Positions 1 to 64,000 are shown, counted from the first letter of the stretch. The stretch is DNA of 64,000 nt from Neophaeotheca triangularis (GCA_054600435.1 BAAIJX010000004.1:620001-684000), one strand, 5' to 3'. Translations and numbers: made by a program. Notes: a model not told the origin generated them from the sequence alone.

Positions 1-1881
1 TTCCCTCCCGAACCCAACGGCTACCTTCACATCGGCCATGCCAAAGCAATCACCGTCAATTTTGGCTTCGCGAGATCCTATGGCGGCATCTGTAACTTGC
101 GCTTCGACGATACGAACCCGGCCAAGGAGGAGGAGCGGTACTTCACGAGCATTAAAGAGATGGTGAATTGGCTGGGCTTTGAGCCCGCCAAGGTTACGTA
201 TAGTAGTGATGAGTTTGACCGGTTGTATGAGCTCGCAGAGGAGCTGATCAAGAGGGAGAAAGCGTATGTGTGCAAGTGTAGTGCGGCTGCTGTGAACGCT
301 GGGAGAGGAGGTAAGGAACATGGACCGAGGAGTGTCTGTGAGGATTGGAGCAGATCGGTGGAGAATAATTTGGAAGAATTTAGAGCTATGAGGGATGGCA
401 AGTACAAGGCTGGGGAGGCACACTTGCGTATGAAACAGTATCTCGCGGTAGACCCCAAGGAGTACGAAGTTCAAGAAGGGGATTCAGCTGAGGTAAAAAA
501 AAGCAAGGCAGATTTGAAGAAGAAGTCAGACAACCCTGCTCTGTGGGACTGTGCGGCGTACAGAGTCAAGAACGAGAATTATCATCACAGGACTGGCAAC
601 AAGTGGAGAATATACCCTACCTACGAATTCACCCACTGCCTCTGCGATAGCTTCGAGGGCATCTCGCACTCTCTCTGCACTACAGAGTTTGAGACTCTGA
701 GGCCAGCCTACAACTGGCTGCTGGAAGCTCTTGACCACAAGGTGCCTGTTTCAGAAGAAAAGGGCCCTATGCAGCGAGAATACGGCAGACTTAACGTTGA
801 AGGTACCATCCTCTCCAAGCGACGAATTGCCATGCTCGCAGAAGGCTGCACAGTTGGAGAAGCGACGGCGGAACAAGTCGCTGACGACATGAGTGCCATC
901 AACCTCGAAGAAGAAGGCGACGAAGAGCCGGCAGCACCATCCACACAAGAAGAAAAGTCAATCAACACCCTCATCCCCTCCGCCGGCCGCAAGATCCCTC
1001 CGGTAGTATCCGGTTGGGACGATCCCCGTCTCTTCACCCTAGTAGCCATTCGCCGGCGCGGTGTGCCCCCTGGCGCTCTCAAGAAATTCGTCCTCGACTG
1101 CGGCGTTACAAAAGGAAACGCCAACACAGCAACCCATACCCTCGACGCTAGCATCCGCACTTACCTCGAACGCACCGTACCCCGCCTGATGCTCGTGCTC
1201 TCTCCACTCAAGATCACCTTCACAAACCTCGATCCCTCACACTGCGAAGAGCGCGACGTGCCATTCGACCCTAAGAACCCCTCCGCCGGCACGCACAAAG
1301 TCCCCTTCACGCAAACCATTTACATCGACCGCGATGACTTCCGCGAAGCCGACGACCCCGACTTCTTCCGCTTGACACCAGGCCAGAGCTGCGGCCTCCT
1401 CAACGTACCTCACCCAATGCGCGCCGTCGAAATCATCCGCGACCCCGCCACCAACCGCGTAACCGAAGTCAAAGCCGAATACGGCTCGAACGTCCCACCA
1501 GGCAAAGCACGCATCCACTGGCTCGGCGTCTCCGCCACGCACAACAGCCCAATTCCAGCCGTTGCGCGCGTTTTCAACCCCCTCTTCAAGTCTTCCAAAC
1601 CCAACGAGCTCGACTGGAAAACCGGCGGTTACTACGACAATATCAACCCCGATAGCTTAGTCGAGTACCCTGATGCGATGCTCGAATGCGGTTTCGAGCA
1701 CGTCAGGCAGAATGCACCTTGGCCCAAGGAAGAGGGTGAGGCTAAAGGCGTTGTGGACAAGAGCAGTGTTAGGTTTCAGGGTTTGAGGAGTGGGTTTTGG
1801 TGTGAGGATTTGACTTCGGAGGACGGTAAGGTGGTTTTGAATCGGATTGTTAGTTTGAAGGAGGACAGTGGAAAGAAGTAG
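1..1881 (+). CDS. GLN4: Glutaminyl-tRNA synthetase (class I), 5' end lies outside the window
   Basis: Frame is open from base 1: FPPEPNGYLHIGHAKA (HIGH motif), RFDDTNP, IYPTYEFTHCLCDSFEGISHSLCTTEF, QREYGRLN, ILSKR, GWDDPRL and C-terminal NRIVSLKED; stop TAG at 1879-1881. Confidence 0.95.
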   Translation, partial: FPPEPNGYLHIGHAKAITVNFGFARSYGGICNLRFDDTNPAKEEERYFTSIKEMVNWLGFEPAKVTYSSDEFDRLYELAEELIKREKAYVCKCSAAAVNAGRGGKEHGPRSVCEDWSRSVENNLEEFRAMRDGKYKAGEAHLRMKQYLAVDPKEYEVQEGDSAEVKKSKADLKKKSDNPALWDCAAYRVKNENYHHRTGNKWRIYPTYEFTHCLCDSFEGISHSLCTTEFETLRPAYNWLLEALDHKVPVSEEKGPMQREYGRLNVEGTILSKRRIAMLAEGCTVGEATAEQVADDMSAINLEEEGDEEPAAPSTQEEKSINTLIPSAGRKIPPVVSGWDDPRLFTLVAIRRRGVPPGALKKFVLDCGVTKGNANTATHTLDASIRTYLERTVPRLMLVLSPLKITFTNLDPSHCEERDVPFDPKNPSAGTHKVPFTQTIYIDRDDFREADDPDFFRLTPGQSCGLLNVPHPMRAVEIIRDPATNRVTEVKAEYGSNVPPGKARIHWLGVSATHNSPIPAVARVFNPLFKSSKPNELDWKTGGYYDNINPDSLVEYPDAMLECGFEHVRQNAPWPKEEGEAKGVVDKSSVRFQGLRSGFWCEDLTSEDGKVVLNRIVSLKEDSGKK

Positions 1882-3228
1882 GGCCGAAATAGAGTTGCAT
1901 TGGATGGGCTTGGGAGGTTTGCGTTCATCTTGATGAGGAGGAAGGCTAGGGGAGTCGCTTTGCAAAGACGAGGCAGACTAGCCCGATAGACCAAACGAAT
2001 CAGACTAAGCACACACACCCCAATCCGACCACTAGTCATCATCTCTTTCCCTTCTTCTCACGTCGCGGTCCCATAAAGCTCTCGGATGCTCTCGCCTCGA
2101 GGCTGACAGGACAGGGAGGGAGGTGATTGGTCTGTCCGATAAGCAAAACGGTGTTGCGGATCGAAACCACTGCTCCCCGTCTACAAGCGCTTTCTGGAAT
2201 GCCCTTGCACCTGAACAAGTACCAGTATATGGCATTCGAGGTGCCATGAAAGCTGGGCAACGCAACGCAAGACCTCCTCTTCGTGGGCTTGTGTACGATG
2301 CTCAACCCCTGACGCTGAAGCTTGGAGCTACCTGTAGGCTTGCTTTCCCCCTTTCCCGCATCCTCCGTCCTGTATTTTTTGGGTAATAGAAATTACATAG
2401 CTATGAATCTATCGGTGCTACCTAGGGTACTTTACGTGGAAGTGCAATGGTGACCATACGGTAACTAAGTAGCACCCTTGGCTGCAGGCGGGCGGCCCGC
2501 CCACGCCTCGTGGCTCTGCACGGCTGTCTTTGCTTCTTTCTCTTCCTTAAATGCGGCCGTCATCCCATGCGTCTCAGGACATCCACCAGAACATCGAAGA
2601 TTGAACTATTCTACATGCACGGGAAGGCACCTCAAGGCAACCAGGAACTCCTTCTCAACGTCCTAGCCCTGTACTGCACAACGCCCACGCTGATTTCTTA
2701 CTTCAGACCGCTTTACCAGCCCGTGACGGTGGGGAATGTGTAAGTGCCCCTTCACTACCGAGATCCAAGCACCGAGTGAGGTTGATTCTGATTGTATGTA
2801 TGTATGGATGTAAGGAATTGGGCTGCAGCCAAGTTCGGCGCGACACTCGTGGTCGCGGCGGTCGACTACGTGCTCAAAGGCTAGAACTCCTACGTTGGGC
2901 CCGTGGCCTTGATGGAAGGGGTGGAGTCGCTGTCTGCACACACCGTGTGCGGGCCCCTTTTTGTATTGGTATCTGGTCTCGACAGACTAAGCTTATGCCG
3001 AGCACAAGGTGAAGTGGGGGAGAAAGGCTCGCTTCGGTCGCGGAGAAAGATGGAAGTATCCTTAACGTTTCTGACTGCTGTATCCTATTCACGCCACTTG
3101 ACCCAAAGGATAGCTAAAAAGGTAAAATCGCTATGCGACCCGGCAAAGCCCCCAAACAGAACACAAGTCAAACAAGAACCAAGCCTCGCCCTGAATATTT
3201 CATTCCACACGGGCCTAATCCCATCGCC

Positions 3229-3908
3229 CTACCACTTCGCCTCCTTCCTCCCCATAAACTCCTTGAGCACTCCCACCCGCTCCTCCAACCCCTTCAGCCA
3301 CTCATCCAACTCACGGTGCACTCTAGCCTGATCATCTCCCAACTTATCGTAAAAGTCTTTCCGGTAAGGAGTCGCGCTCATGGCAGCGCTGAAAATCGGT
3401 TTCACGATGAAGGAGTGGTGGGGCTTGAGCGTGTTGCCGTAAGCGGCGCGAAAAGAGGTTGACAGCTCTTCGGAGGGGTTCGTGAGGTTTTGACGGAGGG
3501 CTTGGGAAGTGAAATCGAGGCCCCTAAGACAAAAACGTTAGCCGGTGTGTGTGCGCCAGCGGGGCATGGATAGGGCATGTCTCACCGCACAAGCCAAAGC
3601 AACCCCTCAGCAGCGACATGTTTCTTCGCTTTCAGCTCATTCCGCACCAGCGCTTGCAGGTCTTCGCTCTCCATGGGCGCTTCCAGCTGGCGGTCGCGGA
3701 TTTTCTTGATGTTGCCTGTCATGTCGTTTTTGACGGGTTTGAAGGCCGCGGAGCCGAGGACGTCGAAGAGGCCGGCGAGCGTCTCCGAGGCTTCGAGGAA
3801 TTCGCGAGTTGCGATGGCGTTGTCGTTGGAGGTATCCATGGGGACAGAGGCGAAGCTGCGTTTGCCATCGAAGTAGGTGCCGCCGGGCGGGACGAGGGGG
3901 GCGGACAT
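3229..3908 (-). CDS. Glycolipid transfer protein (GLTP / HET-C2 family); exons 3908-3586 and 3523-3229
   Basis: FLEASE..LFDVLGSAAFKPVKNDMTGNIKKIR..EGLLWLVR|GLDFT..AYGNTLKPHHSFIVKPIFSAAMSATPYRKDFY. A GTGAGA..CTAAC..TAG intron restores the frame. Confidence 0.93.
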
Positions 3909-5159
3909 TGTGGGGGCTTTGGGTTGGGAGTAGGGCTGCGGTTTGGGTGTTGCGCGGTTGTGGTGTTTGCAGGGAAAGCTTGGAGATTGAATCCGTTATT
4001 GTAGGTTGTTGGAATTGAGGTCTTGTTGAAGCGGAGGGGAAGATTGTCGGAGAAGTAGCATGTATGTATGTATATAATATATATATACACATATGAGGAT
4101 AAGGATGAGGTGGCAGCAAGGGTGCCCAGGTGGGTTAGTCGTCTTGGACCGACGGAGCGAGCGTGCCTGACCGCTGCCGCTGCCGCTGCCGCAAGCCAGT
4201 GGGGCTCCCACAGGCCGACCTGGAACAGACCCAGAAGTGTCGGATTCCAGGTACCTACAGTATCTATACCTAGGTACACTGGGCAGTAGGTAGGTACATT
4301 ATTTGTGCACTATTCACCTTTCAACGTCGCTAGAACGACACCAATCAAGCTAGAAAATATAAGAGACCTCGCTCCCTAAAAGTGGCCAAACTCAGCCCAA
4401 GTTGCACGCCCAAAAGGTGTGCCCAGCAGACCACAACCAGTTTCATAAAGTACCCTACATTGCTCTGTCCGTACAGAAAGCGAATTAGATATCACGGGGT
4501 CGTGGGGTAGGTATGGGATTGATACCAGCCCAGACTCATCGAGATGACAACACGGAGCCGCCATTCAAGACATTCGCGAGTACACTCTCGAGTCGAGTCG
4601 AGTCTCTGCGGCTTCCTAGACGCCAGTTTATTAGCTACTTCATTCCACTACCACACATACACTCACTCCCGAACCTCCAGCACAACACCGACACCGTCTT
4701 TGGCAAGTTTTGGCTCCAAGTCGGGCGGGCTTCAACGCTTTTCTGTGGTCTCTGAGCCCAGGGCTGCCTAAGCGGAGATAACCTCTGCTGTCTAAAACCT
4801 GGCTGGGTCACCAAATTTTACCCATGGACGCCGCCTTTCGACCTTTCGGAACAGCGTTGATGTAAGCGATGATGTGACGGAAATTTTTTCCGGCGGTAGG
4901 ACGTATCCGACAATGATGGCCAGACCATTCGGTGTCTGCCATCAACCGGTAGCAATGTACATTCGTAAATTTGTCGCCACGCCTTGGATGTAGATTTTTG
5001 TCTGCATGAGTCGCGGCGTATCGGTGCAAGGCGCGGAAGTTTGCCAGGATTGCGTAGGAACCCCCATCGCCTATACCACGCACAAATGGACCGGCCGCAT
5101 TTCACCACTCAACGTCTCCAGCGGCCTCATGGCGCTCAGGAGTGTCATGGAAGCCTCAC

Positions 5160-5849
5160 TCACACAACAGCATCAGCGGCCTCACCCCCTTGCCTGATCT
5201 TCTCACACCCAGCACAAGCACCCTCCCTCACCCTTGTCCTCCCCCTGAAGCCATCTCCTCTCCCCACCCCGGTCCAAAACCCCTCACCCGGCGTCACAAC
5301 CCTCACCGCCCTCCCAACAACCAAACTCTTACTAACCGGCCCATAATGATTCGAATCTCGGCTATCGCGCCAATTATCCCCCTCCAGCCAGACATGGCCG
5401 TGCGGAACTTTCACCCTTCCCTTCCACGCATCCCAACCCCGAGCATCCGCGCTGTCGTCGCCATTATGCAACGCTTTGGGCCGTCGCTTGGGATCCAAGA
5501 TGACAAAGTCCCCTTCCAGCGCCACGACGCGCTTGATACTATCGCTCTCGGGTTTCGAGGGCGACATGATACACACAATGTCGCCACGGTGAAGATCGCT
5601 CGTGGGGCGGTATGTGCGGGTCAGGACCCAGTCTTCGCGGCCAGTGGTGTGGTAGTCGGGGGATAGGGTGGGTTGCATGGAGGTGCCGGTTATGAAAGAG
5701 CAGCTGTAGGTGGTTTCTTGGAGGGTTATTAGGGCTGTGGTGATCCAGATGAAGTGGGCAAGGCCGCGCGTGATGTTTGATGGGGGTTTGGGAAGGGTGC
5801 GGCGGAGAGGGCGGAGGAGGGGAAAGGAGGCGAGAGGGCGGATGGGCAT
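5160..5849 (-). CDS. IMP2: Mitochondrial inner membrane peptidase subunit (peptidase S26, IMP2-like)
   Basis: GTSMQPTL (catalytic Ser), IKRVVALEGD (catalytic Lys), VPHGHVWLEGDN..SRDSNHYGPVS. The IMP2 versus IMP1 call is from recalled motif similarity. Confidence 0.85.
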   Translation of the reverse strand: MPIRPLASFPLLRPLRRTLPKPPSNITRGLAHFIWITTALITLQETTYSCSFITGTSMQPTLSPDYHTTGREDWVLTRTYRPTSDLHRGDIVCIMSPSKPESDSIKRVVALEGDFVILDPKRRPKALHNGDDSADARGWDAWKGRVKVPHGHVWLEGDNWRDSRDSNHYGPVSKSLVVGRAVRVVTPGEGFWTGVGRGDGFRGRTRVREGACAGCEKIRQGGEAADAVV

Positions 5850-6259
5850 GGTGATTATCTTCTTTCCATACTGTAGACTAGGCACCGTTCAGACCGTAGG
5901 AGTAGTGTTTCGTGCGTAAAAGAAATTCAGCTAGGTTATGAATTGGTAGCGGTCAACACAAAGCTCGAGCTCTTCTCGTGGACCCTGAGGAGCTGGACGG
6001 GAGGCTTGCTTGAAAGCTTGAAGCTTGGGGGCCAGTGACGAAAGAGGTAACGACGAAACAGTGCCTCAGCTGATCAGTATCAGTATACCTCACCCTCTCA
6101 TGCAACTCTGGGAACCTTGCCTTGCTCTGCCTATGATCGCGTAATCTGATATCCAATCTCCCAGCTGGCACATTTCACTCTTTATGCCATGAACTACGAA
6201 GGACGTTGACATTCAAAGTTGGTCAACCGCTGCCGAATAATACCTACCTGTACCACATT

Positions 6260-8387
6260 ATGGCAGCCTGGCAGGCAATAGGGGCGAACATGGTGAATAA
6301 GGGTCAGCAGAATGAGAATAGTGGCACTGGCTCAGGGTTTGGCAGAATAGTGTTGATTCTGGCCGGCGTCTCTTCTCTGATTGCATGCCTTTTAACCGTC
6401 CTGTACGCCATGCCACCCCATCCCGTCCGACGTGATCCAGCAGCCAACTGACCACCTCCTCAGCAATATCCTCCTCCAAGCCAAAAACTACCGCAAACCC
6501 CTCCTCCAGCGACACGTCGTACGCATCTTCATGCTCGTTCCCATCTTCTCCGCCGCATCCTGGGCCTCCCTGACATCCTTACGTGTCGCCTTCTGGATCG
6601 ACCCCTTCCGCGACGTCTACGAGGCTTTTACTCTATACACCTTCTTTCAACTCTTGGTGAACTTTTTGGGTGGAGAAAGGAGCTTGATAATCATGATGCA
6701 CGGCAGACCGCCTGTGGAGCATCTGTGGCCGCTCAACCACGTCCTGCCGAAAGTTGACATCAGTGACCCTCACACCTTTCTTAGCATCAAGAGGGGCATA
6801 TTGCAGTATGCCTGGATCAAACCAGTCTTAGCCGTCGCAACCATTGCGCTCAAAGCTACTGGAACTTTCAAGGAAGGCACACTAGGTGTAGACTCCGGCT
6901 ACTTTTGGACTGGCTTGATTTACAATGTCAGTATATGCTGGTCACTCTATGATCTCGCCCTCTTCTGGGTCTGCATGTCCGCCGACCTGCAAGCTTTCCG
7001 ACCCATGCCCAAATTTCTCAGCATCAAAGGCATCATTTTCGCCTCCTGGTGGCAAGGCTTCTTCTTGTCCATCTTTGTCGCTCTCGGTGCTATTCCCTCG
7101 GCAGGGGGCGACTACACTGCCGACAACCTCGCAGCTGCTATCCAGGACGCGCTAATCTGCTTCGAAATGCCACTCTTTGCCGTCTCCCACTGGTACGCCT
7201 TCAGTTGGAAAGACTACGCGGATCGTACCGTCTCGGACGCCCGAATGCCCATGCGCTTTGCCCTTCGCGACGCCTTTGGGCCCCGCGACCTCATTGAAGA
7301 CGCCAAAGAGACATTTAGTGGCAAGAAATACGAGTACCGCTACTTCGACGCCGAGAATAACGTCATGGCTCACGAAGAGTCCAGCTCCCGCCAAGCCCGT
7401 ATGCGCGAAGGAATGCGCTACGAACGCGGCGGAAGAGGCAAATACTGGATCCCAGCTCCTGGTGGTGAGGAAACCAAACAACCCCTGCTTAGCCGCATGG
7501 CCGACAGTCACGCTCGCACCATGAGCCCGAGCAACGGCCAGGGACCAAAGGACTCGCGCTCTCCCAGCGCGGGTTACTGGGACTACGGGACCGGCTCCCG
7601 CGCTGTGCCAGAAGAACCAGAGAAAGACGCCGAAGAAGAACGGCTTTACACCAACGCCCGGGCTCTCGAGTTCGGCGACTGGAACTACCCAGTCATCAAC
7701 ACACACTACGCCACTCGCGAGGATAGGTTCCGCACCGAGCCGAACATGATATCCCAGTCCACTAACCGCGCCATCCTCCAACCCACCAAAGCCAACAAAG
7801 CTAGGAGAAAGAGCCGGATCCAGAGTATCCAGGACGACGTACACCAACACAACGAGCCCGGGCAGAAATCGCACAGCAACGGCAAGGAAAAGACCAAGTC
7901 CAGCCGCAGCGGCTCCAGCTCCTCCAACCCCCCTAAGGGCAGCAAAAAGCCTCTCCTCCCCAACCCTCTCAATCGCAACAGTTCCTCCCATTCTTCAACC
8001 CCCTCACACTCCTCCCAGCTCGTCGACCTCGTCGTCGAAGACACGCAAGCCGAGAACATCGAGCGCGTGCGTGCCCGCAAAGAAGGCGGTCCAGGCTGGA
8101 ACAAAGTCGACCAAAAACATTTCGTCAAGACTTTTCCGGAAAACGATGGCACGGAAACCGGGGAAGAGGTTGTGAGGGCGGGTTTTAATCCTGATAGGGT
8201 TGAGACTGGGGCTGCGAAGGATCATCATGGGCTAGAGGGGCCTTTCGCGCTTGGTGGGGAAGAAGAGGGGGATGGGGAGGGCAGGGATGAGCTGGGGGCG
8301 AGGGAGCCTTGGGAGGGGAGGAAGTTTCAGGGTGGGAGGGATGATGCTAGTCCTTTTGAAGAGGAAAGGGAGGTTTGGGGCAGGTGA
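6260..8387 (+). CDS. TMEM184 / organic solute transporter alpha family membrane protein (HFL1-like); exons 6260-6402 and 6464-8387
   Basis: NYRKPLLQRHVVRIFMLVPIFS, RDVYEAFTLYTFFQLL, KRGILQY, KFLSIKGIIFASWWQG and QDALICFEMP; multiple TM segments followed by a low-complexity tail; canonical intron. Confidence 0.9.
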
Positions 8388-9289
8388 CGATTACATTGGA
8401 GAAGCGATTGCCTTGTTGCGAGTTTCTTGGTATTTCGAGCGATGGCGCTTTTGCGTTTGTGGCAGCTACACACCTACTTTACAGTATGGTAGCTTCGGCC
8501 TGGGAAACCACGGATGTTTTGTGTATACCCTTTATTGTATCTTTTTGCCTCGAAACTCTAGAAACTATGACCGACGCACGTTTACTCGACAAGGAAGCGC
8601 TGTACGCGACGCGACACTGGACTCTTACTATTCTGCAGCCAGCCACGAAATCCAAAGCTCACAACGACATGGCAGAAACGTCTCTTCTCGGCGACTGAGA
8701 GGCAATTGCTGGATGATAACTACAAGCTCAAGGATGATCGCTTTGGCCCATCATCGGTCTTGCCGTCGCTCGGGAAGGCTTGTAGAGATAAGAGGCCTTT
8801 CATTGATTTCGTTCAAACGTTCATGTTCCTCCCATAAAACAATTAGATGCTTGCCACGGCATTGGGTCTCTCGCTGGTAAGTCGGGGATGAAGCTGGCTG
8901 AGCGCTATGGGAGTCGTAAGACTTGACGGCCCCTAGTCCATACTGCGATCCATTGCTGGCCTCGATGTAGGAGGTGAGAGATTGATGCGTGTCACGACTG
9001 GCAGACGAAACTGCGTCAGATCCAATACTTAGGTACCTTAGGACGTCGTCGGCGCACAGGTCCCCAGGTAGGTTCCGTCAGCTTGGATGCCGCTGCACCC
9101 CAGGATCTACCCGTCCACACCAGCCACAGCGCCACAGCTCATCTCACGTCAAGATCCCACTGTTTTACTGCCACCACCACACCTCGTTTGCCGCCCTATC
9201 ATTCCCCGTCTCATGTCCAGCGCCAGCATAGCTATACCCTCAACTACCGACTGAGGGCGCACCGCGCTCATCACGTACCCGCGACCAAG

Positions 9290-10510
9290 ATGCCAGAAAT
9301 GGCCCAGCGCCCGTCTGTCACCTCTTCAACCCTCCACCCGCAAAGCACCCCCCGGGAAGACGACCCACACAAAGCCTCCTCCATACCCCCTTGGGTACAC
9401 GCCAACGAACACGATGGCGAGACACCCTTGCTTAACCCCGAAGCCTCTGTACCAAATACCCGTCATTATAAACCACCCCACCATCAAAACCTGCCCGAGA
9501 ATCGCCATCCCCCTGCGCACTACAAACCTGGACGGAAATGGGACCATCTCCGTACAGCGGAGCCTCCTATGCTGTCGAAACCCATCGACGAGCATCAGGA
9601 GCGCTGGATCTCGTTTATGGAGTCCGGACCTACTCCTTACGAAGAGGGCTCGCGGTTAGTAGGGCAAGCGTGGTTAGAGGATAACATGCCGCATTTGAGC
9701 CGGCCATGGACGCCCACGGATGCATTACTCGCCGAAGGCAACAATGGAGAAGGACAGGAAGGGTGGTGGATCTTCTCCGCCGAGAGGCAGCAGAGAACCG
9801 TCAGCCTGTTCTGGGTGAGTAGCGCGCCAGGCCTTTGCCATCCGTCACGGGAAGAGCACAAACTAATAACATGTGCCACCTTAGCGATTATTGCTCAAGA
9901 ACCCATTCATGCCACTAGTCTTCCGGCTTACGGTATTTGCCTTTTCTACCGCCGCGCTCGCCATTGCCGCAGAAATCTACGTAACCGTGCGCCGCATCAA
10001 CTCCGACGGTGATGCACAGCGCTGCGCCCCGCGTGCTTCCACCTACATGGCCCTGGCAGTCGATAGTGTAGCCCTGCCCTACATCGGCTACGTGACTTGG
10101 GACGAGTACATGAGTAAACCGTACGGTCACCCTTCATATCTTTCCTCAAACGCCGCAAAAGCCCCTGATAGCCATTTAAAAACCCTAAACGCCAAAAGCT
10201 AACCATGCCCCCTTCCCATCACAGTCTAGGCCTCCGCTCGGTCGCAGCCAAAGTGCTCCTCCTCCTCTGCGACCTTTACTTCATCGTCTTTTTCGCCTCG
10301 AACCTGTCGCTGGCTTTCGACACTCTCTACGACCACCGCTGGGCTTGCTACGACGAGGAGTATGAAATAGCCGCTTCCACTTGCCCCAACGAGCCGGGGA
10401 TTTGCAGCAAGCAGCGGTCGCTGAGTGGGGTTATATTTGTTGGGCTGGTTGCTTGGTTGATTACCTTCTCGATTTCGGTCATGAGGGTTGTGGAGAGGCT
10501 TCGCGTTTAA
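9290..10510 (+). CDS. Fungal 4-TM membrane protein resembling the regulator of phospholipase D SRF1; exons 9290-9814, 9885-10120 and 10225-10510
   Basis: Three ORF pieces join in frame through GT..CTAA(T/C)..AG introns. C-terminal hydrophobic domain NPFMPLVFRL..WDEYMSKPLGLRS..DLYFIVFFASNLSLAF. Confidence 0.7.
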
Positions 10511-12899
10511 GAGACGCAGGGTCGGGCCAGGGAGGAAGGCTTTGGGAAGGCTGGGTGAAGGGGAGTTCGGGTCGTGCGGGTTGTTCGGATCGGTCTGCTT
10601 TCCGATTGAGTTTGTCGTTTTTGCAGCGTTCTTAGCGATGGTGTTGGTGGGTTCGTAGTGCCTGTGTCGCATATGCCGTGTCATGTACATGAGCTTGCGA
10701 TGGTCTGATCGGAAAGGGTTTGAGTTGGCTTGGGAGCCATTGCAACTCGCGGATAACTCACTACTGTACGACAAGAGATGCCATGTCTTCTCTCGTCCAC
10801 TTGTCAAGCGAGGTGAGGTGTTGCGACGAAAGCAGACTAGCAAATCGAAATCTCTAGTGTAATCGGAAGCGGCATATCTTGCTTGCTTTCATGGCGGTGC
10901 GTGCCCCTTGTCCACTTTCTCCCCTCGACCATATCCAGACCGCTAACCACCTTTCAGCGAAACCCCACCAGGCCGGGTAGTACAAATACTACGGACTTGC
11001 TCGATATTCTACACCAGTAAGACAAATTCGACGCTCGAGGCACTATTCCTCCGGATGACGTTCACAAGGACTAGAAATGCTGAAGACCCGGAGCCTGAGT
11101 TAGAGCTTGTGTCTAGCACCTCTCGTCCAAAAGCTGGATGAACGCCCTGCGCCTCAGGGAGCTATGTCGATCCCCCTAAGAACCTTGGGTTGCCTGGACT
11201 CCGGCGGATACCTATTTTGCGTCGATGGGCAGCTACTTACTATCAAGTCGGGCTCGAAGATCTCGGGTGATGTCGGTCGCACGTTTGCGCTCCAGTGGCC
11301 TTCTGTCTCCTAATCGTATGTGGAGGTCTGCTGCTCCGTCTGGTAATCGAGAGTATACGGTACCAAGGTCGCAGATCTGTCTAAAGCGCCACCGCAGTAT
11401 CATAATATTTCTGGGGACCATTCATCTCGACGTCTCGCCGGGAAGGCTTCACGGCTCACGTTCAAGCGAATGCGAACCTCATCTGGGCGCACAAGGACTT
11501 GCGATCCTACGTTTGCGGATTCGAGCGACGAGAAATGAATGCGGGTGAGTTCGTTTCCTCTTATACCCGACCTCCGTCCAGTAACTTCACGTGAACTTCC
11601 CCGTGCTTCTTCCCCGTTCTAGCGTATGCGACACTTGAGAAACCAATCTGGTTGGTATATCATCCACGACCTCTCCTACTAGCAGCCGATTCAACCAGTG
11701 TTCACCGAATGTTTGCTGTTCGATTCGAAGTTTTCCAAGCGCAACGCACGATGGTACCCTCCGCATCGCCCTGCTCGCCGGGAGCAGCATCGTTTCTACC
11801 TCCGAAGCCTGTGCGCTTCTTCCCGGTGTGAGTATCATACGTCCCACCGAGCCTTATTGAGACTTGAAGAGGTCTTTGGGCACACCACTCCCGTGCACGC
11901 TCGCGTTCGCGCTTTTGCTGTCCCAGAAAACCCCTCCGATGTGGGCAGCGAGCTTTTCATCTGTCATCGGCCGTTTATGAATGGGACAGTCAGAAGATGC
12001 AGAAGCTGTTGTTAGGGCGGTTGAAGCCGTAAGTGGCAATTCCGCAGCAACTGACTCCCACGTGACCAACGCCGCCAACCACCCAGCTCGGCGATACAAA
12101 AAGGCCCCCCTCTCACTTCCTCTCTCCTTTTCTCCTTTTTCTTCGGTACGCGCAGAAGATCAGCAAAGCCGAGCATGCGCTTTGGGGCCCCGGCTGAGGA
12201 AGCAGAGAGAGCCCACAGCGCCGGTGCAGCTCGGAGCAATGAGGTCCCGAGTTCTTCCAGCGACAAGACCGCCGAGAGGTTTTTGTGATGAGCCCGGGGT
12301 AGAGAGCCTCGGTCCTCTCGGCCAGTTAGGCACGCACTGCTAGTGGTGGTGGTGCTGGCGGTCGTAGGGTGATTGGAGGAAAGGCTTGGGGGAGGGAGAG
12401 GGCGAGCGTGTGAAGCAGAGTAGACAGCCCGGTAATGCTGTCGCTTGAAAGATACAAAACCTCTCGCGAGCTTGAGAATTTGTCACTTCCCTAAAGGAAA
12501 GAGTTCCAATGTCTCTCCCGCTGCGCACGAGAGTCCCGCGGTTCAACCCGCGAGGGTGAAGGTTCTCAACGGGGTGTCTCGCGGGATTTGGAGGGTTGAT
12601 GACAGTCTTGGGTAACAAGCCACGAATATATAGCCGGAGAGGAGCTGGCGTTCAATGTATGCAATCTAGACTTGCTCCTCTCGGCGAGGAAGACAGTGCC
12701 TTTCGAGACTTTTCGCACGGCAACGGAATGAAAATTTATTAGAACGATGCAGACAGGTGGGAGGACGCCGCAGCAGAACGAGATTCATACGCCGCAAGCA
12801 AGGTGGCGAGTGATGAGCGAACTAATGAAACTATGTCAGTACCACCCGGCCTGACCCAGCCTAGCAATCATATCCCAGACCCATCCCGCTGAAATCTCC

Positions 12900-15395
12900 C
12901 TACTCCCTCCCGCCAGGCCCATCCTCTCTTCCCCTAGCCAGCCCCCTGAGCCTCAAACTGAGCAACCCCTGCGCAGCCCCCTCAGCCCTCGCAGCAAGAC
13001 CCCCAGCAGCAGCCTCCTCGCGCCCAAAAGTAAACGTATCCCGCGATTCCAGCTCTCGGTCGCCCAATGCGTCCCAACCCCCCATATTATCCCCATCGCC
13101 GCTGCGCCCCCAACCGCACTCCCTTGTAGCTTCCAGACGGCGGTCTGAAGGTTCTCCGGAATTGGTGGCGGAGGGTAGGAAGCCGACCTGACTTGCGGCG
13201 GTCTGGCTCGAGCTGTTGCTTGGGTGGTCTAGTGGGGCGAAGGGGAAGGGGCTGTAGAGAGGGCGAGTCGGACGAGTTGCGTAGGCGAAGATCTTAGCGC
13301 CGTTACTGGTGGGGAGGGATTGCGCAGCGGATTGGAGCCGGGCGGTTGGCGATGCGGGTGGCCATGTTAGGTCTGCGTCTGTGTCTCTGGAATCCATATC
13401 TGTGGAGAGAGGGTAATTGAAGTCTCTAGTTGTAGTGTTTGACGCAGTCGTGGAAAGTGTGCGGGCTGACGGCGTTGGAGATATAACTCCATTGCTGGCC
13501 AATGCTAGACCTGCGCCGAGACCAACGTTAGAGTCGCGGCTGGGTTTGTAAGCGCTGTATCGGGGTTCAGGGAGTTGAATTTCGTTTCGGAGGTTTTCTT
13601 TGCCATCGGGGACGCGGTTGGCGAAGACCACGCGGACTGTTTTGTATAAATAGAAGCGTCCTTTGGACGGGCTACAAATGTGTAGGTGGATGAGGTAGCG
13701 CAGCATGGGTCTATCACGGGGGTCTTCTTCGCCGCCTGCGCTGATGGCGGCTTCGGGGCGGTCGGTTCCTAGATTCTTTCGCGTGGCGAGTGGCATATCT
13801 ATTATCGGGCCGGCCGAGTAGGAGCGTTGACGGATGAAAGTTTTTTGCCCTGGTTCCATGTCTGAGAGGTCGTAGGGTACGAGGAAGAGTTTGACAGCGG
13901 TTTTGTTTGGGTTTTTGATGATAATCTGGAGTTGACCGCATTGTGGGATGCGGTAGCTACCGCCCGGCGGTGCTTTTGGGGAAGAGGAGCGGCGCTTTTG
14001 TTTCGCTTTCCGACGAAGGCGGGCTTGTGAGTCTGATGGCTGGCTTTCGTCGCGAGTGCGGGACGTTGAACGGCTGCCGGAGGGACTGCGAATGTTCGTT
14101 ACGCGCTTGTTACGCTTCTCAGGCGACGGCTCCTGGTTTTCGAGATTGTTTTCTAGATCGACATTGCCAACATAAGGGCTCGGTTGGCCTGCTGTAGGTC
14201 CTTCATCTGGCGAGCCATAGCTGAAAAAGACTGCGGGAAAGGGCACAGTGACATGCTTTGGGCATTTAAGGTTTGATTTGCAGTTCCCTTTCCCTAGCAC
14301 ACCTATTTGAGCCACGAAGTTGAGTGGTTTACTCGGGGTCGTGGACATTCTGCCTCGTAGAATGGACTCCTCATACGAACCTACCATTCGTGGTCCGTCA
14401 CTGAGGGAAGGTCTTCGGGCTTTTGCACTTGGGCTCTGTGGTGCGCTTGGTATTGAGTTGAAGGATCTCCTAGGCTGGTGGGCGCGGTATGGTGCAGTCG
14501 CCTCTTTGCGCAATGTCGGCACAGGTGGGCCACCCATACTTCTGGCAGAAGTAGGATAATCCAGGCTCGTATGATAATGTTTGAGGGTTGGTGGAGAATA
14601 AGTATGACGGCGCGACTTGTCAGGGCTTCTGGACTGATGTCGGGACGTAGGCTCCGGCGTGTCAGGTCTGATAGCGTTGACGAGCGGACTTGTTGGAGGT
14701 TGGTAGCTGAAACTGTGTGATAGCGAGGCATTTGAGCCTGCGCGAGGCCTCGATGGACGCCGGTGCTGCTGTTGTTGGTAGTGCTGCTGGAAGCTCGCCG
14801 GCGTAGGCGTAACCCGTCTCTCGTTCCATGCCTGGCGGAATGCGGCAGCTGGGAAGTCTGCATGCCACGGAGCGACAGGAGATGTGGAGAGAACAGGAGC
14901 TTGTTCGTTCGATTCGCTAGGAGCAAAGCGGCCAAGGGCTCTTTGGTCATGTTCCTTTTCCCTAAAATCTCCTCTATGCAACGCCGACCTCGGTCTTTCA
15001 ATTTCCATCCCAGCAGAGTACTGCTCGCTGGAGCTGCCTCTCGATGCCGGCCTTGTTTCTGCTTCATGATCCGTCGGCGCCTCCGGAGATCTCGTTCTCC
15101 TCTGTCCCAGCCTACTGCCAGGCCGTCCAACCTCTGGAGAAGTAGGCCTCGACTGTCCATCTTTGCTTTTGATCCTCCTGATGATTTCCTGTCGGTCAAT
15201 CGACCCATGTTTGTTTGCAGAGATTGGTGTTTTGGGCCTCCCAGTGTAGTATGGATTGTAGATTGGCGGGCTTGTCCGACCATGTTTACTATCCTCGCCG
15301 GGACTCTCACGGCCAGGGCTGCCGCTGTTCGAAGCCGCCATGTTGTTGTTGCTGAGGTTCTGCCACCCGGATGGCATGGTGGTTGGTATAGGCAT
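12900..15395 (-). CDS. FAM214/Atos-like protein (DUF4210 plus Chromosome_seg-type domain)
   Basis: MVGSYEESILRGRMS..FVAQIGVLG..CPKHVTVPFPAVFF..SPYVG and YRIP..GQLQIIIKNPNKTAVKLFLVPYDL..KTFIRQR..LRYLIHL in an 831-aa ORF. Confidence 0.88.
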   Translation of the reverse strand: MPIPTTMPSGWQNLSNNNMAASNSGSPGRESPGEDSKHGRTSPPIYNPYYTGRPKTPISANKHGSIDRQEIIRRIKSKDGQSRPTSPEVGRPGSRLGQRRTRSPEAPTDHEAETRPASRGSSSEQYSAGMEIERPRSALHRGDFREKEHDQRALGRFAPSESNEQAPVLSTSPVAPWHADFPAAAFRQAWNERRVTPTPASFQQHYQQQQHRRPSRPRAGSNASLSHSFSYQPPTSPLVNAIRPDTPEPTSRHQSRSPDKSRRHTYSPPTLKHYHTSLDYPTSARSMGGPPVPTLRKEATAPYRAHQPRRSFNSIPSAPQSPSAKARRPSLSDGPRMVGSYEESILRGRMSTTPSKPLNFVAQIGVLGKGNCKSNLKCPKHVTVPFPAVFFSYGSPDEGPTAGQPSPYVGNVDLENNLENQEPSPEKRNKRVTNIRSPSGSRSTSRTRDESQPSDSQARLRRKAKQKRRSSSPKAPPGGSYRIPQCGQLQIIIKNPNKTAVKLFLVPYDLSDMEPGQKTFIRQRSYSAGPIIDMPLATRKNLGTDRPEAAISAGGEEDPRDRPMLRYLIHLHICSPSKGRFYLYKTVRVVFANRVPDGKENLRNEIQLPEPRYSAYKPSRDSNVGLGAGLALASNGVISPTPSARTLSTTASNTTTRDFNYPLSTDMDSRDTDADLTWPPASPTARLQSAAQSLPTSNGAKIFAYATRPTRPLYSPFPFAPLDHPSNSSSQTAASQVGFLPSATNSGEPSDRRLEATRECGWGRSGDGDNMGGWDALGDRELESRDTFTFGREEAAAGGLAARAEGAAQGLLSLRLRGLARGREDGPGGRE

Positions 15396-16148
15396 ATCTC
15401 ATTGCCACAAACACAGAAGGTGCCTGCTTAGATGGAGTTTGAGTGCATGAGGATATGGGCCAAAGCACCCTGGTAGAGTCGGACACGGGACTTGGTCGTG
15501 GTCCGATATCGTCGTATTACCGTCACACGTGGTCATGAGAGTGGTACTCGTAGCAGGCGAGGTACTGTAGATATGCTGAGGATTGAAACAGTGAGTGAGT
15601 AATGCCTGTAGCGGTACTATTAGGCCTCGGGCGGTCACGGCAGGGTCGTGCTGTCTCGGGCGTGCATGCGTCAAAGCGGTGCGGTCACGGCGACGGAGAG
15701 AAGACAAAGCGGGAGTGGGAGAGAAAAGCGGTAGGAGGGCAATACTTATGAGGATGATGTCGTTTTGTATTATGATTGTGGATGTAAGGTAGGTAGTCTT
15801 TCCCCCTCTCGGACACGATCGCGGTCGTTACTTAAGCGCTTCGTGCCTTGACAAAGCCAGCCGTGGACATCGTCGTCACCTCGTGATGCCGAACGACGGG
15901 AGTCGTCCTCTGAGACGTCAAGATAACCGTGCACCTTCCGCATCAAAGGTGGAGTAAGATATGTATCTGTTCTGCAACTCCCGCCGCTAGTCTGTCTTCA
16001 GTCAGCTGATAACGCCCCGATAAGATATCATTTTTCGGACCATCCTCAGTACTAACGAGCCAACCAACCAAGCAAGCAATCAACCAACCAACATCATCCA
16101 ACCTCGTAATAAGTAAGGGACTCGACTATCTCCACAACAATAGCAAAC

Positions 16149-16940
16149 ATGCCGGAGAAACGTAAACTCGATACCGTCACCGAGCGACCCCAGTCATCCA
16201 AAAAGCACAAATCCACCTCCACCCCCAAACCCACCACCAAAAAACACGGCTTCCAAGTCGGCCCCGCCAACCTCCCTGACGGAACCTACAAGCGCAAAAC
16301 CCAGGAGATCAAGCGCAACCTGATCGAACGCGCCAACATCAAAAAGGAATACGCCAAAGTGAAGAAACTGTCCAAAGACCCCTCTCAAGACCGGAAAGAG
16401 AAGCGAGATGCATTGCCCGTGCCAGCGAGCGTGAGATTGGACGAGGAGAAGGAGAGGAGGAGGAAGGCTATGATGGAAGGGCAGGAGGCCGACGATAGTA
16501 GCGGGAGTGGTAGCGATAGCGATAGCGAGGAGCCTGAGGCCGAGCCTGAAGCTGAGGAAGAGCAAGCCGCCAAGGCGGTCGATACCCCCCACCCTTCCCG
16601 CCAGGACCTGATGGAAGGCCCGCCCCCCGCCGCTCCAGAACCCGACGACGATACCGTCCACCCTTCCCGCCAACCGCGTGTCCGCCGCGCGAAAACTGCG
16701 CCTTTCCAGCGCGAATACTCGGCCGCGCAGAAGCGGAAACAGGAAGCCGAGGAGCGGCGGCTGCAATTCGAGAGGGCGGAGGCTCAGAAGCAGGAGAAGC
16801 TGGCGGAGAGGGAGAAGTTTAGGCGGCAGATGGCTAAGGCTAGGGGGAATGGATATGGGGGAAAGAGGAAGTTGGGGAGGGAGAGTGGGCCGCTTTTGGA
16901 TAAGGTTCGGAGGATGGTTGCGGGGGAGGGAGGATTGTAA
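16149..16940 (+). CDS. rRNA-processing protein, FYV7-like
   Basis: [34 protein letters not shown], a basic coiled coil, and C-terminal [14 protein letters not shown]. Confidence 0.7.
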
Positions 16941-17431
16941 GAGGATGGAGCGAGGGTGCGGGACGGGTGAGGGAGGTTTTGCTGTGGCCTGGACTGGCGG
17001 GTCAGGGTGGGGAGGCATGGACCTTGGGTGTGTTTTAACAATGGAAGGAGTGCGTTTTCGCATTGGAAGGATGTTGTAACTTGTTTCGAAGCGTATAGGG
17101 CAAGTGGATCGCATTATCGAAAAGAGCAGAATGAAAAGTGAAGGTCCGCTTTGCAAATGGAATGCAACCAGGCTATTAAAATACCTGGTCAACGATATGA
17201 TCACTTTACAGTGAAGCCTAATGTTAAGCATAAGAAAGCCAAATAGCGCCTAGCGAGTTCAAACGAAAGATCCTACATCGCTGCATAAACAACGAACCAA
17301 CCAAGCGCCACGCCGATATCTCTCTCCCGCAACCTTCCCGAACCCAATCCAACGCCCCCATCTTGAAGCCATTTCATCACACATATTCGATCCATCATAA
17401 TCCACTCTCGCCCCCCAGAACCACTCCGAGC

Positions 17432-20267
<2,836 letters not shown>

Positions 20268-20393
20268 GGTAGTCCGCTACTGTGTGGCTCTTCAGAATGT
20301 GATATGCGTTTTCAGATGTTTTCTGGGAGGTTGCGCAGAAGATGTCGCCGTTGCTATGATGATTGTTTGTGAAGATTGAGGGGCATCGAAGTT

Positions 20394-20423
20394 CCGCGAC
20401 AAGCCGTCGCGACTTTGACGCGT
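20394..20423. promoter_or_regulatory. MCB element (ACGCGT at 20418-20423) with neighbouring CGCG cores upstream of MCM3
   Basis: Exact ACGCGT plus CCGCGA and TCGCGA about 130-155 nt upstream of the MCM3 ATG. MBF/MCB control of replication genes is established in ascomycetes. Confidence 0.55.
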
Positions 20424-20656
20424 TGTAAAGTGCTTGCAGCTCGCACGGACATATAATCTAGGGTGCGAGTTTGAGACGAATGTATAGAAGTCAGGTCTTG
20501 CCGCTTGGGTGTACTACTAGCAACAAGTTACAGCACAGGCCAAATAGCTGGGGAAGTAGTATCTATGTTCTGTCGCACGCAGTGGCGCGCAAAATTGACC
20601 CTAAAGCACTTCCCTGGACGTCCATTTGGTCTCACCAGAAACGCCTGATCTGCGTC

Positions 20657-21235
20657 TCAAGGACTGCCTAAAGAATGGTAGTTCTTTGACACTCTGCTCA
20701 ATCCGTGACATTTGGTTGGGAAGAGATTTGTCGCGTCGCTTGCCACTCTGCACCCACAAGGACATCTACAACTCCACTCGGGCGGGTCTTGCGCTATTTC
20801 GAGATTCGTCGTGTGCATTGCCAGCTCGGCGGCGAGGTCGGGTAAAATAAGGAGGCATTCTCTCACTTCATATTCACCGTATTGCTTGACAAGATCCGGG
20901 CTGATCAGAATCCAAGCTTCAGTGGCAATTTTGCGAAAAGCCTTGGTGGATTCGGTTGCGCTCCCAGAGAAGACTGTCTGGAAGGCGGGGAATGGCTTGA
21001 TATTGTTGCGCATGGTAGCGTGAATGGCTTCTCCAAATCGACGAGCGGCTTTTTTTCCCAGATCCGGTACCTCGTATTTGGCTGCAACCTTCGCAATGAC
21101 GACGTGGAACTCGAGCATCGAATCGAAGTCGGACCCAAGGGGAAGCTCTTCGGGGTAGTCGAAGGCGTAGAAGTATTTCACCATGACAGCAACAGCCTCT
21201 TCATTGTCTTTGAGCTCGGCAACGCCCCGGAGCAT
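20657..21235 (-). pseudogene. BTB/POZ-domain protein, apparently N-terminally truncated (possible pseudogene)
   Basis: ELKDNEEAVAVMVKYFYAFDY..FHVVIAKVAAKYEVPDLGKKAARRF matches the C-terminal half of fungal BTB proteins. A CTGAC..TAG acceptor lies just upstream, but I see no open upstream exon carrying the BTB N-terminus. Confidence 0.55.
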
Positions 21236-21543
21236 CTCCTACCAGGTGTCAGCGAGACCTGAGTGAAATGTCGCCTACTGCCCTTGTTGTTTAGGAAGTG
21301 TTGTCAAGGCATGTGTACAAGGCCTTGCTCCCTTCTCACGTTATTTATTACAGACTACAGTCTAGTGTAGCTTCATAGGTGGACCGAAATACCCCAAATA
21401 AAAGTCCTAGCACCACATAGCAAGGTCAGCAAGACCCGGCCTCATAAACGCACTCAGGTGATTAAGCCGTCTTGACCCTCGTAATAACCACTCTCAATCA
21501 AACCCAAACCCAAAGAAAGAATAAAAATCGGATCCAACTATTC

Positions 21544-22401
21544 CTAAGCTCTCACACCCATTTCACCCCCTTCGCCCTCCCCCCCAATCAAAGCAACAAC
21601 TTCCTCCCCAACCTCTCTCCCCACGACCTCCCAACCCCGACACCCTTCCCCCTCATCCTCCCCATCCCGAATAACTTTCCTCTCACACCCGCCGTCAAGA
21701 AAAACCACAAACCACCCTTCCCCCCTCGCCAACCTAAACCCACTCCCCCCACCCCCCCATCTCCACAACCTCCAAACCAGCGCCCGATACACCAACCCCC
21801 AACCCCCAACTCCACAAAACCCCTCATTAACCACCACCACCCTCCCAACCTGCCTCAACCGCTTCAAGCTCTCGGCCAAAATATACGCCAAAGTATGCGC
21901 ATTGCTGACGTCGGCGACGCCTGCCGCGCTCGTGTCCGTGTCCGTGTCCATGTCCGTCTCCACCAAAGCCGAGGCGGGGTTTTGTGGTCGGATAGTTAGC
22001 GAGGAGAGGTGGAGATTGCGACAGCCGAAGGGCAGGGTTTCCCAGGTTTCGTTCAGGGCGCGGAGGTCGTGGACGGTGGCTGAGAGGCGCAAGTGGCGGA
22101 TCGAGTGGAGGAGGGGTTTGCGGAGCACGGCGAGTTTGGGGGAGAGGGTTGAGGGGTGGGTTTGGTGGGTTTGGAGGGTGAAGGGGTGGAGGGTGAAGGC
22201 TAGGAGGTGGGTTTCGTGGTGTATTTGGCGCGAGGTTTGGAGCAGGGCTAGGGCGTGTTGTGGCCTGGGGTTTTGGGGCGTGGTGGTGCTGGTTGGGGTT
22301 TGGGAGGGCGTGCTGAAGAGGTGTAGGTAGATCTGGTTGCGGAGTTCGGAAGGCAGGGTGAGGAGGGTTGCTGTTGGGGGTGAAGGGTGGGAAGGGGACA
22401 T
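21544..22401 (-). CDS. F-box-like fungal protein (LPxELRNxIY family)
   Basis: LLTLPSELRNQIYLHLF..LALLQTSRQIHHETHLL; likely ATG at 22401. Confidence 0.75.
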   Translation of the reverse strand: MSPSHPSPPTATLLTLPSELRNQIYLHLFSTPSQTPTSTTTPQNPRPQHALALLQTSRQIHHETHLLAFTLHPFTLQTHQTHPSTLSPKLAVLRKPLLHSIRHLRLSATVHDLRALNETWETLPFGCRNLHLSSLTIRPQNPASALVETDMDTDTDTSAAGVADVSNAHTLAYILAESLKRLRQVGRVVVVNEGFCGVGGWGLVYRALVWRLWRWGGGGSGFRLARGEGWFVVFLDGGCERKVIRDGEDEGEGCRGWEVVGREVGEEVVALIGGEGEGGEMGVRA

Positions 22402-22885
22402 TGTTAGAGATGGCGGAGTCGGGATGCGGTTTGAGCGAAGGTGTGTTGTTTTAGGTATGTGTTTGTACAGATGGACTATTTTATTAGGTATGAACTGATG
22501 ATCGTAACTACACGTCAGGCAGGGCAGCCGGTGCGATGGGTATATTCTGTATTGAGGATAGCTTCCGGCGCGTGATGTTGTAGTGACGAGGACAAAGCGA
22601 CTCGACCACAACCTTGCCTCTTAGGTACGCGACTTAGAGCTTCCCAAGCGAGGTCTTGGCAGCCTTCGAACCATCAAGGTAAGGATTCTACAAGACGTGC
22701 GACGCGTAAAGTGCCATTATCCGAACCAGTCACGTGAGTACTGCACTGGAGATGAATCATCCACCAATCGATGCAGGGATATCATACAAACAGCAAGCAT
22801 ACCCCCAATTTCCCCCCAAACGCCGTCCCAAGCGCCACGATGCCCAAACCAGCCCCGGGTAAGAACCTTTCCCATCTGAAATCTC

Positions 22886-24517
22886 CTATCTGAAAATCTC
22901 CTTATGCCATTCACTAGGACAAAGCTTCTCCCAACCCAAATGCTCGCCCTTATCACTCCAAGCCCCTCCAGCACTCCTAACACCCGGAGCTCTCCTAGCA
23001 TCCTCGTAACTGCCCACAGCCTCGGGCATAGTCGCCTTCTGCTGCTCCAACATCTTCCTGGCATCCGGCTGGTACCAGACGTGCGGCCAGTCGCGCTCGC
23101 GCTTGTTTTTGTCGCCATTGTGGTGGAGAAGGACGGGAACACGAGACAGGCAGAGGTGCGTGTAGAGTTCTTTGGCTGGCCAGTCAACGCTGCCGAGGGC
23201 GGAGGTCGAGTTGCGGATGTCGGCGGGCACGTCTGTGGGCGGGCGAGCCGGGCAGTCGAAGTTTGTCCTGGTAGTGGGGATTTGGTCGGAGGTCGGCTTG
23301 TTGCCGTAGACCAGCCACATGCCGTCGGGTTCGGAGTTGACGGTTTGGTGGCCGATGTCGCTCCAGTAGTCGAGGTGCATACCGAATTCCCAAGGGTTGG
23401 GGTCGCCGGGGACGGGGTCGACGTCCGGGGCAGTTTCGTGGGTGAAGCTGGGGTCGAGGACGTTGTCGACTGGGACGGACATGACATGGGAGGAGCGCGG
23501 TTTGGTGCCCCTAGGCGAGTGGGCGAGGCGGAGTTTCTCGCGCGCGTAGGCTTGTCGGCCGAACATTGCGGCGAAGATGCTTTGGTCGGAGCCGTGGTAC
23601 ATGTCGATGCTGCCACCGCTGCCGTCGTCGTTGGGGTCGACTCTGGGATGGGCTTCGATGAGGACTTTGGCTTTTTCGAAAATCGGTCGCATGTGGCGCA
23701 CGGGGCCCATGATGTAACCCGAGTTGAGATAGCGCTGTTTGGCTGAGTACCAGAAGTTCATGCCCATGAGCGTGTCGGTATTGTTGCCGTAGAGATCGTC
23801 GGGGAGAGGCGATTCGTCGAGAGCGTAGCAGGCGACAGTGTGATATTGATTAGGGGCGCAGCGTTTGCCCGAGCCGAAAACGACGGTTTGGTTCAATCCC
23901 TCTTCGCGGACAGTGGTGGCGCCGAGATCTTTCTCCATACGGGCATTGGCCTCTGCTGTAATGGCGTGGTAGCGGTCGAGCAAGACAGACGCGGGGAGTT
24001 GAAGCCAGATATCGTAGGCATCCATCATTAAAACGAGATCCTCGTCTTGGTCGGGTCCTAATGAGTTTAGATATTCCAGGACTCGAATCACTTTAGCTAG
24101 ATGGCTGCCACCTCCGAGGATGCCGCCACTGTCGAAAGACTCGCCCCATGATGTCAGGACGGGGTTAGGGTAGCCCAATAGGGTCGCGCCTAGTAACAGT
24201 TTACAGAGATTGACTTCGGGGTTGTTGGTGGGAAGGATGAGGTGGAGGTTATCGCTTCCAAAATCTCCGTTGGTCGAAGGTAGAGGGTCGTATGTTGGAC
24301 GAACGTCTTTACTCGGGCGGTCGGACATGGGACGAAAGATGGTCTTTAATGATTCCCGTGGATCGTCTGCCCTGGAGAGCAGGACGGAGGCGCCGAGGAG
24401 GGAAAGTAGTAAAAAGAGTACCACAGTGAACCGCGGGCTCCTGAGAGGAACAGATAGTGATGACCTGGATGCCTTTCTCCAAGAGCCCATTTGGGCTTCC
24501 ATATCTGGTAGACGCAT
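22886..24517 (-). CDS. Type II membrane protein, putative GT-A glycosyltransferase (similar to the PLOD/LH3 GT domain)
   Basis: N-terminal TM anchor; DLVLMMDAYD (DxD), VVFGSGKRCAP, RYLNSGYIMGPV, SDQSIF, MHLDY and VLLHHNGDK. Confidence 0.7.
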   Translation of the reverse strand: MRLPDMEAQMGSWRKASRSSLSVPLRSPRFTVVLFLLLSLLGASVLLSRADDPRESLKTIFRPMSDRPSKDVRPTYDPLPSTNGDFGSDNLHLILPTNNPEVNLCKLLLGATLLGYPNPVLTSWGESFDSGGILGGGSHLAKVIRVLEYLNSLGPDQDEDLVLMMDAYDIWLQLPASVLLDRYHAITAEANARMEKDLGATTVREEGLNQTVVFGSGKRCAPNQYHTVACYALDESPLPDDLYGNNTDTLMGMNFWYSAKQRYLNSGYIMGPVRHMRPIFEKAKVLIEAHPRVDPNDDGSGGSIDMYHGSDQSIFAAMFGRQAYAREKLRLAHSPRGTKPRSSHVMSVPVDNVLDPSFTHETAPDVDPVPGDPNPWEFGMHLDYWSDIGHQTVNSEPDGMWLVYGNKPTSDQIPTTRTNFDCPARPPTDVPADIRNSTSALGSVDWPAKELYTHLCLSRVPVLLHHNGDKNKRERDWPHVWYQPDARKMLEQQKATMPEAVGSYEDARRAPGVRSAGGAWSDKGEHLGWEKLCPSEWHKEIFR

Positions 24518-25442
24518 TTTTGAGCTGCGATGTTAGTATGGTGTGGTAGACACCACGCTCGCCGACATACAACTGATGAGGTCTCCAAGCGGTCCAAAGA
24601 TGCAAAGTCGCATCAAGCGCTTGGGGCTTGGGAGGTGGGAGAGGGACTTTTGCCAAGTGCAGACAGCGTGGCTTAATCAAAGTGGTGGTGGTACATGGTT
24701 CGCCGCCTCCGAACGTACTGACTGTCACACTGTGTGACTTTCAAAGTGACGAGAGTTTGTAGAGGAGGAGGAGAAAGATGTCCTCTGGACCAACCTGAGA
24801 CAGTAATCATCATGTCAGCGAGTGCACCGCGGTGCTCCGGACGAGGCAAAAGTTTGTATTTCCAGCCGTGTCAGGCTGTCAGCTCTCAGTAGTACCTAGG
24901 TAGGCTTGGCCAGGGAGTTGGGAAGAGGAGCGGCTGGTTTCATTGGCTGAAACACTCCTTGCACTCCTTGGTCGAACGACGTCGTTCCCCTTTCTGTCGG
25001 GACCGCAAACTATACCTGTGTTTCTTGGCACGGCTGCGTCCGATTCCGCGGGTAAGGCAGAAAGGCGGGCCTCTTAAGGCTGAAGCCGGACACTGAGGTG
25101 GCAACCTTACCTAGGTAGGTCAAGTAGGTACAGTAGTCAGCTTCCAGGGCTGGCCTTAGGGGGCAAGTGACGCGAGACATGTGATGTCACTGCCAAGCAT
25201 CAAACCTGCCTTCCTCTTTCGGCCAGGCCAGCCGCCTGCATCAGCACCTGCATCCGGTGCTGCCCTGTTATTTCCCTGCTCAGATGAACATATCTTCAAC
25301 TCCAACTCCAACCCTGCACGCTCCTTTCCTCTGCGTCTTGACAGAGCAACGACACTCTAACATCCCTCCCGCCATGTCATCGTCCAGCCAAAACACCATT
25401 CTCGCCGCCTAACCCTTCTTTTCCTACTTAACCCGGCCAATA

Positions 25443-27317
25443 ATGGCTTCCCTCCTCCGCCAAATCGTCGCAGGCCCACGCGCCCGCCATCCCGAAGCCG
25501 GCCTCGACCTCTGCTACGTCACCGACAATATCGTCGCAACCTCCGGCCCTAGCGGCACATACCCACAACTCGCCTACCGCAACCCGCTCAAAGATTTGGT
25601 CAAATGGCTCGACGACCAACACGGCGCCGAATGGTGTATTTGGGAATTCCGGGCGGAAGGGACAGGCTATCCAGATGCCGAAGTTTACGGCAGGGTCAGG
25701 CATTATCCCTGGCCGGATCATCATCCCCCGCCGTTTGCGCTGGTGCCGTTGATTGTGGGGAGCATGAGGAATTGGCTTAGGGGGGAGGATGGGGAAAGTA
25801 GTGCTGGGAGCGGTGAAGTAGAGGGCAAGGGGAAGGGTAGGACGGTTGTCGTGCACTGTAAGGCTGGCAAGGGGAGGAGCGGGACGATGGCTTGTTCGTA
25901 CTTGATTAGCCAGGAAGGCTGGACACCAGAGCAGGCTATGCAGCGGTTTACGGAGAGGAGGATGAGGCCGGGGTTTGGGGCGGGCATCAGCATTCCGAGC
26001 CACCTGAGATGGATCACGTACGTTGATCGCTGGACTAAAGGCGGAAAGGTCTATCTAGAACGGCCGGTTGAGATCACAGAATTGCATCTTTGGGGCTTGA
26101 GAGATGGTGTAAAGGTTTCTGTCGAAGGTTTCATAGAAGAAGGCAAGGTGATAAAGAACTTCCACACTTTCCAAAAGTCGGAGCGAGAGATAGTACGGGG
26201 TGGCATCAAAAAGGATAAAAGCATGGCAGACGTCGCGTTGGAAGTTGTCGGTAAAGGCGACAGCAATGGGCCGGCGCTCGATAACCCAACCAAAGTGGAT
26301 GAGCAGAAGACTGAGGAGGCAGTAGATGAAATACGAAAGCCTTCACACACAATGACACTCAACGGCACTTCAGAGGAGGGCGGCGACATCGTCTTTCGCC
26401 CTTCTTCGAGAGTCGTACTCCCTTCCAGCGACGTCAACATCGACTTCGAACGGCGTAATAAAACCAAACTCGGCGGCTTCACCATGGTGACCGCCGTCGC
26501 GCACGTCTGGTTCAACACCTTTTTCGAAGGCCGCGGCCCGGAAAAGAAAGGCTCCCCAGACGACTCAGGCGTCTTCGAAATCGAATGGGACGCCATGGAC
26601 GGCCTCAAAGGCTCCAGCCGAAAAGGTACGCGAGCTTTCGACCGCATGGCCGTCGTCTGGAAAGCCGTCAACCTCGGCGGCTCGAACCGCAAAACCAGTG
26701 TACCCATCCCCGAACCCAAACACGGCGAACAAGTCAAAGACGCCACCCCAGCGGACTGGCGAAACGGCAGCGTCCAGAACGACTCCAGCGACAAGAACCT
26801 CGGCCTCCGTGCCGCCCAACCCGAAAGCGCCGCCGTGTCCCGCGCGAGCAGCACTCGTGGGGGCCAAAACGGCGACAACAACAGCAACGGCACCGACGCA
26901 GCGAATCCCGACGATGACAACGACCTCGAAGGCATCCGCGTCCACGGTCCTAACGGCGAAGCCGATGTGCAAGCCCCCATTAATCCAACCAAAACCTCTT
27001 TTGAAAAAACCCCGCGCTCCCTCACCGAGCCCGTCGCCGTTGCACCCACTTCCGCAACCCCTGCGACTAGCGCTCCGGCCTCACAGACCGATAATCTCAC
27101 TTCCCAATCTCAACCGACGGGTTTGGATCACAGCGGCGGGAATGGGAATGCGCGGGAAGAGGTTTTGTCGAGAGAGGACTTTCTGTCCGGGAAGAAGCAT
27201 GTGTCGACTGAGGATTTACCGGATGGAAGGCGGGCTAGTCAATTGGATACTTATGATGAGGGATTGCTTGGGAGTGTTAAGTTGGGGGGGAAGAGTGGGG
27301 GGGAGAGGAGTTCTTGA
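25443..27317 (+). CDS. TEP1: PTEN-like phosphoinositide 3-phosphatase
   Basis: LDLCYVTDNIVA, YRNPL, WPDHHPPPF, catalytic HCKAGKGRSG, GISIPSHLRW and C2-like HVWFNTFF. Confidence 0.93.
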   Translation: MASLLRQIVAGPRARHPEAGLDLCYVTDNIVATSGPSGTYPQLAYRNPLKDLVKWLDDQHGAEWCIWEFRAEGTGYPDAEVYGRVRHYPWPDHHPPPFALVPLIVGSMRNWLRGEDGESSAGSGEVEGKGKGRTVVVHCKAGKGRSGTMACSYLISQEGWTPEQAMQRFTERRMRPGFGAGISIPSHLRWITYVDRWTKGGKVYLERPVEITELHLWGLRDGVKVSVEGFIEEGKVIKNFHTFQKSEREIVRGGIKKDKSMADVALEVVGKGDSNGPALDNPTKVDEQKTEEAVDEIRKPSHTMTLNGTSEEGGDIVFRPSSRVVLPSSDVNIDFERRNKTKLGGFTMVTAVAHVWFNTFFEGRGPEKKGSPDDSGVFEIEWDAMDGLKGSSRKGTRAFDRMAVVWKAVNLGGSNRKTSVPIPEPKHGEQVKDATPADWRNGSVQNDSSDKNLGLRAAQPESAAVSRASSTRGGQNGDNNSNGTDAANPDDDNDLEGIRVHGPNGEADVQAPINPTKTSFEKTPRSLTEPVAVAPTSATPATSAPASQTDNLTSQSQPTGLDHSGGNGNAREEVLSREDFLSGKKHVSTEDLPDGRRASQLDTYDEGLLGSVKLGGKSGGERSS

Positions 27318-28117
27318 ATTGAAACCTGGGAATAAGAAGTTGACGCCGTGACACGGAGTCTGTTATCAGAGCACAGCTTTGCGGCTCGAGCCAGCTGGAG
27401 ACGGGCTGCTTAATCTTAAGGGCTAGCGTAGGCGTTTTGGGAGTCGGCGTGGTATGAATCCGTGTGATGGTGGGGAGTGGGAACGATTTTTGGAACTTAT
27501 CCCCACAATTCAACCACTCCCACCCGGATATCGACAGCGGCATTTGTACACCCCGTGGGCACAAGACTAACAAATATATGCGCCTCAGCCGAGCTCATCG
27601 AGAGCTGCGACGTCAAACTTTGGCCTCTTTTTGCCGCTTCCTGTCGCATCCATCGTCGAGCCCTAGCATCACGTTAATCACGTCCAGAGAGGCGTAGCTA
27701 CTGTCGGCTTTCCGAGATCCGATCACGTGGGCGCCGATCCCATAGTCGCCACCACGTTCACGCTGATCCTCTTGCTGCTCTCAAAAAAATTAAATCGCAG
27801 TCTCCACAAAAGCCTCCGCGCTCTCCGCAGAATCGCTTCAAAGAAGGCCCGAGAGGAAGCTTCGGGCCAATGAAACGCGAGAGCTTCGCAGCATCTCAAC
27901 AACGCTCAACGGACTGGTTGGAGACGGGAAGCTTTTATCAACAAGCCGCAGTGTTGCGTAATTGGGGAGGGAGGGCTTTAAACCATACCAAGAGCCTTGG
28001 TGTTGCTTGCTTGATTTCATCTTCGCTTCTCTTCCTTACCTCTACTTTGTCGTCGAGAGAGCAGATTTCTGTTGTTCCGTTCGACTGCTTTGTTTTCCAC
28101 AGTAACGAACCACCACG

Positions 28118-29943
28118 ATGCATCTATGGAAACATGACTTCAGGGGCAGAACGCTCGTCTTCGCAGTCGCGGCCGCTGCATGCCAGGCCTTCTTGCTGCT
28201 GGGATTTGATCAAGGTACGGCGACAACCTCACACGATGTTGCGGATGTAGTTTTTGGTCAACTGACGTTGTTCTCCTAGGCGTCATGTCCGGTATCGTCG
28301 GCGCTGACAACGCCTTTTCTCGCGATTTCAACAACCCTGGGCCTGAGATGACGGGGAATATTAGCGCGCTTTATGATATTGGGTGTGAGTTGCTACTTCA
28401 TCTTGCCTTCCACTCAATCACCAAACTCCGACTAACAAACCCCCCAACAGGCGTGCTCGGCTCAATCGCCTGCTACTTCCTAGGCGAACGTTATGGCCGA
28501 CGCACAATGCTCATCTCCGGAGGTTTCATCATGGTCATCGGCGCCATCATTCTCGGCTCCTCGTACTCCATCGCTCAGCTGATCGTCGGCCGTATCGTCA
28601 CGGGCGTCGGCAACGGCATCAACTCCTCCACCGCCCCGGTGTACCTGGCCGAGAACGCACCTTCGTCGTATCGAGGCGCGCTGTTGACTGCGCAGGGAAC
28701 GTTCACGATTTTAGGGGTGGTTGTTGCTTATTGGATGGACTTTGGGACGAGCTATACCGATCTCTCGCTACAATGGCGGTTCCCGCTCGCTTTTCAAGCG
28801 GTCTTCGCTATCGCGCTGATGCTGCAGATCGTTGGCTTGCCGGAAACGCCGCGCTGGCTGGTTGCGCACGACCGATACACGGAAGCGGCCGAGGTGGTGG
28901 CGCGGATCCAGAATACGGTGCCAGAAGATGAGAATGTCATTCGTGTCGTCAGCGATATTCGTGCGGTTCTGGAAGAGGAGCAGAAGGACGGGCCTTTCAG
29001 GTTTAAGGAGCTGTTTACGCTTGGTAAAGAGCAGAATTTGCGGAGGACGGTCTTGACGATTTTCATTCAGTTGGGGCAGCAGTTCTCCGGGTCGAATATG
29101 ATTAATTACTGTAAGTGTTGCCATAGAACCCCGCTTGCATTCCGGAGGATGGCGACAGTTTGCTGACTTGGTTTATCACGCAGATCTCCCCACCATCCTC
29201 CAAGACAACATGGGCCTAACCCGCCGCATCTCGCTCATCGTCGCCGGATGCGCGCAAATCACCTACCTCTTTGGCGCCTTCATCCCGGTTTTCCTCATGG
29301 ACCGTTACGGCCGACGGCCCCTACTCATGGTCTGCTCAGCTGGCCTGTGTCTATGCTTCGTCATGGTCAGTATCCTGCTGTCGCTCGGTACTCAAGGTCC
29401 GGCCTACGCCGCCGTGGCTTTCATTTTCATTTTCCAGATCTTCTATGGCGTTGGCTGGTTGCCTGTGCCTTGGTTTTATGCTACCGAGATCACGACTACG
29501 AGAATTAGAACCAGGATGCAGGCGATTGCTTCCGGGTGGAATTGGATGGCAGTGTTTGCCGTTGTCAAAATTACGCCAATTTCGTTCGATAATATTGGGT
29601 GGAGGACTTTCGTAGGTAGGTTTGATCTACTCGATTGGTTTGGGTTTTATGAGGGTTTGGAATGCTGATCTTGGCTACTGCAGTCTTCGCCGTCCTCAAC
29701 GCCGCTTTCATCCCTATGACATATTGCTTTTACCCCGAGACCAAGGGAATCGAGCTCGAAGACATCCCGCTTTTGTTCACGAGGGGTGGACTCACAGGTG
29801 GTGTGCTGCATGCAAAGGGTGGTCGGACAGTGTTGCCGCACCAGCATGCACACGAGGCGAATATTGTTGAGAAAGAGAGAGAAGTCGAGGGAGAGGTCGA
29901 GAAAGAGGTCGAGATGGAGAGGAGGGAGGAACGAGAGGCTTGA
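28118..29943 (+). CDS. MFS sugar porter family transporter, 5 exons
   Basis: LLGFDQG|VMSG, GERYGRR, GRIVTGVGNG, WRFPLAFQ, PETPRWL, QQFSGSNMINY, DRYGRRPLL and YPETKG; four canonical introns. Confidence 0.92.
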
Positions 29944-30434
29944 TGCCAAAAGGCAAGTTGGGAAAGGAAAGGTTACCTCCAGCGAACGTAGACGCGAAGC
30001 GCACAATTCGCTTGTTGCCCTTTGATGCCCATGTTTCCTTCATTCCGAGGCCATGCTTGCACCCTATGATCAGAGTTCACCGCGGCCGCCAGCCTCACTC
30101 TGCTTTGGCAGTCTGTGTCCCGTGGACTATTGGATGGCTTAGTCGCGGATGTCGTTTGCTTTCTTGGATGCCTGTTAGTCTGGATTCATCTGCCACTACA
30201 GTGGCACTAGTAGAGTTCTGTACCAAGTATCTCAAAGGCTGTGGTTGAATTTGCCTGCCTGAGGCTGCAAAAGCCTTATCGTCGTCGGTCTTGGCGTTAT
30301 GGCATCTACATACATGGGTACCTACATCGTACTACATCTAACCAGGGCCTTAACTTTGCTAACAGTAAGAGATTGATACTTTGCTGCAATATTGATAGTC
30401 AACATTGGAAATATTGTCGCCATCGCATCGGACC

Positions 30435-32720
30435 ATGGACCCGGCGGAAGGCGAACGACGAAGGAAGCGTAGACGTGTCCCCGACGAACGTCGCAAGAGA
30501 TCTGCGCGTGCGTACGTTCTGCCATCACAGGATTCGATACCGTATCGGGCTCGAGCCTCATAGTCTAACGCCCACTCAAGGTGCGAGCCATGCAAAGTGA
30601 GGAAATCAAGATGCGAGAGAGCCTCCGAAGGTGTATGCAGGCGATGCCTGCAACATTCTCTGACCTGCGAGCAAAGTCAAAGCACCCAGTCTGGTTCGAG
30701 TGTGGCTGCGCCTGACGCAGCATCTACCGCTGAGGGCTCACTGGAGATTTTCGCCGCAGTAAATGGTAGAGAGCATGTTTCTAGGAACTACGGGGCCCCG
30801 GCAAGTACGTGCGCTTGCTCTGATTTTATTGAGCTTCCATTTCTTTGACCTTGTCTGCTTACTGTAACTTTAGACACCTCCAGTACCGTTGAGCCCATCT
30901 GGGACGATTTCCTCTCTAGATTGCGCCAGGCTTTTTTTCTCGAGCACGAGAGCTATCCAAAACCGCAGCATACCCTCCAACTCCCCAATGAGAGGGTGCG
31001 CCCAGAAATGTCGACAGCGGAGCTTGCCCGTTTGCGAACCTCTCTGGACTCGCTGCCGCCTCAGGATATAGCTGACTTCCTGATTTCTACAATGATCAAG
31101 CACGGCACAGATAACTTCTTCTTCTTCGATCAAGCTACCTTCTCGGCCAATCTCGACCATCTCTACAAGTCCAAGCGCTCTGGAAACTATTCTGATACGA
31201 GCTTCGTTTGCTTGACACTCGCTTCATTGGCGCTTGGCAGCCAGTGGGTCACGCTCGAGCTATCGCAAAGAGGCAAGAGCGATGGGCGTGAATCACGTCA
31301 AAACGAAGCTCCCGGAGAATTATTCTATCAGCACGCAAAGAGCTTAGTACCGGACGTGACAGAGAAGCCCAATCTAAAATCGGTCCAGGCTATGTTTGTC
31401 TTAGGGGTATACCTGATGCCTATCTCTGCCACCAGCTCTTCATACATGTACACCGGAATGGCTCTGAGAATGGGTGTTGTGCTGAATTTGCACGCGGAAA
31501 ATACAGATGACGCCAACATCGAAGCCAAAGACAAGGAGATTAGACGGCGCCTTTGGTGGTCAATCTACTCCCTCGAAAGATGTACTTCGATCAAGCTAAA
31601 TAGACCGCGGTCCGTAGATGCAGCGACCGTTACCACGCCGCCCCCGGCTCCACTAGCAGCGCTGGACAACTATCAAACATTTGACAACCACCAACACCAG
31701 ATCGCTTATGCAGAGCTGCTCCGAATCGTTGACCGGATGGTCGAGCCTTACGATACCGCGAAACGCTCAGAAGTAAGCGAGATGCATTCCGAGTGCCACG
31801 CGGCAGCATTGAAAAGCTGGAAAGCCAATCTTCCATCGCGATTCGCGTTGGCCAAGATTGACCCTCGAGATTCGGGCTATCGTGCGGTCTTCCACTTATA
31901 TCTACAATACTATCAAGCCTGGATTGCCGCAGGCAAGGTCCCTTTGGTCACGCTAGTCAGGGCCTTGCTTCGCGGTTCCCTTGAAAGCCAACCGCAGGCA
32001 CTTTGGTCCCAGGCGAGACGATGTACTAAAAGTGCGATACGCATGCTCGAGCTTTTTCAGAGCATCAAGCAGACACACAATCTCGTGAGGTTTTCCTTCA
32101 CCGATTTCCACGGCTGCAGTATCGCTACTATCGTGATATTATTGAGTGGTATTCTGGAGCCAGACTCAAGCTATGGAGCACGCATAGCCTTTGGTCTAGA
32201 CTGTCTCAAAGGCATGGCAGAGGGCCACACAGCTGGTGAGAAGGGTTTGAGATTCGTAGAAGCCTTATATTCAATCGCGATTGAGGCTGCTGACAAGCTG
32301 GGACGATCTCGGAGCAACGTTCCAAGCTCTTTCACAGTCGCCCCCGATTGCCGGCCAACAGAGCATGATCGCTGGGCGCAATGGCTGGCTGAAGTGAACA
32401 CCGACCAAGAACGTGGCAGGGACAGTGCGGGTCTCAGAGAGCCTGAAGCAACGATATACGCTCCGAGACTACCTCCTCTAGGCCAGTTGCAGCCACAGTA
32501 TTCCCCGGGTCACCGTTGGCAGACAGCCGCAACGCTGACCGAGCATGACGCCATTCTTGGCCCTCCTCTTACAGGACCATTCGGTCAGTCGACTGACCCA
32601 CCGTATTCACCTCTAGCCCAACAAGCACAACAAGCAGGTATACGAGAAGAAGATAATCCGCTCCTTGTTGGACTGACTGGTTTCGACGTCTTAGACTTTT
32701 CTGGCTTTGATGTATTCTGA
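30435..32720 (+). CDS. Zn(II)2Cys6 transcription factor with fungal-specific middle homology region; exons approx. 30435-30510, 30581-30804 and 30874-32720
   Basis: Spliced N-terminus RKRSARACEPCKVRKSRCERASEGVCRRCLQHSLTC; ALRMGVVLNLH..EIRRRLWWSIYSLER..LNRP. Confidence 0.9.
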
Positions 32721-32843
32721 ACCGGAACCAGCCACAAGAGACAAGTTATGAAGTAACTGACGGGTCCGATCTTGTAGGAAGCATTCCCGAGGATTCAAGA
32801 CGGAAAGCAATGGAGGTACCGCCTTATTGCATATTTAAGTCTT

Positions 32844-34175
32844 CTACAATAGAGGCTTGATTCTAACAGGTATTTGCCCATCCTCCTGGAGCTCAGTCCA
32901 CCGACTCTTGCATATCCGTCCGCCTTTCATAACGGCGAGTAGAAATCTGGTTGGGTCGTCCAATATGGTGATATCTTCTAGTGGGTTGCTGTCAAGCAAC
33001 AATATGTCGGCCTCGAACCCCGGTTTAATCTGACCAATGCTATCTTGGCAGCCCATCATCTTTGCTGGATTGATGGTGGCGCTCTGCAAGATCTCTTTAG
33101 GCGATAAGGCCTGTGCTCTCAGTCGGAATTCCCTGGTCTGCGCTGCACCGAGTGGGCCAAGCAGATCAGTACCGAAGCACATCTTCACGCCAGCATCCGA
33201 CGCCGCTTTCAACGCCTGTGGTCCTGACTCGACGACTTGTTGGTTTTTCGCCAGTCCGTCGGGGGGCAGATAGTCCTTCCACTGCGGACTGGCCATCTGA
33301 TCGTAAGTGACCATGGTTGGTGTCAGATATACGTCTTTCTCGGCCATGAGCTCCGCAGTCGGGGCGTCGACAAAACTTCCATGCTCGATGCCTTTGACAC
33401 CGTTGTTGATGGCATGGCGGATTGCTTTCGGTGTGTAGGCATGCGCTGTGACAAAAGTGCCAGCTTGATCAGCGCATTGTGTCATGACCTGGATTTCTTG
33501 AGGAGTAAATTGGAGTTGCTCCAGCTTGTCCGTTGGCGATGCAACCCCGCCCGAGGCCATGATCTTGATGAAATCGCTCCCCGTCCGAATTTGGTCCCTG
33601 ACAGCGGTCATGCATTCCGGCTCGCCGTTGCAAACTCTCCCTAGACCGAGCGAAGTCCCGCCACAGCATTGCGAATGATCGTGACGACCTTTGGAGTCCC
33701 CATGGCCGCCCGTTTGAGATAGTGCTTTCCCTGCAATGAACAGCCTTGGGCCATTGATGACGCCCTCCTCAATTGCTTCTTTGAGGGCAAGCTGTGCTCC
33801 ACCGCAATCCCGAACGGAAGTAAAGCCCCGGTGCAGCATTTGCGTGCAGACGTACGGTTGGCGGAGGAGATGTACATCGTTTGGAGCATTCCAGACTGAA
33901 TCGAGGTTGCCTAGTCCAGGTACGGCCATCAAATGGACATGAGCGTCGAACAGCCCAGGACAAACATATTTGCCTTGGCAATCAATCGTTATGGTTTCCG
34001 AAGATATATTCGATGGAGCAGAGTCAGCCACTGACAAGATCTTGCCGTTGGAGACAGTCACATGGCATGCAGTGATAATCTCGCCAGCGTTGACGTCGAC
34101 GACATTGGCATTCTTCAGAAGATAGTTGGACGGGGGGGCGCGAGCCCAAGGTTTGGTCGGTTGCGAGGAGACCAT
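32844..34175 (-). CDS. Metal-dependent amidohydrolase (prolidase-like / ochratoxinase-type subgroup)
   Basis: PGLFDAHVH, GFTSVRDCGG, SQTGGHGD, IKIMASGGVASP, TAHAY, IEHG, FGTD and SATINPA; intronless. Confidence 0.92.
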   Translation of the reverse strand: MVSSQPTKPWARAPPSNYLLKNANVVDVNAGEIITACHVTVSNGKILSVADSAPSNISSETITIDCQGKYVCPGLFDAHVHLMAVPGLGNLDSVWNAPNDVHLLRQPYVCTQMLHRGFTSVRDCGGAQLALKEAIEEGVINGPRLFIAGKALSQTGGHGDSKGRHDHSQCCGGTSLGLGRVCNGEPECMTAVRDQIRTGSDFIKIMASGGVASPTDKLEQLQFTPQEIQVMTQCADQAGTFVTAHAYTPKAIRHAINNGVKGIEHGSFVDAPTAELMAEKDVYLTPTMVTYDQMASPQWKDYLPPDGLAKNQQVVESGPQALKAASDAGVKMCFGTDLLGPLGAAQTREFRLRAQALSPKEILQSATINPAKMMGCQDSIGQIKPGFEADILLLDSNPLEDITILDDPTRFLLAVMKGGRICKSRWTELQEDGQIPVRIKPLL

Positions 34176-34363
34176 ACTGCTTCGGCGATGAGCAAACCGT
34201 TTGGGCGAGAAGAGATAAAAGAAAGGAGTTCGAGTCCACGGTTCGTACAACGATTGTGCAGTATAAAGAGAGAGCGAGTCGCCAAAAAATGAGCTGCTGA
34301 AGAAAGAGGTATTTAAATGATTGCCCACTAACTCACTTTCGGCACAGCAGACGTGGCTTCCCT

Positions 34364-34750
34364 ATCCGCTATCGGCTGTGGCAGAGAGTCCTACTACCAT
34401 GAATCTAACGCACTCGTCCATCCGCTCCGAACATGATTGCAACAGCGGATAGAAGGCCGAAGCTAGCCACACGATTGCAACCATTCGGCCAACCCCTCTC
34501 AGTATGCCAAAGATATGCCGGCGCACATTCAGGAGGAAAGAAAGAGATAAAGATCAAACGACCTGATAGCGGGGTTGAGATGATAACAACTTGCCGACAG
34601 CATCGGGTATCTGTCACCGAGAGCGTCGGGTATCTGGCCAGATAGGCGGATAATGGCACTTTCTCCACACTAGAGCGGATGTCTGTCGATAAACCCAGCT
34701 CCAAGACCACGCCAACCTGACCGCATGAGAATCAGCCCCCGATGATAGAG
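34364..34750. promoter_or_regulatory. Divergent promoter with 5 GCGGAT copies and many GATAR sites
   Basis: GCGGAT on either strand at 34364, 34420, 34445, 34646 and 34675; GATAA near 34546, 34582, 34649 and 34688, plus several GATAG. Confidence 0.55.
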
Positions 34751-34862
34751 CCGATTTAAATACACTGGCATTGCCTTTGGTCGATATGTCTACTATTTGC
34801 AAGCCTCTGAATCTTTTCTAACCCATCACCTCCATTGATCCATCCTTACTGCCAACGAGAAC

Positions 34863-36592
34863 ATGCCCGGATCGATCACTACGAAGCCTCCGAATCCACA
34901 CTCGACGTCGGACGTTCGCGACGATGAGAAAGGTAGCAGTCTCGAGGTCGGTCTGGTTCAGAATAGCTACACTCCAGAAGAAGACCGCCAGGTGCTCCGG
35001 AAGATTGACTTGGTCATATTGCCAATGGTACGCAACGCTCCTCCTCCAATCGCACACATGGGGTGCCTGCTGACCGCCGACGCGTGCTAGATGTGCTTTA
35101 CCTTCTTCAACCAGTACCTCGACAAACAGTCCTTGTCTTACACCGCGGTTTTCGGTCTCATCGAGGATCTTAACATGTCCGAGCGCGAGTACTCCTGGTG
35201 CACCTCCATCTTCTACATCGGTCAACTGCTTTCCGAGTACCCCTGCATCTACTGCATGTCAAGATTCCGGCTCACCAAGTTCGTGGGGGCAACGATGTAG
35301 GTTCTACCCTGATACCGCACGATAGACCAAAGATGAGTGGACTGACTCTCGCTGGCGCGCTACAGCATCATCTGGGGTATCGTTTGCATGTGTCTAGCGG
35401 CACCGCAGAACTACGCTGGCTTCGCTGCAGTGCGCTTCCTCCTGGGATTCACCGAGGGTGCCGTCTCGCCGGCTTTTGTCACCATCACGTCCATCTGGTA
35501 CCGAAAGCAAGAACACGCAACCCGCACGGCACTCTGGGTCACAATGAACGGTGTTGCGCAGGTAGTGGGGTGCCTGCTCATGTACGGCATTGGCACCAAT
35601 CCTTCTCTCGGACTCCAGCCTTGGAGGATCATGTTCCTGATTTCCGGCGCGCTCACTGTTGCCACAGGCGTCGCTTTCTATTTCCTGATGCCCCAAGGAC
35701 CGAACGATGCTTGGTTCCTCAACAAACGAGAGAAAGAGATCCTTTCGATGCGCATGGCGGATAGTAGGGAGGGCGGTGACAAGACTGACTTCTCTGTCCG
35801 ACAGCTCAAAGAGACAATGCTTGACCCCAAAGCTTGGTTCGTTTTTGCCTTTGGCGTCCTGGTCACCATGCAAAGTCCCGTGCTGGCTTTTGCAAGCCTC
35901 GTCATCCAGGGGCTCGGTTTCGAGCAAGCCGAGACCATCCTTTACACTGCTCCTTCGGGAGCGGTTCAGATCGCCCTACTCTGGATTGGTGTGCTCCTTT
36001 GTTGGATCTTCCCGCGACATCGAACCTTCGTCGTTGTTGTGATGTGCATCCCGCCTCTCATTGCAAACGTGTTCTTGATGCAACTTGACTCAAGTGCCGG
36101 CTGGGGCCTTATCGTTGCGTCTTGGCTAGTAAGTGTCACTGCGAATATGAGAACCCGGAAGGACTGAAAAGCCGACTGACCGCCAATTCCAAACAGGCCT
36201 CATGCATCACGTCCGTCATGTCTATCCTACTCTCGCTGGCAGCCTCGAACGTCAAGGGAAACACCAAACGAGCCATCACGAACGCAATGTTCTTCATCGG
36301 CTACTGCGCCGGCTGCATTGGGGCTCCACAACTTTGGACTGACGGGCCGCGGTATTTCGAGGGTGTGGTCACCGCCATTGTAACATGGTGTCTTTTGATC
36401 CTCACCTCCATCGCTTATTGGTACTTGTGCAGGAGCGACAACAAGAAGAGGGATTCCAAGCATCACTTCGCCTCGACGGAAAGCGGGAGTTCCGCAATGG
36501 ACGAGGAGCAGGTAGTCAGGCGCGATAGCACGGGAGCACCCGTGACGGATCTGACGGATAAAGAGGATTTCCGGTTTCGCTATAGCTATTAG
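34863..36592 (+). CDS. MFS allantoate/dipeptide permease (DAL5 family); exons approx. 34863-35027, 35091-35296, 35366-36128 and 36197-36592
   Basis: VLRKIDLVILPM, QYLDKQSLSY, RFLLGFTEG..P..WYRKQE, ASNVKGNTKR and terminal DLTDKEDFRFRY. Confidence 0.92.
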
Positions 36593-37107
36593 ATGGCCGG
36601 AACGCCAAGTTTATGAGTTTAGATGATGCCCTGTGTTTGTCTGTCTTTGGATGGCTATCTCGCCCGCAAGCACTAGTAATCCGAGTCGTCGCCGAGCGCG
36701 AACGAGCCAGAAGCCGTTGGCTAGAGATAGGGACTATCGTCCACGATGAGCGATTGAATAACCGATTCAAGTTTTCTCTTGATCACCAAAGTTGGACTAG
36801 TCAGCGCAAGGAGGCTAGAGAATTGGAAGACTTTCGGACACTGCCTCACTGCTCCTTCCTCCTCATACGTCCAGTTGGACACTCACACTGTTCGTAGTTC
36901 ACGCCGGTCATCAATCTCATTATTGCCGCGCTGTCGCAAGTCCGGGTCGATCGTTGGCAACAGGGGTCGCGTCGACACTTCGAGGCCTCCAGCCGAATAT
37001 CTTACCGACCATTGCCACATTAGAAAAAGCGACCCCGCTCGATTGGTCGAGACTGCATCTTCTCCCGACAGCCAAACAAGATGCCTCACGACACAGCACG
37101 CGCAAAC

Positions 37108-37824
37108 ATGGTTGTAATCCCCCGCCCATCCCCAGACCAACCCACCACGTCCCCACAAGTGATAGAAGCACCCACCGAAGCAGCCTTCACCTCAACCTTC
37201 GGCCACCTCCTCCCACCCGCCCGATACCTCCACACCCCAAACGGCAAAACTGCATACTACTCGCTCCCCCCGACCTCGCCCACCCCAACCCCGGAGCACA
37301 TCCTCCTAATCCACGGAGTGTAAACACCCGCCCTAGGCCTGCTAACCCTGGCCCAAAACCTCCAGTCCTCCATTCCAACCGCGCAATTCGTGCTCCTCGA
37401 CCTCTACGGCCACGGCCTGAGCGACACACCCCTAGTGCCGCACACCCCTGCCCTCTTCCAGGAGCAACTCGAGACATTGCTTGATACGCTTGAATGGCCT
37501 TGGGCGCATTTGGTCGGGTATTCTTTCGGCGGCTCCGTGGCGGCGGGCTTTCTCGTCTCTCGCCCGAATCGAGTACGGAGCCTCAGTCTCATCGCGCCGG
37601 CGGGACTCTATCGTTCGCAGCAGTTCGAGGCCCGTCATTTGCGGGGTGAGGACGAAGTAGCCGCGCGGCACTATGTATTGTAATTGCTCGAGGGAGGCGA
37701 GCTGTCTGTTCCCGAGGATTGGAGGGAGAGGGTCGCGCGTGGAGAGATTGTCGCCGAGGCGCTGCGGGCGTGGCAGATGCGCGAACACGCCGGGCATACC
37801 GCTTCGGTCGTGGCGTCAACTTAG
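37108..37824 (+). pseudogene. Alpha/beta hydrolase pseudogene
   Basis: A single frame LLIHGV*TPALG..DLYGHGLSD..HLVGYSFGG..LIAPAGL..VL*LLEGG has in-frame TAA at 37321 and 37681, and similarity ends near 37820 before the catalytic Asp/His. Confidence 0.85.
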
Positions 37825-38289
37825 ATCTACCGGTTTCTCAAAACCATTGCCAAACTGAGTCTTGAAGAACGGGAATGCCTCCAGCGCCATGGCCCCAGAG
37901 CGGATAGAGTTAGTTGAGATGAAGAATAGGCAGGCTTTCGTAACCTCGAGGTGTTAGCTAGAACATCAACAATTGCACTGTTCGCTCAAGAATCTGGCAG
38001 GTCGAGAGTCAACAATACCGCACGTTCAAGGGTACCTATGTCTAAACGAGCCCGTCGTGGAGAGGGCAGCTAACATCGACGTCCTAAGGATGTCAGCTAA
38101 CTGATGCATCATATACAAGCATAAGTAAACAGCCACCACAAACAGCCAAAAGCACTGCTACTACCTCCCGCTACTCCCTCATCAACACACAGACCCCAGC
38201 ATTAAATCCGCCATCGAGATCTACCTAATTGTCTCAAACCCAAGCCCCCACTCCAACTCCAACAACGCAATCTCCACATCGCCACCATT

Positions 38290-39060
38290 ACCCCCCGGGA
38301 ACTCCAAGACATCCTAGTAGCCTTAACAACCCCTTCCACCCCCAACCAAAAGCACATCGACGAACCCGCCTACCAGGCTCACAACCACCGACTCATAGCC
38401 GCCGGCGTCCCGTCCACGGGCTCGGTCCCAGCAGCAAGCGTGAGCGACACTTCGGTGGAGCGAGTGGTGTAGATTTAGCCGCGCACGCTCGCTGCGGGTT
38501 GCGGAGCGGCGGCTATAATGCTTGTGCCGCTTTTCCACGACGCCCTGGACTGGAGGCAGTTGCGGGATTTTTCCTTGCGGGGGGGAAGTGGTCGCGGTCT
38601 CCGGGTTGCTGGTTTGTTGTTGTAACATCCCTTTCTGCGAGCGGGATGACGCTGACACCTGGGAAAATTGCCGCGCTGTCGCAAGTCCCGGTCAAGTACC
38701 TCAAGGATACTTCGGGCAACGCGGCGGCGCTGACGGATTTGCTGGTTGGTAAGATTGAGAGGATAACGGCGTTTAATGGGTAGGATACGCTAACGTTTTA
38801 CGGGCTGGCGGCTGCAACGAAGGGGTCGGTTTAGGGCGCGACGAATGTTGAGCCAGAATTGTCGACGGAGCTGTGGGAGGCTTTCGCTGTGGGAATAGGA
38901 GGGATGAGGTTGTGGGACGCTTTGGGCGAGGATCTGGCCGGTTTGCGATTTTTTGAAAAGTGTGGAATGTTGCTGCGGCGATCAAGATAAGGAGGCCGAA
39001 CTGCGGGGTTGGTCCACTGGGGATCTGGGGAAACCCTTTGCCTCGCTCGACGGTTAGCTT
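38290..39060 (+). pseudogene. DHDPS/DapA-family aldolase pseudogene
   Basis: Pieces in different frames: ILVALTTP, IDEPAYQAH..RLIAAGV, VHGL, AIMLVP, NIP, KYLKDTSGNA (Schiff-base Lys), TAFNG*DTLTFYGLAA..KGSV*GATNV.PEL. In-frame TAG at 38781 and 38832, plus frameshifts and deletions. Confidence 0.8.
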
Positions 39061-39256
39061 ACGGTCGAGCTGGCGAGGCTTTTGAAGTCCGCTGGGATGT
39101 TTGTGGTTGAATGAGTGCGATTGCAGTCCTCGGTCTGATTCGCTCTCGGTTCCGATACTTTGACTCGATTGTGGGCTTGATTCGAAAGTAGCTTTCGGGT
39201 AAGATGGTGATCCGACATGTTCACCAGCTCTAGTTGCGGGCGCGACGTTTGGGGGC

Positions 39257-41618
39257 TCAGGGTAGGCAGAGTTGGTTTTGCGAGGGAACATCTAGCCAAC
39301 TAGTTGTATAGTCACCAGTAGATTGACGATGCTCCCAGACACCTCTTGCCACGTCATTGAGCCTACGGCCTCCGAAGAATGCAGTGCGGCCTTCTACGTA
39401 CGAAAGACACTCGATAGCTCTGCCTTGCAATTGTGCAGTAGTGGCCTCGCACGCCGCCACGAAGATCGGCCAAGCGATCAAAAACGTTAGGTCTTGATCC
39501 GCACCTAGCTTTTCAAGCCAAGGCTGAGTATCATCGAATACTTTTCGAACTGGCTCCTGTAGCACCATTGCGTGGACGATTCTTATACGGCGGTAGAAAT
39601 AGATGCAGATGGCGTGATGAACGGCAGATGCCAATTGATGTCTCATAGAGATGTCTGCATCTGCTTCTTCTTGACCGCTACATTTAGGCTGACTCGCCCA
39701 TATGTTGCTCTCCAGTCGCTTGATGTGTCGTTGCAATGCATCGGAGAGCTCCCGATTCCTTCTCGCGCTCGCTTCTAGACCGGGCTTGCCATTCGCCAAG
39801 CTGATAGTCTGCGACAACAACGTGAATAACGTCTCTGGTATGCCGTAGAGCTCGGTAAAGAGCGTGCTGGTCCATTTGCCCGTCGACTGAAGGTGTATGT
39901 CATTGTAGCCGACTTCGGGTGACTTTTCACTTTGCTCATCCAGCCCAACGCCAAGTCGATCTTCCGTTATGTTGAACCGCTCAGAAACTCGGGTACAGAG
40001 ATCCTCTGTAAGGCCAGCCGCAGGAGGGCGGACACTTTCCACCAGAATCCTGACACAGGTGTAGACATGATGTAGCACCCTCAGCTCGAATGAAAGATCT
40101 GGGTTGCGAAGTCCGTGCTTACGAATCAGGTGCTCGGCGTCCACTAGATAGTCGAGGGAATTACCAAGGTCGTTGTACGTCTGCCGAAATAGTTAGGAGG
40201 GACAGGAGCGTGATCGAGAGGCCGACTATCCACTCACCGACACCAATGCGAGCGCGAGCGTAGACATGAGCGCTTCTTTATATTGTCCAGTGCCCACATT
40301 CGTCTCGAGAGCCAATCGCAAGTGATACTTTGCGACCAATTCTGCCTTTCGGGCAGTGTCCAGTGAGTTGTCGCAGCGGGCCAAAGCATTACTTCGACCC
40401 GCCCTCGAGGTAGCGCTGCTTGCCAACGTGGCGTAGAAGACGGAAGACGACAAGTGATCAGAATTTTGGAAGACCGTCAGTTCAGCAAATGTCCGCATGG
40501 CGACCGGCAGGGCGGACAAGCCCCAGAAGGTCTTGATCGGTACTCTGGACGCATAAGAATCATCTTGAAAATATCGCAAGAGCTCGGGCGCTTGCTCAAT
40601 AAGTCCTACCGTATCTGGGCACTCCTGGGGGCTCGTTCGAAAGACATGTTCGGGAGGCGGAGCAGGTTGGGCAGACTGCAGATCTTGGCCACTAAAAGAA
40701 GAGACTACGCCATCCCAAGGAAATGAAAAGCCGCCTGAAATGGTCGCAAAAGGATCTAGGGAGTCCCACCAAAGTTGATCGTCAAACAAAGTCTGTGGCC
40801 AGAAATTTTCTGACAGCGGCTGACAAGGATCGACTGCAGGAGGCATCGAGCTGCTCGTCCAGTTGCCTGCATGGGAGACAGGCAACGTCAACTCCGCAGT
40901 CTCATAACTTGGCTCCTGTGCAGTTGGGGTGCAATTTCCTTCATCTTCGCCAGCTATGCCGTTAGTGATGCATCCAGGTTCGGGGAGGCTGGTCGTAGAG
41001 TGCGTCTCTGGGAGCGCTTTGAAGACATGGAAAGGGCCCCTTTGCAACCCGACCTCGAGCTCTCCAGACTCTTCGGATCCATCACAGGCCTCGTCTATCT
41101 GAGACAAAAGAACACCGGCAGATACACCGTTGAAGCTTGCCGTCAGCTCTGCGGCCAAGGTCCGACGTTCAGATTCTAAGTGGTGTTAACATGAGTCCGT
41201 TCTCGAGAGGACATGTGAGGTTTACCACTGAATAGAGGATGTCGTACAGATCGAGTGCCGTTTGGGCGATGTCGCTGAGTTGAAGGACCATTGTCGCTGG
41301 GGTCATCTGCCAACCAGAGTAGGTTGGATGTGTAGCCCTCGCACGTCAGATTGAGGCGTTTGCAAGATGCGCAGATGGGACGTGCCTCGTCACACTACTG
41401 AGATGATCAGCTTATCGCATTATGATACTCCAGTCGGATGGTCGAGGACATGGACGGTAAGGTACCTTGAGATGTCTGCCTAGACGGACATCAGATGTCA
41501 GAAGTCAGATATTGGTGGTGACAACGTTTTTCTGCCTGAGGCAATACTCACTTCTGCACGTGCCACAGCCTGTGAATACCCGGTTCTTTGTCTTTCGTCT
41601 TGCCTTGAGAGCTGGCAT
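39257..41618 (-). CDS. Zn(II)2Cys6 transcription factor (Fungal_trans_2 / ARG81-like); exons 41618-41552, 41479-41466, 41394-41226, 41175-40238 and 40180-39257
   Basis: Spliced [62 protein letters not shown] and WPIFVAACEA. Confidence 0.88.
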
Positions 41619-42639
41619 CTTCTCAAGACCACTTAGTTGGCAATTCTTCGCAATTACTTACCAAGAACCTCGTGGTTATTCTTTCGTCAGGATCGAGATT
41701 TTCAGGATGTAATTGGGAATGATGGGAGGCAGCCATCAGCGAGCTGTACATTAGGAAGGTTACCACGAGCTTGGCGAAGGTGATCCTTCCGAGAATATCC
41801 ACTGCCTATCCACCACCACCACCACCACCACTACCACCAACACCCCTTCCAACCTTCCCGTCTTGATGAACCTGAGTCGAGAGCATGCGCAGAGTGAACA
41901 TTCCGAGATGCCAGTCACACACAAGCCACGTGAACAGATCCAGATTCGGGAGCTTGCTCTCATCATGCTGCAGAAGGGGACATGCAGTGCAGAGATAGGG
42001 GCCGGTAAGAATCTCCCTGGAGTAAGTTACATATTGGCGATCTTGATGGATTTCCAGTTCAAGAAATAAGGATAGGAGAGGGAAAGAGGCCATGAAACAA
42101 ACGAAAAAGCTTCCATGTTCTGCATAGCCATGTCTAAATAGAGCCTCCCCTACCCTAGCGACGTTGTATGACCGCCGTTTGGCACGCTCACTCATTAATC
42201 AAGCCTGGAGCCAAGCCGTGAATCGCTGAGAAGATGGAAATGTGAACACCATGTTCAAAAACTCGAGCGGGCATCTCTTGCCCAGCAATCACCAACAACC
42301 GGAGGAAGGGGTGGGATAAATTCCTCGCACTTAGGAGGCTTCCATCTTGCTGTTACTGATGCTTGCCTCTCCCCGAACCTGGAGGATTTGTCCGATCCAT
42401 GTCTGCTCTCAAGCCATCTGATAGAGCAAGTGACCCCCTTGCCTGCTCCTATTCGAGCTCTCTCAACAATAACGTTCGACCGTATGAGTGCTCGTCCGTA
42501 ACCTCCGTTTCGCGGCTGAAGTCGGCATCTTCAGTCGAACCGTACATAGCAGCGTATCTGAGCCGTCTCGTCTCTCGGCGCAAGACGATACGCTTCCGCC
42601 CTTGAGAGAATGGGACCCAGCCTTCTGTCCGGCAGAAGT

Positions 42640-43161
42640 CACCCTAACAACTGATCAGATACCCGCGACAATGAGTCGTCGGATGGCTCAAGAACATGCC
42701 GTTGCAGCTATGAGCGGTTTTGGTCTCGAGCCCAATGCGCCTCAGGTCCTTGTGAGACTGACTGACTGACCTCGACGAACTCTTCCCCAAGCCCTGAGAC
42801 CTCTCTTGCAAAAGCACCGTTATAGCACCCAATGCGCAGCCAGAAGAGCGTAGAGTCCAGTCCCACGGTTGGCGCAGCGGGAGAGAGGGTTGGTGGACCA
42901 GCTTGAGCAGCAGCAGGACCGGTAGTGGCAGCTTTGCGGGAATCCTCGTCCATGTAAGGCCCTCACTTTCGGCTCCTGCAAGAAAGAAGAGCTTGATCCT
43001 GAGCTTGTGGGAGTTGAACTATGTATGACAAGGCGAATCTGCCGGTTGACCTGAGTGGCGAACAGGAGGTCCCTGGGCTCGAAAAAAGTGAGGAAATGCT
43101 CCGTGAGCTCGACGATATTGAATACCCTGTTGGCAGAGCTGGAGGGGATATCGCGGGTCAT
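42640..43161 (-). pseudogene. F-box-like pseudogene, paralog of 59790-60548
   Basis: NRVFNIVELTEHFLTFFEPRDLLFATQVN, then after a frameshift NSHKLRIKLF, and later SCNGMFLSHP in a separate short ORF. The paralog has ELTEHLFTYFEPKDLLLAT..NSLKLRVKL..SCTLMFLQP. Confidence 0.72.
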
Positions 43162-44263
43162 TTTGCCGGATGGGTGGTTGTCATGCTTGTGTCGAGGAGG
43201 TGTGGTAAGAGGCTGGCTATCCAGGGGTGCTGGTTGGCGACATGAAGTGAAGTTGCCCGATGAAAACGACGTATGGTTTTTTTGATGGGGTGTTTGATTT
43301 TGGCGTGCTGACTGTAGTGTCGCGGAAATTGAGAGGACTTTGGGAGGTTGGTGACGTTCCAAGGGTGGAAGGAATTCAAATGAGATGGTAGATGTTGAGC
43401 TAATCAATCCGTTACACGATAATGTAAGGGCAAGAGGACATTGAAGAGCAGGAATCGTGAATCATGTACAAGGTCTGCGAAGCGGCGATTTAGGTTGTAC
43501 TCCTGGTGTCATCATTACTCTTCAAACCTCCTGGACAGGGCAGCCTTCTGCGTAGCAGCTGGAAGAAACTCCGTTCCCAGACGTGGCCCAAAGCTTTTTG
43601 GGAAAATGGATGTCCTCATTGATTGTTCTCGGCATGCTCGGCGTGGGCGCTTGCCCGTGCGCTACCTTCAACCTGTTCAGGACAATGGGCCACTCGTCGT
43701 CGGAGACGATCCTGGGGCGTCGTGAGGAGTGGACTGGCTGGGTGATCAGTATGCACATTCTGCTCTAATCACGGAGCCAAAAGTTGTCGCAGTCGACGTC
43801 CGAGCCATGGGCGTAAAGCGAAGACTGGTGGATTGTCTTGCATCGAGATACCGTTACCGGCGGTAGCAAATTTGTGTCCGAGAATGCGTTTGGCGAACAC
43901 TACACGTGGTGGAAGAGTCTGAGATACTCTCGCGACAAACCAAGGGAGAGGATAGGAGACGACACCAACATCAGAGATATGTTGCTCGCATCAAACATAC
44001 AAGGAGCATGGTAGTACTGTCCTTCGACGATTCAACATAGGGTAGCCGCAACGTAATAGTTGGATTTGATGGTTATGCTAACGTGCTTATTCTCCGTTAA
44101 AAGCCACCACAGCAAAAGTATGTACAATAAAAGGAAAGAGAGAACGAGACCACATCCGATCCTCGAGAATAAGTAAGAAAGAAAAAGAACAAAAGATATC
44201 TCCTCTCATCCCCTCTCATCTCATTTCCACGACGTTCCCATCATATCCCCAACTTCAATCTCT

Positions 44264-45919
44264 TCAACCGTGGTGCTGGCCACGACCGCCCTCATGGTGC
44301 TGGCTCTTGCCACTCCACTTGCCGTTGCCGTTGCCGTTCCACCTGCCACCACGGCCGCCGTTGCCGCCGTAGCTGGTGCCGTTGCGCTGGCCCTGGTGCT
44401 CGCCCTTGTAGCCGCCGCGGCCCTCGCGCCACATGGTCTCAGTCACGGTGACGGTGGCTTGGGGTGGGCAGACGTCGCCGGCTGGGGGGGCGGTCATCTC
44501 GGGGGCGGGCGTGGTGACGGTCTCAACAGGCTTGGTGTTGTCAGGCTTGGTGTAAGCCGGGGGCTGGGTGTTCTCGGCGGGCTTGGTGTCGTCAGGCTTG
44601 GTGTAAGCCGGGGGCTGAGTGTTCTCGACGGGCTTGGTGTTGTCAGGCTTGGTGTAAGCCGGGGGCTGAGTGTTCTCGGCGGGCTTAGTGTTGTCAGGCT
44701 TGGTGTAAGCCGGAGGCTGAGTGTTCTCGGCGGGCTTAGTGTTGTCAGGCTTGGTGTAGGCAGGCTGAGTCTCAACAGGCTTGGTGTTGTCAGGCTTAGT
44801 GTAAGCTGGGGGTTGAGTCTCAGCGGGCTTAGTGTTGTCAGGCTTGGTGTAAGCCGGGGGCTGGGTGTTCTCGGCGGGCTTAGTGTTGTCAGGCTTGGTG
44901 TAAGCCGGGGGCTGAGTGTTCTCGGCGGGCTTAGTGTTGTCAGGCTTGGTGTAGGCAGGCTGAGTCTCAACAGGCTTGGTGTTGTCAGGCTTAGTGTAAG
45001 CTGGGGGTTGAGTCTCAGCGGGCTTGGTGTTGTCGTAGTCGGTCTTCATGGAGGGCACAACCATGGTGGAGGTAGTGAGACCAGTGCTGACCTTGCCATC
45101 GTCGTTGGTGACAGTGACATCGCAAGTGGTGAGGGTAGTGTACTGAGTAGTGTACACGGTGGCGGTGCCGTTGTTGGGGCCGGGGGTGACAGTGGGCTGC
45201 TCGCCGCCTTGGCCGGGGATGAATGCACCGGGGGTGACAGTGTTGGTACCGTCGTCATTGAAGGGGTTCTCGCCGAGACATTCGGCGAATTCAGAGGCAC
45301 ACGTGGCCCTGTTGGCGTCGGGGGCGCCGCGGCAGGCATCGTAAGCGTCGTAACAGTCGCTCTTGCAACCCGCAACCTCAGAGGAACAGAAGGCCTGGTT
45401 GGCGTTGGGAGCGGTGCGGCATGCGTTGTCGGCATCGACGCAGCTCAGGTCCCCGGTGGTAGTGGGGGCCGGAGGAGCGGACGCGTAGCTTTCAGAAACC
45501 ACGACAGTGGCGGAAGCGGTCTCTTGCTGACCTTGACCAGGGATGAAAGCGCCGGGGGTGACAGTGTTGGTACCGTCGTCATTGAAGGGGTTCTCGCCGA
45601 GGCATTCAGCGAATTCAGAGGCACACGTGGCCCTGTTAGCATCTGGAGCACCACGGCATGCATCATAAGCGTCGTAACAGTCGCTCTTGCAACCCGCAAC
45701 CTCAGAGGAACAGAAGGCCTGGTTAGCGTTGGGAGCGGTGCGGCATGCGTTGTCGGCGTCGACGCAGTTCACGCTACCAGTAGCCGAGGCAGACGGAGCA
45801 GACGAAGAAAGGGTGACGGTGCTGGTAATTTCCGCCGCAGGTGCCGTGGTATCGTAGGCAGCCTGGGGCGCAGCGAGTGCTACGCCGGCGAAAGCGAGGA
45901 TGTACGCTTTGGTGTACAT
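44264..45919 (-). CDS. Secreted Cys-rich, tandem-repeat extracellular or cell-surface protein
   Basis: Signal peptide MYTKAYILAFAGVALA, two 8-Cys modules, Thr-rich linkers, about 10 YTKPDNTKP(A/V)E(N)TQP(P)A repeats and a Gly/Arg/His/Asn-rich tail; strongly C-biased codon usage. Confidence 0.88.
   Translation of the reverse strand: MYTKAYILAFAGVALAAPQAAYDTTAPAAEITSTVTLSSSAPSASATGSVNCVDADNACRTAPNANQAFCSSEVAGCKSDCYDAYDACRGAPDANRATCASEFAECLGENPFNDDGTNTVTPGAFIPGQGQQETASATVVVSESYASAPPAPTTTGDLSCVDADNACRTAPNANQAFCSSEVAGCKSDCYDAYDACRGAPDANRATCASEFAECLGENPFNDDGTNTVTPGAFIPGQGGEQPTVTPGPNNGTATVYTTQYTTLTTCDVTVTNDDGKVSTGLTTSTMVVPSMKTDYDNTKPAETQPPAYTKPDNTKPVETQPAYTKPDNTKPAENTQPPAYTKPDNTKPAENTQPPAYTKPDNTKPAETQPPAYTKPDNTKPVETQPAYTKPDNTKPAENTQPPAYTKPDNTKPAENTQPPAYTKPDNTKPVENTQPPAYTKPDDTKPAENTQPPAYTKPDNTKPVETVTTPAPEMTAPPAGDVCPPQATVTVTETMWREGRGGYKGEHQGQRNGTSYGGNGGRGGRWNGNGNGKWSGKSQHHEGGRGQHHG
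44520..45035 (-). repeat. Coding minisatellite with 45/48/51-nt units, about 10.5 copies
   Basis: Recurrent gtgttgtcaggcttggtgtaagccggggg on the + strand; a 195-nt four-unit block occurs twice. Confidence 0.95.
45208..45766 (-). repeat. Direct internal duplication (about 235 nt, offset 324 nt) encoding the 8-Cys module
   Basis: 45208-45442 and 45532-45766 encode the identical peptide CVDADNAC..PGAFIPGQG with only synonymous differences. Confidence 0.95.
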
Positions 45920-48747
45920 GGTGGTGGTGGTGGTGGTGGTTAGATTAGGGAAACGAAGGACTGAGGCCCGAGGTGGAAGGGCGAAAAAGAGTTATAAAAT
46001 GCGCAAGCAGTTTCGAGATGACGAGAGGAGCGAGTGTGGTTAGAGAATGGTGAGAATTGAGAAAGACGATCCTACCTTGTTAGATATATATTTGCTCTGT
46101 TCGCCCAGAATAGCTTTGGAGTGCCGCGTCCAGGGATGCATATGGGATGTGTAAAGTCATGAAAGCTCGTATATCCCCAGTAATACGGAGAGACGATCAT
46201 GCAGGCAAGGCCGCAGGGGTACGTGAGCCAGCAACAGATTCGACGTGAAGGCAAAAGGCGCAGGACGCATCTCCGCGATTTCGAATCCATTGTGGAGCAA
46301 AGAGATCGTTTGGGAAGGCGGCAAGTCGGTCACGGTCTGGAATAGGCCCAGTCGAGTGGATGTGGGTGGACACCCACGGGGGGAACTCGAAGTCCCGTCT
46401 AGAAGATTTTGCTAGAGTTTGCTAGAGTCGAGGCTCGCGCGAGGTGGTACTGAGAGACTTGACATCGAGGAGGACAGTTGCCAAGGGCGGGTGCCCTGGA
46501 TTGCACCCGTCGAATCGAGAGCTCAATAACAGCCGTTGGCCGCGAGGCACGAAATCTACTGGATCGTTTCCAGGAAGATGCCTGTTGATGACCGGTAGAC
46601 GACGTAGGTGGTGACTTTCTTGCCCTTTCTAGACGAGTCTTAAGCTCGTAATCCCAAGAAGCTCGACGTTGCGGCAAGTCTTGTTATACTTTTGGTTTGT
46701 TTTCAAGCTGTGAACTCGGTAGCTAGCGTCCACTTGTGCCGATCTCGTACCCGGCTCGCCGGATGGCGAAATCAGGTCAATGGCAGGGACAGGCCTGGAC
46801 GACGAGGCATCTCTATGGATGGCCAAGCGACTTGCCCACGCAGATGGTAGGATGTTGACAGTATGGATTCAGATCTTCGAGGATGACCGGACTCCGTTGG
46901 CATTGATCAGACACGCTCGTCACGCGTGCCTTTAGGCGACGGCGTCGTCGCTCCAGCAGAAGGAAAAACGGCACTTTGCTAGCTAGCAAAAATACGTCAA
47001 GTGCGCAGTAGCAGCAACTTAGGCGGATGAGCGGGAACGCAGGCGACGAATGCCCATTGTGGGTGATGGAAATAGCTCAAGCATGCTTCCGCGCTCGATT
47101 GAATTCGACTGGTTTTCCCAGACCCGACGTTTGTACGTAAGCCCCGTTGCGTTCCAGACTTGAGAAGAAAAGGTCAAAGGCTAACAGAGGGCGGGTCGGG
47201 TCAGCAAGCTGCAAGCCACATGGTCTATTTTGGACGGGGTTGACGGCACGCCGCGTGCGCAAGGCTGTGTCCTGAGACTCCTGTCAGTGTCGGAACTAGG
47301 GGTTGTGATTGTTATATGCCATGTCAGACAATGCATGTCCTCCAGGTACCATCTGTGACGCTATGAGGCTACGAAATGTGTTATCGGTAGGAGAGGTAAG
47401 GGTGTCTTGTCAACAGCTGGGCACGTTACATTACGCACCTCACCTACCTAATAAGGTACCGTAGGTAATATTGGATCTGTTTGGTGAAGTCAATTTAAAC
47501 TTTCACCCACATTTCCGCATTAGGTACCTTACGTCAGCTCCAACTTCAACTTCAATCTGAAACACCAACGCTAACTCTAACCCTACCTCCTACGCACACG
47601 GTACACCTCACGTTTTCCGGCCACATCAATGATGGATCATTTATCAAAGACCTCATCTACCTCCGGTGTCTGCCCATTTACTAATGTAAATCTTCAACTT
47701 GTTAAAACTGACGCATTACCAACCCTATCCTATAACCACCTGTTCACTAGCCATGTAGCGTACGTAGTAGCTTGACTCGACAAAGCCAAACTTCAGACCC
47801 TTGGCCTAACTATTCTCCAAGTCCGCCCGTCGCGCTCCCCAAGCCAGTCCCAACGTAAAGGAGTGAGGATTATTACAGCCACCAGAACCCCAGGAAGTAG
47901 ATGCAGATCTTGTCCCCAGCCAGCCAGCACCATACCAAACCAAGTCATACCCAATCACCTTATTCCTAAAGCAAGCACCAGTAAGTCCCCCAAAACTGGA
48001 GAGAGACCTACCCCACCCCAAAAACAGCCAAAACTCAATTCCAAACCCAACCCTCCCTATACAGCGCCCTCAAGGCTCGCATCTACCATCTCAACAAAAG
48101 CTCTCGAGCTCCCAAAACACCGAAAGTTTCGACAAAAGACAGGTGCTCGGTCTTATAGTACATAGCGAGAAAACAGCAGCTTCGAACGCCTTCGCTAAAG
48201 ATGTCGTGCTGCGAGCAATCAAGAAGCCGCCCCCCCCCCCTCTTAGGGCAGCTGGGGAGATGAGATAGATGTTCGGAAGTAGTAACAATGCTCAGGCGTC
48301 GTGTCCATGTCGTTGTTTATGCGCTATGCGCCGTCGTCATCCCACGCCACTCCAGCTCCCATGGCCAAGGTAGGTAGGTAGGTAGGTGGGTAGCTCAGAC
48401 GGGGGAAAATGTCACCCAGACTCGACCGAAAATGCCCTCTCCATTCCCTACCGCTCCATTGCATAACATGGCCGCAACCGCAAACAGCAAATCCAGGGTC
48501 CGACCGCGCCAACCCCTTTAGAAAAACAGTCTCTACATCCCGGGCCCCGGAATCTAAACCCTCCCAGACCCTGACCCCTAAAAGCCCTTGCAAACCCCAT
48601 CACCCCCCGCCTGCCATTCCAAACCCACGCCTCGCTGGACCCCGCCGGCCCCTTAGCCTCCTAACTCTCACGCACCCACAAGAAAAAACAAAGGATGCAG
48701 CAGTCCCCACTAACCCCCCTCCCGTAGTCCGAATAAAAAGAAACCCC

Positions 48748-51300
48748 CTAACACCAACTAAACACCGGCCCCCTCGTCTGCAGCACCTCCAACCTCTCAA
48801 CAATAACCTTCCTCTGCCTCCTCCCCCCACCGCCCACAGCATGAATGCCCAAATCCCCGTCCTCAAAACCCCCACCGGCACCGTACTCACCACCACCATC
48901 ATCTCCATCATCTCCTTCTTCTTCCTCGTAACCGCTGCGGCTGAAGAAGCCGGGTCCATGGATGCCAGAACCCCGGCGAAAGCCCGCCAGAGAGAACCGC
49001 CGTGGCCTGGTGCGCTGTCCGCTATTGATCGAGGGGGAAGCGTTGGGGCTAGCGGGCTCGCGGTTTTGGGCGAAAGAGGCATCGTAGGAGAAGCGTGTCG
49101 AGGGCGTTGCGGGAGCGGGTTGCCCAACAGTGCGTGAGCGCCGGGCATCCGGGCGCGTGGGCGTGTTTGTGTAGAGGAGAGAATTGCGGGAAGTTTGTTG
49201 TGGGGAGTAGTCGGAAGAATGGGTGGGGTTCGCGGTGATGGAAGTGTTGGTCTCGTGACGAGGGGAGTTGAAAGGATTATTGTTGAGCTCGGTAGTGGAG
49301 AGGTTGAGGAGGTCGGAAGAGTTAGCCGTAGTGGTAGTGGCGGTAGCGGGGTTCATGGCAGTAGTAGTTGTGGGCGCGGAACCGTAGTACGCGGCGCTGA
49401 TGTCCATTTCCTCGTGGTCGTCGCCTGAGGCGCTTTGTTGACGGCGCGCAGCGGCTTCAGCGAGCCGGCGCATTTCCTCGCTCGGACGCTGCAGGGGCAC
49501 GGCGACGGGGACGTCGACGAGGTCGTCCCAAACACATACTCTGCTTCTCCGACACAGTTCCAACGGGCCTAGACCCTCGGCTTTAAGAGTCTCAACAACG
49601 TTCCAGGCCTGGCCTTTCATGACGGCCATTTGGCGCGCGAACATGCGTTCTTTGAAGTCCGAGTCGCGTTCAAAAACTTCGCGGAGTCGGATTTGGGTCG
49701 CGCTCCACCAGGTTTTGGAAGTGAGAAGGGGGAGAAAGTGGGCTTTGGTGGCGGGCGAGAAGGGACGGCCGATAAGGGTTACTGGGAGGAAGAGCCAGCC
49801 AAAGGGGTAGGAGCGCCATTGGTCGGGGTGTTTCCAGGGCCAGGAGAGGGAGTTGTCGATGGCGCCGATGTGGGGGACCGGGGTGGAGGAGGAGGGGGTG
49901 GAGGGAGGTGGGGTTGTTGTCATAGATTCGTGGCGGCGGTGATACCCGTTGGGTTGGCGCTGCTGTTGTTGATCGTCGTCGAAGTCGGGAGGTTTGGTTA
50001 CGATGCTTGCTTGTTGGGTCGCGGTGTCGACGCGGATCATCCAATTATCAGTCCCACGGTCGGTGTTGCGCATGATGTAGTCGAGGATGACTAGTTTCTC
50101 AAGTTGTAGTCGGAAGCTTTGTTGTAGCTCTTCACTCCAGAATTCACGCTTGGCTTTGGTCCGCTCTTTCGCTGTCAGCCCTCTTTCTTCATCCTCGCTG
50201 TCCACTTCCGTATCCTCCTCTCCGGCATCCCCACCCCCGCGTTGCGGTCTACACTCCTCCGCCCAACGCCTCTTCTTCCTCTTCGGCGCTCCCTTGAAAC
50301 TGGAATTATGCTGATCCGGCCAAGGGTGTTCGCGAAAGAACTCCGTAGCCCCTTTGTACCCCTTCAAGAAGCATTGAAAAGACCCCAGCTTCTCGGGTAA
50401 AGGCTTCTTTTTCCGATAATACGCCCTCCTATCCCAGTAATCATAGTAGAAGCTCTTCGAGCTCAAACCGACAACGTCAGTATAAGGCACCAGGCCCGTT
50501 CTCAATTGACAATCCAAAACATAAGCCGCCGCTTCGCTAACATACGACAGATTAGGAATCAAGCAAGCCCGCCCGAAGAAGAAAGGGAACAAATTCCGAT
50601 GTATCCATTTCGTCCACTTGGGATTCTTACTCGCGTACGGCTCTTCATCCTTTGGTTTGAAAACCCCCAAGATCTTGCCGCTGGTATTCCTCGCAAAATA
50701 ACTCCCACTACTCCCCTGACTGATGAGCGTGGGATGCATGCCTAGCTCGATAGCCGTGCGTACACTTTCCACGATATCATCAAACTCCATCTTGGACAAC
50801 CTCTCCACATCCGTCGCGGCCTGCAAATCATCCCGTTCGAGCTCCTCTTTAGTCGCCGGTTTGATGCCCTCTGGCGGTTGGAAAACTGAGCTGTATATCT
50901 CAAGATGCTCTTCCTCGTTGCTCTTCCCCTTGACCCTTCGCCGGTGAAAACGCTGTTTTATCTCGTCAGCCCAGCGCTCGAGACGGGCGTTGATGGCCTT
51001 GATGTCGACGCCGCTGTTAGTTCGACGTCGACGAGGGCGGCGAGGCGATGTGGAGGTTGATGCTGTTGTGGGTGCTTCCGAGGCGAATGTTGCTGTCGAG
51101 TTGGCGTGCATACGTTGTTGGCGAGGTTTGGGCTGGATCGGCGCGTAGGAGGTTTCATCGTTGTAGTCGAGGGAGAGGGTACGTTGGTTGTCGTGAAAGG
51201 GATCGATTTCGTCCGTGTCCGAGTAGGGTTGCTCCTCTTCCTCTTCTTCTGCTTGGGCTATCCGTGCGTAGCCGGAGGTTGGAGGCCGGGTTGGTGCCAT
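48748..51300 (-). CDS. LSB6: Type II phosphatidylinositol 4-kinase
   Basis: ISQGSSGSYF, GVFKPKDEEPY, GRACLIPNLSYVSEAAA, LDYIMRNTDRG, AIDNSL and HPDQWRSYPFGW; C-terminal PVFSWC. Confidence 0.95.
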   Translation of the reverse strand: MAPTRPPTSGYARIAQAEEEEEEQPYSDTDEIDPFHDNQRTLSLDYNDETSYAPIQPKPRQQRMHANSTATFASEAPTTASTSTSPRRPRRRRTNSGVDIKAINARLERWADEIKQRFHRRRVKGKSNEEEHLEIYSSVFQPPEGIKPATKEELERDDLQAATDVERLSKMEFDDIVESVRTAIELGMHPTLISQGSSGSYFARNTSGKILGVFKPKDEEPYASKNPKWTKWIHRNLFPFFFGRACLIPNLSYVSEAAAYVLDCQLRTGLVPYTDVVGLSSKSFYYDYWDRRAYYRKKKPLPEKLGSFQCFLKGYKGATEFFREHPWPDQHNSSFKGAPKRKKRRWAEECRPQRGGGDAGEEDTEVDSEDEERGLTAKERTKAKREFWSEELQQSFRLQLEKLVILDYIMRNTDRGTDNWMIRVDTATQQASIVTKPPDFDDDQQQQRQPNGYHRRHESMTTTPPPSTPSSSTPVPHIGAIDNSLSWPWKHPDQWRSYPFGWLFLPVTLIGRPFSPATKAHFLPLLTSKTWWSATQIRLREVFERDSDFKERMFARQMAVMKGQAWNVVETLKAEGLGPLELCRRSRVCVWDDLVDVPVAVPLQRPSEEMRRLAEAAARRQQSASGDDHEEMDISAAYYGSAPTTTTAMNPATATTTTANSSDLLNLSTTELNNNPFNSPRHETNTSITANPTHSSDYSPQQTSRNSLLYTNTPTRPDARRSRTVGQPAPATPSTRFSYDASFAQNREPASPNASPSINSGQRTRPRRFSLAGFRRGSGIHGPGFFSRSGYEEEEGDDGDDGGGEYGAGGGFEDGDLGIHAVGGGGRRQRKVIVERLEVLQTRGPVFSWC

Positions 51301-52144
51301 GTTGGCGGAGGGGGTTGGTGAGTGGTGGTGGTGGTGGTGGTGGTGTTAGTGGGAACGGTGTTGGTAGAAGGGTCGGTGGTGGTGTCGGGCGTCGTGCCTC
51401 GTTCGTGATTAGGCGTAGGAAAGTAGTCCATTCAGTGGTAACAGTCGATGCGAAAATGTTGCCTGATGCCTTTGCTTTCACATGATCCAAAGTCGAGACG
51501 TCTGGAGTCGTTCGTCCGTGTCCGTTATACTAGTACGGGGGCCCCTCGCTAAGCTCAGGTACCTGCCGAATGCGGATGAGGCTCTGCGGTGGTGGGCGCC
51601 TTCCCGATGGTGCGACGCGCTCCGACTGGTTGGAAAATGGAGCACACTATCTTAGGGATGCAAGCAGGGTGATTCGCGATCAAACAGCTACTTTACCTTA
51701 TAACACCTTAGTGTTGGATGTATATGTATATGTATGCAGGAAGACATATATGTACGATGTGTGTGGATAGTCTAGAGCATGATATGATGGGCCGATGCCC
51801 GACTTCTGTGACCTGCCTGGTCCAACACCGCCGACGCAAGGGGCCGATTTGCCAATCTGTTATCGAGATTAGATAGGCATGATAAGGGGTTGTTTTCCCT
51901 TATCTCAATGGCTGCCATCTGCTCTCCCTCCTCCCATCAATGCTCCTAACCAGACGCGTTGTTCCTGTCTACCGCCTCAACCTCACTCTGTTCTTTACCG
52001 GTACTCTGCTTTGCAAGAGTCTGAATCCATCCTCGACTCTCCCAACATTGCTTTTGGACCAGTACCATAACTAGCACTTCTTACTGCTGCCTCCCTCGCT
52101 CCCTCGCAACTCTTATCGACTCGGAAAGCCGATCGACCAACTCA

Positions 52145-54496
52145 ATGGCAATGCTACAATACGCCCCGGCTCCGCAAGAGCTTCCTCCACCCCGGCGAGA
52201 CGATGCGCCAGCAGGAGAACAAGACACAACCCAAGAGACGAAAGCACCGACACCTCCGCCAGCCAACAACGCTCACGACTACAACACGACCACGACGAAC
52301 CCTCACCTCAAAAGAAGCTTCAGTGGTGAAAGTGGACCGCAACAAACATTACAGAGGGAAACATCTCAAGGCTCGCTGTCTGCGTTGGCCAGTTTGGCGG
52401 CCAGTGTGCCTGCCGCGACCATCTCGAGGTAAGTCGACTTCTCTTATCTCTGTCGTATCTAATCAGGGATTCGGCCGTCTCTGGATGATGCGCTGTCTGG
52501 TGGCATGTTCGCGTGGTCGTAAGGATGCGACTTGCCCTTGATACTGCTCGAGACAATGCATACGAAATGTGTCTCGACTCTTATCAGCAAGCATGCCCGC
52601 GAAAAAAGACCAGGCCGACATGTCACGGGTGTTCCAAGCCCATGCAGGCGCAGAAGCTCGGAGTCTTGGCGCTGCTGCAGGCCTTATCGCGACTCCTCCA
52701 CCCGGCTTCGACCTTTTGGCTAACCAACTCTCTCTTCCTTTTGCGACAACAGAACAAACTCACCCGCCCCCAACAATAACAACGCCATGAATCAACCGCA
52801 GCAATATGCTCCAGCTGCTACCGCTGGTGGTCAGCAGAATGGACCGGTATGTATCTCTTTTCATCTTATCTTCCAGCCTCGTCTTCACTCGGTAGCGTAT
52901 CTACCTATCTATGCAATCGCGACCGGAGAACTGCCTGCTGCTTATCGACAATCGATACCAACTCGCTATCTAATCGCGACACATGATAGCAGTCGCATCT
53001 CAAGCTAACCGTCTCATCATTTACAGCCAATCTGTCACAACTGCGGAACTTCGACCACCCCGTTATGGCGTCGCGACGAGTCTGGCAGCGTCCTGTGCAA
53101 CGCCTGCGGTCTTTTCCTCAAACTCCACGGTCGCCCTCGCCCCATCTCGCTCAAGACTGATGTCATCAAGAGTCGCAATAGAGTCAAGACGGGTTCTGGT
53201 CAGACCAAGAAGAGAGAGAGCCTCGAGAATCAAAACAACAATGGAGGTCAGAACGGCAACGGCGGCTTCAACGCCTCCCAGCCGGGCGCGGACAACAGTC
53301 TTCTCCCACCGCAGCATCAACACACCCATCATCAACTCCCATACCCGCCTCAACCGCAACAACACCGCCCGGACATTCCCAACATGACCGCCAACCATCA
53401 CTTTGATCGCGCTCCAAGCCCTGGGAGCCGTAGCCATACGCCCAGCCAAAGCCATCAACAGCACAACCCCAACATTGCGCCCCAAAGCATCTTCGATTCC
53501 GTCAGCCTGCCCAACGACACTTTCAACTCCCCATCGCTTGCGTCGTTTACCACCTTGCCTCCGCAGCAACACCAGCACAGCCTCCACCGCGTGCCCTCAA
53601 TCGACCCAAGCACCCTATCTCAAGCTGAGCTCATCCAACAAAACCGCGACCTGCGTACCCGAGTCTCAGAACTCGAGGTCGTCAACGATCTCTACAAAGG
53701 CAGGGTAACGCAACTCGAAGCCAAAACACAGCAACTGCCACAAAACCATCCTCACCAAACCACCGACTCCCAAGAACACCCCAGCAACAACACCGACCCT
53801 TCCACACTCACTTCCCAACTCGCCAACGAACTCGGTCACGATAAAGACTCCACCATCGCGCGCCTTGAACGTGACTTGCGGGCAATGGGAGACAAGGCTA
53901 GGGAGCTGGAGAGAGGTTTCGACGAGCGCTTGGGATTGAGACAAGAGATTGCCATGGGGGAGTTGGAGAGTCAGAATCGAGAGAGGTTGTCAGAGAGGCG
54001 ACAAAGTGGGGAAGAGCAGGGCCAGCAAGCAGAGGAGACAGAGCCTGCGAGAAAGAGACAAAGGGTTGATGAGCGAGCGACCGTTACTCAAGACAGCGTC
54101 GCTGCGGTCGGCCGGAATGGTTACAACATTGAGATGGAAGTCGATCCAGCTCTCGCGTCTACCAGCGACATCAAACCCACCACTACCAACAACCCCGAGC
54201 CATTCGCCCCCTCCAACGTCGCCCTCGCTCCCAACACCACCAATCCCCCTCGTACCTCTACCACCAGTAGTGACAACAACGAAGCCAAGGACTCAACCCA
54301 CGCCCCCACTGGACTTGCCGATTCGCAACCCATTCCGCCAGCAGCAAACCGCATGAGTTCCGAGGAAGTTCATGAGAATGAGCGGATTGAAGCTGAAACT
54401 CAGCGGGCTGTCGATGCTGGTGAGCCGGTTCTGACGGAGAATCGGAAGAAGTTGGGATTTCCGGTTCCGGCTGAGGCGGATGTGTTGGATGTGTAG
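52145..54496 (+). CDS. areB: GATA zinc-finger / leucine-zipper nitrogen regulator (AreB/ASD-4/Dal80 class); exons 52145-52428, 52753-52846 and 53027-54496
   Basis: [50 protein letters not shown] and zipper [23 protein letters not shown]; the three exons join in frame. Confidence 0.92.
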
Positions 54497-55804
54497 GAAT
54501 GTAGGATGAGGTGAGTGGATCGTTCGGTGGATTGGTAGCGTAGATGCATTCGTGGTGGTAGTGGAGTGGTGGTGATGCGGTTCGATTGCTTCAATGGTTG
54601 GGCAGGCGGAGAGGGTTGAAAGGGGGAAGAGGGGTGAGAGGGTGGAAAGGGCGAGGGAGGCGAGGTATCTGGCTTCAGACTTAGGCCGCGGTTGTGCATA
54701 GGAGTAGAGGTGGGAAAGTGTAGCAGAGGTTCGAAGAGCAAAGGGTGATGTGTCGCGAGACAAAGAGTCGACGACGGTTGTGTGTCCATATCTCAGACAA
54801 ACGATAACTTATTCTCCTCGCGCGACAAAGCTGTTCACCAGCACAGCCAGCCAGCCAGCCAACCTTACCCACCACGTTCCCTTTCTTTCCCATCAATCCC
54901 ACCCGCAACCCTTTCGCTCATAGTACTAAGAGTTGAATCAAACACTTCCGACTTCTCTCTCTATCTCTCCATCATAGCCTGTTTCCACCAAGAAAATAGA
55001 CCTCGTTGTTCTCCCAAGGCGATCCGGGGGGCAAGGGGGATTGAAAGCCGCTGACGCAAACCGTCAAAACATCAAAACTGTCGCAATTGTCGAACCAAAA
55101 GCTCCAGCGAAAACCAAAGGGGAAGAAGAAACGGTAATCCGGGATCTACCTACCGTCCTAGCAGTATTCGTGAGGGAAAGCGCCGTCGTGGAGACTGGCG
55201 TAAGATGAGGCAACAAGGTCTGCCCGGATTTCTATCCTATCCTATCCTATCCTATCCTATCCCGTTGCATTCGTACCACCCAACCTCATATCCCGCGCAC
55301 CTACCTACCTGGTCTAGCGGGTGCAAGAAGAGCTGGCTTGCTCTCGAAGCCGAAGTTGCGATTGTCGTGCCCGGTGCGCTGCGTGTGGTGGAGAGCCTGG
55401 CCCGTATTGTTGGGGCCGGTTGGGTAAGCTTGCGGGGATTTGAGGCCATGAGACTCGAGGCCGCAAGGGGTCGTGTGGAAGTAATTTGGGGTATGGCGGT
55501 CTATGTATGTATGTAACTTATCTATTTTTTTTTTTTTAGTTCAGTGCCGAGCGTCGCGTTGCGTGGGCAAGGGCTCTAGGCTTCTACCGTCTATTGTCTG
55601 TCTCTATGCATTCATCCGTCCACAATTCCGTCCATTCGCACAGCCATCTGTAACGGTTTCCCATCCAACCAGTCAATCGCGATGTCCCAAAGCAACCTCT
55701 TCGTCGGCCATGACCTATACAACCGTACCCCTCCGTTCCTCAATACACTTTCTCTCTATCGATCCGCCCAGCCATAGACCATCTCTGCGTCACTCTCTTA
55801 ACGT

Positions 55805-57382
55805 CTACGTCCACTTATCAATCTTCATCGTGCCCGTCTCATTCAACGCCTTGTGCATATCAAAAGCATTCCACAGCAAATGCGGCTCATGGCCCCAACC
55901 CTTCTTCATACACTCAAAATCCGCCTTATCCAAATAACCCGTCAAAATATCACGGTACTCGGGATGAACACACTTGTCCACAATCACGCGCGCTCTCTCT
56001 CGGGGACTCAACCCTCTAACGTCCGCGAGGCCTTGCTCAGTCACGACGACATCGAGGTCGTGTTCCGTCTGATCGACGTGTGTGCACATGGGTACAATGG
56101 TGCTGACGCCCGTGGGGTCGGTCTTGGAGGGCCGCGTGGAGGGTGTGTGCATGATGCTGTATTTCGAAGATCGGAGGAAGTCGGCAGACCCGCCGAGGCC
56201 GTTGAGCATGCGGCTGCCCATGACGCAGGTGCTGTTGGCGTGGGCGTAGAGGTCGACTTCGACGGGCGTGTTCATGCCGATGCAGCCGAGGCGGCGGATG
56301 ATTTCGGGAGAGTTGGAAACTTGTTGCGAGCGCAGGAGGAGCTTGGGTGCGTAGCGTTCCCAGTTGTCGTAGAAGCGTTTGAAACCGTCTGGGGAGAAGC
56401 GGATCGAGGTTGCCGTGGCGAAGTCGAGGTTGCCGCTGTCGAAGAGGTCGAGAAAGCTGTCCTGGAGGACTTCGGTCCAGACTTTGAGGTTCTTGAAGTC
56501 GGCGCCGCCGCTGGCGAGACCACCTACGACTGCGTTCGCGATGTTGCCAATGCCGGATTGGATGGGGAGTAGGTTTTTGGGGAGGCGTCCGCGGGAGACT
56601 TCGTGTTGGAGGAATTCGATCAGGTTGGTGGCAATGGCTCGGGAAGCGTCGTCTTCGGGCGCGTTGGGCTGGGTCTGGTCGGGGTAGTCAGACTCAACGA
56701 GTGCGACGACCTTCTCGGGGTCAATGGGGATGTGCGGGGTGCCTATTCTGTCTTCGGGAGACATAATGAGGTACGGCTTGCGGTTCGGGGGGAGATCGGT
56801 CATGGTGATGTCATGAAGGCCTTCGAAAGAAGGCGCGGCAGTATTGCATTCAATGACAATCTTGTCGGCCATTTGGATGATTTCTGGGGAAGCACCAACA
56901 GAGGCACCAGGAATGATGCCGCCGTCTTCGGTAATGGCGGAGGCTTCAACAATCGCTACGTCTAGTCGGTTGTTGGCCTTCTCGCGTGTGTAGTAGCCGT
57001 ACATCAGATCGACCGGGAACATAGACAAGTGCTTGTCGAAGAACTTGATGTTGCCGTTGTTGATACCCTTGGCGATTTCCTTGCCAACTTGGTGAGGACT
57101 GCGGCGCTCAATCATGTTGTTGCGTGCCCAGCGGTTCTCCGTCTCCGCGCCAGAGGAAGCTCCGACGAAGAGGTTGTACTTGAGCTTGCCTTGGAGGTTG
57201 TTCTTCTCGACATGCTCGGCGAGGGCAATGGGGACCTTTTTGGGGTAGCCTACGCCAGTGAAACCGGACCAGCCGATGTAGGAGTTGTGCGGGAAAAGGT
57301 CGATCAGGTCTTCGGCCTTGCACAGCTTGTTGAGGTAGGAGGGGCGGCGCACACGCGACTTGAGCAATGCGGAGGCGGCCAT
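55805..57382 (-). CDS. ACH1: Acetyl-CoA hydrolase / CoA-transferase
   Basis: [48 protein letters not shown] and [10 protein letters not shown]; intronless, 525 aa. Confidence 0.96.
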
Positions 57383-58629
57383 GATGGTTAGAGGAGCTCG
57401 GAGGCGGGCTTGACCTGCTCTTCTAAACGACCTATTCGCGAGTGTGGTGGAAAGAAGAGGGAAAAGGGAAGACGATCAGACAAACAAGAAGAAAGTAGAG
57501 ACAGAAGTGGTGTGATCCGCCCTTGGCTCGTCATAACAATGCCCGCTTATCACCTGTTGTCGGTTAAGCAGGACGTGGAACGATATCTAGTCATGCCGGA
57601 CGAATGGAAGCGAGGACCATGACGCAGTTGGCACGGCAGAATCATGGGTGTCAACACATCCCATGATCCTCGCGCTGACTCCGGAGCGATCCATTCAATT
57701 AGCTTGTAAAGTTGTAACATTCTGGAGGTTGTTGTGGAGTTTTTCCCGAAAATGTTGTTTAGCGGTGGAGCTCCCAAGAGGTCTGCTTCAGACTTCAGCC
57801 AAGCGGTGACGTTGGCTGCCACGTGCTTTCGCGTTTGCGGCCGGAAGTCGGAGATGTACCTTGACCATCTTATCTTATCTTATCTAAAACATCGCCTGAT
57901 GACTGCTTGACTCCATCCCATCGTTGTCTAGAGGCATGCCTTTTTAATCCCCTGACATACTGTATCAACTTGACGAGGGTACATTATGGACTATTATCCC
58001 CGGCCTCGATGGCTTTGTCCGCTTCTAGCACGTAGTTAACCGCAAACCTCTATGCTCTTCTAAATGACATGTAGCCTCTAACACGAACCCGGACTCAACG
58101 TTCTCAGCAGCCCGAGACATACATACACTGCCTCACCTCAACTAGTCTCCTTCCGCCACTTCTAATCTGACCATCGTTTCGCAAACTAGAAGGCGAACCG
58201 TCCGAGGAGGACGAACTCTAGGAGGTATGAGATGGCCGTCAGACCAAGGTAGTGCGCGTCGTTCAGCTTAACAGTCGGCACGGATATCGGCGAGCAGAAT
58301 AACAAGATTCGCTCCTTTGGTTCCTCGAGTGCAGTCCTGATGATTTCAACAGTGAAAGGGAGCCGGTGTGACCTCACACCACTTCATTGCCGGAAGCAGG
58401 CTCTATCTAAGCGGGGGCGGAGATGCGCCTCCCCGGCGTGGACTCATAAGTTCTGGAGGCGATACGGCCTTGTCTTCATTCTCGAATGTCTGCCCTTGAG
58501 AGCCGTCGAGCTAGGAGCTGGATGATCATTAGTTTGTGTGCGTCGTGCTGCGTGCATGCCTCTGAATAGACAAGGACGGTATATTTAGATAAGTTATGAA
58601 AATCGGAGTCGTCCGCGCGGCCGGTGGGA

Positions 58630-58868
58630 AAAGAAGAAAAAAAAGGAAAAAAAAAAGAAAAAAAGAGGAAAAGCAAAAAGAAACTCCCAATGGGAGAAGA
58701 AACCACTTAGCAGCAACCGCACCCGAAGGCTGGTTTGCTTTTGCCAAGTGTCATAGAGCTGGGATTCGAACCGCAGTCTTATCTATACCTGGAGAATGGA
58801 ATCTAAGGGGAGTCAGCGAAAGGGGAACGGTCTGTGTGGTTACCAGCCATTAGACCATTGTAATTAAT
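58630..58868 (-). ncRNA. Candidate Pol III-type structured ncRNA or tRNA-derived element (unidentified)
   Basis: A box TGGTCTAATGG (58857-58847), B box GGTTCGAATCCC (58772-58761), C(UUCG)G-capped hairpin (58750-58704), small hairpin (58696-58684) and oligo-T tracts (58683-58630). It does not fold as a cloverleaf. Confidence 0.5.
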
Positions 58869-59789
58869 TCAAGTTTGTTGGGAGGGCGTGTTCATTCCTA
58901 CGTAGTTGGTTTGCGACAGGTTCAATATATATAGTCTGAATACTTTCCCCCAGGAGATACCCATGGATCGCCTATGACTTTGGTGATGGATGAGTGGGTG
59001 CATTACCTGAGGCGGCCTCCTTTTGATAGAGGACTTACAAACAGCGTGTGAAGGTCGTTCTGAGTTCTTTCACATATTTCTCAGCAGTCACTTGTTATGA
59101 ATATCGCGACAGTTTTCTACAACACAGTCCCTTGGGCAGCAAGCACAGGGAGAAAACTTCGAATAGTGTTTCAGCGATTCTTTCTTCTATCAAGCGATAG
59201 CAGCGTAGGGCGTTTATATATTCACGGCGGATAACGGAGCACGGAGCACGTAGCTCGCAGCGCATCCGCTCAGTACTGCTAGTTGCACACCTGGGCCACG
59301 GCGTTGTGTTTGAGGAAGGTAAATAACACAGTCACCGACACTGACGAGTAAGCGAGAGATCCGGAGAAGACGATGGCTTTTTCTAAGTACTTAACTCGCT
59401 TGTACCCAATCCTCCTAGAACACTGACTTCGGTTCACTTAAACAAAGACCTAGATTCCCGGCCTCCGTTTGCATAGATCAAGTGCAGCCCTCTTGAACAA
59501 GCACGTCGATAGCGCTCTTCGAAAGGCCACGCGTATTCCAGGAAGTGTCGGCCGGGCCCAGAAGCAAGAACAAGCGTAAGTGAAAGCTCTTTTACCCTTC
59601 CAACCACTTTTTCATCACTTCAAAGCCTGCATCAGGATAGCCCATAGCGTGTAAAGCCCTGCGAGAACCATCTCAAATTCCATCCGCTAGATTCCGACAT
59701 TCTCACTGCCAGTCACGGAGCGGTCCTGCGAACTCTGAGTCTCTGCCATTCCATTCCAACCCACCCCCGATATAACAGCCTCGGTCAAG

Positions 59790-60548
59790 ATGGCCATCGA
59801 CACTTCCGCTAGCGCTACCGACAAGCTCTTTAAGATTTTCGAGCTCACGGAGCATCTCTTCACCTACTTCGAGCCTAAAGACCTCTTACTCGCCACCCGC
59901 ATCAATACTACTGCCCGCGGTGTCATTCAGAATTCTCTGAAGCTTAGGGTGAAGCTGGTTCTGGCGAAGCCGAGGACACATAGACCAGCATGTTTCAGCA
60001 CTGACGACGATTCCGAGCCTGCTGGTACTGGCGGTACAACTTCTCAAACCAGCGGTGGTCAAGACGCCCTTTCGAATAGCAACCCGGGAAGCGATTCAGA
60101 GAGCCCGGTCAATCCCCTCATTTTGCGAACAGCAACAGTGTCTCAAACAGAACTCGATGACATTGTTCTTGTCAACACGCACGTGCACGGCGATCTCGGA
60201 AAAGCACTGAGACTGACGCTCCCGGCAACAGTGTACAAGATCATCCCCTCACTGAAAGTGATCCAAGACACCTCCAGAGATTGTATCTCTCCCAGCTGCA
60301 CCCTCATGTTCCTTCAACCCTCGGCGCACGCACAGGGCGTCAAGTTTGCCATTTGCGTCGCGATTGGCTCTCGCTGGTATGCGATCCGAGGCTCTTACTA
60401 TGCTGAGTCTGCTTTGAGATGCGGAGAAGTCCTCGAAGCGATCCAAGCACGCCTTGACTGTGTCTTGCCCAATCTCAACGAGGAGCAATTGCGCAAGGTG
60501 CGCTGCTACTTGTGGTTTCACGACTCTCGCCGAGGCATGGGTCAATGA
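59790..60548 (+). CDS. F-box-like fungal protein
   Basis: KLFKIFELTEHLFTYFEPKDLLLATRIN..IQNSLKLRVKL, VNPLIL and SCTLMFLQP. Confidence 0.75.
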   Translation: MAIDTSASATDKLFKIFELTEHLFTYFEPKDLLLATRINTTARGVIQNSLKLRVKLVLAKPRTHRPACFSTDDDSEPAGTGGTTSQTSGGQDALSNSNPGSDSESPVNPLILRTATVSQTELDDIVLVNTHVHGDLGKALRLTLPATVYKIIPSLKVIQDTSRDCISPSCTLMFLQPSAHAQGVKFAICVAIGSRWYAIRGSYYAESALRCGEVLEAIQARLDCVLPNLNEEQLRKVRCYLWFHDSRRGMGQ

Positions 60549-60844
60549 GGACGAGGTGGAGGAGAAGAGGCATCGATCGATGACGGAAGGGCTTGCGGGG
60601 AAGGAACAAAGGGTGTGCGTTTTGTTTTAGAGGGTCTTTGCTGAATGGAAGGGAGGGAAGTGTGGTTGGAATGGAACGAATGAGCATCGATACCCCGATT
60701 TCTCGAACTGCTTCGGTCATTCTTACTCGTACAAGTAGTATGTGAAACAATGGCGATGCAGCATGTTTGCTCTAACTTTTCCTTGTGTAAATATTGCTTT
60801 CCATTGCGTAGGGCCTTCTTTCCGTTCATCAACCTAAACCTCTC

Positions 60845-61420
60845 GGTTCAGTACAGCAGCATGTCTCGCTTGCGCTGGTGCTTTGCGAAGCCATTCTTGC
60901 TTGGACCGACCCCGTCGACATTGTCAAAGCGAAATCGGTCTGCAAGACCTTTAGTGCTGTGACCGAGTCTTCAATCATGATCAAGCAAAAGCTCTTCCTC
61001 GTTCCGGGCAAACCTTCACCACGGTTGGCAATTGTAACTGAAGGGCACAAGCGTATGGTGATGACCATCGCGAGAATGATGAAGATGAAATCCGACGGCG
61101 AGACCTTCAAACTCGTCACATTGGTGTAACCTGTGATCTTGAATCCACTTTCACTTCGAGATCTTGGCAGCGGTTCGTTGTCGCATCGCATTGAAAGACT
61201 TCTCATGCCAGACGGTCTTGGGCGAAAATGGCATCGCGACGCCGTTTCGGGCTTTTTGCGAAAAAATCCAGATCACCACGACTTTTGAGCCTACATGGTT
61301 CTTACTTCTCCCTCTATAACCTAAGCTATCTATCACATCATCGGTGTCAGGGACGCCGTCGTTACGGTAGAGAACACGACTGGGTTGAAGTGCTACGACG
61401 TCGACAGCCATGCCAAAAGC
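60845..61420 (+). pseudogene. F-box-like pseudogene, paralog of 62641-63696
   Basis: LCEAIL..PVDIVKAKSVCKTF..SIMIKQKLFLV..LV*PVILNPL (TAA at 61127), then MVLTSPSIT and VENTTGLKCYDV after frameshifts. The paralog has VCEAVL..PIDIVKARVVCKTF..RPVIFNPI..MYLSYPPVT..IENEEGLKWRDI. Confidence 0.78.
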
Positions 61421-62640
61421 CCTTTTATGAGCAAGCGCGGCGCAGGCTACCAATACTTCATTAAGCTGGACAACGCCATCCCAGTAGATGCGAGGGAGAT
61501 GGCGATACTTAAGAGCCAACAAATCATCGAGGTTGGAAAGCGTGACTACTAGTGGAACTCAGATGCCAGGGCGTTCTGTGGTTGCGAGTAAGAACTTCAG
61601 CACGTGCCAATGCACGATAAGGTGAGCAGATAGGGATCGATTGACCTCGGACTCATATCCACAAACCACAGCTTCGTGAACCAGGAGAGTAATCATGACA
61701 GGCTGGGTGGAGGAAGCAGGACCCGCTGGATAAGCAGGGAACAAGTTTGAAATTGAGGTGGCATTCACCGACGCACGATCGGCTCTATCTGCATTGTCGG
61801 CCTTGCGCATTGGGTTTGAGGGCCGGGCGTGCAAGCTTGCAGTGGAAGCAGCTGTTTGTAAAGAATTCAGAGAGCAGTTTTCTTTGAACAATGGTGTGAC
61901 AAGGCATCTCGAGCATTCATGAACTTGGGGAATTGAATGCCGTAGGAGCGGGAGTGGGTTGGCAATGCGTTTCATCTCTCCGTTGGAGTCCCAAGGCTTA
62001 ATCTTCAGCTGTGATGTTATTTTTCGAGTGCAAGTTGCGAATTGTCTTTGTCAAGTTTGTCACGCCTTTCTTTAGTGATTCCGTGCGTGCCAGCCTTTAT
62101 TGTCTGTCTACGTATACTTATCACTGCTCCCAAACCATCCTTACACGCAATTAATACGTCATCCATCATTTTCAAAAGTTTGAATTGCACAGTCTGGTCG
62201 TGAATGCGAATATTTCTCGAAATGGTATAGAAAGGTGCCAAGATTTTCACATTCACTTACGAGAAGCCGCTAAGGGTGGCCCGTGCGCTGGCTGGCCGCC
62301 TACCTACTTGCTGCACACCCTCGATCTCTCGTAATCTGCAACTTCTACTATCTTCACCACACAAAGTGACGAAAAGACTCTCGTCAAGACCTTGTTTCTA
62401 AGCTCTCTTTGGTCTACCATCGTCTCTCTTTACCCATTATCCATCTTGATCTACTCGAGTAGCCTCCCGACCGCACTGCCGGCCGGAGCCTCACGATACC
62501 AAGATCGTCTTCTTTATCCGTATATTTGTCGCTTGAAAAGGGGACAAGCAAGTCGTCACCATCATCCATTAAACATGTATAGAGCGTTTCCGATTCTTCA
62601 ACATAGCTAACCGACAAAGAAGAACAAGTACCCACTAACC

Positions 62641-63696
62641 ATGATGTCGCCCACCGATAAGGCTACCGGCAAATGCAACACTCCAACTATGGAGCGCTCT
62701 ACAGATCGTCGACCCTCCAACGTCCCTCCCCCGAAAGCTGGCAAAGTGCTCTTCACCAAAAAGCCTTTGTCTAAATCTCTCAACGGCACCGTCAATGGGG
62801 CTTACGGAACAACATCTTCCGGCACAAAATCTTCCGGCAGAAAGCCCACGCCAGGCTCCACGATCGAGCCAGCCACCGTAGAGCTCCCCATACGCTGGTC
62901 TGATGTGGCAGGTGCTCGCAAAAGCACTCATCCTGACGTAGCTCCCATCAAGCGCATTCTAGCCATCACCGAAGTCTGCGAGGCTGTGCTGGTTCAGCTT
63001 TCACCGATCGACATCGTCAAAGCCCGCGTAGTCTGCAAAACTTTCCGCGACGTCGTCGATACCTCGCCTACAATCAAGGAGCTACTGTTCCTCGTTCGCG
63101 GCAAAGAAGTGACCCCTTGGGTCTCTGTCAACAACGGCAGCCAATATTACACCGGCAAAAAGGCAGCGGCAACCCTTGCCACTGCGGACAACAAGCCACT
63201 CAAGATCGTTCGCCCTGTCATTTTTAACCCCATCCTTCTTCTCGGCAGTCGCAAGACATTGGGCCTGAAAGATCGCCTCGAGACCCCATACTCACACCAC
63301 CCCGGACGAAACATCACCCTCGGCCTCGACATGCACAAGCAGTGGAAGTGGTCCGGCTCATCGATCGTGTCCGACATGTACCTCAGCTACCCTCCCGTCA
63401 CCAGTATCTTCTACAGCATCCGTGGGACAGTTGAATCCGAGGGCAACGAGAACCGTGGTGGGCTTCCCACGGCTTATGAGACCCAGTTGGCCTCTGGATA
63501 CATTGAGAACGAGGAGGGCCTAAAATGGCGTGACATTAGCCGTGTTGTTGGTGGCACCGTGACATGCTGCGGGGGCAGGATCGATAGATTCTTCGTAATT
63601 GATGGCTTTAGAGTCACGGTGGGGGAGATGGTTGCTGCGGAGAAGGCTGGAGTGATCGATTTGGATGGGGGTAAGGGTGACGAACACCTTAGGTAG
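62641..63696 (+). CDS. F-box-like fungal protein
   Basis: RILAITEVCEAVLVQLSPIDIVKARVVCKTFRDVVDTSPTIKELLFL, FNPILL and DMYLSYPP; 351-aa ORF. Confidence 0.78.
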   Translation: MMSPTDKATGKCNTPTMERSTDRRPSNVPPPKAGKVLFTKKPLSKSLNGTVNGAYGTTSSGTKSSGRKPTPGSTIEPATVELPIRWSDVAGARKSTHPDVAPIKRILAITEVCEAVLVQLSPIDIVKARVVCKTFRDVVDTSPTIKELLFLVRGKEVTPWVSVNNGSQYYTGKKAAATLATADNKPLKIVRPVIFNPILLLGSRKTLGLKDRLETPYSHHPGRNITLGLDMHKQWKWSGSSIVSDMYLSYPPVTSIFYSIRGTVESEGNENRGGLPTAYETQLASGYIENEEGLKWRDISRVVGGTVTCCGGRIDRFFVIDGFRVTVGEMVAAEKAGVIDLDGGKGDEHLR

Positions 63697-64000
63697 TGTA
63701 GCAGTGCTTATACTGTGAGCGTGTCATAGCTTCAATCATCTATGTAAATTCCGTAGCACTCACCCTTTCGCTCCCAACTCATAGCGCCGTAGGGTGCTAC
63801 CATTGCTAGGCGGCTGCGATTAGGTAGTCACGTGACTCTCTTGGCATTCAACTTACGCACGGACACCCCCTGCTTTCTATCCGTTCTAAACCCCTCTCTG
63901 CTGAATCCTACAACCTTTGACTTTGCAAAACATTGACCAATTTGTGAATCTAGCGCCCGCAGGCATATCTTCACGTATTCCGCTCATTAGTGCGACCTGG

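Follow-up and report, generated by a model that had tools for sequence, protein, structure and literature searches.

A dispersed repeat with tRNA-like Pol III boxes, a UUCG hairpin and a T-rich tail upstream of an ACH1-type gene, probably a tRNA-derived SINE

What kind of element combines internal Pol III boxes, a UUCG hairpin and long T tracts without being a tRNA gene? The question is raised by a locus on the minus strand of a 64,000-nt stretch of Neophaeotheca triangularis DNA, which was analyzed as a whole and is called the window here; all positions are counted from its first nucleotide. The original prediction, made for 58630-58868, was headed as an unannotated structured RNA, and offered three options for it: an undescribed small ncRNA, a tRNA-like leader of a hairpin RNA, or a short tRNA-derived SINE. 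The analysis described below leads to the last of these. The element belongs to a small repeat family dispersed in the genome and is probably a tRNA-derived SINE, a type of non-autonomous non-LTR retroposon.

Genes are densely packed in this fungal window, which encodes Fungal_trans domains, MCM, Glu/Gln-tRNA synthetase and other families. As had been predicted, the element is housed in a gene-free gap of 2.4 kb between two ORFs (57383-59789). One border is formed by an acetyl-CoA hydrolase (ACH1-type) ORF on the minus strand (55805-57382; Pfam E 1.7e-45 and 1.9e-41), and the element lies 1.25 kb upstream of its ATG. The other border is an ORF starting at 59790, and the intergenic region is divergent. 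The gap contains six small ORFs, for which Pfam returned nothing above the cut-off. A 61-aa ORF on the plus strand (58340-58522), about 100 nt from the tail of the element, showed a sub-threshold match to a Tc5 transposase DNA-binding domain (PF03221, E 0.028, 14.8 bits compared to a cut-off of 22.2); the match is probably noise and could be a transposase relic. Elsewhere in the window two open frames, 588 aa on the plus strand (44177-45943) and 575 aa on the minus strand (44264-45991), overlap almost wholly, and both are without Pfam match at an E limit of 1e-5.

Motifs, hairpins and comparison with known RNA classes

Read in the direction of the minus strand, the element starts with an A-box-like motif, TGGTCTAATGG (58857-58847), recognized by sequence reading. 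Nine of its eleven positions agree, by our own count, with the A-box consensus TRGCNNAGTGG. Folding places this motif within a 5' hairpin (58859-58826), which is not a D arm. The A box lies upstream of an exact B box, GGTTCGAATCC (58772-58762), at a spacing of 74 nt. The B box itself is situated inside a T-arm-like hairpin (58787-58752) found by sequence and folding and closed by TATAGA/TCTATG; according to sequence reading, the T stem pairs only with C58773 bulged out. Sequence and folding also define a 47-nt hairpin (58750-58704) with a C(UUCG)G loop at 58728-58723. It is followed by a small, terminator-shaped hairpin, CTCCC-ATT-GGGAG (58696-58684), which passes directly into TTTCTTTTT. The T-rich pyrimidine tail (58683-58629) consists of pyrimidines at 54 of 55 nt and contains T runs of 5, 4, 7, 10, 8 and 4. 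All motifs of the original prediction could thus be located on the minus strand at the places given for them.

The exact B box and the A/B pair are beyond chance. For an exact B box the expectation per 64-kb window is 0.05, with 5 of 100 shuffles containing one, and it rises to 1.05 if one mismatch is allowed; an A box followed by a B box 60-90 nt on occurred in none of 100 shuffles. Among the four hairpins, the 47-nt hairpin alone clearly beats shuffled sequence (-20.5 kcal/mol, z -3.15, 1 of 200 shuffles as good). The other three are marginal, with z -1.84 for the small hairpin, z -1.79 for the 5' hairpin (-9.7 kcal/mol, 10 of 200 shuffles fold equally well) and z -0.89 for the T-arm-like hairpin, which is without stability on its own. 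No better folding than in shuffles was obtained for the whole unit either (z -0.29 for 239 nt and z -0.39 for 206 nt).

A tRNA gene, the form with a long intron included, was rejected, as no cloverleaf was returned by ARAGORN or by the Rfam tRNA model RF00005. ARAGORN called no tRNA gene in the window, nor did it call one in 58500-59200 when introns were allowed and at the default pseudogene setting. Thresholds lowered to 80% or less resulted in implausible calls only, for example a 'tRNA-Glu' with a 142-nt intron. The Rfam tRNA model was unmatched even at E up to 10, in accordance with the earlier observation that acceptor and anticodon arms are absent. The A box, the exact B box and the T-loop-like hairpin are shared with tRNA genes and pseudogenes, whereas the acceptor, D and anticodon stems are lacking.

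Searching the whole window against Rfam 15 gave 0 matches at the gathering score. The local search of 58300-59200 returned two matches, Ocean-V (E 1.3) and mir-1913 (E 8.8), both at chance level and far below their cut-offs. No curated family was thus matched, those of snRNA, SRP and RNase P/MRP and the Afu_ families included. A coding explanation was likewise rejected: the repeat, about 250-490 bp long, has stop codons in all six frames, and the six small ORFs of the gap are without Pfam match. Exact-match scans of metagenomes for a 21-nt segment of the 3' module and for 20 nt beginning at the B box yielded 0 matches each, a weakly informative result, and a 15-nt stretch at the B box had no match in the literature.

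Copies of the element in two DNA runs

Public runs were sought for words of 58400-59000, and 17 contained some of them. The word fraction was 0.80 in run X1 and 0.45 in run X2, both of DNA and under one organism label, and at most 0.07 in all other runs. Contigs of X1, X2, X18 and the RNA run X3 were then aligned to 56800-60300 at a likeness of at least 80%. The RNA run contributed one 40-nt low-complexity piece at 57455-57494 and none on the element, which allows no verdict on expression.

In both DNA runs the alignments pile up over the element. The summed contig depth, which is not equal to the true copy number and is used here as an order of magnitude only, was about 128 in the flanks in X1 and rose to 2969 at 58672-58788, 1362 at 58789-58905 and 487 at 58906-59022. 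In X2 it was about 76-115 in the flanks and 2780, 1457 and 741 over the same three bins. Over 58672-59022 this corresponds to 4-23 times the baseline in the two runs, and to 10-23 times for the core unit, although the peak may be raised by low-complexity, purine-rich matches next to the tail. Depth is at baseline on both sides of the element and is back at baseline from 59023. The contigs of the locus itself stop at 58702 and resume at 58925, a break of the kind that assembly graphs show at repeats.

Individual copies can be distinguished as well. At least four other long contigs of X1 (5310, 32587, 86925 and 12358 nt) end in the element with 80-91% likeness. Their end matches cover 58730-58880, 58753-58878, 58762-58864 and 58835-58946, with 7-17 mismatches and 4-13 gap positions each. 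Most other copies match the stretch 58880-58684 on the minus strand, the core repeated unit, which comprises the tRNA-like head, a spacer and the 3' hairpins; contigs matching this unit also include one at 58723-58851, and 5-17 mismatches plus gaps are found across the copies. The 51 aligned contigs of X1 are distributed over the whole range of likeness (19 at 99% or more, 13 at 95-99%, 8 at 90-95% and 11 under 90%), and a contig of 112 nt with doubled depth agrees with 58834-58945 at every position. Within the 64-kb window itself, blastn at word size 7 detected no second copy or LTR, the only matches having E of 0.7 or more.

The element is therefore a multi-copy dispersed repeat of the same genome. 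Many dispersed copies had been named beforehand as the mark of a SINE, and such copies are what the contig depth and the at least four other long contigs reveal. With a dispersed multi-copy state, a unique ncRNA and a tRNA-like leader lose most of their support, and the short tRNA-derived SINE is the one of the three original options that stands. The heading of an unannotated structured RNA was accordingly too strong for what is most likely a mobile-element copy.

The depth is not uniform along the unit. Per-site values in X1 were 260 at 58981, 363 at 58887, 850-986 at 58794-58828 and 523 at 58752; together with the bin mean of 2969 they imply about 33 times the baseline or more over 58672-58742. 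Depth thus falls toward the 5' end of the minus strand in three tiers (about 33-fold or more, about 4-10-fold and 1-3-fold), with breaks at 58742, about 58880 and 58946. Expressed as loci, and to an order of magnitude, the 3' 60-70 nt with the tail would be present in tens, the tRNA-like part in about 4-8, and the sequence 5' of 58880 in 1-3. Two contigs of X1 and three of X2 match only up to 58742 and then continue in mutually unlike sequence. The gradient is the pattern of 5' truncation or of a shared LINE-type 3' module. The part of highest depth, 58672-58742, which takes in the 3' half of the 47-nt hairpin, by far exceeds the 4-8 times baseline of the tRNA-like part. This is a hint that a more abundant element, for instance a LINE, could have the 3' module in common with the repeat.

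Toward the 5' side, one X2 copy enters unlike sequence beyond 58878, 21 nt ahead of the A box; two X2 contigs part from the locus jointly at 58946, and one of X1 does so at 59019. The 5' extension defined by the contig alignment (59019-58881, minus strand) is common to only 1-3 other copies and represents either a longer subfamily or an older repeat adjoining the element. Inside the unit, the listed copies carry deletions of 1-5 nt at 58752, 58794-58798 and 58828. The first of these, the loss of G58752, accounts for most of the depth in X2 (565 of 965) and for 123 of 523 in X1. Another X2 copy keeps the CTCC/GGAG stem with a different loop and has, before 58693, a tract that is A-rich on the plus strand, from which it follows that the tail belongs to the repeat. 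Since the listed tRNA-like copies are only 80-91% alike, the head family may be old and inactive.

Run X2, from a second strain, carries the element at the same place, in a contig covering 58177-58748 with 23 gap positions. Variability of the tail was observed in two comparisons, namely with one other copy and with this X2 locus. The unique flanks of X2 and the window are about 3% apart (9 differences in 58301-58591 and 4 in 59027-59139), and 1 difference was among those listed in 583 nt of ACH1 coding sequence; these counts are partial, with 108 further differences unlisted. The intergenic flanks look neutral between the strains. X18, which bears the same organism label, matched only 57105-57355, i.e. 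251 nt of ACH1 coding sequence, at 80% identity with 50 differences, and gave no match to the intergenic region at a likeness of at least 80%. Either the match is to a paralogue, or the one label covers diverged lineages.

Ends of the unit and competing readings

For the short form of the element, from about 58880 to about 58629, no flanking direct repeat of at least 6 nt exact or at least 8 nt with one mismatch was found. The best candidate, TCCCAAC/TCCCACC, was picked by eye and is unconvincing as a target-site duplication. A repeat search at longer range revealed a 13-nt direct repeat on the minus strand, consisting of CGATATTCATAAC upstream (59106-59094) and CGATTTTCATAAC downstream (58605-58593), identical at 12 of 13 positions and with the consensus CGAT(A/T)TTCATAAC. 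It brackets 488 bp, in which the element and its 5' extension are included along with the 23 non-T bases that follow the tail (58628-58606). When the same geometry was placed at random in the window 20000 times, 480 placements (2.4%) gave a repeat of such quality. The pair may be the target-site duplication of a 488-bp composite retrocopy, or chance, and is suggestive only. In a 488-bp unit the A box would lie about 237 nt inside the 5' end, a greater distance than a Pol III start allows. The baseline depth over 59023-59093, according to which no other copy shares that part, is a further conflict. As to the other copies, one stops at 58878 and thus close to the A box, and others match to 58946 or 59019.

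A rival reading takes the element for the 5'-truncated 3' end of a LINE, or for a chimera formed by template switching from a LINE/SINE 3' module, a tRNA-like RNA and a 5' piece, which would have been inserted as one 488-bp unit. The stepwise decrease of depth toward the 5' end in three tiers and the direct repeat around the entire 488 bp point in this direction, and fungal chimeras of WEIRD, Mg-SINE and MGL with flanking repeats of 12-14 bp are described (PMC2104539). We regard this origin as rather unlikely, because neither an open frame nor an RT remnant is present in 59093-58690 on either strand, and no copy extends beyond 59019 at a likeness of at least 80%, so that no long parent element is seen. 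In the window as a whole, no RT domain occurred among the 18 scanned of 55 open frames of at least 180 aa, and no LINE was seen. The direct repeat, given its empirical frequency, may be accidental, and an exact B box with an A box 74 nt upstream is better explained by a tRNA-derived promoter.

Three further readings were weighed. CT-rich tracts are common just upstream of transcription starts in promoters of filamentous fungi. Since the intergenic region is divergent, the motifs might have arisen by chance in a Pol II promoter, with the CT-rich tract as a core-promoter element of ACH1 or of an unannotated transcript. This is very improbable: further copies of the sequence, tail included, exist elsewhere in the genome, which largely refutes the reading, and the A/B pair was absent from all 100 shuffles. 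Moreover, immediately ahead of its ATG, at about 57440-57510 on the minus strand, ACH1 possesses a CT-rich tract of its own, so that the distal T-rich tract 1.25 kb further up is not needed for its expression. Functional Pol III ncRNA genes in several copies, built from a tRNA-like head and a UUCG hairpin and dispersed like tRNA or fungal 5S genes, would agree with the intact exact B box, the terminator-shaped hairpin with its T runs and a 47-nt hairpin far more stable than shuffles. The stem of the small hairpin, kept in one other copy despite a different loop, and the dispersed multi-copy state taken alone are compatible with such genes too. They remain improbable in view of copies that, among those listed, differ by 9-20% with internal deletions of 1-5 nt, unlike conserved RNA genes, and that are truncated at differing points. 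In addition, the T stem is broken by the extra C, the full unit folds no better than shuffles, no Rfam family matches, and the element occurred in none of the RNA runs searched.

Little probability also falls to a solo LTR of a Helenus-type TRIM, whose polypurine tract would be the purine tract, or to a MITE. Helenus LTRs with tRNA-like A/B boxes occur in fungi, and many of them are solo; like the element they are dispersed tRNA-like sequences that are not functional tRNAs (PMC10886601). A purine-rich tract also precedes the repeat on the plus strand, but a polypurine tract would not be kept by a solo LTR. Helenus elements have TG...CA ends with 5-bp duplications and are reported from the Basidiomycota only, where they were found only in Pucciniales and a few Agaricomycetes (PMC10886601). 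The element has neither such ends nor a paired LTR: with ends in 58590-58705 and 58860-59110, 0 TG...CA units with a 4-6-bp duplication were found on either strand, and the 64-kb window contains no second LTR. A solo LTR was rejected on these end features. A MITE could draw on an inverted pair near two candidate ends (58621-58631 and 58944-58954), which is 11 nt long and 82% complementary. This pair is weak, being one of 8 such pairs in 651 nt, no flanking duplication was visible around it by eye, and the depth gradient is one-sided.

A tRNA-derived SINE and its closest relatives

The preferred reading as a tRNA-derived SINE accounts for an element of three parts, namely a degenerate tRNA-like head without cloverleaf, a 3' hairpin body and a T-rich, microsatellite-like tail. 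Of the features of a SINE2, A and B boxes at the motif level, dispersed copies, a short non-coding unit and a simple-sequence tail are present. The motifs, the dispersion, the divergence of the copies with indels, the absence of coding capacity and the absence of a tRNA gene or Rfam family are observed, and we infer from here Pol III transcription, retroposition and a LINE partner. TFIIIC would bind the internal boxes, and Pol III would start shortly upstream of the A box. Transcription would end in the runs of T downstream of the small hairpin, so that the tail doubles as Pol III terminator. The reverse transcriptase of a partner LINE would recognize the module of 3' hairpin and tail, which is apparently common to many more loci, and target-primed reverse transcription would copy the RNA into new sites. 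The expected outcome would be 5'-truncated copies, tails of variable length and target-site duplications. One step fits less smoothly, since a Pol III that stops within the first T runs would leave the copying of the long T-rich tail without explanation.

Few SINEs are known from fungi, and they are poorly catalogued. SINEs with T-rich tails have been described as a type, represented by the plant Au-like elements, AFROSINE and Sauria SINE (PMC6007223). These have in common with the element a tRNA-related head with Pol III boxes, a short non-coding body, a T-rich tail and dispersed copies. They are known from plants and animals and share their 3' ends with LINEs of the RTE clade, with tails of TTT-TTTTT. 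In contrast, the tail of the element is 55 nt long and CT-rich, and its target duplication is not clear; the comparison is one of descriptions only.

Among fungi, the tRNA-related AfuSINE2 of Aspergillus fumigatus is similar in several respects. It comprises 140-493 bp in 1-5 copies with degenerate boxes and no cloverleaf, and its insertions lie in gene-rich regions with target duplications of 4-14 bp (PMC5063351). The likeness thus extends to a fungal host, short length, low copy number, degenerate A/B boxes, a head without cloverleaf and the gene-rich setting. When the eight printed AfuSINE2 sequences were compared with the element by eye, only a B-box-type motif was common, and the tail of AfuSINE2-1a is (ACT)n compared to the T-rich tract here (PMC5063351). 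In Magnaporthe, Mg-SINE is described as sharing its 3' end with the LINE MGL and as giving rise to chimeric retrocopies with flanking repeats of 12-14 bp (PMC2104539). With its 5'-truncated copies and its composites with direct repeats, this system is one which the tiered depth and the 13-nt repeat of the element would fit. For the element, in contrast, no LINE was found, the composite reading draws on the depth steps and one direct repeat, and here as well the likeness is one of description.

A more far-reaching interpretation is that the element belongs to an undescribed and recently active fungal SINE family, with a Pol III head, a hairpin module and a long T-rich tail shared with a partner of about 30 copies or more. 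We consider this possible, though doubtful. If true, such a T-tailed family would extend a SINE type of plants and animals, and its unusual insertion signature, to fungi.

Independent of this, a false lead is removed, as the locus is no unique structured RNA gene and possibly belongs to an uncatalogued repeat family. In genome annotation, copies of this kind lead to false tRNA-like calls. If bound by Pol III, a repeat situated 1.25 kb upstream of a metabolic gene could affect the chromatin around it, a host function that is purely hypothetical. The SINEs of fungi would gain one family, with a tRNA-like head, a T-rich tail and a shared hairpin module, and with it a lead to the LINE partner.
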